A DNA stretch of 52,229 nucleotides, filler included, from Candidatus Woesearchaeota archaeon (GTDB taxonomy: Archaea; Nanobdellota; Nanobdellia; Woesearchaeales; WJIZ01): assembly GCA_018221205.1 (NCBI GenBank). It is 4 parts of 4 records of this genome, joined end to end, with 100 filler letters (N's around TTAATTAATTAA, not from the genome) between each part and the next. Parts side by side here need not be neighbours in the genome. Positions count along the whole stretch, not along the records: positions 22,158 to 52,229 come from JAAOYF010000024.1; 3 more parts are not named here. One strand, written 5' to 3'. Positions 1 to 52,229 of this stretch are shown here, piece after piece. The position numbers and the translations under genes were made by a program. Each line of letters starts with the position of its first letter. Positions within the stretch are counted from its first letter, which is position 1. The notes beneath the pieces are model-generated. The model worked only from the letters and a program-made list of their open reading frames with translations. It did no database searches and was not told the DNA's origin.

Positions 1-17
1 AAAAAAATTAAGGGCCC

Positions 18-266
18 ATGGTAAAGAACCGTCATCTAGACACCATACTGAAAGTGATAGTGGTCTCAGCCATCGTCCACATTATCATACTCATAATATC
101 CGCAATAAAGGAAAGAAGCCTCACAAGCCTTAATTATTTCAATATTCTTGACATCCATTTATTGTATCCGGCAATCACCACTAGCAGTATAGCCGGCTGG
201 CTCGCTCTCCTTGTACCGATAATCCTCTACATAGTGATCTATACCACATTTAGCAAGAAAAAATAG
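18..266 (+). CDS. Small membrane protein (2 TM), unknown function
   Basis: 82-aa ORF with two hydrophobic segments; converges on the next gene with a 1-nt gap. Confidence 0.6.
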   Translation: MVKNRHLDTILKVIVVSAIVHIIILIISAIKERSLTSLNYFNILDIHLLYPAITTSSIAGWLALLVPIILYIVIYTTFSKKK

Positions 267-267
267 A

Positions 268-1188
268 TTACTGTATCAATTCTGATTCAAGCCTGCATGC
301 ATTGCATATCTTCCCAGAACAGGCATCACCGCACTTCTCACAATAAGAAAAAGCCTTTTTCCCCTTATATTTCTCTTTAAGCAAAGGAAGAATCTCTAAA
401 AAACCATTCACCATCCCGTTTTTTGTGCCAGGATATCTCTCCTCTAGTTCATTCAATTTATCTCTAATAACAGACCGATAAGACAAATGGATATTAGGGC
501 ATTCTGCAAAATTAACCTTGAATCCTTTCAGGAAAGTATACAACCGGGTCTCTTTCTCAGACACAAAATACAATGGCTTTACTCTAGGAACAAATTTCTC
601 ATTCAGATTCAACCCAGTTATCGGTCCCAGAGAAGCATTGTGCCCCATATTCCCCAATAAAGAGTTCATCATGAAACTTTGGCTCTCATCATCAAGATTA
701 TGCCCAGTAACAAGTTTAGTCGCCTCAAGCTTCCGGGCTGCTCTGTTCAGATCAGTCCTTCGCAATATTCCGCAGACAGTGCAGGGCTTTTTGTTCAATT
801 TCTTCATCGCTTTCTCTCTGATATCATCAAGAGTAGAGCCATGATTCTCTTTGAATGAGGTGATATGCAGCCTAATATCGTGCTCTTTACAGAATGCCCG
901 TAGATCATCAAGAGTATGGTCCCGATAGCCTTTGATGCCTTCGTCTATGGCCAGAGCAAAGAATTCTATCTTATACTTCCTGCAGTATAGCATCGTACAG
1001 TATAGAACAGCCAAAGAATCCTTTCCCCCAGAAGCTGCAACACAGATCTTGTCTCCTTCCGAGATAAGATCATATTTCTTGATAGTATCAGCTACTTTCT
1101 TCTCAAAATATCTAAGAAAATGATCCTTGCACAGCCGTAATCCAAGATGATCATACACAGCTTTCTGTTCGCACTTTAGACAGTTCAT
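268..1188 (-). CDS. ncsA: tRNA 2-thiolation protein, Ncs6/TtuA/CTU1 (TIGR00269-like) family
   Basis: N-terminal CxxC..CxxH, PP-loop SGGKDS, CTVCG, GHNLDD, C-terminal CxxC/CxxC zinc finger; coupled to an upstream ubiquitin-like gene. Confidence 0.9.
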   Translation of the reverse strand: MNCLKCEQKAVYDHLGLRLCKDHFLRYFEKKVADTIKKYDLISEGDKICVAASGGKDSLAVLYCTMLYCRKYKIEFFALAIDEGIKGYRDHTLDDLRAFCKEHDIRLHITSFKENHGSTLDDIREKAMKKLNKKPCTVCGILRRTDLNRAARKLEATKLVTGHNLDDESQSFMMNSLLGNMGHNASLGPITGLNLNEKFVPRVKPLYFVSEKETRLYTFLKGFKVNFAECPNIHLSYRSVIRDKLNELEERYPGTKNGMVNGFLEILPLLKEKYKGKKAFSYCEKCGDACSGKICNACRLESELIQ

Positions 1189-1376
1189 CCTCCTGAAACC
1201 ACCGATAGAATCTTAACTTCATCAGTCTCAGAGAGCTTTTCTTCAGGGAGGATGACTTCATTGTTCTTCACTAAAAGAACAGTGGCTGGATTTATCTGCA
1301 AACTATCAAGAAGTTCTTTGCCTGTCTTGGCTTCAAGCTCTAACAGCTTGTTTTCCCGTTCAATAAAAGCTTTCAT
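1185..1376 (-). CDS. Ubiquitin-like sulfur carrier (ThiS/MoaD/SAMP family)
   Basis: 63 aa ending VVSGG; 4-nt overlap with the thiolase gene. Confidence 0.9.
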   Translation of the reverse strand: MKAFIERENKLLELEAKTGKELLDSLQINPATVLLVKNNEVILPEEKLSETDEVKILSVVSGG

Positions 1377-1421
1377 CTGAGACTAGTCCCCAGTAACAAC
1401 CAGAAAATCCTGCAATCTTTT

Positions 1422-1486
1422 AAAGATATCGAAATACGAAGTGATTCGTATCTTCAAAATTTTTCAAATTTTGAAAGATATCGAAA
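1422..1486. repeat. Double-hairpin palindromic element bounded by 13-bp direct repeats
   Basis: AAAGATATCGAAA at 1422-1434 and 1474-1486; hairpins ATACGAA-GTGA-TTCGTAT and TTCAAAATTT-TTC-AAATTTTGAA between them. Confidence 0.6.
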
Positions 1487-1519
1487 AAATATAAATACTA
1501 CTTGTTCCAAGATGCCTTT

Positions 1520-2071
1520 ATGAAGAAGGTGATAGTGCTCCTTATTGCCAGCATGGTCCTGCTTTCAGCCTGCCAGATCCTCTTTCCAGAAAAAAAAGTA
1601 GCGCTGCCGCCTCCTGCTCCTGCTCCTCCTGAGCCCGTTGTAGAGAAACCAAGACTGCCAGAGATAACATTGCAGAAAGACAACGAAGTGAATACCACTA
1701 TTGAGATCTTTGATCTCGAACCGATCTGCAAGTATGGTGAGCATGGTGTTGAACTGCATTTCAAAGTGGAGACTGTTCCTGAAGATATCCTCATACAAGT
1801 GAAAGAGGCAGGAAAGAAATATGAGACCTATATAGACCGGAAAGGTGTGTATGAGAAATATATCTACATCGCCATCTGTGAAGACTGTCCTGCCCGGGAT
1901 TGGGATTTCAGGCTTGACTTCAATAAGAGCTATATCCTGAGAGCACGCTTCAACCAGATGCCTGCATACCATCGTTATGACTATAGCAATGAATACTTCA
2001 TCAATACCACTCCTGATTCTGAATACATGACCCCGGTCTGCGAAGAATACATCAAGATAGCGAGATGGTGA
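1520..2071 (+). CDS. Putative lipoprotein
   Basis: MKK + hydrophobic stretch + LSAC lipobox, then a Pro-rich linker; ATG at 1520 preferred over TTG at 1502. Confidence 0.7.
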   Translation: MKKVIVLLIASMVLLSACQILFPEKKVALPPPAPAPPEPVVEKPRLPEITLQKDNEVNTTIEIFDLEPICKYGEHGVELHFKVETVPEDILIQVKEAGKKYETYIDRKGVYEKYIYIAICEDCPARDWDFRLDFNKSYILRARFNQMPAYHRYDYSNEYFINTTPDSEYMTPVCEEYIKIARW

Positions 2072-2074
2072 TCA

Positions 2075-2926
2075 CTATAAAGATTGGACTATTCTCTCCA
2101 CTGTTTCTTGGAAAACATGCATATGTTCATATTCAGAATCCAATCTAAATTCCATGCCAGGATCATGTAGCGGATTTCTTTCAAGCTGCATGAACGCTGG
2201 CGTAATGGGTATGGGAGTCAAAGCTACTACACTACGCCATCCTTCTTCTACATTAACTGCTGCTGGAAATAGCCAGCGTGTAGTAGCAAACGGTTGTCTT
2301 GGACTCTGAATTGCTCCAAGCATTTCTCCAGGTATTCCCCGAGCGTCCAAATCCAATTGTGCAGCAAGATAATTAATGTCTGTACCCCCAGTTGGTTCAG
2401 CGACATCGCGTCCAATATATACAATCTCTCCAGGGAGTAGCAGTGACAATTGCTTGTCTCTTAATTCATTTAAATAATCATTAGCATCACCAGTTGAACC
2501 TAAGCGCTCTTTCGCTGCCAATCTAGCCCCCAGATTTGGGGCTAATCTATGTAAATCATGACCTGCTGCATCATCAAGAAGAACAGTGGGGAAAAGTGCA
2601 GTTGGATACTCTTTTCCAAGGTATTCTGCTAATCCAGAAATAAGTGTCTTGTAATCAGTAAAAGGAACTACTACCATGCCTATTTGTTCTGCAATGTCCT
2701 GATGTTGAGAAGAACGTGTGAGGACTACATGAGATGGTGCATCCTTCTGCCACCTGGAGAGAGATCCTTCCATTTCCTGTCTAAAGTCTCCACCATCAAA
2801 AACAGCAACAGAATATGGGCTTCCTGCATCCTTGAAATGGTCGTACAGACGTGTAATGAAACGTGGAGCGCCCTCATTTAAAGGATTATCCTGGCCTAAA
2901 TCCATTACCATAACCTCTATAGCCAT
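2075..2926 (-). CDS. Hypothetical protein (ORFan-like)
   Basis: 283-aa ORF with a TATA-like TTTATATA ~25 nt upstream (leaderless); no recognised motif. Confidence 0.65.
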   Translation of the reverse strand: MAIEVMVMDLGQDNPLNEGAPRFITRLYDHFKDAGSPYSVAVFDGGDFRQEMEGSLSRWQKDAPSHVVLTRSSQHQDIAEQIGMVVVPFTDYKTLISGLAEYLGKEYPTALFPTVLLDDAAGHDLHRLAPNLGARLAAKERLGSTGDANDYLNELRDKQLSLLLPGEIVYIGRDVAEPTGGTDINYLAAQLDLDARGIPGEMLGAIQSPRQPFATTRWLFPAAVNVEEGWRSVVALTPIPITPAFMQLERNPLHDPGMEFRLDSEYEHMHVFQETVERIVQSL

Positions 2927-2993
2927 AAGAGAAGAGAAGAATAAAGGATATATAAAGCTTTCTAATTGTTACTACTTAATAGTTAAAATTAAA

Positions 2994-4937
2994 TCAATTT
3001 ATCCTAAAATCAATCTTATCATTTGCCAAAACAATCATACTTGTTGTCAATCCTTCAGTATATTTCTCTATCTCCTTGCTCATGTTCACAAATCCCTTGG
3101 TCTTGATATGGGGCATGCCCATCATCACCAGGTCAGCATAATGTGATTTCTCTTTGATCAGCTGAGGAATCTTCTTCCGCTTCTCGACAATGACATTGAT
3201 GCTGATATTATCGATACGTGAATCTGCAGTGAGTTTATGCAGCTTGTTCCAATACGTTGCATACTCTTTTTCATCCCTGACAACCTTGAACAGTCTGATT
3301 GCAGCATCATGCGCCTTCCATACTTTGGAATGGGTTATCAGATATGCAATGAGCATCATGAGGTTGCCGTCATCAGGATTGTCCCACCATACATCCACAT
3401 ACTTGAAATCAGAGAATCCTGAGACATTACGCAGAATGATAACATTCTTCTTCAATCGAGCAGCCAGGCTGGTCAATCTCTCAGTATCATAGCAGGTGTC
3501 ATAGTCGATCAATGCAGTATTGACAGGTAAGTTGCCGATAGTTTCAGATTGCAGCATCGTCTCTACTGTCTCAGTGAAATTGCTGGATTCGATGACTCTC
3601 GGGAAGAGATCAAGATCATTCTCCTTGATATAACGCTTCATATCCTCCTCGACATGCTCCCGCAATCTGACATTCTTCTCCACTTTGCCACCCATAAGGT
3701 AGTAATATTTCATGATTCCCCTGTTGGCGCCTATCCAATCCAATAAAGAGAACATGGTCGTCCTGTTGACATCCTTCACACCGAAAGCGACGATGGTCGG
3801 CCGCCAATTCTTCTTGCTCTTCTCGGTCTTCTCGATCTTGTTCAGCACTCCTCGCAAGAACTGGAACAGCACTCCATCCCACACGCTCTCTAATTTAATG
3901 CTCGTCTTAGTCCGATACAGCAGGAAGAACACGAATGCCTGGAACAGCACGCTGATGATCATCACCCAGGGATTGAATAGCCACATGATCCCGTAGCAGA
4001 TGATAAAACCGTAGAAAGAGATGATAAGGGGACTGTTGAAGGCTGGTCTATAGCTGGGGTTGCTCGAAAGCTTCTCAAAAAAGGCAGCACCATTGATCCA
4101 TCCGTATACATTGAGGAAAAATATCGTGACCAGTATAGAGACAAAATCAAGGCTTCCATACCAGACAACGATCAATGCTATAACAGTGCTGACTATCAAT
4201 GCGACACGTGGCTCAGAACTCTGGCCGATGGATTTTGAGAGGAACTTTGACCTTGTCGGCAGGATGCCGTCATCGCTCAGCGCTCTCAACGTTCTAGGAG
4301 AAGACATGAAATAACTCAAGGCGCTTGAGGAAGTAGCAAGCAATATGCCTAGAATGACCAGTCCAGGAAACAATGCGATCTCTTGTGCAACATGCGGATT
4401 CGAGAAGAGTAGACTCAAAGGTGCTACTGATGTTAATTTCATCGCCAAAGTGACATAGACGATCATAGTGATGATGATTGCAGTGAAGGTTCCCCTCACC
4501 AGACTGCGTTGTGCATTCTTCAGATTGCCGCTCATGCCCACACCGGCATCTATACCTGTTACAGCCGGAAAGAATAAGGCGAACGCGACCCAGAAAGTGA
4601 TTGTCGCTGGAGCCATAAGTTCTTGGTTGACGACCGTGCCTTGTCCTAAAAAGATGCTCACCAAAGAGAGGATGATGACACCGAAGATAAGATATTGTAG
4701 CTTCACAACAAAACGGGCGCCGATAAAGGCGATGATCGCAAAAGCGATAAGGGCAAAGGCAGCTATGATGATCTCATCAACCACAATATTGAACATGGCA
4801 AAGACCGAAAGCATGCCCCTGGCAAAAGCAATGGCATAGAAGCTCAAAGCAACGGTCTGGGCAAGATAGAGCTGTACTCCAAGGCTGCCTCCGAATTCAC
4901 TCCCCAGACTGCGTGAGATAAGATAATATAATCCCCC
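2994..4937 (-). CDS. Amino-acid permease / SLC12 cation-chloride cotransporter-like protein, 5'-truncated by gap
   Basis: Frame stays open to the gap and encodes GGLYYLISRSLGSEFGGSLG; also FFPAVTGI..G..MSG, KNWRP, DVWW and a cytoplasmic C-terminal domain. Confidence 0.85.
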   Translation of the reverse strand, partial: GGLYYLISRSLGSEFGGSLGVQLYLAQTVALSFYAIAFARGMLSVFAMFNIVVDEIIIAAFALIAFAIIAFIGARFVVKLQYLIFGVIILSLVSIFLGQGTVVNQELMAPATITFWVAFALFFPAVTGIDAGVGMSGNLKNAQRSLVRGTFTAIIITMIVYVTLAMKLTSVAPLSLLFSNPHVAQEIALFPGLVILGILLATSSSALSYFMSSPRTLRALSDDGILPTRSKFLSKSIGQSSEPRVALIVSTVIALIVVWYGSLDFVSILVTIFFLNVYGWINGAAFFEKLSSNPSYRPAFNSPLIISFYGFIICYGIMWLFNPWVMIISVLFQAFVFFLLYRTKTSIKLESVWDGVLFQFLRGVLNKIEKTEKSKKNWRPTIVAFGVKDVNRTTMFSLLDWIGANRGIMKYYYLMGGKVEKNVRLREHVEEDMKRYIKENDLDLFPRVIESSNFTETVETMLQSETIGNLPVNTALIDYDTCYDTERLTSLAARLKKNVIILRNVSGFSDFKYVDVWWDNPDDGNLMMLIAYLITHSKVWKAHDAAIRLFKVVRDEKEYATYWNKLHKLTADSRIDNISINVIVEKRKKIPQLIKEKSHYADLVMMGMPHIKTKGFVNMSKEIEKYTEGLTTSMIVLANDKIDFRIN

Positions 4938-5037
4938 NNNNNNNNNNNNNNNNNNNNNNNNNNNNNNNNNNNNNNNNNNNNTTAATTAATTAANNNNNNN
5001 NNNNNNNNNNNNNNNNNNNNNNNNNNNNNNNNNNNNN
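4938..5037. other. Artificial contig linker (N-TTAATTAATTAA-N)
   Basis: 100-nt spacer of Ns with a six-frame stop linker. Confidence 0.98.
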
Positions 5038-5231
5038 AACCTAAATAAACTTACCCCTCAAATTACATCTTTAAGAATACTTTCTAAATTATAAACCTTT
5101 CCTATTTATTATATAGAAAACAACTATCTTCTTAAAATAATTATCAAGTGGTGGCAAAGAATCCAAATAGATTAAAGATCTCATCAATAAAAAGCATGGT
5201 CGAGGCACATATATTAGACATAGGCAGTGAA

Positions 5232-6689
5232 TTAATATTCGTCTCGAATCTGTTCAAGAGTTTGTGAATCTAAACGTATCAGTCTCTCTTCGAACTTAGA
5301 AATATCATCAAGTTTGCTTATTTCTTTGCTTAAGTATCTACTTAATTGCGTTTCCAATTCTATTAACCTCCTAAAATCTACTTCTTGATTGTTCTTTGCC
5401 CTAATTGCTAAATCAATAAAACCAATAGCTTTTGTATTATCTCCACCCTCAACAGCTTGAGCGCACGACTCTAAAGAATTTAAGAACTCATTCTCTTTGG
5501 TTTTTAGAGCGTTGGCAAGGGGGATAAGTTCAGTATCTATTTCAGCTTTTGTTCTATTAACAGCATTCAACAACGATGTACAAAATTCTGTAATCTTATG
5601 ATCAATATTTGCTTCATCAGCAAAGGTATGACTACGATTTCTCAAGTTCTCCAGTGCAGTTGTAAATTTCCTCTGTAAATTAAATCCAGTACTCAAATGT
5701 TTTGATTCACCTACAATTAATTTCTCAATCTTTTTTATCGCCTCCTGAAGCCTATTATCGATTATTTGAATTCTTCCTTCTTTTTTCCCTACTTTTTTTA
5801 TGGCTTTAATTATTTCTTCTTTTATTTGTTCTTTAGTAAGATTCTTTTGCCTCAATCCAGCAGTAGTTATTTTTCTCTTTCCCTCAATAATCTCTTTTAA
5901 TTTCTTTAAGTCCTTTACTGTACCTCCTATGTTCTCTAGAGCATTTTGTTCCAATGCCATCAACCACTTTAAGTACTCTTTTTGGCTCCAAGCCAAGTCA
6001 CGAGCCTTAGCAGACTCTTTTTCGGATTCACTATCTGCTTTCTTTTTACTCACCCAAAGCGGAGCCTTATCAGCACCATGACCTTTCACCAAGCTTCCAG
6101 TGCCTTCAAAGAACGCGATCAAACCAAGGAACAAAAGAACAACAGCCGCAATCTTGATCCAATAACCAGCCTCAATATCCTGCAATAAGCTTCCTGAGCT
6201 ATTATCAATAGCAGCGGCAAAGAACAGGAGCAGCATCGCCAAAAAAACGTACACAATTCCCTTCAGCCAACCTTCCCACTTTTTGCCGCCGAACACTTTT
6301 TTGTTAAAAAACCAGATGAATGCAACAGGTAAAAGTATCAATAAAGCAGCAACCAACCACCCATACAGCTTAAAGATGATCAAAACAATGCTGTTAGGCA
6401 TCAACGCCACACCGATTAAAGCCATGATGAAAGCGATTACACCAACTAGTCGATTATTATCATGGAGCACCTTCTTCAGCGAAGCGTAAAATAAGGCAAA
6501 AACAACAATCCACAAGAGAAATTTGACAAAGACCAGTGCCATGATGTCTTGATTCTTCACGCCGTCAGGCAGCTGATGAAAGAGATACTCAAAAAAATTC
6601 TCGATAGGATCGGGAATGAAGGATGCAGCATACAGGAACGGACTTAAAAGGACCATAAAAAAGCCATAGGGCATGATTTTTTTCTTCAT
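5232..6689 (-). CDS. Multi-TM N-terminal module plus long coiled-coil C-terminus
   Basis: About 5-6 hydrophobic helices in the first ~195 aa, then a charged helical region; N-terminus paralogous to that of 7757..10753. Confidence 0.75.
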   Translation of the reverse strand: MKKKIMPYGFFMVLLSPFLYAASFIPDPIENFFEYLFHQLPDGVKNQDIMALVFVKFLLWIVVFALFYASLKKVLHDNNRLVGVIAFIMALIGVALMPNSIVLIIFKLYGWLVAALLILLPVAFIWFFNKKVFGGKKWEGWLKGIVYVFLAMLLLFFAAAIDNSSGSLLQDIEAGYWIKIAAVVLLFLGLIAFFEGTGSLVKGHGADKAPLWVSKKKADSESEKESAKARDLAWSQKEYLKWLMALEQNALENIGGTVKDLKKLKEIIEGKRKITTAGLRQKNLTKEQIKEEIIKAIKKVGKKEGRIQIIDNRLQEAIKKIEKLIVGESKHLSTGFNLQRKFTTALENLRNRSHTFADEANIDHKITEFCTSLLNAVNRTKAEIDTELIPLANALKTKENEFLNSLESCAQAVEGGDNTKAIGFIDLAIRAKNNQEVDFRRLIELETQLSRYLSKEISKLDDISKFEERLIRLDSQTLEQIRDEY

Positions 6690-6761
6690 TATTCGTCAAA
6701 CTATCTTAAGTCCTTCTTCTGTTGCGAGATATTTAAATGTTTCTCTGAGAAAGATTTATAT

Positions 6762-7127
6762 ATGCTACCTCCTAGAGACAGAATAATGAAAATCATGGTT
6801 ACCCTATTGTCAGCAATAATCATCATAGCTGGCCTTTTTCCGATTCTTGGAGAGAATTCTCCTTTTCCCCTAGTAGGGAATGCCTATTACATCGCCCTGG
6901 CCATCGTCGGATTAGTAGTCATCATCATGGGCATCCAGAATAAATTATTGATGGCCTTTGAGAAATTCTTCCTTGTTTTGCAGGGCATTATTGTCTTAGG
7001 ACTAGCACTCTTACCATTCTTCCCTGCTTTATTCTCTACTTTGCCCAGAACAGGGGTCTTGTATGCAGGAATCATCATAATAGTAGGGGCCATTGGACTG
7101 TTATATGGACTGAAAGGCGCTGCATAG
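6762..7127 (+). CDS. 4-TM small membrane protein
   Basis: 121 aa, two internally similar TM hairpins. Confidence 0.7.
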   Translation: MLPPRDRIMKIMVTLLSAIIIIAGLFPILGENSPFPLVGNAYYIALAIVGLVVIIMGIQNKLLMAFEKFFLVLQGIIVLGLALLPFFPALFSTLPRTGVLYAGIIIIVGAIGLLYGLKGAA

Positions 7128-7173
7128 AAAACTTTATATAACCACTTTCTAAAGAATACAAAAGGTGATACTA

Positions 7174-7305
7174 ATGAATAAAAAAGGGTTCATTTTACAT
7201 CCAGGCGTCTGGATTTTAGGTGCGTTTGTTCTAGGATTTGCTGTCGCATGGCTTATGGCGAGAGGAGTCATACCATTAGCATTACCGATTTGCCCAGGAG
7301 GATGA
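7174..7305 (+). CDS. 43-aa micropeptide with class III (prepilin-like) signal motif; not in the ORF track
   Basis: AGGTGA RBS at 7163-7168; MNKKG|FILHPGVWILGAFVLGFAVAWLMARGVIPLALPICPGG; its terminal GGAGGA serves as RBS for 7311. Confidence 0.7.
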   Translation: MNKKGFILHPGVWILGAFVLGFAVAWLMARGVIPLALPICPGG

Positions 7306-7310
7306 TATAA

Positions 7311-7760
7311 ATGCAAGTAGCAAATATGCAAGGTGCAGCTGGAGCTGCAGCAGCCCGTCTGAAAACGATGGGCGAACGACCTCTCACGATGGTCAAAAAG
7401 ATGTATAAAGATAGCAGAGATCTGTTTCATGAAGAAGTTATTCTAGAAAAAAGCGAAGACCAGATCGAAACAGCACTACACTCTCGTGCACTGGAAAAAC
7501 TAAGGGCAGGAGACAAAGCTGCAATCCAAGATCTGATTAAATTAGTGGGTACATCCAAGGATCTCTTCACTGTCGAAGCAGCATTCTTTGGACATCTCAT
7601 AACTAGATTGGCAAAAGTCATCCAGGAAGAAAAGCAAGCTGGAAAGATAAATCCCGAAGTGGAACAAGATATAGCAAAACTCGAAACATTTCTGAGGAAA
7701 TTTCAGCAAATCATGGACCAATTTGGCTCTACTATAAGCTCAGAAGCGCATTCAATTTAA
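7311..7760 (+). CDS. Alpha-helical hypothetical protein
   Basis: 149-aa ORF with RBS; stop overlaps the stop of the convergent gene. Confidence 0.7.
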   Translation: MQVANMQGAAGAAAARLKTMGERPLTMVKKMYKDSRDLFHEEVILEKSEDQIETALHSRALEKLRAGDKAAIQDLIKLVGTSKDLFTVEAAFFGHLITRLAKVIQEEKQAGKINPEVEQDIAKLETFLRKFQQIMDQFGSTISSEAHSI

Positions 7761-10753
7761 CGTGCCTGCAATAAGGGAATAAGTCTCTCCTTGATGTATC
7801 GTATCAGTTGTTCAGGGGTACTAGCATTCATAATACCTTCATCATTAGTTCTGATGGCATCAACCATCTTAAGAGCTTCTTTAGTATAGATTCTCACTTC
7901 ATTCCGAAATCCTTCTGACAAGCCTGGCTCAGCTTCAGCTCGTAAGAGAAAATGATAGATTTTGTTCAAAGGACCATATTTTTCTTGGTGATCCCACCGT
8001 ATGGATGTAGTTACGTCGAAACGTTCAAGTTTCTGGACAGCTTGCGCCAAATCTAAAATTTCTTTTTCAGTCATACGCTCTGGAAGCTCGTTAAGAATAA
8101 TAAGATCATTTCTTATTTCATAATTCCTTATACCTGCAAATCCCATAGCCCTTTGAAATACATTTAGGAATACTCTCATGGGAATCCAACCACCTTTTAC
8201 ATCAGACATACGCAAATAATGTTCATATATGGCTTGACACTCTAGTCGAAGCCGAGCGAGAGAAAGGTAAGTTACTCTTTGATGAGTGAGCAAGTCTTTC
8301 CATTGTTTTGTTCTAATATCTTCATTTTCATGGAAATCCCCATACTGGGCAATGAGGGGCGTTTCAGAAAGCAATGAACCCAAAGCCCGTCTTGGGTTGC
8401 TAACAATCTTAACACTGTTAAGGTACTTTATACGTTCAGAAAGCTTGTCACAATATTTATAGTTTTGACTTCTTGCTCGCTTGATAAGCCACCCAATCTC
8501 TAAATCTTCAGCTACTGTCGCATTCGAATTATAGCCACCAATAGCAACATAGACACTTGATTTGAAGGCACTCGATCTACCTATAAGTTCAGGTACTTTT
8601 CCATGATACAGTCTTCTAAGAAGAATATCCACATACTGCCATAATCTTTGCGAATATCGAAGCAGAGGAGATTTCTCAAGCGCTTCCTTCGGCATGTCCC
8701 ATTTGGTAGCTACTGCATCTAATTGAGGTTCCCTTTCAAAAGCCTCGATGGTGGCTGTGACATAGTTACGACTGACATCTTCTAAATCAGCATCATTACT
8801 GATGAGGATAATATGCTTATCATGCCCGGCAACAAGTTTGCGGTATAATATTGCATCTACGAGATATTTTCGATATGCTCCAATCGGAAGTTTCTGCGGG
8901 AAATTCATATACATATGCCTAACTTTCAATCCTGGGTGGTCACTCTTAAACTGCTTAACACGCTCTCCAGTAAGATCACGTGCACCTGATTGGGGATGAT
9001 TCTCGAAGATTACAATCTCAAATAGATTTTTATGACTGCATTTATTGAACGCCCCTAAAGTCTTATAGATAGTGTCCTGTTCTTGATAAGCAGGTATAGC
9101 GATTACAGCCTTAATCTCATTATCCATGGGTTCAACTTGTTGAGCAAACTGTGCTAAAAACGTCCTATAAGAATCAGATTGGCGATTCAGATATTCTTCT
9201 ATCATCCTATTATCATTGATTGGAAGATCGGGTGTAAAGCCCGCAATACGAAGTTTCTGCTCTTCGTCTGAGAGCAATCCAAGATCACCCTCCCCCTCTC
9301 CATAAATAACTATTTCGCCTTTTTGAGGTCCTGATCCTGTTCTGAACTGAATTCGATAATAACCATAAGCAGTAGCAAGTATCTTTTGACCGTATTTTTT
9401 TGGACTTCTCAAAGAAGTGAACATACCAAGGATTACAATACCAGGACCTTCAACAGGTTTAAAATTGACAAAAGCAGCCTTTGCCTGAGTGCTAGCTCGA
9501 GGAAAATTAACTTTTTTTGATTCTTCATCAAAATTCCGAATGAAACCTACTCGAGATGCATTTCCATGATCATCATTCTTTTCTGCTCCATATGCCTCAA
9601 TACCCCATTTTTCTAGTATCTCCTTAGGACAGGGTCGGAAATTCCTTCCATCATAGTATTGCAGGAAGAATTTATAGGAATAACTCATACCATTGTAGGC
9701 ACTTTTATTTATTTTAACAGAGAATGACATAGATTTAATCTCTTCTCCTTTAATCAAGTCTACAACTGCATATCTTCTTACTTTGGATCCATAGACTTCA
9801 TTCTGAACATGATCAACATATCTTCCTGTAGGTTCAACCGTAATCTCAAAACCATCGAAATCTGGAGGAGGTCTCGGACCAGGAGTTGGACCCGGACCAG
9901 GAGTATCTGGTGTATCTGGAGTATCTGGAGTATCTGGTGTATCTGGAGTATCTGGTGTATCTGGTGTATCAGGTGTATCAGGACCCGGACCCGGAGGAGT
10001 GACCGGAGTTGGAGTCGGACCAGGAGGGCCAGGCGGACCAGGAGGACCTGGAGGAGTGACTGGAGGAGTGACAGGCGGCGTCGGTCCAGGGGGAGGAGTA
10101 GGCGGAGTCGGACCCGGTGGAGGTGTCGGCCCTGGCCCCGGTCCAGGTTTTGGCCCCGGTTCATCAGGCTCAGCAGACTTTGGTGGCTTCCATTTGCTGA
10201 AGAAGCAGATCAAAGTCAAAATAAGGAGGACGACTGCCAGAACAATCCCCCATTCACCAACTCGGCTATAGATATTAGGTCCAGCCTCTCCTAGATACAA
10301 AAATAAAGCTGACAGAAGGGAAACAATGATGGTCGCAATCAACAGAACAACGCATTTGTTCTTGATTTTTGACTTCCGTGCCATCCAAATGACTAAGATA
10401 GGCAATAACAGCAATACTAAGATAGTCAGCCAGCTATAGGCCTGCAATAAGATGAGCAGGACATCATTCGGGATGAAAATAACTCCGATAAGAGAAGAGA
10501 CAAAGGCGATCATGCTCGCGGATCTATTGTTCCCATGGAAAGATTTTTTCAGACCAGTATAAAATAGTGCATAGACAACAATCCAGAGCAATGCTTTGAA
10601 GTAATACACCAGAACAATCTCATTCTGCACACTCGGCAAAGCACCAAACAAAATGGCCAAGACATTCTTGACACTCTCTGGAACAATCGGAGATGCACCT
10701 AGTGCAAAAGGTAACGCAAAGATCATTCCTATTAATCGTAAGAGCTTATTCAT
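7757..10753 (-). CDS. Multi-TM module + Pro/Gly/Thr-rich linker + GT2-family (GT-A) glycosyltransferase domain
   Basis: VIAIPAYQE, EIVIFEN, DAD (DxD), GGY..VAEDLEIG and SNPRR motifs; Pro-rich region ~aa 190-298. Confidence 0.8.
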   Translation of the reverse strand: MNKLLRLIGMIFALPFALGASPIVPESVKNVLAILFGALPSVQNEIVLVYYFKALLWIVVYALFYTGLKKSFHGNNRSASMIAFVSSLIGVIFIPNDVLLILLQAYSWLTILVLLLLPILVIWMARKSKIKNKCVVLLIATIIVSLLSALFLYLGEAGPNIYSRVGEWGIVLAVVLLILTLICFFSKWKPPKSAEPDEPGPKPGPGPGPTPPPGPTPPTPPPGPTPPVTPPVTPPGPPGPPGPPGPTPTPVTPPGPGPDTPDTPDTPDTPDTPDTPDTPDTPDTPGPGPTPGPRPPPDFDGFEITVEPTGRYVDHVQNEVYGSKVRRYAVVDLIKGEEIKSMSFSVKINKSAYNGMSYSYKFFLQYYDGRNFRPCPKEILEKWGIEAYGAEKNDDHGNASRVGFIRNFDEESKKVNFPRASTQAKAAFVNFKPVEGPGIVILGMFTSLRSPKKYGQKILATAYGYYRIQFRTGSGPQKGEIVIYGEGEGDLGLLSDEEQKLRIAGFTPDLPINDNRMIEEYLNRQSDSYRTFLAQFAQQVEPMDNEIKAVIAIPAYQEQDTIYKTLGAFNKCSHKNLFEIVIFENHPQSGARDLTGERVKQFKSDHPGLKVRHMYMNFPQKLPIGAYRKYLVDAILYRKLVAGHDKHIILISNDADLEDVSRNYVTATIEAFEREPQLDAVATKWDMPKEALEKSPLLRYSQRLWQYVDILLRRLYHGKVPELIGRSSAFKSSVYVAIGGYNSNATVAEDLEIGWLIKRARSQNYKYCDKLSERIKYLNSVKIVSNPRRALGSLLSETPLIAQYGDFHENEDIRTKQWKDLLTHQRVTYLSLARLRLECQAIYEHYLRMSDVKGGWIPMRVFLNVFQRAMGFAGIRNYEIRNDLIILNELPERMTEKEILDLAQAVQKLERFDVTTSIRWDHQEKYGPLNKIYHFLLRAEAEPGLSEGFRNEVRIYTKEALKMVDAIRTNDEGIMNASTPEQLIRYIKERLIPLLQAR
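9900..9980. repeat. 9-bp tandem repeat x9 (GGWGTATCW) encoding (PDT)9
   Basis: Nine contiguous units read directly from the sequence. Confidence 0.95.
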
Positions 10754-11003
10754 TTTGGATCACCCTCACAATAGTCTGAACCTTTACCCTATTCTCAATC
10801 TTATAATAGACAGATTTGCCCACTTTTCGAAAACTCACCAATTCAGCGTTCTCCAATTTACGAAGCGCCAAAGAAACGTTCGGCTGCGATTTCTTTACTT
10901 GAGAAACAAGATCAGAAACAGTATACTCTCTCTCAAGAAGCAAAAGCACTATCTGCAACCTAGTGGAATCAGCCAGTGCCTTCAAAAGCCTAATATTATA
11001 CAT
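10746..11003 (-). CDS. ArsR/SmtB-family transcriptional regulator
   Basis: KALADSTRLQI...SQPNVSLALRKLENAELV..RKVGK; stop overlaps the start of the GT gene. Confidence 0.9.
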   Translation of the reverse strand: MYNIRLLKALADSTRLQIVLLLLEREYTVSDLVSQVKKSQPNVSLALRKLENAELVSFRKVGKSVYYKIENRVKVQTIVRVIQNE

Positions 11004-11027
11004 ATTTATATATTTAAATATATAAAT
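11004..11027. promoter_or_regulatory. Perfect 24-bp palindrome, probable ArsR operator
   Basis: ATTTATATATTT|AAATATATAAAT directly upstream of the ArsR start codon. Confidence 0.65.
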
Positions 11028-11069
11028 GTATATAAAGCTAACGGAAAAATTTTTCGACTACCCAAGAAT

Positions 11070-11327
11070 TCACTCAATCTTGACTTTATTGCCTAAGCAC
11101 TGCCCAGGCATGCCTTTCTCAAAGATAGCTTTGACTGCACCACTATTGCCGTGTGCACCAGAGATCTTACCAGAAATCGAATTTCCTTTGGTATTGGTCC
11201 AAGAAACCTTCTTTCCAACTAAACCAGCAGCTTTCTTCATATCATCAACACCCGAAACAGAGACAATCATCTGATTAGGGCTCTTTCTATGCTTTCCACC
11301 TCTGAAATTAACTATGGTTCCTTCCAT
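11070..11327 (-). CDS. rpl35ae: 50S ribosomal protein L35Ae
   Basis: GKKVSW...ISGKISGAHGNSGAVKAIFEKGMPGQ signature. Confidence 0.92.
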   Translation of the reverse strand: MEGTIVNFRGGKHRKSPNQMIVSVSGVDDMKKAAGLVGKKVSWTNTKGNSISGKISGAHGNSGAVKAIFEKGMPGQCLGNKVKIE

Positions 11328-11366
11328 AGCATCTGAGAAATTTTGCCTATTTAAAAAGCTTACTCT

Positions 11367-13046
11367 TTAATTAAAGAGCAATGATGATAGCTCATAATCA
11401 TGCAGATCCTTAATTTCCTGCTCATCCAACACCCTATTCCACATCGCAACATCATCTATAGAGCCAAACCAGAAGCCAGTAAGCGCATTGTCAGCACCGA
11501 TGAATATCTGCTCAGTTGCACCGCTTGGTGTTCCTGTAGCTACAGATCTGAATTGATTGATGACTCCATTCGTATATACTTTCATCTCTCCATTGACATC
11601 CCACGTAAAGACAAGGTGAGTCCACTTCGGCAATCGAGGATATATGCTTTCATCATCATTATAATAATCATAATTTCTTATAGTATTAATGTCTCCATGA
11701 CCAAACCTTATTTCTAATCCATATGCATCAATTGATTGGCAACCATTATATCCTGTTTGGACTAGATTAGAGGTTTGATGCTGATAGAGTAATGGATATG
11801 TCTTACAGCCTTCTTTCTCAGGAAAATCTGCTTTAGTCCAAAGTGAGATGCTTCCCTGAGTATTGGTCAACTGCTCCGGTAATGAAAGGTAGTCATCAAC
11901 ACCATCAAAATGCAGAGCATTGCCGAACTGCCCAGCAATAGCAGTAGGCCCATTAGCAGTTATGGTTTGCTGATTGCTGCTTTGGTCAGCAGGATTGACA
12001 CTTTCAAGAGGAGAATAAAAAATCAAACCATTGAGTAAATCATCCTCATCAACCTGATTATCACAATCATCATCTGCACCATTATTTTTTTCATATGTTG
12101 GCCTTATCTCTCCTTCACAAACTCCCCATTGTCCATCAGTACAAGTGCGCACACCAGTCTGACACATGCCCACACCACTTCCACAGATCTCTGTTGCACC
12201 TTCAGTACAGGCTGCCCCTAAATTGGGTTTCCAGATGAACACTCCCTTAGAGGGGTCGTCAAATAATACATAAGCATCATAATCCTCCACATATCTGAAA
12301 TTACCATGAATTGATCGATAGAATCCTGGATCCGTACCCACTCCAGTGTATTTAGTCCAGGTAGCTGTCCAATCTTGTTCATTCACATCAAGTACATATA
12401 CATCAAGACCACCTGTCCATGCAATCACTTGTTGCCGCAAGGAATCATACGTCATTCCAGGATTGCTCGTTGCTTCGATTTCAGTATCACCTGAAGTCTG
12501 CAATTGTATAGGCGTGCCAGGATTGCTCAAATCATAGATTTTGGTGCCTTCACTATCACCAGTCTCGACAAACCAGTTATTCGCTTGGTCTATGACACCA
12601 TTCTTGCCAAGATCCTCCCAACCACCAGCGTTATGCTCTGCCCAGACATCAGTGATTGGATTGTATGAGTGCAATCCAGCTCGTGCCTGGAATGCAATAC
12701 AAAAGACCATAGAATCACTCCAGCGCACATCACAGGCAGCCTCAACACCGACTAAAGAATCAGCTTTTTGACTCCACGTTTTCGTCCTCATGTCAAACGC
12801 ATTCGTGTAAGGAGCACTCAAGCTTCGATCATAGATGCCCGGCATACCAAAGCCATAAAAGTGATCAAAATTATTGGCTTCATCATAGATATGCGCAAGG
12901 GTATTATACGTATGATATGCAGAGGGCTTTCCATCATCCTGATAGACGACATCAATCGTTATAGGATCACTACCATCAAGAGCTTCCCACGTTAACGTAT
13001 CAACATCAAAAGCATACAGCCAATTATCTCCTTCCTGGCCATGGCC
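11367..13046 (-). CDS. Surface protein: kelch-like propeller, Cys-rich DDDCD repeat, C-terminal LamG/concanavalin domain; 5'-truncated
   Basis: ALHFDGVDDY, WTHLVFTWD, GSIDDVAMWNRVL (LamG); NGADDDCDNQVDE; frame open up to the gap. Confidence 0.8.
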   Translation of the reverse strand, partial: GHGQEGDNWLYAFDVDTLTWEALDGSDPITIDVVYQDDGKPSAYHTYNTLAHIYDEANNFDHFYGFGMPGIYDRSLSAPYTNAFDMRTKTWSQKADSLVGVEAACDVRWSDSMVFCIAFQARAGLHSYNPITDVWAEHNAGGWEDLGKNGVIDQANNWFVETGDSEGTKIYDLSNPGTPIQLQTSGDTEIEATSNPGMTYDSLRQQVIAWTGGLDVYVLDVNEQDWTATWTKYTGVGTDPGFYRSIHGNFRYVEDYDAYVLFDDPSKGVFIWKPNLGAACTEGATEICGSGVGMCQTGVRTCTDGQWGVCEGEIRPTYEKNNGADDDCDNQVDEDDLLNGLIFYSPLESVNPADQSSNQQTITANGPTAIAGQFGNALHFDGVDDYLSLPEQLTNTQGSISLWTKADFPEKEGCKTYPLLYQHQTSNLVQTGYNGCQSIDAYGLEIRFGHGDINTIRNYDYYNDDESIYPRLPKWTHLVFTWDVNGEMKVYTNGVINQFRSVATGTPSGATEQIFIGADNALTGFWFGSIDDVAMWNRVLDEQEIKDLHDYELSSLLFN

Positions 13047-13146
13047 NNNNNNNNNNNNNNNNNNNNNNNNNNNNNNNNNNNNNNNNNNNNTTAATTAATT
13101 AANNNNNNNNNNNNNNNNNNNNNNNNNNNNNNNNNNNNNNNNNNNN
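13047..13146. other. Artificial contig linker
   Basis: Ns with TTAATTAATTAA. Confidence 0.98.
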
Positions 13147-13713
13147 GGAGAAAGCAAAGAAGAGTTTGTCCTCATGACCAGCTTTACTCCATTGAGAAAA
13201 GACAATATGGTAAGCTGGCTTGCCGCAAGAAGTGATGGAGAGAATTATGGCAAATTATTATTGTTTAAATTCCCCAAAGATGAATTAGTATACGGTCCTT
13301 TGCAGATTGAAGCTAAGATAGACCAGGACTCTGAGATATCCCAGCAATTGACATTATGGGGACAGCAGGGCAGCAGAGTCACCAGAGGTAATCTATTGGT
13401 CATCCCGATAGGCGAGAGTCTTCTCTATATTGAGCCGTTGTACATACAGGCAGAGACAGGCCAATTGCCAGAATTGAAGAGAGTCTTAGTTTCTGATGGC
13501 GAGAGAGTAGTGATGGAAAAAGACTTGGCAACAGGCCTGAGAGCACTTTTCGGAAAGAGTGAAACAATAACTGCTGAACGGACCGATAAAGAGCTTATAG
13601 AAGATGCTCAGGAATACTATGATTCCATACTTGATTCTATGAAGGGTCAGGATTGGGTAGGCATAGGGGATAATTTAGATAGGCTCGGGGAGATCATAGC
13701 TAAGCTGAAGTAG
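13147..13713 (+). CDS. UPF0182 family membrane protein, C-terminal fragment
   Basis: ARSDGENYGKL, YGPLQIEAKIDQD, RGNLLVIP, LYIEPLYIQA, PELKRV motifs. Confidence 0.88.
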   Translation, partial: GESKEEFVLMTSFTPLRKDNMVSWLAARSDGENYGKLLLFKFPKDELVYGPLQIEAKIDQDSEISQQLTLWGQQGSRVTRGNLLVIPIGESLLYIEPLYIQAETGQLPELKRVLVSDGERVVMEKDLATGLRALFGKSETITAERTDKELIEDAQEYYDSILDSMKGQDWVGIGDNLDRLGEIIAKLK

Positions 13714-13831
13714 ATGATTATAGGTGGCCGAGTATATATCAAGAAAGATTCTAGGCATTGAGACATAGCCCCGGAAAAATGCATGATTTTTCTACGAAAT
13801 CTTTATATATTCTCGAGGATTAGTTCTAGCT

Positions 13832-14026
13832 ATGATAAGTTCCAATTATGACTGGTTTGTGAAGACCGACTTGAGCAAATACAGCGGAAAATGGCTCGCT
13901 ATTATCGATAAGGAAGTTGTTGCTTCTGGCAAAGACGCGAAAAAAATCATTGCAGAAGCCAAGAAAAAATACCCTAACAAGCGACCTTTCATAACAAAAA
14001 TTAGGGACAAACTATCAATTCTCTGA
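13832..14026 (+). CDS. DUF5678-like small protein (putative antitoxin-like partner)
   Basis: KYSGKWLAIIDKEVVASG motif; TGATG overlap with the next gene. Confidence 0.75.
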   Translation: MISSNYDWFVKTDLSKYSGKWLAIIDKEVVASGKDAKKIIAEAKKKYPNKRPFITKIRDKLSIL

Positions 14027-14460
14027 TGTCATTAATATATCGTTTTAAGAAAGAGAAATTAGCGAGCGGAGCATATATGAGCCGGCCCCGCATCCACGTA
14101 ATCTTAGGGGGGAAAATCCCTATTGAAGTGCCCGCATTGATTGACAGCGGATGCGATATAACCGTCATTCCTGAAGCCATTGCAGAAGCGATAGGATTGG
14201 ATATGAGGGGCGAAAAAGATATTTTATATGGCCACAGGGAAAAATCAGATGTCATCCAAAGCCATGCCGCAATAACATTCCTTGGAAAAGCTGAAAGACA
14301 ATCAGTAAAACTGTCCCATGTACCTATCTTGATCAATCTGAAGAAAGGAAAAGAGGATACTGATGAAGTGACTCTGGGCATTAATGGGATATTCGATGCA
14401 TTTGATATAACATTTAAGAAACATCAGAATAAAATCATCTTTAAACAAGTGAGAGAATAA
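14026..14460 (+). CDS. Retropepsin-like (clan AA) aspartyl protease
   Basis: ALIDSGCDITVIP catalytic motif; LG...FDAFDITF C-terminal motif. Confidence 0.8.
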   Translation: MSLIYRFKKEKLASGAYMSRPRIHVILGGKIPIEVPALIDSGCDITVIPEAIAEAIGLDMRGEKDILYGHREKSDVIQSHAAITFLGKAERQSVKLSHVPILINLKKGKEDTDEVTLGINGIFDAFDITFKKHQNKIIFKQVRE

Positions 14461-14466
14461 GGAATC

Positions 14467-14667
14467 ATGGACTGGAAGATCGAAGTCTTCGGCAGGGTTT
14501 TATTGATTCTCCTAGAGCTTATAGCCATAGGAGGCATTATCTTCAATAAAAAGATCTCAAAAAGATTCAAGTTAAAGAAGAATCAAAGGATAATCTTGCT
14601 CATCATCGGCATTATCTCTTTAGGCCTGGCAATTAAACTCATTATCTGGTTCTTGAAGAATAACTAA
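14467..14667 (+). CDS. Small 2-TM protein
   Basis: 66 aa, two hydrophobic helices. Confidence 0.55.
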   Translation: MDWKIEVFGRVLLILLELIAIGGIIFNKKISKRFKLKKNQRIILLIIGIISLGLAIKLIIWFLKNN

Positions 14668-14888
14668 TCAAAATATTTCTTAGTGATCTTAGCCTGCATG
14701 ATAATGGGGACCATGATAAGTATTATTCCTGTAGCAAATAGCAATACGCCCAATACTTGTTCGATCCTACCAAGAGGGAAGGCTAAGAAGAAAGCTAAAA
14801 AGCCCAACACAATCATCTTCATGTTTCTTTTAGTCTCAGGCTTACTCCCTATCCTCTTCTCTGCCCGATCAATCTCCACAAAGCCCAT
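14664..14888 (-). CDS. Small 2-TM protein
   Basis: 74 aa; TATA-like TTTAAATA upstream. Confidence 0.55.
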   Translation of the reverse strand: MGFVEIDRAEKRIGSKPETKRNMKMIVLGFLAFFLAFPLGRIEQVLGVLLFATGIILIMVPIIMQAKITKKYFD

Positions 14889-14971
14889 ATAGTGTCTATA
14901 ATCTGCAGTTATTTAAACATTTTGACAATATATCCTCGGCTTTATTTCTTTAGGATTAGCGATAAAACTCA

Positions 14972-15871
14972 TTATCTGGTTTCTGGATTAACCTTGATCA
15001 TAGCCTTGAGCCCGTAGGTTAAGGCCTGCTTCATAAGATCAATATCCCCATTATAAGAGGCAATGATTTCACCGGCAAAAGCAATAGGCTCTCTCTTGAA
15101 CCAATCTTTGACACGTTTTTCCATCTCAGTTAAAGTCACTGCAGGCCTGTCAACATAAACAGTAATATTTCTTTCTCCCATATCAATTCTCATTGCCACA
15201 TGAGGCCTAGCATCATAATTTTCTCCGATGCGTTCTCCGACATACTCTGTTGCAGTTCTATCACGTGCCCATGCGAGCTGCTGCTCTTCCACACTTAAGT
15301 GCCCATCCCACTCTGCCATTACCGGAATCTGCAACTTACCAATAATTTTCAACGCACTTCGAAGAACCTGAGCAGGATGCTCAGCATGCTTATCACCACA
15401 TATCATTGCATCCAAAACGACTTGTCCATAATGTGCACAAGTATAGTAAGTGAAGAAAGCCTGCTGGACTGCTTCAATAACAATCTCAAAGATACGATTT
15501 CTCTTATGGAATTCAAAAGTCTCCTCAGTATAAGGCAAACGAGGATGTCCATTTCCCCTCAACCATTCATACATTTCTAAGACTGGAGGATTGTTACGGA
15601 AGTGATAGGCATGAAAGACTTCATGCAGTAAGGGAGTAAGTCCGTCATCTGAGGTTTTGATGATATTTCTATTGCCCCTGAGTGCAATACTGGCAATATC
15701 CTGTCTTTCCCAACTGTAAGTATCACCACCCGAAGAAAAACTCCCATTAGCAACAGATTTTCCTACATGCTCGATCTCAAATTCCAAAGGACTAACTCCG
15801 AAAAACCCACTGACATAATCAGAGGCTTCCTTAACCATCCGCTTTGCATTTTGCATACCAGAGAAGAACAC
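14972..15871 (-). CDS. Hypothetical protein with HExxH zincin-like motif
   Basis: LLHEVFHAYH, with candidate downstream Glu ligands. Confidence 0.6.
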   Translation of the reverse strand: MFFSGMQNAKRMVKEASDYVSGFFGVSPLEFEIEHVGKSVANGSFSSGGDTYSWERQDIASIALRGNRNIIKTSDDGLTPLLHEVFHAYHFRNNPPVLEMYEWLRGNGHPRLPYTEETFEFHKRNRIFEIVIEAVQQAFFTYYTCAHYGQVVLDAMICGDKHAEHPAQVLRSALKIIGKLQIPVMAEWDGHLSVEEQQLAWARDRTATEYVGERIGENYDARPHVAMRIDMGERNITVYVDRPAVTLTEMEKRVKDWFKREPIAFAGEIIASYNGDIDLMKQALTYGLKAMIKVNPETR

Positions 15872-15931
15872 TTTCTAATTTATAAATACAATACCTTAGC
15901 ATTTAAAAGAACAAGAGTATTCTCGTCTAAT

Positions 15932-16401
15932 ATGAAGTACACTGAAGAACAAGTAACAAGAGCGTTAAAAGAAAATCCAGATATGCCTGAAAACTAAGGG
16001 AGTATTTTCAGGCTAATTTAGATGGGACCTTACCGAAATTCTATCTAGATGATTTGACTCACTATCGTTTTGGATATTCAGATGAGCTTCCAGAGCCAGA
16101 TGTTCCAGAGACACATCCAGACTATAGATTCCTAAGACTTCAATTCAGAGAGCAGAATCAACAAATGAAAGCACGAGTTCATGCAATCATAGGAATCTCA
16201 TTATCATTACAAGGCGTCATTGGTGATGAAGTATTGGCTGCTCAAGGATATGAGGATATAGTTGAAGGGTTTTGCAAAAGGCAATGGAATGCACAAAGAG
16301 GAGCAAAAGGAGAATTCTGGACATTGCCTGAAGAGATCGGATATATGAATGCTACCTTAGACACATTCATCGGAGCGATTAAGGAAGTATATGGATTGTA
16401 A
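15932..16401 (+). pseudogene. Frameshifted hypothetical gene (-1 shift at ~15991)
   Basis: ATG 15932 frame stops at 15995-15997; the -1 frame is open from 15994 into ORF 16054..16401. Confidence 0.6.
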
Positions 16402-16456
16402 TTGCATAACTTATGATTATAGCTAATTTTATATACCTAAAAGACAAAAAACAATT

Positions 16457-16735
16457 ATGAATTTCCTCAAGCCCACAAAAGGCAAAGTATGGACAACCAT
16501 CTTCGCCTATGGAGCCTACCAGTTTGCTGATATGATTGCAGGCATGTTCATGTTCTTTAGGATAGGCTTGGATAAGATAGATGAATTTCTTAAGTTTGAA
16601 GAACAAGCAGCTGAGTTTTTCAGCTCAATCAGTGCCCAAGAGCTCTTCTTCTGGGACGCAGGAGCATTTGTCCTCACTATTCTTTTGATCTACTTAGCAG
16701 TCTGTTTTGGATTTATGATTGCAGAAAAATCTTAA
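16457..16735 (+). CDS. Small membrane protein (MNFLKPT..K N-terminus)
   Basis: 92 aa with 2 TM segments. Confidence 0.6.
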   Translation: MNFLKPTKGKVWTTIFAYGAYQFADMIAGMFMFFRIGLDKIDEFLKFEEQAAEFFSSISAQELFFWDAGAFVLTILLIYLAVCFGFMIAEKS

Positions 16736-17073
16736 GGAACATACCGACATTCTCCGTCGACACAAGAAGCAACTCCACCAAAATCCCGATCACACATAAC
16801 TCCCGTATATTCCTGACAGAAATCTGTAAGAAGTTCATTATATTTCACTAAATAATCCTTATGGGCTGCATCTGGAGGATTGCATCCAGAACAAGTAACC
16901 TCAATGAATGTACAATCTGAATCACGAGAACATTCTCTATCCTGCTCCTCTATCTGCAAAGGCATCTCATCTAGAGGAATACCAGGATGCTCATTTACAG
17001 GCAACAAAGGCTCTTGAACAGGCTCAGCAGCACAAGCAACCAAAAACAAAACAACAACAATCAACGCTTTCAT
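16732..17073 (-). CDS. Cys-rich lipoprotein
   Basis: MKALIVVVLFLVAC lipobox; CSRDSDC...CSGC...C...CVDGEC domain. Confidence 0.7.
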   Translation of the reverse strand: MKALIVVVLFLVACAAEPVQEPLLPVNEHPGIPLDEMPLQIEEQDRECSRDSDCTFIEVTCSGCNPPDAAHKDYLVKYNELLTDFCQEYTGVMCDRDFGGVASCVDGECRYVP

Positions 17074-17183
17074 ATTCTTCCCATATCGCAATCCTATATA
17101 AAATTTCTCGAAAATCCTCCGGAAATGAACAAGAAACCTATTTTAATTTCTTTACGTTAGTGATGATATGACCAAAAACCTTA

Positions 17184-17209
17184 AATACCAGTCGGTATCT
17201 ATTGGTATT
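17184..17209. promoter_or_regulatory. Inverted-repeat operator of a TA operon
   Basis: AATACCA-N12-TGGTATT ending immediately before ATG 17210. Confidence 0.55.
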
Positions 17210-17449
17210 ATGAACAAGCAGATTAATCTGAGGTTGCCTACTACCTTACTGAAATCAGCGAAAGTAAGAGCCACACAAAGAGGATTCACCAATGTCCAGG
17301 ATTTCATTAAGGAAACATTAAGGCAGGAGCTGTTTGAGCCGATATCAAAGAAAGAATTAATATTAGTAAAAAAGCTCATTGCAGCATCAGACAAGCATGG
17401 CTTGTACGGGTCAGAGAAGGAATTATACGCGAAATTAAAGCGGAAATGA
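17210..17449 (+). CDS. Ribbon-helix-helix-type antitoxin
   Basis: QINLRLP..L...AK......GF.NVQDFIKE.LR; ATGA overlap with the toxin gene. Confidence 0.7.
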   Translation: MNKQINLRLPTTLLKSAKVRATQRGFTNVQDFIKETLRQELFEPISKKELILVKKLIAASDKHGLYGSEKELYAKLKRK

Positions 17450-17733
17450 TACTAAGACCCACAAGATTCTTCCTGGAGCAGCTTGACGAGCTTTCAGATA
17501 AGGCAATTTCTTTGATAGAAAAAAAGCTAGATTTAGTGAAAGATAATCCATTTAGGAACAGAAGAATATATGGATATAACTTATTCTTATTCAGGATACG
17601 GTTCCAGGATAAAAGAAAGGAGAAGAGGATTATCTATTTAGTAGAAAGGCCCTATGTGAACATATTATGTATCCTAGATAGGGATAAAGAATATAATGAT
17701 CTGAAAAAGCACCTAAAAAGATTAGGATACTGA
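17446..17733 (+). CDS. RelE/ParE-like toxin
   Basis: 95 aa, basic; FRIRF...RIIY....ILCILDR..Y pattern. Confidence 0.7.
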   Translation: MILRPTRFFLEQLDELSDKAISLIEKKLDLVKDNPFRNRRIYGYNLFLFRIRFQDKRKEKRIIYLVERPYVNILCILDRDKEYNDLKKHLKRLGY

Positions 17734-17985
17734 TCATTTATGAGAGATCTTATTCTCGATAAAATGAAAAATAATGCTCAAAAAGAAAGCAGGAAAAAAG
17801 CCAAAAGCCAGAAACTCCCACCCTCCTTGTACACGACCTTCATGCTGCACGCAAGGCCCGCATTCAACATCCGCAGGACACACACACTCCACAAAGAACG
17901 GTTTAAATAAATAGCCAAGTAGAAACAGAAATACCAAGAAGATAATGAAAGGTATCCAAAACGACTTTGAACTAAAGACATTCAT
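17734..17985 (-). CDS. Small membrane protein with Cys-rich loop
   Basis: TM-ECVCPADVECGPC-TM. Confidence 0.55.
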   Translation of the reverse strand: MNVFSSKSFWIPFIIFLVFLFLLGYLFKPFFVECVCPADVECGPCVQHEGRVQGGWEFLAFGFFPAFFLSIIFHFIENKISHK

Positions 17986-18185
17986 TTTTGATATTTCTTG
18001 TGTGCCAGCATACTGTAGAATATACTTAGTGCGATGCCCAGTATGCCCATCGCATAGAAATATGCTCCCAGATTAGAAGAAACAAAATACACGAAAGGCG
18101 AGACGATCAACGCAAAAACGCCGACAACAACAGATATCATGAAATTCCGATGCTCTTTAGACTCATGTACCCTCTTTTTTGCCAT
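17982..18185 (-). CDS. Small 2-TM protein
   Basis: 67 aa; ATGA overlap with the downstream ORF. Confidence 0.55.
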   Translation of the reverse strand: MAKKRVHESKEHRNFMISVVVGVFALIVSPFVYFVSSNLGAYFYAMGILGIALSIFYSMLAHKKYQK

Positions 18186-18224
18186 AGTCCTTCTTAAATC
18201 TCCCCATATTTAAAATTAGCTATT

Positions 18225-18638
18225 TCAAAGCAGCTCTTCAGGCCTTACGATCTTGATCCCATTAAATTCTTTTAAGTTAAGAAGATGCTTGTCCTGACTG
18301 ACGATATATCGAGCATCACATGCCAGCGCACATTCGATGATCTTATCATCGTTAGGATCATCTTTCACCACCCGTATTCGCCGAGATGGCTCGATCAGAT
18401 GCAGAAACAGTGTATAGGCACTAAGGATATCCTCGACTTCCTGTTCACTGACATGGAAATCCCTTTTGAGGACCGTCTCGAATTCTCTTAGAATAGCAGG
18501 AGAAATGAAAATAAGGAACTCTTGAGCTATACCTTTCAGGATAATGCGGTAAGGGTCACCGCTCCAGAAAAGCGCAGAGATAATGACATTGGTATCTACG
18601 ACTATCCTAACGCCTTTTATGGATGATCCTCCCAACAT
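18225..18638 (-). CDS. vapC: PIN-domain toxin (VapC-like, TIGR00305-type); start uncertain
   Basis: IVVDTNVIISA, DDPNDDKIIECA, YIVSQDKHLL. Confidence 0.88.
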   Translation of the reverse strand: MLGGSSIKGVRIVVDTNVIISALFWSGDPYRIILKGIAQEFLIFISPAILREFETVLKRDFHVSEQEVEDILSAYTLFLHLIEPSRRIRVVKDDPNDDKIIECALACDARYIVSQDKHLLNLKEFNGIKIVRPEELL

Positions 18639-18858
18639 CTTTTTGCCTGATTCCTTTTCTCTTTGCGAACTGTTTACCCCATTGGTGAATTCTTTCGAAC
18701 GTCTCTTTCGCAGAGGGGATATCTACTCTTTTCAATACTAAAGTACCATCTTTACCGAACGCAACAAAAGAGGTGCCTTTCTCGAATCCCATTTCCTCCC
18801 TGATATCTTTAGGTATGACTACTTGCCCTTTTGAAGACATGGTTATGATTTCGCTCAT
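18607..18858 (-). CDS. AbrB/MazE/SpoVT-family antitoxin
   Basis: MSSKGQVVIPKDIRE; GGTGAT RBS. Confidence 0.88.
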   Translation of the reverse strand: MSEIITMSSKGQVVIPKDIREEMGFEKGTSFVAFGKDGTLVLKRVDIPSAKETFERIHQWGKQFAKRKGIRQKDVGRIIHKRR

Positions 18859-18867
18859 GATATCACC

Positions 18868-18892
18868 AGTAAGGGAGTAAGCATAGCTTACT
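18868..18892. promoter_or_regulatory. Operator of the AbrB-PIN operon
   Basis: AGTAAGC-ATA-GCTTACT (18876-18892) plus an extra AGTAAG half-site at 18868. Confidence 0.65.
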
Positions 18893-19011
18893 TAAATACT
18901 TTATGGTGATAAAGACAGAAAAGAAACGAGATTAATATGTTCATTGCTCAATAATCCGGAAATTTTCCAAAAACATCCATATTTAAAAACTCCACCATCT
19001 CCATTCCTGAA

Positions 19012-19995
19012 ATGATCGCCCACGTTGATATGGACGCTTTCTTTGCAGCAGTTGAAGAGAAGTACAATCCTAAACTGAAGGGCAAACCAGTCATAGTAGG
19101 AGCATTGCCAACACAAAAACGAGGGATTGTCTCAACGTGCAACTATGAAGCAAGAAAATTCGGCATCCATAGCGCCATGCCCATTTCTCATGCCTACAAA
19201 AGATGCCCTAAAGGAATCTACTTAAGGCCAAATTTCAGATTATACATAAAAGAATCAAGAAACGTCATGTCTATCTTAAGAAAATTCTCAGAGATAGAGC
19301 AAGTATCTATAGACGAAGCATATCTGGAGATAGATCCAAAAGACACACTTAAAATAAAGAAAGAAGTAAAGAAAATAAACCTCTCCTGCTCCATAGGATT
19401 AGCAAACTCAAGATACATCGCCAAGATTGCTTCTGATTACAAGAAACCAGGCGGAATTATAGTCGTAAAGCAGCCAAGAAAATTCTTAGCACCAATGAGT
19501 ATAAGAAAAATCCCAGGCATAGGGAAAAAAACAGAGAAATACCTTAACGAAAAAGGAATCAAGACCATAGCAGATTTAGCAAAAGACAAATACCGAACAT
19601 TAAAACTCATGGGCAAGTGGGGAGAACACATCTATAATATAGCAACAGGAAAAGACCGTACAGGATTATTGCATCATGGTCCTAGAAAATCTCAATCTGT
19701 TGAAAGAACATATCAAGACGATAAAAAACAGAAAGATTGTCTAGACGATCTCAAAAAACTCTGCAAAAGACTAAAAAAATACATTAACTATGAGTTCAAG
19801 ACCGTTTCTCTAAAAGTACGCTTTGAAGATTTCTCGACTATAACCAGAGCAAAAACAAAAGAAAATCCTGATTTGGAAAAAACAGCATTGGAAATCTTCA
19901 ACAACATAAAGACAAAGAAGAAAATCAGATTAATAGGAGTTAGAGTGAGCAATCTTTCAAGAAAAGGAAAGCAATTGACCTTGAAAAGCTTTTGA
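19012..19995 (+). CDS. dinB: DNA polymerase IV (Y-family, DinB/Dbh)
   Basis: HVDMDAFFAAVE, NYEARKFGI, SIDEAY, AKIASD..KP, IRLIGVRVS. Confidence 0.95.
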   Translation: MIAHVDMDAFFAAVEEKYNPKLKGKPVIVGALPTQKRGIVSTCNYEARKFGIHSAMPISHAYKRCPKGIYLRPNFRLYIKESRNVMSILRKFSEIEQVSIDEAYLEIDPKDTLKIKKEVKKINLSCSIGLANSRYIAKIASDYKKPGGIIVVKQPRKFLAPMSIRKIPGIGKKTEKYLNEKGIKTIADLAKDKYRTLKLMGKWGEHIYNIATGKDRTGLLHHGPRKSQSVERTYQDDKKQKDCLDDLKKLCKRLKKYINYEFKTVSLKVRFEDFSTITRAKTKENPDLEKTALEIFNNIKTKKKIRLIGVRVSNLSRKGKQLTLKSF

Positions 19996-20082
19996 CATTC
20001 CTCCTTAATCTTTATTTTAACTCACTAACAGACCTTCTTTATAATTTGCTGGATTACCTATACTAAAAGGGGGGTGATCAAG

Positions 20083-20184
20083 ATGGAATGTACAGATTGT
20101 GGACAACCAGCACTCAGGGCATTTTGCCCCGAGTGCATGCTCCACCGCCAAGGATACCATCTGATGACAGATGCAGACTGGTAA
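20083..20184 (+). CDS. 33-aa zinc-finger micro-protein; not in the ORF track
   Basis: GGGGTGAT RBS; MECTDCGQPALRAFCPECMLHRQGYHLMTDADW. Confidence 0.7.
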   Translation: MECTDCGQPALRAFCPECMLHRQGYHLMTDADW

Positions 20185-20213
20185 ATTATTTATACCATGA
20201 AGCAAAAGCAAGG

Positions 20214-20405
20214 ATGATGAAGATTTCAGCAGTCGGAGAAGTAGCAGCATTGTTGGCTATCTTAGACTTCATCTACTGGGTCTCATCAAACACCCCGAAA
20301 ATTTTCATGTGGCTTTGGATCATCTTCGGATTAATAGTCATTATAGACTTCATGAATGGCGGATTGATTGATAAAGGCATCTGCAAGAAATGTTTTAAGA
20401 AGTAA
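20214..20405 (+). CDS. Small 2-TM protein with C-terminal CxxC
   Basis: MMKISAVGE...ICKKCFKK; start moved downstream of the zinc-finger ORF. Confidence 0.55.
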   Translation: MMKISAVGEVAALLAILDFIYWVSSNTPKIFMWLWIIFGLIVIIDFMNGGLIDKGICKKCFKK

Positions 20406-20766
20406 TCTCTCGAAAGTCTGCAATAAACTCATCAAGGCTCCTTTCTGTCATCACCCTCACATCATATTCAGTATCACGAAATAATGCATGTTCTCCGTTA
20501 GGATGCTGCCCACCATAGATCACGAATTTTGCTGTGGGAGTTGCTTCTCTTGCTTGTTCTATGAATGCGAGTATCTTCGCAGATTCTCCTAAAGCAGGAT
20601 TGAAGAAATAGACATCAGCACCTGTGGTAAGTCTAGCGATATCATCGAAAGCTATAACCTGATGTCTAAGACGACGCATGGCACGTACTTCGGCCTTGAG
20701 GTTAACTTCATCACCCATAAGAGAACCATTACGATAATCTTTATCCAATACTTGTACATAAACCAT
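20395..20766 (-). CDS. Hypothetical protein, possibly receiver/flavodoxin-like alpha/beta fold
   Basis: Alternating strand/helix pattern (VQVLD, DVYFF, KFVIYG); leaderless. Confidence 0.55.
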   Translation of the reverse strand: MVYVQVLDKDYRNGSLMGDEVNLKAEVRAMRRLRHQVIAFDDIARLTTGADVYFFNPALGESAKILAFIEQAREATPTAKFVIYGGQHPNGEHALFRDTEYDVRVMTERSLDEFIADFREITS

Positions 20767-20862
20767 TTAAAACTATCTAATTGCTTTGCTCTTTATATAC
20801 ATTGCCAAAGTAGATAATTATTTATAGACTAAAAACAAAGTCTACTAAAAAAGAGGGGAAGA

Positions 20863-21039
20863 ATGGAGACATGCAAGATTTGCCATCAGGATTTCAAAGG
20901 ACCTGATTCTTTAGTATTGTGCGACCACTGGGACGGCTTCATCCACTTCGGCTGCTGTACAAGAAGATGTTCAAAAGACGGCGAACCATGCCAGCATTGT
21001 GAAGGTATTTTCGATAGGACTTCTCAAAGAATGCAGTAA
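20863..21039 (+). CDS. 58-aa RING/PHD-like Cys/His micro-protein; not in the ORF track
   Basis: GAGGGG RBS; METCKICHQDFKGPDSLVLCDHWDGFIHFGCCTRRCSKDGEPCQHCEGIFDRTSQRMQ; stop abuts the convergent gene. Confidence 0.75.
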   Translation: METCKICHQDFKGPDSLVLCDHWDGFIHFGCCTRRCSKDGEPCQHCEGIFDRTSQRMQ

Positions 21040-21594
21040 TTAATGTGCTTTGTTATCTCGAGGAAAAAGCCCATTCTCCCAACCATAGTCCTTTATAGCT
21101 CGTGCTAGGGCACCATACTGTCCTTCAAGTTCAGACATATGATTGATATCAGCCCTTTTCAATCCAATCCTGATACCTTCAATTATCTTTCTCTCGGTTG
21201 GGCTATGGGGGTCATCAGGAAACAACCCCTCATCCCATTCAGGATTTTGGCTGACAAAGTACCTTACCCTTTTGGAGAGTGGCCGATTTATACTCTGCAA
21301 TTCTTTGAATGTAAGAGCACCAGACTGACCTACTGCCTGCGCAAGAGTATCTTGAGAAACATAATCATCTATTGGAATGTCATATCCTTTGGCTAAAAGA
21401 GCCAATCCAGGTTCTCTTTCCGCGAGGAGCACAACACTGGCAGGATCATCTTCAGCTATGCCCCTAATGATATCAGAAAGTTCACCAGTGCTAATGGATT
21501 CATCAGGTCTTGTCTTCGTAACATGCGGAGCTACCCAGACTTGACCGATCGTTTTTCCTTCATACTTGACTGGAATGATTCTATCTTCTGGCAT
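21040..21594 (-). CDS. Hypothetical protein (ORFan-like)
   Basis: 184-aa ORF; TTTAAA box ~25 nt upstream. Confidence 0.6.
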   Translation of the reverse strand: MPEDRIIPVKYEGKTIGQVWVAPHVTKTRPDESISTGELSDIIRGIAEDDPASVVLLAEREPGLALLAKGYDIPIDDYVSQDTLAQAVGQSGALTFKELQSINRPLSKRVRYFVSQNPEWDEGLFPDDPHSPTERKIIEGIRIGLKRADINHMSELEGQYGALARAIKDYGWENGLFPRDNKAH

Positions 21595-21649
21595 ACAGAG
21601 AAGAACGATTTCCGCTTTAAAAACCTTCAGAAACCCTTAAAAACAGATA

Positions 21650-22027
21650 TTATCCAATCTCTACAATAAATGTGGTGCTGTCCACAGGGATGATCTCAGC
21701 TTCATTCCCTTTCTTCCATCCCCTGGTGAATTCTTTAGGAAAACGAAGAAAGAACATCTTCCCATCATGATTGATTGATCGCTTGATGCCTTCTTCATTC
21801 TTGAGGAGCTTTTCTACTGCCCAGAGCAGTTCCATGCGTTTCGCCTGCGAAGAGTCAAGATAATCTTTCTTGCATTTCCTGCAGCTCCAGACCATGTAGC
21901 TGAAGGTATTGCCATCAATATGCATTTCTCTTCTCAGCAGAGCAGTCTTTCCGTGGCAGTTGAATGGGCCTTGAAATGCTCCTTTCTCTACTGTGAAATC
22001 TTCCTTTTGTACAGTTTTTTTTGCCAT
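21650..22027 (-). CDS. Zinc-ribbon (YgiT/MqsA-like) plus AbrB-like antitoxin
   Basis: CH...CRKC..DYLD N-domain; FFLRFPKEF.....KKG.E C-domain. Confidence 0.65.
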   Translation of the reverse strand: MAKKTVQKEDFTVEKGAFQGPFNCHGKTALLRREMHIDGNTFSYMVWSCRKCKKDYLDSSQAKRMELLWAVEKLLKNEEGIKRSINHDGKMFFLRFPKEFTRGWKKGNEAEIIPVDSTTFIVEIG

Positions 22028-22056
22028 GGTGATGACCTATAGGCAGTCAAGATGTC
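21988..22056 (-). CDS. C-terminal fragment of a probable cognate toxin, cut by the gap
   Basis: DILTAYRSSPWQKKLYKRKISQ*, overlapping the antitoxin start; ILTAY resembles BrnT/DUF4258-type C-termini. Confidence 0.4.
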   Translation of the reverse strand, partial: DILTAYRSSPWQKKLYKRKISQ

Positions 22057-22057
22057 A

Positions 22058-22157
22058 NNNNNNNNNNNNNNNNNNNNNNNNNNNNNNNNNNNNNNNNNNN
22101 NTTAATTAATTAANNNNNNNNNNNNNNNNNNNNNNNNNNNNNNNNNNNNNNNNNNNN
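22058..22157. other. Artificial contig linker
   Basis: Ns with TTAATTAATTAA. Confidence 0.98.
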
Positions 22158-22239
22158 GCGTAGCCGCGTAAAAGTATTTCTAAGAAGTCGACCTAAAGGT
22201 CGGGGAATTAAACCCCTGTGCTCGCTACGCTCGCATTAA
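22158..22239. mobile_element. End of a hairpin-rich miniature element (REP/MITE-like) ending in TTAA
   Basis: CGACCT-AA-AGGTCG, GGGG-AATTAAA-CCCC and GCTCGCTACGCTCGC hairpins; at a contig break; abuts a truncated gene. Confidence 0.6.
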
Positions 22240-22594
22240 TTATCACCTACCAATTACCATTATTGTGCTGTTTGCTTCAATCATAGCAGGTTATGCATTA
22301 TCTGCAAGTATATCTCATGAACTTCGGAAAAGCCAAAAGGACGCTAAGAAAATACTTGATTTTCTCTTTCTGCACAAAGAAGAAAAAGTGATCATAAGGT
22401 GTCTAGTGGAGAATAAAGGAAATTGCAAGCAGTCTGAAATCGCACGTCTACCGGGAATGAATAGTGTCAAAGCTTTTCGATCGCTGCAAAAAATGAAGGA
22501 AAAAGAAATTATTGATATTTCCATACATGGAAAAATACGGAAGATAGCGCTTAAAGACCATTTACAGCATTTGCTTTTGGAGCATGATCGCTGA
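22235..22594 (+). pseudogene. Membrane-anchored wHTH regulator, 5'-interrupted paralog of 26755..27261
   Basis: INYHLPITIIVLF...FLFL..EE..I...LVE..G...Q..IAR..GMN.VKAFRS..KM aligns with the paralog; in-frame TAA at 22181 lies inside the element. Confidence 0.65.
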
Positions 22595-22611
22595 AGTTCT
22601 TGCTTAGCTAA

Positions 22612-22707
22612 TCAGTCACCTGGTTTACATGCATCAATCATAGCACGCATATCAACACTCATTTCTCCATTTGGCCCATAGATTGTTTTTATCCACTCAT
22701 TCGGCAT
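22612..22707 (-). CDS. 31-aa micro-ORF
   Basis: GAGGGGG RBS; MPNEWIKTIYGPNGEMSVDMRAMIDACKPGD. Confidence 0.45.
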   Translation of the reverse strand: MPNEWIKTIYGPNGEMSVDMRAMIDACKPGD

Positions 22708-22718
22708 ATTAATCCCCC

Positions 22719-22778
22719 TCACTTATCCTGAAAATCTTCCATAATATCATTGCTTGTGCTCGTTACTTCAAATTCCAT
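22719..22778 (-). CDS. 19-aa micro-ORF
   Basis: GAGGTGG RBS; MEFEVTSTSNDIMEDFQDK. Confidence 0.4.
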   Translation of the reverse strand: MEFEVTSTSNDIMEDFQDK

Positions 22779-22903
22779 TTTACCACCTCTTGATGAATAT
22801 TATCATCCTCTTCAAAGAACACTGGAAATTGAGAGTATTCCATATCCCAATAGTACAAATCGCCTACTAATAGTCGATTGTAGTGGTGGGTTTTGTATCT
22901 CAA
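22763..22903 (-). CDS. 46-aa micro-ORF (TTG start)
   Basis: TTGA start/stop overlap and GGTGGTGG RBS; MRYKTHHYNRLLVGDLYYWDMEYSQFPVFFEEDDNIHQEVVKWNLK. Confidence 0.4.
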   Translation of the reverse strand: MRYKTHHYNRLLVGDLYYWDMEYSQFPVFFEEDDNIHQEVVKWNLK

Positions 22904-23034
22904 TGTCCACCACCAAAAAATTCTGATTGAGAATGCAATTCATTCATTGAAGGTACCTTTCCAAATCGCTCCCAGTACTGCACCCTTTCTTCTTTTGCTT
23001 CGAGATCGTGTTTTATTTCATCGATTGTTTTCAT
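22900..23034 (-). CDS. 44-aa micro-ORF
   Basis: GGGTGAT RBS with TATA upstream; MKTIDEIKHDLEAKEERVQYWERFGKVPSMNELHSQSEFFGGGH. Confidence 0.5.
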   Translation of the reverse strand: MKTIDEIKHDLEAKEERVQYWERFGKVPSMNELHSQSEFFGGGH

Positions 23035-23143
23035 GTTATCACCCACTATGCTTTCAAGAATACATGTTTATATATGATGTTAAGGATAAATCTGAGGCAT
23101 CTTTCATAACTTTTAAATACATAATTGCAAACTTAGAAATACA

Positions 23144-23806
23144 ATGGTTTATACTCATCTTTCTCCTGCTTGGTTTTTCGGATATGATGTTCTTCTAGAG
23201 ATTTCATTTGCAGTTGTTTCCCTTATCATAGCACTTTTCGCTTTCAAGATCTATAAGTCGAGTGCAATTAAGCAAGTACATCTTTTTGGCCTTTCATTTC
23301 TTCTGATATCTATCTCTTATATCATTCAGTCAATTCTTAATTTTATGATTATATCAAAACTGAATGAGAACGTCAGTAAGATGATTAAACTTCAGTCAAT
23401 AGTCCATCTCAACACCTTAGGGTTTCTTATTCATATGTTCTTTATGATTATTGGATTATCTATCCTGCTTTACACGACTTTCAAAACAGAAAACCGAAAA
23501 TTATTTTGGCTACTAATCGTTGTCTCTCTGCTTCTACTCTTTTTGTCAAGGGATGCTCCCAATATATTCTACTTGATAGTTAGTGTGTATCTTTTCTTTA
23601 TCTCCTTCCACTTCATCGGGAATTACCGGAGAAACAGGCAGCCCAAAACTCTCCTTATTGCACTAGCTTTTTTGCTTCTGCTTTTTGGAAATACTCACTT
23701 TATCTTTATCCTCAACCATAATCTCTTTTATCCGATAGGCCACATTCTGGAATTGTTCGCCTACATCCTTATACTCTGGAATTTTTATCTGGTGCGGAAA
23801 AAATGA
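23144..23806 (+). CDS. 7-TM membrane sensor-like protein
   Basis: About 7 hydrophobic helices; GH.LELFAY C-terminus; coupled to a wHTH gene. Confidence 0.7.
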   Translation: MVYTHLSPAWFFGYDVLLEISFAVVSLIIALFAFKIYKSSAIKQVHLFGLSFLLISISYIIQSILNFMIISKLNENVSKMIKLQSIVHLNTLGFLIHMFFMIIGLSILLYTTFKTENRKLFWLLIVVSLLLLFLSRDAPNIFYLIVSVYLFFISFHFIGNYRRNRQPKTLLIALAFLLLLFGNTHFIFILNHNLFYPIGHILELFAYILILWNFYLVRKK

Positions 23807-24081
23807 ATAAGAAACGTGACCGTCTCCAAATTATCCATGACATTCTTCTTGCCATACGGGAAAAGGGAAGCCAGGTAAAACCAACCCATATATTGTACAA
23901 ATCAAATCTTTCGCACCAGATGCTCATGGAGTATCTCCAGGAGCTGATCGCCAAAGGTTTCATTATCGAAGAGGGCGACAAGAAGGGAAAGAAAGTTTAT
24001 TCACTGACTGATAAGGGCTATGACTATCTGAGAGATTATACTGTGATCAAAGGATTTGTTGATTCTTACGGCCTGGGGTAG
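23803..24081 (+). CDS. Archaeal winged-helix regulator (HTH_45/ArnR-like)
   Basis: KRDRLQIIHDIL...PTHILYKSNLS...YSLTDKG. Confidence 0.85.
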   Translation: MNKKRDRLQIIHDILLAIREKGSQVKPTHILYKSNLSHQMLMEYLQELIAKGFIIEEGDKKGKKVYSLTDKGYDYLRDYTVIKGFVDSYGLG

Positions 24082-24596
24082 TGTGCTTTTGGAGAATTAT
24101 GCTGCAAAAAGAAATGGGCACCAACCGCCGAGAATACGAGTAAACCTCCAACAATAAATATGCTCTTAAGAGAAATGATAAAACTTCCGAGCAGTGCAAG
24201 CACAAAGCAGCGGATATATGAAGTAACCAATGTTATACCGAAGAAGTGCTTTCTCTCTATTTTCGCAATTCCAGCAGTATAAGAGATGATGTCTGAAGGA
24301 TTGTATGGGAGAATTCTTATCCACAAAAGAACTGACTTATATGCTCGGACCTTTTTCAGGATAGCAGCAACTTTTTGCCGGTTGAAAAAGCGGTCAAACT
24401 TATCGTGAAGATTCCTGCCAATGTAGTAGACAATCAGGCTTCCGATCCACAATCCAGTGCCTGCTACCACTGTGGTAAAGAGCACCCCATACAGTTTTCC
24501 TGCGCCTATCACAATAAACTCAGCCGGTAATGGGGGCAAAATTACCTGAATAATCATTGAAAAAAATAAAATAATTGCATTACTTAGAGAAATCAT
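24066..24596 (-). CDS. DedA/VTT (TVP38/TMEM64) membrane protein
   Basis: PPLPAE, YYIGR, RILPYNPSDIISYTAG. Confidence 0.85.
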   Translation of the reverse strand: MISLSNAIILFFSMIIQVILPPLPAEFIVIGAGKLYGVLFTTVVAGTGLWIGSLIVYYIGRNLHDKFDRFFNRQKVAAILKKVRAYKSVLLWIRILPYNPSDIISYTAGIAKIERKHFFGITLVTSYIRCFVLALLGSFIISLKSIFIVGGLLVFSAVGAHFFLQHNSPKAHYPRP

Positions 24597-24988
24597 TCTT
24601 TGACGACTAGTTGGCCCCTCATGCCACGATGGCCTTGACCACAGGGAACATTACAAAAATATTCAAATGTTCCTGATTCTGTAGCAGTGAACTCAATGAT
24701 TTCCTCCTGACCTTGACTTACGGGGCCTGTCGAGACCCCTAAAGCCGGAATGGTCACGCCGTGAGTGCCTTGGCTGCTGGTTACCTTTAACCGAACTCTG
24801 TCTCCTTTATTGATAGTTACAGGTTCTGGTGTGAAGCCCCAGCTCCAAGCATCTATGCTCATTTCCTTTACTTCTCCCGTTGTTTGTGCTACAACATTGT
24901 TGACCAGTGCTGGTTGAGTATTCGTTGTGCAACCGACTAGGACAAGAATGCCGAAGACCAGAATAACCACTGCTATTGTTTGTTTCAT
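24593..24988 (-). CDS. Cupredoxin-domain lipoprotein (CuA/COX2-like ligand set)
   Basis: LVGC lipobox; THG and YFCNVPCGQGHRGMRG motifs. Confidence 0.85.
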   Translation of the reverse strand: MKQTIAVVILVFGILVLVGCTTNTQPALVNNVVAQTTGEVKEMSIDAWSWGFTPEPVTINKGDRVRLKVTSSQGTHGVTIPALGVSTGPVSQGQEEIIEFTATESGTFEYFCNVPCGQGHRGMRGQLVVKE

Positions 24989-24998
24989 GGTGTCACCC

Positions 24999-26678
24999 CT
25001 ATGTTTCAACATTGAATGAAGTCATCATTCCTGCTTCTAGGTGCTCGGCAATATGGCAATGCATCATCCATTCTCCAGGATTAGTAACATCAACAAGAAT
25101 ATCTATTGTCTTACCAGCAGGTACGAGGACTGTATCTTTCCAGGCGAGATTGTCTTGCTGCTCGCCGTCAATAGAAGTGACTAAAAACCTCTGTCCATGC
25201 AGATGGATAGGGTGCTGCATAGGATGATCAGATTCTGGATCATTGAACAGCCGAATCTTTATGATGTCTCCGACCTTAGCTTCCATGCCGATCTCCATGT
25301 TCGTTCTTCCTGTCTTTCGATCCTTCAATATCCAGTCAACAGTCTCGCTCGTCGACATGGCATTCATCATGCCCATGGTATCCTCCCATTCAATCTCCTC
25401 TTCATGCTCTTCGCCGTCGCAGTCGCCCATCTGCACCCCTCCCATGACATGGCAGGGCATGTCTTCCATGCTGCCCATCATCATGTTCACCTCTACTGTA
25501 AGGTCTATTTCATAATCTGGATCTTTTTCCATGAGCTTCTTGAACCTGAACATCTCTTTGCTCTCTTCTTCATTCTTCCTCGGCTTTAGAAAATCAGCTG
25601 AATGGTCTGCTCTTCCGGCTGTTGATGCAGCTATCACCGAGCCCAGCACGTATTCCTTGTCCGGCGTGATATGCCTGATATTGTATTTCCGGCTTTCATC
25701 GAAATACACTTCTATCACATATCTCTCTGCAGGGGTGATGAGAACAGAATCAATAAACTCCTCTTCTTCATATCTACTCAAATCTGATGCTACTAGCTTT
25801 ATTCTTGCCCCATCAAAATCCAGATTGAAGGGACGGACATTTGCAACATTAGTCACAAAAAACCTCACAATGTCTCCTTTATTGACTGATAGCCTATAGT
25901 CTGTCTCGCCGTTCAGCAACATAACATTACCAAACCTTCCCATAAGTGCAAAATTAGCGTGTTCCTTGCCAAAGGGAACTACTCCATGATCATTCATCAA
26001 GATATCATCAAGGACAAGAAGCTCTTCCTTGTTTATTGGATTATAGTAATCAGACTCTGGAGAGTCGACAAGCATATTTCCAGCCAGGCCAAGATCCTGC
26101 TGGAGATCCTCTCGGACATGGGGGTGGTACCAATAGATTCCTGCGTCGGGAAACGTAACAGTATATTGATATTTCTCTCCTGGCTTCACGGTTTCCTGAG
26201 AGATATCCGGCACCCCATCATTATTGATATCATGCCTCAGGCCATGCCAATGGATAGTCGTCTCCTGATCAAGATTGTTGATGAAATCGATCTCTATCGT
26301 TGACCCTTGTCTTGTCCTCAAGGCAACACCTGGTATCATGCCATTATAGGCATACATCTTCACTTCTTTGCCATTTATTCTCTTCTTCACTATATCAGCT
26401 GTGATAGTTATGTGGTCACCATCGTTGACCGTGAGTATTGAAGAAGATTTTGCTGTAGAAAGTGATGATAAGTCTTCTTTGACATTATCTCCGCAATCAC
26501 CCATAGATTCTCCATTAGGCATCTGTTGACAGGGTGTCCCTTCCTGGGCAACCATTGCCTCATGCATATCCTGCATTGTTTCCGCCTGCATCTGCGGCTC
26601 ATTGCTTACCTGTGAGCATCCTAATGCGAATATAGCCAATACTGCAATCCATTGTATATGTTTCATAATGCACCTCAA
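24999..26678 (-). CDS. Multicopper oxidase (CueO/laccase-like), lipoprotein
   Basis: HWHG, WYHPH, HPIHLHG, HCHIAEHLEAGM; Met-rich loops. Confidence 0.95.
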   Translation of the reverse strand: MRCIMKHIQWIAVLAIFALGCSQVSNEPQMQAETMQDMHEAMVAQEGTPCQQMPNGESMGDCGDNVKEDLSSLSTAKSSSILTVNDGDHITITADIVKKRINGKEVKMYAYNGMIPGVALRTRQGSTIEIDFINNLDQETTIHWHGLRHDINNDGVPDISQETVKPGEKYQYTVTFPDAGIYWYHPHVREDLQQDLGLAGNMLVDSPESDYYNPINKEELLVLDDILMNDHGVVPFGKEHANFALMGRFGNVMLLNGETDYRLSVNKGDIVRFFVTNVANVRPFNLDFDGARIKLVASDLSRYEEEEFIDSVLITPAERYVIEVYFDESRKYNIRHITPDKEYVLGSVIAASTAGRADHSADFLKPRKNEEESKEMFRFKKLMEKDPDYEIDLTVEVNMMMGSMEDMPCHVMGGVQMGDCDGEEHEEEIEWEDTMGMMNAMSTSETVDWILKDRKTGRTNMEIGMEAKVGDIIKIRLFNDPESDHPMQHPIHLHGQRFLVTSIDGEQQDNLAWKDTVLVPAGKTIDILVDVTNPGEWMMHCHIAEHLEAGMMTSFNVET

Positions 26679-26754
26679 AGCATAAACTTATTAAGTTTCA
26701 TATGTTGAAACCATATATAAAGGGTGGTGTAACCCATTTGAGGAATATTTCATA

Positions 26755-27261
26755 ATGAGAAACCATTTTCTTATCAAGCACAGGAATCTTGGATTCTTCA
26801 TACTTGTCATCTTATTGGTGAGTGTAAGCTTTCTTGCTGTCATCATATACGGTGTAAAGGATCTGGCAACGGTCAGTCCATTTCTTGCCTTTGCGGTCCA
26901 GTATCATGTCGTCATCATGATGGTCCTCATCGTCGTCTCAGTTGCTTTTGGTTTTTTTTGGTCCCATGCACTCTATTCTGAGATCAGGAGCAGGGAGAAG
27001 ACTTCGCGGAAGATCATGGACGTTGTGCTTCTTTTCTTAGGTACAGAAGAGAGGAAAATTTTGAATTTTTTGGTGGAGAAAGATGGGAAGACCACCCAAG
27101 CGCATATCGCCCGAATTGAAGGAATGAATAAGGTCAAGGCCTTCCGATCTGTAAAAAAAATGCAAGACAAGCAGATTGTCGATGTCGTCTCTCATGGCAA
27201 AGTGAGACAAGTGCTATTGAAAGAAAACATCCTTGATATTCTATTGGATTCCTCAAAATGA
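26755..27261 (+). CDS. Membrane-anchored wHTH (MarR-like) regulator
   Basis: 2 TM helices, then EERKILNFLVE..G..TQAHIARIEGMNKVKAFRSVKKM. Confidence 0.8.
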   Translation: MRNHFLIKHRNLGFFILVILLVSVSFLAVIIYGVKDLATVSPFLAFAVQYHVVIMMVLIVVSVAFGFFWSHALYSEIRSREKTSRKIMDVVLLFLGTEERKILNFLVEKDGKTTQAHIARIEGMNKVKAFRSVKKMQDKQIVDVVSHGKVRQVLLKENILDILLDSSK

Positions 27262-27300
27262 GGAAACTTTTAAAAAAGGGGTTTAATCTCAGAGCTATAT

Positions 27301-27402
27301 GGCCCAGTAGCCTAGCCTGGATAGGGCGACAGGAAAATCATAAGATTTTCTCGCCAGAGCCTTCTAAGCTGTAGGTCGGGGGTTCGAATCCCTCCTGGGC
27401 CA
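27301..27402 (+). tRNA. tRNA-Arg(UCU) with a 27-nt intron at position 28/29
   Basis: Acceptor GGCCCAG/CTGGGCC, D-arm GCCT/GGGC, spliced anticodon arm ACAGC-CTTCTAA-GCTGT, T-arm GGGGG-TTCGAAT-CCCTC; TATA-like TTTTAAAA upstream; CCA not encoded. Confidence 0.92.
27331..27357 (+). other. tRNA intron with bulge-helix-bulge motif
   Basis: Central helix GGCG/CGCC, bulges ACA and AGA, hairpin GGAAAATC-ATAA-GATTTTCT. Confidence 0.85.
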
Positions 27403-28147
27403 CTTCTTTGTAAAAGTTCCAAGGATTAAGGTTTCCTTCAAGGATATCTATTCTCTCTTGATAAGTTGTTTTAGGTGGGACGAAGCCAAATTTTTTATAA
27501 ATGAGATACCTGGTTAAGTGATTTGGATTAGAGAACTCTATGACTTCCTTCCAATTCTCTAGTCTAGATTTTCCGCTTACTTGAATCATATAGCTATCGG
27601 CCTCATTTCGGATATTCTTCTTCTGTCTTGCTATGAAATGTCGGATATTTAAGTTGCGTATCATTTGTGAGAGTTGGAGAATGAATTCCTTGCATACTGA
27701 TTTTATTTGAATTCTTGGATACGTATGAATAATCTTCAGGATTTTTCTGTCATTTGCGTATCTCTTATCAAAATTAAGGCAACCATCACCTGCACAGAAA
27801 CCCCTAATAAATGCTGCATGTACTTTTTTGTTTTTGGACTTTTGAATTACAAAGGGAATCCTTAGCGAATATGTTTTTTTGCCATAAGGAAATCCTAGTT
27901 CATGATGAAAAAAGCTGATTATTGATTTATTGCACACATAGAACCCGTAGACAGAATTACTTGGTTTTTCGTGAGGCCTAATCTTAATTTTAAACTCTGA
28001 TGAGAATATATTCGTAAGAATTGAATCGTAGTACTTACGATCAGCAGTGGGATTTCCCCAGAAACAAATGTGGTTTTCCTGCATAGAACCATCTGCTGCA
28101 AAAATTCCTGCCAGTTCGGAGATTTTTTCATTAATTTCTGATTTCAT
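27338..28147 (-). CDS. Free-standing two-motif LAGLIDADG homing endonuclease
   Basis: ELAGIFAADGS and AFIRGFCAGDGC motifs; basic protein in an AT-rich gene; no intein splicing residues. Confidence 0.88.
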   Translation of the reverse strand: MKSEINEKISELAGIFAADGSMQENHICFWGNPTADRKYYDSILTNIFSSEFKIKIRPHEKPSNSVYGFYVCNKSIISFFHHELGFPYGKKTYSLRIPFVIQKSKNKKVHAAFIRGFCAGDGCLNFDKRYANDRKILKIIHTYPRIQIKSVCKEFILQLSQMIRNLNIRHFIARQKKNIRNEADSYMIQVSGKSRLENWKEVIEFSNPNHLTRYLIYKKFGFVPPKTTYQERIDILEGNLNPWNFYKEVAQEGFEPPTYSLEGSGEKIL

Positions 28148-28341
28148 ATCAAATCACATCAATTCTTGTGGTGAAACTTCCTAATTGATTTTTAGTGAAG
28201 CGAAAATCATAATTTAAAGTTGAACTTAGCTTAAGTGATTTTTATGAAATTAAATTATATAAATCTCACGTACATACCTTTTTTGTCCAGTGTATAATCT
28301 TATTCAGAATTAATAGATTTACTTACGGATTCCGGAAGATT

Positions 28342-28361
28342 TTCGAATCCCATCAGGGCCA
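28342..28361 (+). repeat. Degenerate direct repeat of the tRNA 3' end
   Basis: TTCGAATCCCATCAGGGCCA vs TTCGAATCCCTCCTGGGCCA (27383-27402), 17/20 identical. Confidence 0.7.
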
Positions 28362-28363
28362 TT

Positions 28364-29719
28364 TTATGCTGCAATGACTATTGCCCTTTCTTTTGGGAGA
28401 TAAATATGATAGCCGTTCTCGATCGGGTCTTTTCCTCTTCTCATCAATCTGATCTGTGATCTGAAGAATTGGCTTTCTCGTTCATATTGCCCTGGAAATG
28501 CATAAGGAATGATTCTGAGTGTTTCCCTGTCATCTGAAATCGCCAACCCAGGTAGTTCTTGGTGTATTGATTCATACACTCTATATGGCTGTGCTGCGTT
28601 AACCCAATCAGCGTTTCTTTCAGCTACCTGTTCCCAGGTGACGAAATTTTCTCTCGTCCGAGGAGTGTTCTTTCTATAGAATCCTTGTCCAAGTATGCCC
28701 ACTTGGAATATTGCTTTCAACTTAATATTAGCAGCTTGAACTAGCCGAGCAGCCTCCAATTTTTGATCATATGAAATATTCTTTCCGAGGAGCCTTGAAC
28801 CTTCATCGTGAGCAGTCTCCACACCCAGATACAGCCTATTCAATCCTGTTTCCCATAATCTAGAGAGATTCTCTCTTGTGTATCCTCGACCAGTTCTTGA
28901 ATACGCTAGTGCTGATTCTGAACTGACGAAAGAGCCAATTTTTTCGAGCCAAGGAAAGTACTCTCGCATAAGTTCGACTGCTTTTGCTGCAGTCAAATCT
29001 GTTCGTTTGTCTTGATCTAGTCTTAGTACATCTGATATATTAATGAATCCTTCATTCATTCTTCTCATCTTGTCTCCAAGAATGTTGCCCATGGCTTCTT
29101 CAGTCCTTTCCAGCTCGGCAATAAATTGATCTATGGTGTACGGTTTGAACGGTACTGTCGATTCGGGGCAAAATGTGCATGCTTTTCCACACCCGTCACC
29201 TGCTTTAACAAAAATCGTCCTGTGAGTCTGATCTGGAATGATGTCTGTTGAGGATTGCAGAGATTTAAGCAAAAGAAATCTTGCAACAATTGCTTCATAT
29301 GTTAAGACTGAAAAATCTTTTCCAATGCCTTTCAGCTCTCCTTCAGAAACGGTCTTCGCTTCATCATAAGCAAAACCTACTAGCTGTTCCAGTAACTGTT
29401 CTGGTGTTGCATTTGCCTGATCAGCAACACACCCTAAGGGAAGGGACTTCCTCTTTAAGGTATATGTATGTTGAGGATCTTGACTTACAACAGTTTCGAT
29501 AGAATCTGGATTTACCCTATACATACCAGTCATATCTCCAGTTACGGCAAACGTTATTGCTAGATCATTAGTAGTTAGGACAAATTCTGGTTCTTCTTCT
29601 TCTCCGAGATTCTCAGCGCTAAAATAAAGATTTCTTCCATTGTTAAAGCCTATTTTACTCAGTGTTGAAGGAAAGCGTCCACTGAGCTGAATGGCTTTTT
29701 TTATGGTTAGGTCAGACAT
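28364..29719 (-). CDS. Radical SAM protein with N-terminal extension
   Basis: CGKACTFC (CxxxCxxC); GLNRLYLGVET. Confidence 0.85.
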   Translation of the reverse strand: MSDLTIKKAIQLSGRFPSTLSKIGFNNGRNLYFSAENLGEEEEPEFVLTTNDLAITFAVTGDMTGMYRVNPDSIETVVSQDPQHTYTLKRKSLPLGCVADQANATPEQLLEQLVGFAYDEAKTVSEGELKGIGKDFSVLTYEAIVARFLLLKSLQSSTDIIPDQTHRTIFVKAGDGCGKACTFCPESTVPFKPYTIDQFIAELERTEEAMGNILGDKMRRMNEGFINISDVLRLDQDKRTDLTAAKAVELMREYFPWLEKIGSFVSSESALAYSRTGRGYTRENLSRLWETGLNRLYLGVETAHDEGSRLLGKNISYDQKLEAARLVQAANIKLKAIFQVGILGQGFYRKNTPRTRENFVTWEQVAERNADWVNAAQPYRVYESIHQELPGLAISDDRETLRIIPYAFPGQYERESQFFRSQIRLMRRGKDPIENGYHIYLPKERAIVIAA

Positions 29720-29778
29720 TCCTGACCTTCTTACATGTCGCTTTATAAATCCTATTGGTTAGAATATTCTTATCAGAA

Positions 29779-30675
29779 TTATTCATGGGGTGTGACGATT
29801 CTTTCCTCTACTGCTGATATAAGTGATTTAAGGTCGGGTGGCTCATAGCCGCAGCAGCCTGAGACGAACAAGTCTCTCTCTAAGAGTTCAGGGTGTCTTT
29901 CAAACAAAGCTATCAGCCAGGTAACATACGCATCGACACCTCCGTTCTTTATGACTTCTGTGGCTTGATCCAACACAGCGTAGTCCTCGTCGCTTGCGTT
30001 GTTGTAGAGAATACGGAAATTCGTGAGCAAGCCTCTTTCTGCTGCCCGATCCAGCATGATGCCTACTGAATCATTTGTGCTGCAATTCGTTCCCCATCCC
30101 TGAAGAGTATGACCAGGGACAGAATATATTTCTTCGACGAGTTTTTCTATTGGCTCATCTCGATCGTAGAGCATTCCATTTCTTTCCAGCTTTGCACTGA
30201 GATATATTGGCATTCTGTATTCTGCTGCCAATTGCACTAAGCCAACAGCTTCAGGGACGTTCTCAATCGTTTCTGCGAGCAGTGCATCAACCCCTTCATC
30301 GTGAAATGCTTTGACCTTGGATCTATGATATATTTTAGCTTGCTCTGGAGTCACTATCCATGTTCCTTTAATGGCTGCATCTTTTGCTCCGCCGGTGGTG
30401 CCCCAGAGAACAACATCATCTCTTCCGCTGCGTCGGATTCCCTCTCTGGCAATCCTTACGGACTGGACTGTGCCTTTGTCTGAATCTGCTCCCAGATGCC
30501 TGCGGCAGCACCCATAGGAATCGGTGATGAGAACGCCAGTCTGGAGAGAGAGAAAATAGTCAATCATTTCGGCAACTATCGCTCTGCCAGGCTCTGTTAA
30601 CAGCGCTTGCCTATCGTCTAGGCCGTGCCTCATTTCTCGTGTTGGTCTATAGGCTGAGCTTGTATAGATAAGCAT
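29779..30675 (-). CDS. Homocysteine S-methyltransferase family protein (divergent)
   Basis: GVDALLAETI, GTNC and GCCG zinc-ligand motifs. Confidence 0.8.
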   Translation of the reverse strand: MLIYTSSAYRPTREMRHGLDDRQALLTEPGRAIVAEMIDYFLSLQTGVLITDSYGCCRRHLGADSDKGTVQSVRIAREGIRRSGRDDVVLWGTTGGAKDAAIKGTWIVTPEQAKIYHRSKVKAFHDEGVDALLAETIENVPEAVGLVQLAAEYRMPIYLSAKLERNGMLYDRDEPIEKLVEEIYSVPGHTLQGWGTNCSTNDSVGIMLDRAAERGLLTNFRILYNNASDEDYAVLDQATEVIKNGGVDAYVTWLIALFERHPELLERDLFVSGCCGYEPPDLKSLISAVEERIVTPHE

Positions 30676-30736
30676 GATACCTACTTTCCAGAGTGTTTTA
30701 AATAAACTCCTGCGTAAAATATTCCTTTAAGAATAA

Positions 30737-31819
30737 TCAGGGCAGCCAGGTCTTCTGGTCCTTGAGCTTTTCTGGCAGGTATTTCTCGATGACGTAATTA
30801 AGTCCCCATTTTGCTAAAGCTTGCTGTTCTGCTCTCACTTTCATCTGTGCCATCTGCTTAAAGGCCTTCTGCCATGGCTTATGGTGCTTGATGAATGGAT
30901 CGTTCTTGATCGCGTCTTTTATTCTTTTGATGTCGACATCTTTCAATGGATGAGAAGGAAGCTTGTAATCGATAATGTCTTGTGGAGTTATGCCGATGAA
31001 TTTTGCGCTGGGAACGCAGAAATACTTGTTTATGTGTGCTGCATTTCCTGAGCCTACCTTTAATGTCCTGTAGATATTAGCAAATCCATAAGGATCGCCA
31101 TCTGTGAAGACAAAGACTGGTAATTTCTTATCATCGCTCAATCTTCTGATGAATCTTCGGCATGCTCTTGTGGGAACTCCTCCCAGACTGATGAGGATGC
31201 AATTCGCTTTTTTCCAGTAATTATGCTTCACCAATCGCTGAAACATACCTGCTGTCTCTATGGCGAGGATGAACTTTGCTGTTGTCTGGAATTTAAGTTC
31301 CTCGACCTGGCTTGGAATAGAATAAGCACCAGAGCCGAATTTTGTGCAATCTATTTTGACTTCTTTCCCTGTATCCGGATCTTTGTCTATGACAATCAGT
31401 TTTCCTGCAATATCGCCGCCTTTCTCTTCTGGAATAAAGCCAATCTGCTCTCTGTTGACCATCATCATGGCTTCGACATCATCCATGACTGTATCGGATT
31501 CTGGCTGGGAGACAAAACGTGCCTCTTCCCAATTTTTGGAGACGTAATAGGCTTCTCTCTTTGTGGCGATGTCTTCGCTCTCCACTAATTCTTTAGAAAG
31601 TGCCATCATCCTCAAGGTCTGGGCAAAGGTCTTTACACTAGAAGCAGTCAATGTCCTTTCCTTCTTCTTATCGATGATCTCAAAATAACCGTCTTTCGAA
31701 TCATACTTCACATTAGACAACGAACGAAGAGGCATATGCAACGTAGGCTGCTTCTTCTTCAGGATGTCCTTATAGACATCTTCAGCTGTTTCCTTGATCT
31801 TCTTTATCACTGGTTTCAT
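30737..31819 (-). CDS. top6A: DNA topoisomerase VI subunit A
   Basis: TKREAYY, QPESD, FTDGDPYG, EQQAL. Confidence 0.95.
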   Translation of the reverse strand: MKPVIKKIKETAEDVYKDILKKKQPTLHMPLRSLSNVKYDSKDGYFEIIDKKKERTLTASSVKTFAQTLRMMALSKELVESEDIATKREAYYVSKNWEEARFVSQPESDTVMDDVEAMMMVNREQIGFIPEEKGGDIAGKLIVIDKDPDTGKEVKIDCTKFGSGAYSIPSQVEELKFQTTAKFILAIETAGMFQRLVKHNYWKKANCILISLGGVPTRACRRFIRRLSDDKKLPVFVFTDGDPYGFANIYRTLKVGSGNAAHINKYFCVPSAKFIGITPQDIIDYKLPSHPLKDVDIKRIKDAIKNDPFIKHHKPWQKAFKQMAQMKVRAEQQALAKWGLNYVIEKYLPEKLKDQKTWLP

Positions 31820-33434
31820 TTTCTTTACCGAATTTTGCTAGATCTTCATCATATTCCGGGTTATCAACACCGATCTTATCTAATTTTCCCCTCTGGGACT
31901 CGAGAAGCTCCACTAATATCGATTTCACTTTCTCTTCATCCTTGATCCCTAAAATCTCTTTCAACGCATCAGCGACATGAGGGATATAGACTTGAATATA
32001 ATCTCTTTTCTTTGATTCTGCGAGTATCCTCTTCTTTTTGCCGACATAAGACATCAGCTTTCTTCCAACTTCCTGAAGAGCTAGCTTAATCTCTTTGATG
32101 ATCTCTGGATAATGGGCAATGGCTTCCTTGCTTTCAGAAGTAAAAGGGACCCAGACAGAAGCAATGCTTATGACAATGGTTGCTGGACCTACAGGCAGAG
32201 CGCCTCTGCTCTGGCTGAGGCCATAGTTTCTCCAGGTCGTCTGCAATGCTGACTTTGTCACGGCACATGCACCTTGCTGGTATAGCAGAGGGACTCTGTT
32301 TGCGTAACGCATCAACCTTACAGCTGAGTCTGCTCCCTGCTCGCCTCCATATGCGACTCCTGCCTCTACAACAAAGGGATTTCCTCTGTATACTGAAGGG
32401 GGCCTGGTTGCGGCTGCATAGAACTCAGCATTGATCTCTTTTCTCAATCCTTTTTCCAATAATTCTGATCCGATAGGAGAGATGCAATCTGTCGGAGGTG
32501 AGATGATCTTGGTCTTCTTTATGCCTTCTGCTAATTTTTCCACCATCTCTCTGGTCATATTTTTTGGCTTGGTATTCGGCAATAAGGCTGCATGCTCGCA
32601 GATCTGCTTTGCTGTTCCAGAACCGACTCTTGAGAATTCTTGTGTCAGGAATGATTGTAATGTACGGCATTCAGTGAACTTGAGCATCTTCTGGAGAACG
32701 CCTAATTCGACTCCATAAGGATGGGGTTTGATCTCTACTGGTTTTTTTGGGTGATCGTCTGTCGCTCTTGCGAAGATGAACTGTTCTGCTTTTGGATTGG
32801 TATAGGTAATGGTCACATGGGGATTGACTATTGCTGTCTGTTTGAGGTATTCGTCTATAGATTGAGAGCCGCCAAGATAAGAACCTTCTAATTCAAGGAT
32901 GATCTTTGTTCCATGGTCTTTTTTCCATTCGACTGTATCATCTTTGATGATGTCTGGCTTGTTCTTCTGGGTATCGATATGCAATTCATAATAATGTGCT
33001 GGTTGATCCGGATGGATCTTTGATGTTATCTTTGATGGCTTTCCTGTTGTCAGCTGCGCATACATGACTGCAGCAGAGATGCCTATACCTTGCTGGCCTC
33101 TTGTCTGTGAGAGCTTGAAGAACTTGGAGCCGTAGAGGAGTTTAGCGAAAATCTTTGGAATCTGCTTCTTGACAATGCCAGGACCGTTGTCTTCTACGGT
33201 CACGCGAAAACGATCATTGCCCATATCGATGATATCCACGGAGATCTCTGGAAGGATGTCTGCTTCTTCGCAAGCATCTAAGCTGTTATCAACAGCTTCT
33301 TTAATCGTGGTCATGAGTGATTTTCTTTTGTTATCAAAGCCTAAGAGATGCCTATTTCGGGCAAAGAACTCTGCTATCCCGATATCCCGCTGCTTCGCAG
33401 CCATCTCATGCGCTTTTGTCTTTATCTCTTCCAT
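31782..33434 (-). CDS. top6B: DNA topoisomerase VI subunit B
   Basis: EAVDNSLDA, DNGPG, RGQQGIGIS, ANRVPLLY, VPFTSESKE. Confidence 0.97.
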   Translation of the reverse strand: MEEIKTKAHEMAAKQRDIGIAEFFARNRHLLGFDNKRKSLMTTIKEAVDNSLDACEEADILPEISVDIIDMGNDRFRVTVEDNGPGIVKKQIPKIFAKLLYGSKFFKLSQTRGQQGIGISAAVMYAQLTTGKPSKITSKIHPDQPAHYYELHIDTQKNKPDIIKDDTVEWKKDHGTKIILELEGSYLGGSQSIDEYLKQTAIVNPHVTITYTNPKAEQFIFARATDDHPKKPVEIKPHPYGVELGVLQKMLKFTECRTLQSFLTQEFSRVGSGTAKQICEHAALLPNTKPKNMTREMVEKLAEGIKKTKIISPPTDCISPIGSELLEKGLRKEINAEFYAAATRPPSVYRGNPFVVEAGVAYGGEQGADSAVRLMRYANRVPLLYQQGACAVTKSALQTTWRNYGLSQSRGALPVGPATIVISIASVWVPFTSESKEAIAHYPEIIKEIKLALQEVGRKLMSYVGKKKRILAESKKRDYIQVYIPHVADALKEILGIKDEEKVKSILVELLESQRGKLDKIGVDNPEYDEDLAKFGKENETSDKEDQGNS

Positions 33435-33964
33435 TCTACAATCGATCTCCTTTTCATCTCTCTCTTCTTCTTCTCAAGCCACTTGTAGACAGATGAATGT
33501 GTTGAGCCTTCTACCAGCATCTCGACGGCCTTATGGGCCAATTGGACTGATTCTATGGTGCCGATGATCGAGATAGTCTTCCCGAACACAGAGATATAGG
33601 TCTCGGTCAGCTCTTCTATATGCCTTCTTGTACGTCCTTCGGCGCCGATGACCCTTCCTTTCACCCTTTTTTGAGACTCTTTTGATTTATCTAATAAATT
33701 GACCATCTCAAAGCAATAGTCGACTTTGAGAAGCAGCAAGGCAATCTCTGGATTGAAACCTCTTCCTACAGCGGTGCAGACCTCTTTTGCTGTGAAAATG
33801 TCAAGGCCATCCTTGCCCTTGATGAAGATATCGCCTTCTTTTGAATCGACCTCAATCTGTGTGTGGGTGGCTGTCTCTACCTCTTTCTTCGTCGCGCCCT
33901 TCTGCCCAATAAGAACAGCAACCCGTTCTTTTGGAATCTTCAACTCAAAGTGGAGGTCATTCAT
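33422..33964 (-). CDS. KH-domain RNA-processing protein (Dim2/Pno1)
   Basis: RVAVLIG.KG, GRGFNPE, KGRVIGAEG; conserved rio1-dim2-top6 gene order. Confidence 0.92.
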   Translation of the reverse strand: MNDLHFELKIPKERVAVLIGQKGATKKEVETATHTQIEVDSKEGDIFIKGKDGLDIFTAKEVCTAVGRGFNPEIALLLLKVDYCFEMVNLLDKSKESQKRVKGRVIGAEGRTRRHIEELTETYISVFGKTISIIGTIESVQLAHKAVEMLVEGSTHSSVYKWLEKKKREMKRRSIVEWKR

Positions 33965-33990
33965 TTTATTATGAAAATTGTGAGGGGTAT

Positions 33991-34695
33991 TTATAGCTTA
34001 CTGATTTTGGCCAATATCTTTTCCGGATCCACTTTCAGGCCGATCTTCTTGAAATAATTTGTGACGTTATTGACGTCTCTTTGCAGATATTCCTCTGCCT
34101 GTGATGCTTTTATCGGACCGCATTGTGAAAAATCGATGAAAACTGGACGATCCTTGTAGTTAAGGATGTTGAAAGGTGATAGATCAGCATGCACCAAACC
34201 AGCCTTATGGAGCTTTCTCATATTGTCGATGATATCATCGAGGAATTTCCTTTTTGCTTTCGGCGTATGGTCTTTCAATTGAAGTGCTACCTGGGCATCA
34301 CCGATGAACTCCATGACGATGATGTTGTTCATGAACGTTATTGGTTTGGGGACTCTTACGCCTGCCTCTCTGGCTTTCATCAAGTTCCGGAATTCTCTCT
34401 GCACCCAGGCCATGATGATCTTTCTCTTCTTTCCCCTCAAATTTATGTACCGGGGATCGTCTTTGATGTAATCATACATCCTATTGAAGTCGCATGTCTC
34501 TAATCTGTAGATCTTGACTATGAGTTTCCCTTCCTTTGTTATTGCTGAGAAGATATTCGCCTCTTTTCCTATGAAGATAGGGGATTGGAGACCTTGGAAA
34601 TGGCCTTGTCCTATCAATCGAAAGATAGTTCGATTCGTAAAGTCGTCAAATACGTTATGCATCACTTTGAATTTTTCCTTTGAAATCTTTGGCAT
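33991..34695 (-). CDS. rio1: RIO1 serine/threonine kinase
   Basis: GKEANIF, VKIYR, LVHADLSPFNIL, IDFSQ. Confidence 0.93.
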   Translation of the reverse strand: MPKISKEKFKVMHNVFDDFTNRTIFRLIGQGHFQGLQSPIFIGKEANIFSAITKEGKLIVKIYRLETCDFNRMYDYIKDDPRYINLRGKKRKIIMAWVQREFRNLMKAREAGVRVPKPITFMNNIIVMEFIGDAQVALQLKDHTPKAKRKFLDDIIDNMRKLHKAGLVHADLSPFNILNYKDRPVFIDFSQCGPIKASQAEEYLQRDVNNVTNYFKKIGLKVDPEKILAKISKL

Positions 34696-34731
34696 ATAAT
34701 AAGAATATAGTATTCAGCTTAAAAATCTTTA

Positions 34732-35073
34732 TCAATAATCTGGTGCAAAACCCAGGTCTCTGGTTACATCAATAACTGGCTGAGGTGTTCCTTCCCCCTC
34801 TTCACCAAATTGATCAAATTCAATTTCAGTAAGCGTACCTACATTGTCTCCGGTTACCATCCCTTCTCTTAGTTTCATGGTAATCTGTCCATCGCGTAGG
34901 TTGCCGTATGTAGCTCCTGCCCTGACAACTTCCCCTACTCCTCCATTTCCTGATGCATAATCGAGAACCCATGCTGGACTCTTTCGAAGCCTTTCGACCA
35001 ATTGAGGTCCGATTTCAGAAGATCCTGTAGGATCAAGAACAGTCAGCCTTGTTGTCGGTAGTAAACTTTCCAT
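34732..35073 (-). CDS. Hypothetical protein
   Basis: 113-aa ORF with TTTATAAA upstream. Confidence 0.55.
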   Translation of the reverse strand: MESLLPTTRLTVLDPTGSSEIGPQLVERLRKSPAWVLDYASGNGGVGEVVRAGATYGNLRDGQITMKLREGMVTGDNVGTLTEIEFDQFGEEGEGTPQPVIDVTRDLGFAPDY

Positions 35074-35171
35074 CTATTATGGGAAAAATATATAATTTAT
35101 AAAGCTATCGATTGACTACCCTATAATAGTAATAAAATCGAAAGGTTTATATATTCTTTTACTACTCTGTA

Positions 35172-35222
35172 GTCATCACCTCTTTTTCCTCAGCGGATTT
35201 CCTCGGAAGTCCCTGGGGTTTA
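35172..35222 (+). ncRNA. Candidate small RNA with anti-SD-like 5' end and terminal hairpin
   Basis: BRE/TATA CGAAAGGTTTATATA ~26 nt upstream; ATCACCTC; stem CCTCAG-C-GGATTTC/GAAGTCC-CTGGGG followed by TTT. Confidence 0.45.
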
Positions 35223-35277
35223 TACTCATAACTGGTTCTCGGAAGTTTTATAAATTACTTCAGGTCATCTGGCGGTA

Positions 35278-36228
35278 ATGAGCAAGATACTTGTTACTGG
35301 GTCATTAGGCCAGATAGGAAGTGAATTGGTTCCTGCCTTGCAGAAGAAAGTAGGCAAGGATAATGTCGTCGGGCTTGATATCCGGGAGCCTAAAGAGGAT
35401 ATCGGTCCTTTTGTCAACCAGAATACGACTGAGCGGGAAGGATTGAAGGCTGTCCTTAAGGATAATGATATCACGCAGATCTATCATCTCTGCAGCATAC
35501 TGAGTGCGAAAGGAGAATTGAGGCCGTGGCAGGCCTGGCACGTCAATATGGATTCTATGAGAAATGTTTTGGCACTAGCCGTTGACATGGACATCAAAAA
35601 GATATTCTGGCCGAGCTCAATCGCAGTATTCGGGCCGACTTCTCCACGAAATAATACCCCTCAGAAGACGATCATCGAGCCTACCACCATGTATGGAGTC
35701 ACGAAGATGGCTGGAGAAGGATTATGCAATTATTATTTCCATAAATATGGGATGGATATACGCAGCCTGCGTTATCCTGGATTGATCAGCTACAAAGCTC
35801 CTCCGGGTGGGGGTACGACTGACTATGCTGTCGCTGTTTTTTATGAAGCGTTGAAAAGCAAGAACTATTCCTGTTTTGTCTCCAAAGACACTGTGCTGCC
35901 TATGATGTATATGGATGATGCTATCAGGGGAACATTGGAATTGATGGAAGCAGATAAAAGTAAACTCTCTGTTAAGACCAGCTACAATATGTCTGCATTG
36001 AGCTTCAGCGCAGAGGACCTGACAAAGGAAATCCAGAAGCACGTCCCTGACCTTAAGGTTACTTATGAACCTGACGAGAGGCAAAAAATCGCTGATTCCT
36101 GGCCGCAGGTGATTGATGATTCCCGAGCACGAAAAGATTGGGACTGGAAACATGAATTTGACCTGCCCAAACTGACGAAAGTCATGCTCGAGAAATTGGG
36201 TGAAAAGTTTGCCAAAGAAAAATCTTAG
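35278..36228 (+). CDS. tdh: L-threonine 3-dehydrogenase (SDR/epimerase type)
   Basis: GSLGQIG, PSSIAVFG, YGVTK, PGGGTTDY, RQKIADSWP; adjacent to kbl. Confidence 0.9.
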   Translation: MSKILVTGSLGQIGSELVPALQKKVGKDNVVGLDIREPKEDIGPFVNQNTTEREGLKAVLKDNDITQIYHLCSILSAKGELRPWQAWHVNMDSMRNVLALAVDMDIKKIFWPSSIAVFGPTSPRNNTPQKTIIEPTTMYGVTKMAGEGLCNYYFHKYGMDIRSLRYPGLISYKAPPGGGTTDYAVAVFYEALKSKNYSCFVSKDTVLPMMYMDDAIRGTLELMEADKSKLSVKTSYNMSALSFSAEDLTKEIQKHVPDLKVTYEPDERQKIADSWPQVIDDSRARKDWDWKHEFDLPKLTKVMLEKLGEKFAKEKS

Positions 36229-37471
36229 CGATGTTCTGAAGAAAGAAGTTGACCGTATCGATTCTGTCAAGACGACGAAAAGGAATGAACTGGTCATCGA
36301 AGGATTTGTCCATGAAAAAGGAAGGGCGCCTGTGGCTCTTGTCCATGGAAAAAAGCATGCTGTCTTCAACTCAAATGATTACCTTGGACTGAGGCACCAT
36401 CCTCAAGTAAAAGAAGCTGAGCATGCTGCTTCCCAAAAATATGGTACAGGGCCCGGGGCTGTCAGATTCATCTCTGGGACGATGGATATCCATCGAGCGC
36501 TAGAGAAAGAACTTGCATCATTCCATGGCAAGGAAGATGCGATGATCTTTTCTTCGTCATTTGCTGTCAATCTGGCAGTTCTGCATTGCTTCATCAAAGG
36601 GCAGAGCAAGGATTCTCTTGTGGAAAGCAATACTTTAGTTATCTCTGATGCATTGAACCATCGGAGCATCATCGACGGTATCAGGGTTGCAGGATTGAGC
36701 AAGGAGCATAAAGCGATCTTCAAACATCTTGACTTGGATGATCTGCGAAGAGTGCTGGATGAGAACAAAGGAAAGTTCTCTCGAGTCCTTGTTGTTACTG
36801 ATGGTGTGTTCAGTATGCTCGGAGAATATCAAGATCTGAAAAAGATGCAATCGGTCTGTGATGAATTTGCTGATGATTATGAAGAAGGCGTTCTTACGTT
36901 TGTGGATGATGCCCATGGTGTTGCTGGATTTGGAAAAACTGGCAGGGGTACCGAGGAGCATTGTTCAGCTAAAGTCGATATACTCATCGCTACGATGGGT
37001 AAAGGATTTGGGGCTGATGGCGGCTATGTCGCCGGAGATAAAGTGTATATCGATTATCTTCGGGAGAGTGCTGCTACGTATATCTATTCTAATCCTATCT
37101 CGCCAGGAACTGCTGGGGCTGCATTATCCAGTGTCAAGATCATGGGCTCTTCTGAAGGCAAGGCACTGCTGGATCAACTGAACAATAACATCGTCTATTT
37201 CAAGGAAGCCATGAAGAATAACGGCTTTACGTTTGCTGCTGACTCTGAACACGGCATACAGCCTATCCTTATCGGAGATCCTGTGAAGACAAGAGAATTA
37301 GTAGATGAGCTCTTCTCTGAAGGTATCATCGTTACGAATATCAGCTACCCTGTTGTTCCGAAAGGCAAGGATGAGATACGGGTGCAGATCTCTGCTGCCC
37401 ATACCCACATTGATCTGGAGGAGTGCATCGAGAAATTCAAGGTGTGCGGGAAGAAAGTCGGAGTGATCTAA
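36200..37471 (+). CDS. kbl: Glycine C-acetyltransferase (2-amino-3-ketobutyrate CoA ligase)
   Basis: SNDYLGL, VRFISGT, LNHRSIIDG, TDGVFSM, DDAHG, TMGK (PLP lysine), IRVQISA. Confidence 0.88.
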   Translation: MKSLPKKNLSDVLKKEVDRIDSVKTTKRNELVIEGFVHEKGRAPVALVHGKKHAVFNSNDYLGLRHHPQVKEAEHAASQKYGTGPGAVRFISGTMDIHRALEKELASFHGKEDAMIFSSSFAVNLAVLHCFIKGQSKDSLVESNTLVISDALNHRSIIDGIRVAGLSKEHKAIFKHLDLDDLRRVLDENKGKFSRVLVVTDGVFSMLGEYQDLKKMQSVCDEFADDYEEGVLTFVDDAHGVAGFGKTGRGTEEHCSAKVDILIATMGKGFGADGGYVAGDKVYIDYLRESAATYIYSNPISPGTAGAALSSVKIMGSSEGKALLDQLNNNIVYFKEAMKNNGFTFAADSEHGIQPILIGDPVKTRELVDELFSEGIIVTNISYPVVPKGKDEIRVQISAAHTHIDLEECIEKFKVCGKKVGVI

Positions 37472-37650
37472 ATCTTTGATAATCAGCTGATTTTTCTTCC
37501 AGATTTTATTATTTTCTATATAGAAAATATATCAAAAACAATAGGTTTTTAAATTTGAAGATACTTCCTCCTGCTATTCACAATTACAGTTAAAAAAACA
37601 ATTAGAGTGAGTTTAAGCTTAAATATAATTCATTTATATTCATAAAACAA

Positions 37651-37758
37651 GGCCCGTCACGAGAGTACTCAACGGAGCCACGCTAAAATCCTAAAATGGG
37701 ACATTTAATAATCGATTAAATGGCAACGCAATGAATTTGGGAGTTAGTGATGCGGGTC
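37651..37758 (+). ncRNA. Candidate structured RNA upstream of dnaG
   Basis: Closing helix GGCCCG-TCAC/GTGA-TG-CGGGTC plus internal hairpins; GC-richer island in AT-rich intergenic DNA; TATA ~25-30 nt upstream. Confidence 0.55.
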
Positions 37759-37798
37759 TCAGTTTTATTTAAGCTTATTCTACGCTCGGAGGATTAAA

Positions 37799-39046
37799 AT
37801 GGGTAAAGTAAGCCCCGTATCGGCAAAATATATAGTTCATGCTGGCATCTCGATTGATGGTGTTGTAGACAGACCAGATGTCATCGGAGCCATCTTTGGA
37901 CAGACAGAAGGACTTCTTGGAGCAGATCTCGAACTAAGAGAATTGCAACGAGGAGGAAGAATAGGAAGGATTGAAGTCAACACAGAGACGAAAGGAGGCA
38001 AGACAGGTGGAAGGATCCTTATCCCGAGCTCCTTGGACAAGGCTGAGACTGCAATCATCGCAGCTGCTCTAGAAATCATCCAAAGAATCGGACCTTGCAA
38101 CGCTGTGATCAAGACAGAGAGGATCGAGGATGTCAGGATAAGCAAGAGAAGATTCGTCATCGACAGAGCAAAGGAACTATTGAAACACCTCATGGATACT
38201 TCTATTCCAGACAGCCAGGAACTGGCTGATGAAGTTGCGTATTCTGTCAGGGTAATGGAGATAACCAGTTATGGCAAGGAACGACTGCCTGCAGGTCCAC
38301 AGATCGAGGATGCTGAAGAAATCATCGTAGTGGAAGGAAGAGCTGATGTTGTCAACCTCTTGAAGCACGGTTTCAAAAATGCAATCGCGATGAACGGCAC
38401 CAATATGCCTGAAACGATTGCTGAACTGAGCAGGAAGAAAGTCGTTACGCTCTTTGTTGACGGTGACAGAGGCGGCAACCTGATCATCAAGGAAGTGACT
38501 GAGAGAGCTGAGATTGACTTTGTCACCAAAGCTCCTGACGGCAAGGAAGTTGAGGAAATAACAAAGAAAGAGCTCCATAATGCCCTTCGAGCAAAGATAT
38601 CCGGAGAGCAGGCTAAATTCGAGGTTGCAGGAAAACCGAACGGAAAGCCAGAACATAAGCCAGTCCATAAAGAGAGAAGGCCGATGTTCCAGAAGTTCCA
38701 GAGACCCGCACCTCGACCAGCGCCAGCCAAGACTTTCAAAAAGGTTGAGATACAGGACAATGAGAAGAAGATCTTCTCGGGCATGCTCGAGAATCTGATC
38801 GGAACAAGAGGAGCTCAAGTGTTAGATCCAAAGCTTAAGGTCCTGGGTAAAGTGCCTATCACTGAACTTGAAGCTACAATCAAAAGTCTCGGCAAAGGTG
38901 TGTATGCTGTTGTGTTTGACGGTGCTATTGAGAGAGATCTCGTCAAGACAGCAGAGAGGGCTGATATCAAGTTTTTGGTGGGTATGGATTCTAAGGTTCG
39001 TCCTAACGAAACAAAAGTCGGCTTGGTAACAGTAGGCCAGCTCTAA
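37799..39046 (+). CDS. dnaG: Archaeal DnaG (primase-like, exosome-associated)
   Basis: DVIGAIFGQTEGLLG, VEGRADV, DGDRGG, GKEVEE. Confidence 0.96.
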   Translation: MGKVSPVSAKYIVHAGISIDGVVDRPDVIGAIFGQTEGLLGADLELRELQRGGRIGRIEVNTETKGGKTGGRILIPSSLDKAETAIIAAALEIIQRIGPCNAVIKTERIEDVRISKRRFVIDRAKELLKHLMDTSIPDSQELADEVAYSVRVMEITSYGKERLPAGPQIEDAEEIIVVEGRADVVNLLKHGFKNAIAMNGTNMPETIAELSRKKVVTLFVDGDRGGNLIIKEVTERAEIDFVTKAPDGKEVEEITKKELHNALRAKISGEQAKFEVAGKPNGKPEHKPVHKERRPMFQKFQRPAPRPAPAKTFKKVEIQDNEKKIFSGMLENLIGTRGAQVLDPKLKVLGKVPITELEATIKSLGKGVYAVVFDGAIERDLVKTAERADIKFLVGMDSKVRPNETKVGLVTVGQL

Positions 39047-39085
39047 TTAATCTTTTTTTCCTTGAAAAAAAGCTTAACCAAAACA

Positions 39086-39112
39086 GGACTACACTCCCTT
39101 CGGTCGGTAGCC
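39086..39112. repeat. Intergenic REP-like hairpin (CTCC-N5-GTCG core)
   Basis: GGACTAC-ACTCCCTTCGGTCG-GTAGCC between convergent genes. Confidence 0.5.
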
Positions 39113-39121
39113 CGACTGAAT

Positions 39122-39496
39122 TTATTTCTTTTCTATCCACATCTCTGCAGGATGCTTGAAAGAAGTAGTGTTTTTCCCTTTCTTAATCACCTGTCTATGC
39201 TGGTAGCCTGCATACATGATCTTTCTCCCTTCTACCAAGCGTATGAAGAGAAGGATGGTAAACAGGGCCATGGTTGCCCACATCACCTCTAAAGAGAAGA
39301 AGGGAAGAAACGTGTCGGTTACTTGATAATAGAGCATAGGAAGAACCATAATGACCATGACAACGATGAAGAAATAATGCATCTTTGGCCGGGCCTTATA
39401 GACGGTATAGTCTTTCTCTAGCTCCCTTGCTTCTGAGACGTCGAAGAATATTCCCATAGAAGCATTTTTGGAGTGGGTGTATAAAAAATTTAGCAT
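39122..39496 (-). CDS. Small membrane protein (start probably 39457)
   Basis: 2 TM helices. Confidence 0.6.
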   Translation of the reverse strand: MLNFLYTHSKNASMGIFFDVSEARELEKDYTVYKARPKMHYFFIVVMVIMVLPMLYYQVTDTFLPFFSLEVMWATMALFTILLFIRLVEGRKIMYAGYQHRQVIKKGKNTTSFKHPAEMWIEKK

Positions 39497-40662
39497 TCAT
39501 TGATAGAACAATAGACTTCATCTAAGATATCAACTGATAATGAACCGCCTTTCTTGTATTGATTGTTGAAGATGAAAACGGGCACGGTGTTGATGGCGAA
39601 TTCATCTGCTCGTTCCAAATCTGCTTCCAATAAGTCTTCTGCCTCATCTTCGATGCAGTTCCTTACACTGATGGAATTGTCAAAGCATGCCTCTTTATCA
39701 TTATCTTTCATGCAATTAAGATAGGGAAGGAGCATATCGTCTCTTCTCAGGCAGATCTGCCTCAGAATCTCATCACTCCCTTCATCGACGACGTATCTTA
39801 TGGTAAGATCAAAATCTTTTGTCAACGCCAACTCCTGGATATTCTCTAATGCTTTTTGAGATACTAAAGAAGAAGGATTCCAGAACAACTCCACTTTCTC
39901 AGAATCCTTGCTGTTCTTGTAGAAATAAGAAGAGCCTGATGCGGTCGGCTTGACATAATAAAAATCAATTCCTTCAATGAACATGGTCTTGGTCGAGTCG
40001 AATCTTTTTGTCCCTTGCACATCATTGTCCACTACAAATGCAGGCAAGACTTCGATGTCAAACTCGTTGATCAATGACAGTGCCTCTGATTCATCTATAG
40101 TCGTGAAACGTGCGCCCGGATAGATCTGCGTCAGAGTATTCTTCATCCTCTGGGTGTCGCATAGAACACAATCCTCGGCTGTTATGACCGTTACAGCGAC
40201 TGGAATGGATTCTTCAAAGACGCACTCTGCCTGTTCTGTTCCTGGATTAAGGCACTGACCAGTAAAGCCCGAGCGCTGGCAGTTGAGGTCTGCTGAACAC
40301 GCTGGTATGAACTCCTCTTCTGCCGGCAGTTCGACGTTCATCGAGAACATGATGATAATGACAAGAAGGATCAACGCTGCAAAGCCAAGATAGAGGTGTT
40401 TTTTCGGCAAGGTGAATTTCTTGCCGTAGGTCTCCATGACCTTCTCCTTCACTTCCTCTTTCTTCTGCTCTGGCTCCTTCGGCCCGTAGTATTCCTCTAC
40501 TTTTGGCTGAGGTTCTGGCTTTTTCTCTTCCTTCGGAAGAGCTGTCAGCTTCTCTTCAACCCTTTGCCGGGCAGCCTCATATTCCTCTTGTGTTATGATG
40601 CCGGACTTGTAGCTATCTTCGATAAATTTCAGTTCCCTTCGTAATTTTTCTGATTCAGTCAT
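39490..40662 (-). CDS. SHOCT + TM + thioredoxin/DsbA-like extracellular protein
   Basis: YKSGIITQEEYE (SHOCT), CVLC, cis-Pro loops VLPAF and TVPVFIFN. Confidence 0.7.
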   Translation of the reverse strand: MTESEKLRRELKFIEDSYKSGIITQEEYEAARQRVEEKLTALPKEEKKPEPQPKVEEYYGPKEPEQKKEEVKEKVMETYGKKFTLPKKHLYLGFAALILLVIIIMFSMNVELPAEEEFIPACSADLNCQRSGFTGQCLNPGTEQAECVFEESIPVAVTVITAEDCVLCDTQRMKNTLTQIYPGARFTTIDESEALSLINEFDIEVLPAFVVDNDVQGTKRFDSTKTMFIEGIDFYYVKPTASGSSYFYKNSKDSEKVELFWNPSSLVSQKALENIQELALTKDFDLTIRYVVDEGSDEILRQICLRRDDMLLPYLNCMKDNDKEACFDNSISVRNCIEDEAEDLLEADLERADEFAINTVPVFIFNNQYKKGGSLSVDILDEVYCSINEC

Positions 40663-41696
40663 ACTAGCTGATCCAGGATCTCTCGGAATGCCCTCCCTTC
40701 TTCTTTAGCATTACCATCAGGGAATGCATTTCCATATCGGATATACTTGCAGCCGAAGACATATGATGGAACAGCCACATCTGGATTATATTCCATGAGT
40801 ACCTGGAACTCTTCCTGAGACAGGGTCTCTTCAATCTCTCTTGTTACAAGATTATCTCCGGTATCAAGCTGCCATTCATAGACTGCAACATCGTATTCTG
40901 CTGCTACCTGCTCAAAAACATCCAGGTTGCATTTTTCACATGTTGTAGAGGTATATACTCGGATTATGGGCTTGCCGTCCTCTAGGCAAAGCTCGTCCTC
41001 GAGCATGAGGAACTCGTTTCTCTCTCCGCGATCATAGACAATGTCTGCGTTTACCCTGAGCTGCTGCAAGAATACTTCTACGGAGTCTGCTGACTTCTGC
41101 CTGTAGAGCACTGAACGGATTCCTTCTGACACTTCTTCCACTGAGATCTGATTGCCTTCTGCATCGATCATCTGTCCTTTGTTAAGCTCGTAGTATTCCT
41201 CAATCTCCCTCTCTGTCACTTCAATCTGCGGCAAGATGGTCTGATTCAGAAGCTTGTTGATGGTCAATTGGTCTGCCACCTGCCCTTCTAAAGCGTCTAT
41301 CGTGACTCCTTGGTTGTCCAATGCTTCCTCGAATGCATCATCTGTCGGGAACTGCAGCTTGATCTGGCTGATCTCCTCTGCAATCTCCCCTTCATTGACT
41401 GTTATGCCCAGGGTGTCTGCTTCCTGGAACAATAATGCACGATCTATCATCTGCTCAAGGAAATCTTCCTTGGTTATCTGGGCCTGTAGGGTGACGGGTA
41501 GACTATCATATTCCCCATCCAAATCGGCCTGAGAAATGGCCTCGTCATTCACCATGACAAGTGCTTGCGTAACTGGCTGGCGGTCCAGCTCATTGATCAG
41601 GAGATAGGAAAAGACACCAATCACTATTATTGCAAGAATTATTGTATAGGCTGCAGATTTAGCCTTCTGTTTACCCTTAGATTTCTTTTTTACCAT
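40659..41696 (-). CDS. SurA N-terminal domain + thioredoxin-like domain protein
   Basis: VNDEAISQAD, LEQMIDRALLFQEA..LGITV, CEKC, VPSYVFGCKY. Confidence 0.8.
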   Translation of the reverse strand: MVKKKSKGKQKAKSAAYTIILAIIVIGVFSYLLINELDRQPVTQALVMVNDEAISQADLDGEYDSLPVTLQAQITKEDFLEQMIDRALLFQEADTLGITVNEGEIAEEISQIKLQFPTDDAFEEALDNQGVTIDALEGQVADQLTINKLLNQTILPQIEVTEREIEEYYELNKGQMIDAEGNQISVEEVSEGIRSVLYRQKSADSVEVFLQQLRVNADIVYDRGERNEFLMLEDELCLEDGKPIIRVYTSTTCEKCNLDVFEQVAAEYDVAVYEWQLDTGDNLVTREIEETLSQEEFQVLMEYNPDVAVPSYVFGCKYIRYGNAFPDGNAKEEGRAFREILDQLV

Positions 41697-41806
41697 TATA
41701 CCACCTTGCGCGAATTTAGTGAGGGTGTATTAATAAAGTTTTCTATGATGTACTACTCTATAATGGTTTCTAAAGTTATTTATAGATAGGTGGGGTTAAA
41801 TGGACT

Positions 41807-43123
41807 ATGTATGATATTATTATCGGGAGAAATGAAGAGGATAAGAAGAAATTCGGGAATGAGGGAACGATCTTCATAGGCAAGCAATATGTGAAGATGG
41901 GCCAGACCACTTCTTTATCAAATAAGATATTCATGGATGTGTCGACAAGCCATGTCGTCTTTATCTGCGGCAAGCGAGGAAGCGGAAAAAGCTATACTAT
42001 GGGAGTGATTGCTGAAGGGATGAGCCACCTTCCAGCTGAAGTGAAGCAGAATATTGCGGTTGTGATGCTTGATACGATGGGCATCTATTGGACCATGAAG
42101 CACCCCAATAAGAAAGAGGAATTGCTGCTGAGAGAATGGGGGTTGGAGAGTGAAGGATTGGCTGTCCAGATCTATACTCCTAAGGGATTCCATACCAAAT
42201 TCAAAGAAGAAGGCATACCGACAGATTTTCCTTTCTCCTTGAAGCCTTCGGAGTTAGCTGCTTCGGATTGGTGCCTGAGTTTTGACCTTGACATCAACTC
42301 GGAAATTGGAGTTGTCATTGAGCGGATCGTCAATGAACTCAAAGAAGGCGGGAAGAATTACTCTATCAAGGATATTGTTGGTGCAGCACGCCAGATGCAA
42401 GAGGTGAAGAGTGAGATCAAAGAGGCCATCGTCAATAGATTCATCTCTGCTGATAAATGGGGATTGTTCGACAAAGAAGGAACGCCTATCAGAGATCTGG
42501 TGAAAGGTGGACAGGTTACGATTCTCGATGTAAGCTGTTATGCCTCTATTGCCGGCGCTTCGAGCATAAGGGCACTTGTTATCGGCCTTGTTTCTGATAA
42601 ATTATTCTTGGATAGGATGGTTGCGCGGAAGAAAGAAGAGTATAATTCTGTCAGGCAAGATACTTCTCTTATCGATCGAGGCATCCAGGGAAAACGAGAT
42701 CCTTTAGTATGGTTGGTCATCGATGAAGCACATGAATTCCTGCCCAATGAAGGAAAGACTGTTGCTACTAAGCCTTTAGTGACCATTTTACGAGAAGGCC
42801 GGCAGCCTGGAATATCTTTGATTTTAGCTTCGCAGCAGCCTGGGAAGATCCATACTGATGTCCTTACTCAAGCAGATGTGGTCATTGCGCATCGCCTTAC
42901 TGCGAATTATGACATCAAGGCTTTGGGCATGCTGATGCAGAGCTATATGAGGGAAGGGTTGGATAAGCAATTGAACAATCTGCCTGATGACAAAGGGGCT
43001 GCTATTGTCTTTGACGATAACAATGAGAAATTGTTTCCTATGAGAGTAAGGCCGCGCATCACCTGGCACGGCGGAAGCAGTCCGGTGGCGATGAGTAAAA
43101 AAAAGAAAGTTTTTGAGTTCTGA
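41807..43123 (+). CDS. HerA/DUF87-family P-loop ATPase
   Basis: GKRGSGKS, LVIDEAH, REGRQPG, ASQQP. Confidence 0.88.
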   Translation: MYDIIIGRNEEDKKKFGNEGTIFIGKQYVKMGQTTSLSNKIFMDVSTSHVVFICGKRGSGKSYTMGVIAEGMSHLPAEVKQNIAVVMLDTMGIYWTMKHPNKKEELLLREWGLESEGLAVQIYTPKGFHTKFKEEGIPTDFPFSLKPSELAASDWCLSFDLDINSEIGVVIERIVNELKEGGKNYSIKDIVGAARQMQEVKSEIKEAIVNRFISADKWGLFDKEGTPIRDLVKGGQVTILDVSCYASIAGASSIRALVIGLVSDKLFLDRMVARKKEEYNSVRQDTSLIDRGIQGKRDPLVWLVIDEAHEFLPNEGKTVATKPLVTILREGRQPGISLILASQQPGKIHTDVLTQADVVIAHRLTANYDIKALGMLMQSYMREGLDKQLNNLPDDKGAAIVFDDNNEKLFPMRVRPRITWHGGSSPVAMSKKKKVFEF

Positions 43124-43162
43124 AGGCGAACTTATATAAAGAATTTTAGGCTACCTTTCTTC

Positions 43163-43462
43163 ATGGTATTTTCAAAATCATTCCCACGGACCATCAAAGG
43201 AACGTCGTATCCTGTCTGGGAAGAGATATTCCTGCAAGAAGATGAGGAAAGAGAGGAAGAAGAGAAAGCTAGAAAGAAAAATATCGATCTGATGGATGAA
43301 TGTCTTGAAGATGCTAAAAAGGTTATGAAGGGCAAAGACCTCAAGGATTTTCAGACTGATATGGTAAATATTGCACTTGCCTTATTTGAGAAAAGAGCAT
43401 CTCATGTTGTGTATTGGAAAGAGAATAAAGCAAAAGAAAAATTTGATAAGAAATTTAGTTAG
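43163..43462 (+). CDS. Hypothetical protein
   Basis: 99-aa ORF with TATA upstream. Confidence 0.65.
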   Translation: MVFSKSFPRTIKGTSYPVWEEIFLQEDEEREEEEKARKKNIDLMDECLEDAKKVMKGKDLKDFQTDMVNIALALFEKRASHVVYWKENKAKEKFDKKFS

Positions 43463-44201
43463 TTCGATTGATTCTACTTATTTTATTGCCGCCTGTATCC
43501 CATATCTTCCCATCAGAACTCCACCAATCGAATTGCGTCCCTGCTTCTGAAATGCCTAATTGATTTAGGGTTTGGACAGGAAGTGTCGTTTGTGCTTCTA
43601 CATCGCCTACCCGAATAACTATCACACCTTTGGCGTTTCTTACCTCATCGACTCTTGCCCGATATCTATTTGCCCCAAGGACATTTATCTCTGCTAGGGC
43701 AAATGGATTTGATGAATCTGGAGACTGAGTATACGTTTCTATCTCCTCATGCCTTGGACCATCAAAGTACATTGTTATTTGATTCTGTGAAGGGCTGCTT
43801 TCACCTTTTGGCTCGAATTTGACTTCCGTGAACTGAGTTGGTGAAGGATAGGTGACCTTGGCTTGTCTAAATCCTTCCATCTGATACATTCCGCCGTCGA
43901 ATCCTGCTTTCTCTGCGATCTCTTCTATTCCAGGGTAAGAAACCATGACAAGCTCGATTTCTTTGCCTAAGACTTCAATAGCTGAAGAGTCTCCAAACCG
44001 AGATGTAATATCTCTTTCAGATAGCTCTCTCAATGCTATCCGTCCTGTATCGGGAGGTGCAGAGAAAGATTCTAGTCGGAGGTCATATTCTTTCTGATCG
44101 GGACTATAACTAACAGCTTTGTTTATACCTAGAATACGATAACGATTAAATAGGGTAAATCCTTGTTTTACTTGCTTTTTTCTTCCTGGAAGTAACCCCA
44201 T
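43455..44201 (-). CDS. Hypothetical protein (ORFan-like)
   Basis: 248-aa ORF; leaderless promoter-like sequence upstream. Confidence 0.6.
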   Translation of the reverse strand: MGLLPGRKKQVKQGFTLFNRYRILGINKAVSYSPDQKEYDLRLESFSAPPDTGRIALRELSERDITSRFGDSSAIEVLGKEIELVMVSYPGIEEIAEKAGFDGGMYQMEGFRQAKVTYPSPTQFTEVKFEPKGESSPSQNQITMYFDGPRHEEIETYTQSPDSSNPFALAEINVLGANRYRARVDEVRNAKGVIVIRVGDVEAQTTLPVQTLNQLGISEAGTQFDWWSSDGKIWDTGGNKISRINRTN

Positions 44202-44257
44202 ATTGCTTCTACTAGATTAAAATATGTTTAAATTTAAAAGAACTTCTATACTCAAGT

Positions 44258-44470
44258 CTACTTTTTCTCGTGTTTGACATCAAAATGTGCATCTATAGGT
44301 GCCAAGGTCATCGATACCAAAGCTGCGATGAACATCAACACGAAGAACAGGAAAAAGGTGAAGCCAAAGCTTGGCGATCGTGGATAGACATAGATGGCTG
44401 AGATAATCGCTCCTAGAATACTCGTAAGCATGAATCCTGCTGATAATGGGACAACATTATAATACATCAT
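44258..44470 (-). CDS. Small 2-TM protein
   Basis: AGGTG RBS; hydrophobic. Confidence 0.65.
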   Translation of the reverse strand: MMYYNVVPLSAGFMLTSILGAIISAIYVYPRSPSFGFTFFLFFVLMFIAALVSMTLAPIDAHFDVKHEKK

Positions 44471-44490
44471 AACACCTCTTTTTGACTATT

Positions 44491-45618
44491 CTAGTGAGTC
44501 TTGAATATAAATTTATCTATTAGCTTTTTGGCCTGTTCTCGCTTTTTCTGATGATCCTTAAGGAATATGTTGAGTTTCTCTATCAGGATTGCCTTTAGCT
44601 CTCCAGAAGTGAGCTTTCCAGACTTGTAATCGTGGTAGATCTTTTCCAGTTTCTTGTCATCTTCCTCGAAGAAAGTGAGCCATTGATAGCTGATATCGAT
44701 ATCAGGATTGCCGCCGTGCTTCCTATGCTCTTCTAAAGAGTCTTTTCCTCCAGAGAACGCATATTTGTTGATCTTTTTCTTGACTTCCTGCGGAGAATCT
44801 GTTGTATAGATGGTTGCGTGCTCTGCCACGCTGGTCGACATCTTACCCCCTCTTGAAGAAAGGTCTGGCAGGAATCTGCATTGGATAGAAGCGGGCTTGT
44901 AATGGCCTAATTTTGGGATGACATCTCTTGAGACGCGAAAATGGGGGTCTTGATCGATGGCGTGAGGAATCAAGCAGGGAATCTTTCTCTTCTTCAGGAT
45001 TGAAGGCAGGAAAGAGGGAACGGCCTGCATGGCTGTGTAGAAAATTGCGCCTATGTTTTGGTCGCTATTGAAGCCGAAAGCTGCTTTTGCTGTCGAGAAG
45101 GTTATCTTCTTCGCCACTTTGATGGCTTCCTTATACATCAGGCCGGCATGTAAGGTATCCACGATGAAATGGGTCTTCTTAGGATCAAATCCTAAAGCGA
45201 TGATATCAAGCATGTTCTCTCTTGTATATTTTTCAGTATCTTCTAAGGTAAGATTCTCCTTAAAGAGGAATTTCTCCTCATCCGGGAACTGGAACCATAA
45301 TTCGACATCGAAAATGTCCTGGAGATATTTAGTGAGGAGCCAGGGAACAAGGTGGCCCATATGAGTATGGCCTGAAGGCGCTCTTCCGGTGTAGAGAAAG
45401 AAATGATCTCCCTTATCATATTCATCCAAGATGAATTTCATATCTCTATGGGCGAAGAAAATCTTCCTTCTCAAGAGATGATGCAGCGGAAGGCCTTTTT
45501 CCTTGGCTCGCTTCCCTATTCTCTCTAACAAAGAATCATCTAATTTTGATACTCCGAACTCTTTTATCAGCTTATTATAGTCGATGGTTCCAGAAACTTC
45601 CCATGGTGTGACTTTCAT
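44491..45618 (-). CDS. trpS: Tryptophan--tRNA ligase (archaeal/eukaryote type)
   Basis: VTPWEV, YTGRAPS..THMGH, IDQDPHF, KMSTS, AFSGG. Confidence 0.96.
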   Translation of the reverse strand: MKVTPWEVSGTIDYNKLIKEFGVSKLDDSLLERIGKRAKEKGLPLHHLLRRKIFFAHRDMKFILDEYDKGDHFFLYTGRAPSGHTHMGHLVPWLLTKYLQDIFDVELWFQFPDEEKFLFKENLTLEDTEKYTRENMLDIIALGFDPKKTHFIVDTLHAGLMYKEAIKVAKKITFSTAKAAFGFNSDQNIGAIFYTAMQAVPSFLPSILKKRKIPCLIPHAIDQDPHFRVSRDVIPKLGHYKPASIQCRFLPDLSSRGGKMSTSVAEHATIYTTDSPQEVKKKINKYAFSGGKDSLEEHRKHGGNPDIDISYQWLTFFEEDDKKLEKIYHDYKSGKLTSGELKAILIEKLNIFLKDHQKKREQAKKLIDKFIFKTH

Positions 45619-46256
45619 TCTAGTGCATCTCGAAGCTCTCTGATAGCCTTTATGCGGTCATCTTTATTAAAAATTGCGCTTCCTGCGACAAAAACATTGG
45701 CTCCAGCTGCGGCTGCCTTCTTTATGGTCGTTTTGCTGATGCCCCCATCTATCTCTATATCGAGCTCAGGCTTCATACTTCTCAGAACCTTGATCTTCTC
45801 AAGAACTTCGGGAATGAACTTCTGGCCTGCATAGCCAGGATTGACTGACATGATGAGGACCATATCCACCTGGTCGAGATACGGAAAGATCTTCTGCACA
45901 GGAGTGGGGGGATTGATGGTAATTCCTGCTTTGATGCCTCTTTGCTTGATGTGGGCAATGCATTTTCCCACATCATCAAGGGATTCCTGATGGACAGTGA
46001 TGATGGATGCGCCTGCATCGACATAAGCATCGATAAAGCCGTCTTTTATGGGGTAATTGACCATCAGATGGACATCTTTCGGCAGCTTTGATTTTACTGC
46101 CTCGATCTCATTCGGCAGAAAGGTCTTTGGGGGGACGAATTTGCCGTCCATGATATCAACATGGACCATATCTGCTATCTTCTCTATCTCCTTGACCTCA
46201 TCCTGCAGCTCTTCTCTTTTTGCGGATAATATTGATGGTGCTATCTTTATTTTCAT
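45615..46256 (-). CDS. rpe: Ribulose-phosphate 3-epimerase
   Basis: IAPSILSA, HVDIMDG, DVHLM, MSVNPG..GQ, IDGGI. Confidence 0.96.
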   Translation of the reverse strand: MKIKIAPSILSAKREELQDEVKEIEKIADMVHVDIMDGKFVPPKTFLPNEIEAVKSKLPKDVHLMVNYPIKDGFIDAYVDAGASIITVHQESLDDVGKCIAHIKQRGIKAGITINPPTPVQKIFPYLDQVDMVLIMSVNPGYAGQKFIPEVLEKIKVLRSMKPELDIEIDGGISKTTIKKAAAAGANVFVAGSAIFNKDDRIKAIRELRDALE

Positions 46257-46288
46257 TGGATGAAAGAAAGAAGGGTGTTATAAAAAGA

Positions 46289-46738
46289 TTACTGAAAAAT
46301 AGCATCTATGATTCTGAGAGCATTCTCCCTAGTTGTGGGGAAAGCGGCTATCGTCATCTTGAGATGGAAGCAGTTTCCTGAGTCAGTGATGAAGAATTGC
46401 CCCTCACTGAGGAGTTTTTCTTTATCGAACCTTATGAAGAAATGATTGTCTGCGTCCAATCTTGATCTTTTCTGCCTTTTCATCAGATCTTTCTGGTCCT
46501 GGTTGAGGATCAGCAATAGGTGTTTGAGGAACTGGTTGATATGCGATGCTTTCTTGAGGTGGACATGAAGAATGGTTATCTTCCTTTCCTCAAAACTGGT
46601 AGCTACCTTGCTCTCTATCTTGAGCTTTTCCTTCTCTAAGTCAAAAGGAAAGAATTTTCTCAGGTTCGAGATAATGTCCTCCTGATCATCCTCTGGCTTG
46701 ATATAGACGGTGAGCCAGAGATGGTGTATCTTCTTCAT
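46289..46738 (-). CDS. RNA-binding DUF54-family protein
   Basis: EDDQE, SRLD....FFIRFDK, HLKMTIAAFP; start placed at MKKIHH. Confidence 0.75.
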   Translation of the reverse strand: MKKIHHLWLTVYIKPEDDQEDIISNLRKFFPFDLEKEKLKIESKVATSFEERKITILHVHLKKASHINQFLKHLLLILNQDQKDLMKRQKRSRLDADNHFFIRFDKEKLLSEGQFFITDSGNCFHLKMTIAAFPTTRENALRIIDAIFQ

Positions 46739-46811
46739 TTGCCTCATGAGTCCTGTGTTCTTTTTATGTTTTGCCCAAAGATATAAATAGGGCGGTGCTT
46801 GATTCAGTATA

Positions 46812-47747
46812 ATGAAACACCATTCACGAATCACTTATCTCTTGATCGGGACATTTCTCTTAAGCCAGGTCATCGGATTGCTGATAGTGAACCAGTACAT
46901 CGACCATAAGACTTTGGCAGAAGAAGGGGAGATTGTTTTTGAAGCAGGTCCGTTCGGCATGCTGCCCCCTGATGTCGATGAAAACACTTCTTTTATCCCG
47001 ATTTTTATCGCCATCATCATCGGCACGGTATTATTGCTGATCATCATAAAATTCCGGAAAGTGAACTTGTGGAAAGCCTGGTATTCATTGAGCGTCATCG
47101 TGACCATGGGATGGGCTATCAACGGCTTTCTTATGCCTTTTTTGGGCATACAGCTCAGCGGGTGGATCGCGTTTCTCCTCACTCTTGTCCCTGCTTACTA
47201 TAAGATCATCAAACCAAAAGTATGGGTGCATAACTTAACTGAACTCCTCGTATACGGAGGATTAGCAGCTATCTTTGTGCCTATCCTCAATGTGTTCTCT
47301 GCGTTCATGCTGCTGCTATTGATTTCAGCGTATGATGCGTATGCAGTCTGGAAGAGCAAGCATATGGTCAAGTTAGCTAAATTCACGACAGAGGTGAATG
47401 TATTTGCAGGCTTGAGCATCCCTTATGACAAAAAATCTGGAAAAGTCCATAAGCATATGGTGAAGAAATTAGGCGGTAAGGGTGGAAAAGTCAAGAATGC
47501 TATCCTCGGTGGAGGAGATATCGGCTTTCCTTTGCTGTTTGCAGGAGCGGTGATGAAAGACCTGATGCTGCAGCATACTTTCTTGCAGGGCTTTCTCCTC
47601 TCTTTGATCATCCCTGTGTTCACTGCTGTCGCGCTTTACTTTCTCTTTGTCAAAGGTGAGAAGAATAAGTTCTATCCTGCTATGCCGTTCTTAAGTCTGG
47701 GTGCGTTTATTGGGTATGGGATTGTGCTTCTGGTGAACCTTGTTTGA
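46812..47747 (+). CDS. Presenilin-family intramembrane aspartyl protease
   Basis: AYDAYAVWKSKHM, LGGGD and PAMP motifs. Confidence 0.9.
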   Translation: MKHHSRITYLLIGTFLLSQVIGLLIVNQYIDHKTLAEEGEIVFEAGPFGMLPPDVDENTSFIPIFIAIIIGTVLLLIIIKFRKVNLWKAWYSLSVIVTMGWAINGFLMPFLGIQLSGWIAFLLTLVPAYYKIIKPKVWVHNLTELLVYGGLAAIFVPILNVFSAFMLLLLISAYDAYAVWKSKHMVKLAKFTTEVNVFAGLSIPYDKKSGKVHKHMVKKLGGKGGKVKNAILGGGDIGFPLLFAGAVMKDLMLQHTFLQGFLLSLIIPVFTAVALYFLFVKGEKNKFYPAMPFLSLGAFIGYGIVLLVNLV

Positions 47748-48549
47748 ATCCCTGCAGGGTCTTCTGGCCTGCGCTGGCAGAATAAGAGACTGGATTGATG
47801 ACCATTCCATCTTTTGCAGCTATGGTCTGGACAGAAGTCTGCTTCTGGATCTCCCTTATCTCGTATAATGGATCTGCTTTGACAATCTCAGGACCGAAAT
47901 GAGTCAAGATCGCTAATCTTGGATTGACTTTCTGGATTATCTTTATGGCATCTTCGATGCACAGATTGCCTTCTACTTTCTTCTTGTAGGGCACGTTAAG
48001 TATTAAGATATTGGAGCCCATGTACTGTTCTACAATGTCTGCTGCATAAACAGTGTCAGCTGAATAGGTTATGGTGATGCCTGGTGCAAAGAACTTGAAG
48101 CCGATGCTGTTGGGCTCGTGATGTCTTGCGGTCAGGGTCTGTATCTCTATATCATTCACTCCGATACGCTGGTTGCGATCAACAGCGATGAATCGCTCAA
48201 TGAGATTCCGATAATAAGGAGAGACGGCTTGCTGATGATCATCTGTGCCATGGATCGCTGTCTTATTTGCGATAAGGACCCCTTTCTTATCTAATCCTGA
48301 TAGGGTCATGGCGTCAATGACAGCATTTGCGTCATTCGCATGATGGATATGTGAATGCGATATCAATAAGGCAGTTGTTGCCCGTAAGTTGATGCCATAC
48401 TCTGCTGCTTTTGTCACGGCCCCTATACCTGGATCGACATGGAATTGGTTCTCTCCGAACGTGAGAATGATTCCCCCTGCAGAACGCAGGCCTTTGCCTA
48501 CAACAGAAGATCCGGTGCCTGTTCCCAAGAATGTTATTGACGATGTGAT
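47707..48549 (-). CDS. Metallo-beta-lactamase-fold hydrolase (probable ATC start)
   Basis: ITFLGTG, VDPG, SHSHIHHAND, YSADT, LTHFG. Confidence 0.85.
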   Translation of the reverse strand: MTSSITFLGTGTGSSVVGKGLRSAGGIILTFGENQFHVDPGIGAVTKAAEYGINLRATTALLISHSHIHHANDANAVIDAMTLSGLDKKGVLIANKTAIHGTDDHQQAVSPYYRNLIERFIAVDRNQRIGVNDIEIQTLTARHHEPNSIGFKFFAPGITITYSADTVYAADIVEQYMGSNILILNVPYKKKVEGNLCIEDAIKIIQKVNPRLAILTHFGPEIVKADPLYEIREIQKQTSVQTIAAKDGMVINPVSYSASAGQKTLQGFKQGSPEAQSHTQ

Positions 48550-48631
48550 TTTTACCCCTCAATCTGGCAAAGCGTTCATGATTTAATAAACTTTTCGTTA
48601 CATTTAAAAGACAACAGTGATTTATATGCTT

Positions 48632-48905
48632 GGGTAGACTAGGCCGGTGCGGTAGTCCTGCACTGTCACCGCAAACGGACTTTACGGCGGGGCTGAAGCT
48701 CAGGAAGCGGTTTCATGGTGAGATGATAGCCTTATTTGGACTATGACGCTCTGTCCATTGGGACTGATGATTAAGTGAACTAGGTCAGGTCAGGAATGAA
48801 GCAGCCTTAAACTCTACCATTGGTGCTCAGAGGGTAGCGGAGTCGAGAAAAAGTAAGGATCAACTATTATCTTGGTATGGTATCCATTTTTGGGCATGTC
48901 TGCCT
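48632..48905 (+). ncRNA. ffs: Archaeal signal recognition particle (7S) RNA
   Basis: Helix-8 motif CAGG-TCA-GGAA-TGA-AGCAG; terminal pairing GGGTAGAC/GTCTGCCT; TATA upstream. Confidence 0.88.
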
Positions 48906-49016
48906 ACTTTTCCATGATAACAAAAATTTGTCAATGTCAAATTAGCTCATCCTATTTCCATCCTTTAGGCAGAGTATTACTGACTCGCATGTTAGTTGTC
49001 AAATTTTTGGAATTGT

Positions 49017-49041
49017 AAATTTCTCCTGTTAGTCGAAATTT
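49017..49041. repeat. Intergenic REP-like hairpin (CTCC-N5-GTCG core)
   Basis: AAATTT-CTCCTGTTAGTCG-AAATTT. Confidence 0.5.
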
Positions 49042-49084
49042 CCAATAACAAAGCTTTTTATAAGCCGTCTTCTTAAGTGGGTTT

Positions 49085-49501
49085 ATGGTGGTGAGTGAAG
49101 TATTTTTTGGCGTGGTTGTGGCAGGATTAGTGTCGCAAAGCATCAAAGTGCTTCTGCATAGCATCTATCATGCAAAATTCGTTGCCCGCAGCTTCTTATT
49201 CACCGGTGGAATGCCGAGCACACATACTGCATTTGTAACCACTCTGCTCTTGAGCATCATCCTAGAACAAGGATTCTCTGTCCTTGCGGCTATCGGCCTT
49301 GTCCTCCTCCTCATCGTTATTGTCGATGCCCTTGGAGTAAGAAGGACTGTGGGTGAGGAAGCGCAAATCATCAACCAGATCATCATCAAGGAAAGATTCA
49401 AGCTCAAACGACTTCATTTTGCCAAAGGCCATAAACCTTTGGAAGTTTTAGGAGGAGTATTCATCGGTATCCTTGTCTCTTTGCTCGTCTGGATGTTCTA
49501 A
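49085..49501 (+). CDS. Divergent PAP2 (DUF212) family protein
   Basis: TGGMPSTHTA, DALGVRR, GHKPLEV. Confidence 0.9.
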   Translation: MVVSEVFFGVVVAGLVSQSIKVLLHSIYHAKFVARSFLFTGGMPSTHTAFVTTLLLSIILEQGFSVLAAIGLVLLLIVIVDALGVRRTVGEEAQIINQIIIKERFKLKRLHFAKGHKPLEVLGGVFIGILVSLLVWMF

Positions 49502-49542
49502 AAACATTACATTTAATAATGAGTCCTCTTCCCATCTTGTTG

Positions 49543-50316
49543 ATGTTGGAAGTAAGTTCTTTAGCATCCAGTAGTTCTGGAAATTGTTTCTATATTGGTA
49601 GCGCTCGCGGTGATATCCTGATAGATGCGGGCATCAGCGCAAAGCAGATTGTCGAGAGATTGACTGCCATCGGAAAGAATATCGCCAATATCAATGCCAT
49701 CTTCGTCACCCATGAGCATACTGATCATGTCAAAGGCATTGAGATGGTCTCCCGAAAATATAATATCCCTATTTTTGTGAATAAGGGGACATTGTGCAAC
49801 TCTGTCCTTGATATGGGAAATTTTCACCTTATCCAGACTGATGAAGATTTTGAATTCAATGGGTTGAAGATCCTGCCTTTTTCTGTGAGCCATGATGCTG
49901 CTGAGCCTGTCAATTATCTTATCCGGAACGGACAGAAAAGCGTAAGCGTTATCACTGATGTGGGCTACTGCTGCGACAATGTCGGACATGGAATATCTCA
50001 GGCAGATGCTGTCTTTCTCGAGGCCAATCATGATTCCTTATTGCTGCGGAACGGAAAATATCCTAACCATCTGAAGAAAAGGATAGCAAGCTCAAGAGGA
50101 CATCTGTCGAATTATGAGGCTGCCATCAGTATTTTGGAGCATGCCAGGCCGCGACTGCGGCATGTTGTCTTATCTCACCTGAGCCATAATAATAATCATC
50201 CTATCATCGCTATGAAGACCATGCAGGCCATGCTTGGAGAACGTTCTGATCTCAAGAAACTAGAAACATCTCTTTCTTTCAAGGACAAACCAAGCCAGTT
50301 ATTGAGAGTAGATTAA
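49543..50316 (+). CDS. MBL-fold hydrolase, YycJ/WalJ-like
   Basis: LASSSSGN, LIDAG, THEHTDH, SHDA, LEANHD, GHLSN, HLS. Confidence 0.9.
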   Translation: MLEVSSLASSSSGNCFYIGSARGDILIDAGISAKQIVERLTAIGKNIANINAIFVTHEHTDHVKGIEMVSRKYNIPIFVNKGTLCNSVLDMGNFHLIQTDEDFEFNGLKILPFSVSHDAAEPVNYLIRNGQKSVSVITDVGYCCDNVGHGISQADAVFLEANHDSLLLRNGKYPNHLKKRIASSRGHLSNYEAAISILEHARPRLRHVVLSHLSHNNNHPIIAMKTMQAMLGERSDLKKLETSLSFKDKPSQLLRVD

Positions 50317-50355
50317 TAGCAAAATATAAAAGCTAGTTCGTAGTTGCTTGAGGCT

Positions 50356-51717
50356 ATGCCAATCAAAGAAGAATCAACAATCCATGACGTCTGCACCTAT
50401 CTCAAGGATCTCGCTGAGAAGCAAGATGATATCTTCTATCTTTCTCTTCAAGTAAACGGAAAAGTAGAGGCCTATCAGGTCTTCAATAAAGGAGACGGCA
50501 AAGAAGGCAAGGTTATACCTGATTTCAAGGCATTGAAAAATATCGTCTTCACTGACACTGCAGATAAGCAGAGAACGACCCTTCTTGAGTACATGAAGAA
50601 ATTTGGATTCAATGAAAAGAATGGAGATGGTGAACTCGCTATAGGCTTTGACGGCAGGTCGAGAACGATGAACATGATTGTCATCCATAACAGCAATCTG
50701 GGGCCTCCTGTCGGGGGATTAAGGGAGAAAGACTATAGTAATTTCGATTCTATGCTTACTGATACCTTAAGGCTGGCACGAGGTATGTCGTATAAAGCGG
50801 CGATGGCAGATAGCAAGACTGGAGGGGGAAAGTCTACCCGAACGCATCCGAAAGGAATTCGGAAAGAAGCTAATCTGAGCACGGCCCGCTTTGCTAATTT
50901 CCTGAACGTCAGAAGAAAGGAAAGAAGCTTGCATCCTTATGTCATCGCTGAAGATTCTAACACTGCTTGCATTGACTTTGATCAGATGGATGCCATCAAT
51001 CCCTGGACTGCATGCAAAAGCCTACATATGGGGGGCACTGGAAACCCTTCTCCTATCACTGCTATCGGTGTGTATCAGGCTGCCCAGACAGGAGCTGAAT
51101 TCGCGTTTCCGGATCAAACACTCAGCAATAAGGTCGTGTTATTGTCTGGAGTGGGGCAAGTAGGGTATGAATTGCTCAAGAATTTTGTCTTCAACGGTGT
51201 GAAAAAAGTCATCTGTGCAGAGATGAGCAAGGAACGGATCGAGTGGGTACAGAAACAGTTCGAGCGTATGGGAAAAACTGACAGGATCGAATTCATGCTG
51301 TATACAAAAGAGGAACTTGGCAACCAGAAATTCCTCCATGATCTCGCTGATAAGATCGATATCTTTGCTCCTTGTGCATTGGGAAAATCGATCAATGATA
51401 CCAATATCAAAGCCATCAAGAATACCAGATTGAAATTGATCATCGGAGCAGAGAACAACCAGCTTGCAGATGAGGAGAAGCACGGCAAGATGCTCCATGA
51501 GATGGGTATATTGTATGTCCCTGATTATGTCGCCAATGGTGGTGGCCTTATCCATTGCATCGGGGAGTTGCCTAATCGGATGTTCCTGATCTCTGATTCT
51601 ATCCAAAGAGCGAAAAATGTCGGCAATACTGTCAGAGAAGTCTTGGCATTGGCAAAAAAGGAGAATATCCCTACCTATTTGGCGGCCAACAAATTGGCTG
51701 AAGAAAGAATGCTCTAG
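50356..51717 (+). CDS. Glu/Leu/Phe/Val dehydrogenase (LeuDH-like) with N-terminal extension
   Basis: LGPPVGGLR, LARGMSYK, GGGK, GNPSPITA.GV, GVGQVG, APCALG, PDYVANGGG. Confidence 0.9.
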   Translation: MPIKEESTIHDVCTYLKDLAEKQDDIFYLSLQVNGKVEAYQVFNKGDGKEGKVIPDFKALKNIVFTDTADKQRTTLLEYMKKFGFNEKNGDGELAIGFDGRSRTMNMIVIHNSNLGPPVGGLREKDYSNFDSMLTDTLRLARGMSYKAAMADSKTGGGKSTRTHPKGIRKEANLSTARFANFLNVRRKERSLHPYVIAEDSNTACIDFDQMDAINPWTACKSLHMGGTGNPSPITAIGVYQAAQTGAEFAFPDQTLSNKVVLLSGVGQVGYELLKNFVFNGVKKVICAEMSKERIEWVQKQFERMGKTDRIEFMLYTKEELGNQKFLHDLADKIDIFAPCALGKSINDTNIKAIKNTRLKLIIGAENNQLADEEKHGKMLHEMGILYVPDYVANGGGLIHCIGELPNRMFLISDSIQRAKNVGNTVREVLALAKKENIPTYLAANKLAEERML

Positions 51718-51755
51718 GCATATATTTAAATACTATAAAAAGTTCTCGGGATGTA

Positions 51756-51772
51756 TTACAGCGTAGCTGTAA
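51756..51772 (+). promoter_or_regulatory. 5'-UTR hairpin of the TRAM gene
   Basis: TTACAGC-GTA-GCTGTAA between the TATA box and the AGGTGA RBS. Confidence 0.45.
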
Positions 51773-51795
51773 AAAGAAATTAAGGTGAAGTAAAT

Positions 51796-52229
51796 ATGTT
51801 TGGAAAAGTACCTGTAAAAGTGGGCGATGAGCTCGATGTAAAAATAGAATCCGTCGGCAGTCAAGGCGATGGTGTAGCTAAAGAAGAGGGATTTGTTTTG
51901 TTTATCCCTGGAACAAAGACAGGCGATGAAGTTCGTGTACGAGTATCGAAAGTTCTTCGTAAAGTTGGATTTGCAGAAGTAGTCGGCAAAGCTGACTCAC
52001 CAAAAGCAGATGCTCCTGCAGAAGAGGCAGCTGCTGAAGAAGAAGCTCCTGCTGAAGAATCTCCTGAAGACAGCGAAGATTTCGGTGAAGAGAAATCAGA
52101 AGATGCAGCTGAGGAAGCTCCTGCTGAAGACGCAGAAGAACCTGCTGCTGAAGAAGCTGAAACTGAGGACAAAGCAGAGGATGCTGAGGAAGCTCCTGCT
52201 GAAGAGACCGAAGAGCCAGCTGAAGAAGC
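51796..52229 (+). CDS. TRAM-domain RNA-binding protein with acidic low-complexity tail (runs off the window)
   Basis: PVKVGDELDVKIESVGSQGDGVAKEEGFVLFIPGTKTGDEVRVRVSKV followed by E/A/D/P-rich repeats. Confidence 0.9.
   Translation, partial: MFGKVPVKVGDELDVKIESVGSQGDGVAKEEGFVLFIPGTKTGDEVRVRVSKVLRKVGFAEVVGKADSPKADAPAEEAAAEEEAPAEESPEDSEDFGEEKSEDAAEEAPAEDAEEPAAEEAETEDKAEDAEEAPAEETEEPAEE

Follow-up and report, generated by a model that had tools for sequence, protein, structure and literature searches.

How does a putative homing endonuclease gene come to end inside the intron of a tRNA gene, and can such a gene help the intron to spread? The question is raised by a locus of Candidatus Woesearchaeota archaeon (assembly GCA_018221205.1), lying in a window (the whole stretch of DNA analysed, 52,229 nucleotides, along which all positions are counted) that holds a LAGLIDADG gene facing tRNA-Arg(UCU). 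In the accessible text of a 2026 preprint on Asgard archaea (10.64898/2026.10.13.758758) the arrival and spread of archaeal tRNA introns are treated as open, with no general route given, and the words 'homing' and 'LAGLIDADG' are absent from its main text as available. A full-text literature search, in which subscription journals were thinly covered and supplements lay outside, found no description of LAGLIDADG genes at the ends of DPANN tRNA genes.

The tRNA-Arg(UCU) gene occupies positions 27301-27402 on the forward strand (Rfam RF00005, 48.1 bits, E = 6.8e-9). ARAGORN called it as tRNA-Arg(tct) with a 27-nt intron when run with -i and missed it without intron mode. Sequence, Rfam and ARAGORN place the 5' exon (tRNA positions 1-28) at 27301-27330; the intron follows at 27331-27357, and sequence and Rfam place the 3' exon (positions 29-73) at 27358-27402. 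A TATA-like box on the same strand (27268-27275) is the putative tRNA promoter, and comparable T/A boxes occur 5' of related tRNAs.

A flanking AG repeat leaves the position of the intron ambiguous in this sequence alone. It was placed at 28/29 from the geometry of the bulge and from three genomes of the same family, in which only this placement restores the stem. The intron folds into a GGCG/CGCC helix, a 3-nt bulge and a 7-bp hairpin, which is a relaxed bulge-helix-bulge; such relaxed forms are known (PMC3239211, accessible part). As the genome also encodes its own tRNA splicing endonuclease (PF01974 match), the relaxed junction fold and the host enzyme together mark a probable archaeal bulge-helix-bulge tRNA intron.

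On the opposite strand, positions 27338-28147 encode a predicted free-standing endonuclease of 269 amino acids with two LAGLIDADG motifs (Pfam LAGLIDADG_3, PF14528; E = 6.4e-9, above cut-off). Each motif helix ends in an acidic residue, as is usual in the superfamily. D121 is invariant and D19 at least 90% conserved in an alignment of 70 sequences; both are putative catalytic residues, to judge by what is known of the family. The predicted structure (pLDDT 94, with a low-confidence tail over the last 20 residues) has its best Foldseek match in the archaeal intron endonuclease I-Tsp061I (2dch, E = 3.6e-12). With two LAGLIDADG helices and an alpha-beta fold, the protein is, by Pfam, the model and Foldseek, a member of the LAGLIDADG endonuclease superfamily. 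The gene is under purifying selection, dN/dS being 0.05 to 0.20 in 12 of 14 homolog pairs (two pairs were saturated) and 0.12 to 0.15 in pairs beside intron-less tRNAs.

The putative promoter of the endonuclease gene (28255-28292, reverse strand) consists of a CACTGGACA box (28284-28292) followed by a TATA-like box (28255-28263). Across the genome the same pair precedes five LAGLIDADG ORFs and occurs in five other places. The CACTRGACA box has 19 sites in the genome (28284-28292 among them), against six for the reversed control, and ten are followed by a TATA-like box; some of these pairs precede host genes, one of which is, by eye, a ParA-like ORF. CACTRGACA may belong to host regulation and serve the cassettes as well. 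A leader motif at 28203-28225 (reverse strand), seen by eye and unscored, is common to several other LAGLIDADG genes of this genome and its relatives. A scan for sigma-70 promoters and terminators, whose model does not cover archaeal promoters, gave chance levels. No RNA run was listed among the sequencing runs that contain the locus; the single run listed was probably of DNA, may be the source sample and yielded fragmentary contigs.

As first described, the end of the ORF is antisense to the tRNA 3' exon and intron. The overlap is 65 nt: the last 21 codons run antisense through exon 2 into the intron, with the TGA inside the intron hairpin. This stop codon region, on the opposite strand, is the only part of the ORF that overlaps the intron, and the endonuclease lies outside intron and intein, again as first described. 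The conserved protein core ends near residue 246, and residues 249-269 are non-conserved read-through into the tRNA.

The preliminary description took antisense read-through into the intron for the key feature of the element, and had set homologs that stop before the tRNA against that idea. Homologous loci were collected by protein similarity alone (113 in total: 33 from genomes and the best 80 of 107 from metagenomes). Eight were dropped, two with an antisense tRNA start at the contig end and six truncated or weak. All 105 evaluable loci, some of them duplicated across collections, touch tRNA-Arg(UCU): in 99 the tRNA was parsed directly downstream, in one more it was seen by eye (L084), and in five it lies upstream and divergent. 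Distinct downstream tRNAs in this sample number 86, the present locus included, of which 53 are co-directional with the gene and 33 convergent. Among the 33 convergent genes, 14 end without entering the tRNA, which is the outcome that had been set against the idea; 11 run 19 nt into it and eight go deeper. By eye, only two (the present locus and L097) stop within an intron. Because stop positions vary among convergent loci, the read-through tail is best explained by a lost stop codon. The conserved feature is adjacency to tRNA-Arg(UCU), not overlap, and the read-through loses its central place. The present gene itself belongs to a 14-row clade (support 97) in which 12 rows are co-directional, as are most close relatives; the C-terminal peptides of four close homologs suggest a convergent arrangement. 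On an 89-row quick tree (all trees here are quick trees) orientation changes 14 times, at least eight of the changes being forced by strong branches.

Partner identity was followed further with weaker matches from the 401-genome sample of the order (39 endonuclease regions, plus L009; tRNA labels by eye). A sister clade adjoins tRNA-Arg(UCG) in 11 of 11 cases (SH-aLRT 99) and another adjoins tRNA-Leu(CAA) in nine of ten rows (SH-aLRT 100). Six rows adjoin tRNA-Leu(UAA), and a separate clade of four again adjoins tRNA-Arg(UCU). The tRNA labels require eight changes on the tree, the minimum possible, against a mean of 28 for shuffled labels.

Seven of the nine distinct LAGLIDADG_3 genes of the present genome lie at tRNA ends (by eye). 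Besides the present gene, six LAGLIDADG genes abut intron-bearing tRNAs (C34, C39, C46, C63 and C74, the last with two genes, C38 being probably the front of one); in C34 and C39 a copy of the tRNA end lies at the far edge of the LAGLIDADG gene. Another LAGLIDADG gene (C40:185-1051) stands directly before a protein-coding gene, which we take to be that for S-adenosylmethionine synthetase, and a short copy of the latter's first codons lies upstream. This is the layout of the tRNA remnants described below, here on a protein-coding gene. Loci of the Leu(CAA) clade (L184, L186 and L202, also L180) have an intron-bearing tRNA-Leu first, then the endonuclease and then another copy of the 3' exon. 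In three of them the stop codon ends 3 nt short of position 38, the site of the would-be 3' splice bulge; this placing may point to an ancestor encoded within a 37/38 tRNA intron. At L208 (genome G521) an intron-less tRNA-Arg(UCG) lies beside the endonuclease and is followed by two further T-loop-like copies.

Close members of the family (E < 1e-75) are found in eight of 401 genomes of the order, the present one included, and in none of five relatives from its own family. A second-order sample of 201 genomes, built around a Pacearchaeota record, has them in four. The titles of the records with close homologs name Woesearchaeota and other DPANN groups, which points to a Woesearchaeota-like host. 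As is typical of a free-standing homing endonuclease, the gene is optional and relatives carry empty alleles: in four same-family genomes the syntenic tRNA lies next to top6A, facing the same way, and there is no endonuclease match in 10-11 kb. In one of the relatives (G004) 23 nt separate the tRNA end from that of the top6A match. In the window top6A, which is presumably the gene for topoisomerase VI subunit A to judge by its sequence, lies at 30737-31819 on the reverse strand (ORF and synteny) and serves as the synteny marker. Endonuclease identity is correlated with top6A identity (rho 0.61; 151 pairs, 18 loci), which indicates that much of the inheritance is vertical or within lineages. 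The compact, integrase-less LAGLIDADG cassette of roughly 1 kb tied to tRNA-Arg(UCU) that was originally proposed is supported by its adjacency to this tRNA at every evaluable locus and by its patchy occurrence.

Between top6A and the cassette lie genes for a radical SAM protein and a homocysteine S-methyltransferase (28364-30675). The radical SAM gene (28364-29719, reverse strand; PF04055) flanks the cassette and is outside it, and was not found in six family genomes. Nor was any empty allele found that links the tRNA directly to this gene. Since both genes are unmatched in the syntenic regions of the family, they may be a separate recent gain here.

At the far edge of the cassette, positions 28342-28361 (forward strand) repeat the tRNA 3' end (positions 54-73) in direct orientation, 959 nt away. 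The match is 17/20, as first reported; it is the best in the assembly besides the tRNA itself and the only one of at least 17/20 outside the tRNA in the 1.28-Mb genome. The repeat supports the proposal that the original tRNA end was displaced, and would be the remnant of an older tRNA allele. It agrees with the tRNA of family member G004 at 18 of 20 positions, against 17 for its own tRNA, and each difference is a common natural state; the three mismatches could be drift. A hairpin role for the remnant region was considered and is unsupported (z 0.10).

A profile scan for the expected tRNA end at the far cassette edge found 3'-end remnants in five of 29 convergent loci, 167-198 nt from the start codon, and 5'-end remnants in five of 49 co-directional loci. 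In controls, 5' ends were found in one of 105 windows, and 3' ends were noisy (12 of 111, which by eye are mainly adjacent tRNAs or T-loop introns). The last position of the 5' remnants falls at 10-22 and the first of the 3' remnants at 38-54, so the part that is missing is the tRNA middle. In eight of the ten remnants the sequence departs from that of the resident acceptor stem, in some at several positions, and at these loci the resident 5' half could not pair with an incoming 3' half. The cassette is likely to bring a whole tRNA and not, as the preliminary description had it, a replacement 3' half.

We regard it as probable that the locus is a free-standing, tRNA-isotype-specific homing cassette with optional intron protection, its homing activity being predicted. 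The endonuclease would recognize and cut the tRNA-Arg(UCU) gene of cells that lack the cassette. The double-strand break would fall mid-gene, near the anticodon arm, in the part that both kinds of remnant lack. Host recombination would copy the gene in together with the donor's whole tRNA, which would provide homology on one side, and an occasional illegitimate join on the other side would leave the old tRNA end as a remnant. Imprecise founding events of this kind might account for the differing sides as well as the remnants. Selection for tight linkage may then bring the ORF end and the tRNA to a distance of about 0-9 nt, and the stop codon may be lost in the process. An intron in the anticodon arm would probably give optional self-protection, and through it introns would hitch-hike with the cassette. 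How intron-less carriers might avoid self-cutting is a guess; low expression or repression could serve.

A small AbrB/MazE-like ORF lies directly 5' of the endonuclease in a second clade of the family (L032, L037, L040, L042, L043, L049, L051, L082, L083, L085 and others). It precedes the gene in 19 of 78 loci, and that of L051 matches Pfam PF04014. The tRNA is intron-less at nine of the 19 loci with this ORF and at 12 of the 59 without it (p = 0.035, confounded by clade). The ORF is a possible repressor. Members of the second clade (L037, L038, L042, L043, L044, L049, L050, L081, L082 and L111) are also often beside a metallo-beta-lactamase-fold gene, several with a tRNase Z match, and L026 adjoins a tRNA splicing endonuclease gene.

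A vertically inherited and frequently lost DNA- or RNA-binding protein, domesticated as a WhiA-like tRNA regulator or an intron-splicing maturase, would also show strict partner fidelity, purifying selection and an enrichment of introns beside its gene. The partial agreement with host marker distances and a promoter box common to host genes point the same way. However, the gene is present in only about 2% of genomes and has kept both acidic catalytic positions, its side and orientation have changed repeatedly, broken tRNA remnants lie beside it and it occurs next to intron-less tRNAs. The genome also has its own tRNA splicing endonuclease gene. Domestication is rather unlikely on this evidence.

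Of the link between intron and endonuclease drawn in the preliminary description, part stands. In the order sample, introns are present in 10 of 11 gene-linked tRNA-Arg(UCU) genes against 79 of 184 others (Fisher p = 0.003; kin are not independent). The latter fraction is 43%, or about 50% after correction for introns missed by the pattern, which detected 43 of 62. Introns 5' of the anticodon, counted by eye, are found in seven of 11 gene-linked tRNAs; of 140 listed rows for comparison, 17 have one. For the second clade the intron-bearing share is 27 of 43 tree rows, and for the second order it is 18 of 133 (kin are again not independent); after near-copies are collapsed the clade count is 19 of 35, the order membership of metagenome contigs being presumed. 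The background tallies include four unpublished genomes (G268, G270, G388 and G189). An unbiased sample of the second order has introns in only two of four gene-linked tRNAs. Of 21 other 28/29 introns, the one most similar to the present intron accompanies an endonuclease homolog of 62% identity; its similarity score is 27, against 9-12 for introns of the present genome's own family. This likeness suggests that intron and endonuclease may have been transferred together in one case.

Co-occurrence is thus enriched and not obligatory, with intron similarity following the endonuclease in one case. No intron is present in 24 of the 86 distinct gene-linked tRNAs (from the 33 genome and best 80 of 107 metagenome loci), to which two more can be added by eye (L048 and L084). 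Three of four syntenic same-family alleles have the 28/29 intron without an endonuclease gene, so the co-occurrence across relatives that the preliminary description asked about is not strict. Unusual anticodon stems, considered as an explanation for the intron-less neighbours, are seen by eye at L027 and L029, but the second clade has common stems. Intron protection appears to be at most optional.

Had homing been obligately collaborative, the cassette would carry an intron-protected 3' half, the intron would be needed for immunity and the intronic stop would couple the two. Intron enrichment in both orders, the resemblance of the present intron to one beside a close homolog and the stop within the intron all fit such a scheme. 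As a general rule it is largely refuted, since many linked tRNAs have no intron, intronic stops are confined to two convergent genes, three family members have the intron without the gene and eight of the ten remnants imply carriage of the whole tRNA. This scheme is quite improbable for the family.

A tRNA with a direct repeat of its end is the classic footprint of integration (PMC3293823, accessible part), and the cassette could be what remains of an integrase-driven virus or plasmid element, shrunk to a passenger endonuclease and an att-like repeat. Elements of that class have an integrase within or beside the repeats. Here, in line with the preliminary description, PF00589 has no match in the assembly (94.8% complete), and no integrase or transposase is found among 68 flanking ORFs (68 of 124 listed) at 34 loci. 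Viral contigs, with 69 pattern matches, include no relative of the endonuclease. Remnants of both 5' and 3' ends occur, as do three arrangements of gene and tRNA; at convergent loci the remnants lie 167-198 nt away from the start codon, and the choice of tRNA partner goes with the endonuclease tree. A decayed integrative element is unlikely, and very much so.

Least likely of all is a target next to the tRNA or at its ends, destroyed by insertion as in the intronless homing of T4 SegB, with intron enrichment as a lineage side effect: this would explain intact genes beside intron-less tRNAs and the near-constant distance of the ORF end from the acceptor stem, and PMC2988022 (accessible part) lists a tRNA intergenic region as the target of SegB, but flanking genes vary widely, clades discriminate anticodon types such as UCU and UCG, and the remnants lack the tRNA middle.

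If the tRNA-isotype-specific homing cassette is the correct reading, a selfish element that spreads by cutting a tRNA gene may help tRNA introns to spread. Free-standing homing would be extended from phages to archaeal chromosomes, and the clades would be natural meganucleases with predictable targets, for example the UCU and UCG sister clades. A tRNA-isotype-specific endonuclease would also make the question of intron spread cheaply testable, with one protein and intron-plus and intron-minus alleles. A wider proposal is put forward tentatively, with rather more doubt than confidence. LAGLIDADG cassettes devoid of an integrase would have radiated in small DPANN archaea, each clade with its own tRNA isotype; they would invade by cutting the anticodon arm and supply a whole tRNA. 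Arm introns would block the cut, so the enzymes would select and ferry non-canonical tRNA introns; one tRNA-Leu clade may itself derive from an endonuclease once encoded within a 37/38 intron.

Among known enzymes, I-Tsp061I (2dch), I-DmoI, PI-PfuI and the TliVMA intein share with the present protein the two-motif monomeric fold and acidic residues at both motifs (Foldseek and profile matches). Unlike them, it is encoded outside intron and intein, has a tRNA gene as its partner and carries about 40 extra conserved C-terminal residues. In collaborative or trans homing a free-standing endonuclease is paired with an endonuclease-less group I intron, as is reportedly the case for F-CphI. The present cassette resembles such systems, as far as the accessible part of PMC2988022 describes them, in that the endonuclease lies outside the intron and introns are enriched in its presumed target. 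It differs in that the introns are not group I ribozymes but protein-spliced tRNA introns of 11-90 nt at several positions, in an optional partnership.

T4 SegB and intronless homing, in the accessible account of PMC2988022, offer the parallel of a free-standing endonuclease gene beside a conserved target, in both cases a tRNA, with no integrase; mobility here would likewise rest on break repair and co-conversion. SegB is a phage-borne GIY-YIG enzyme whose listed target is a tRNA intergenic region, whereas the present enzyme is of the LAGLIDADG type, chromosomal and archaeal, and its gene lies against or partly within a tRNA of one isotype per clade, with remnants of tRNA ends left behind. With SSV1/pNOB8-type elements, as presented in the accessible part of PMC3293823, the cassette shares an intact tRNA and a direct repeat of its end, and the model of intron gain for tRNA-integrating elements set out there has in common with the present one a proposed tie to intron gain. 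In contrast to those elements, the cassette has no integrase that could be found, measures about 1 kb and may lie at either tRNA end, and its remnant usually comes from a different allele.
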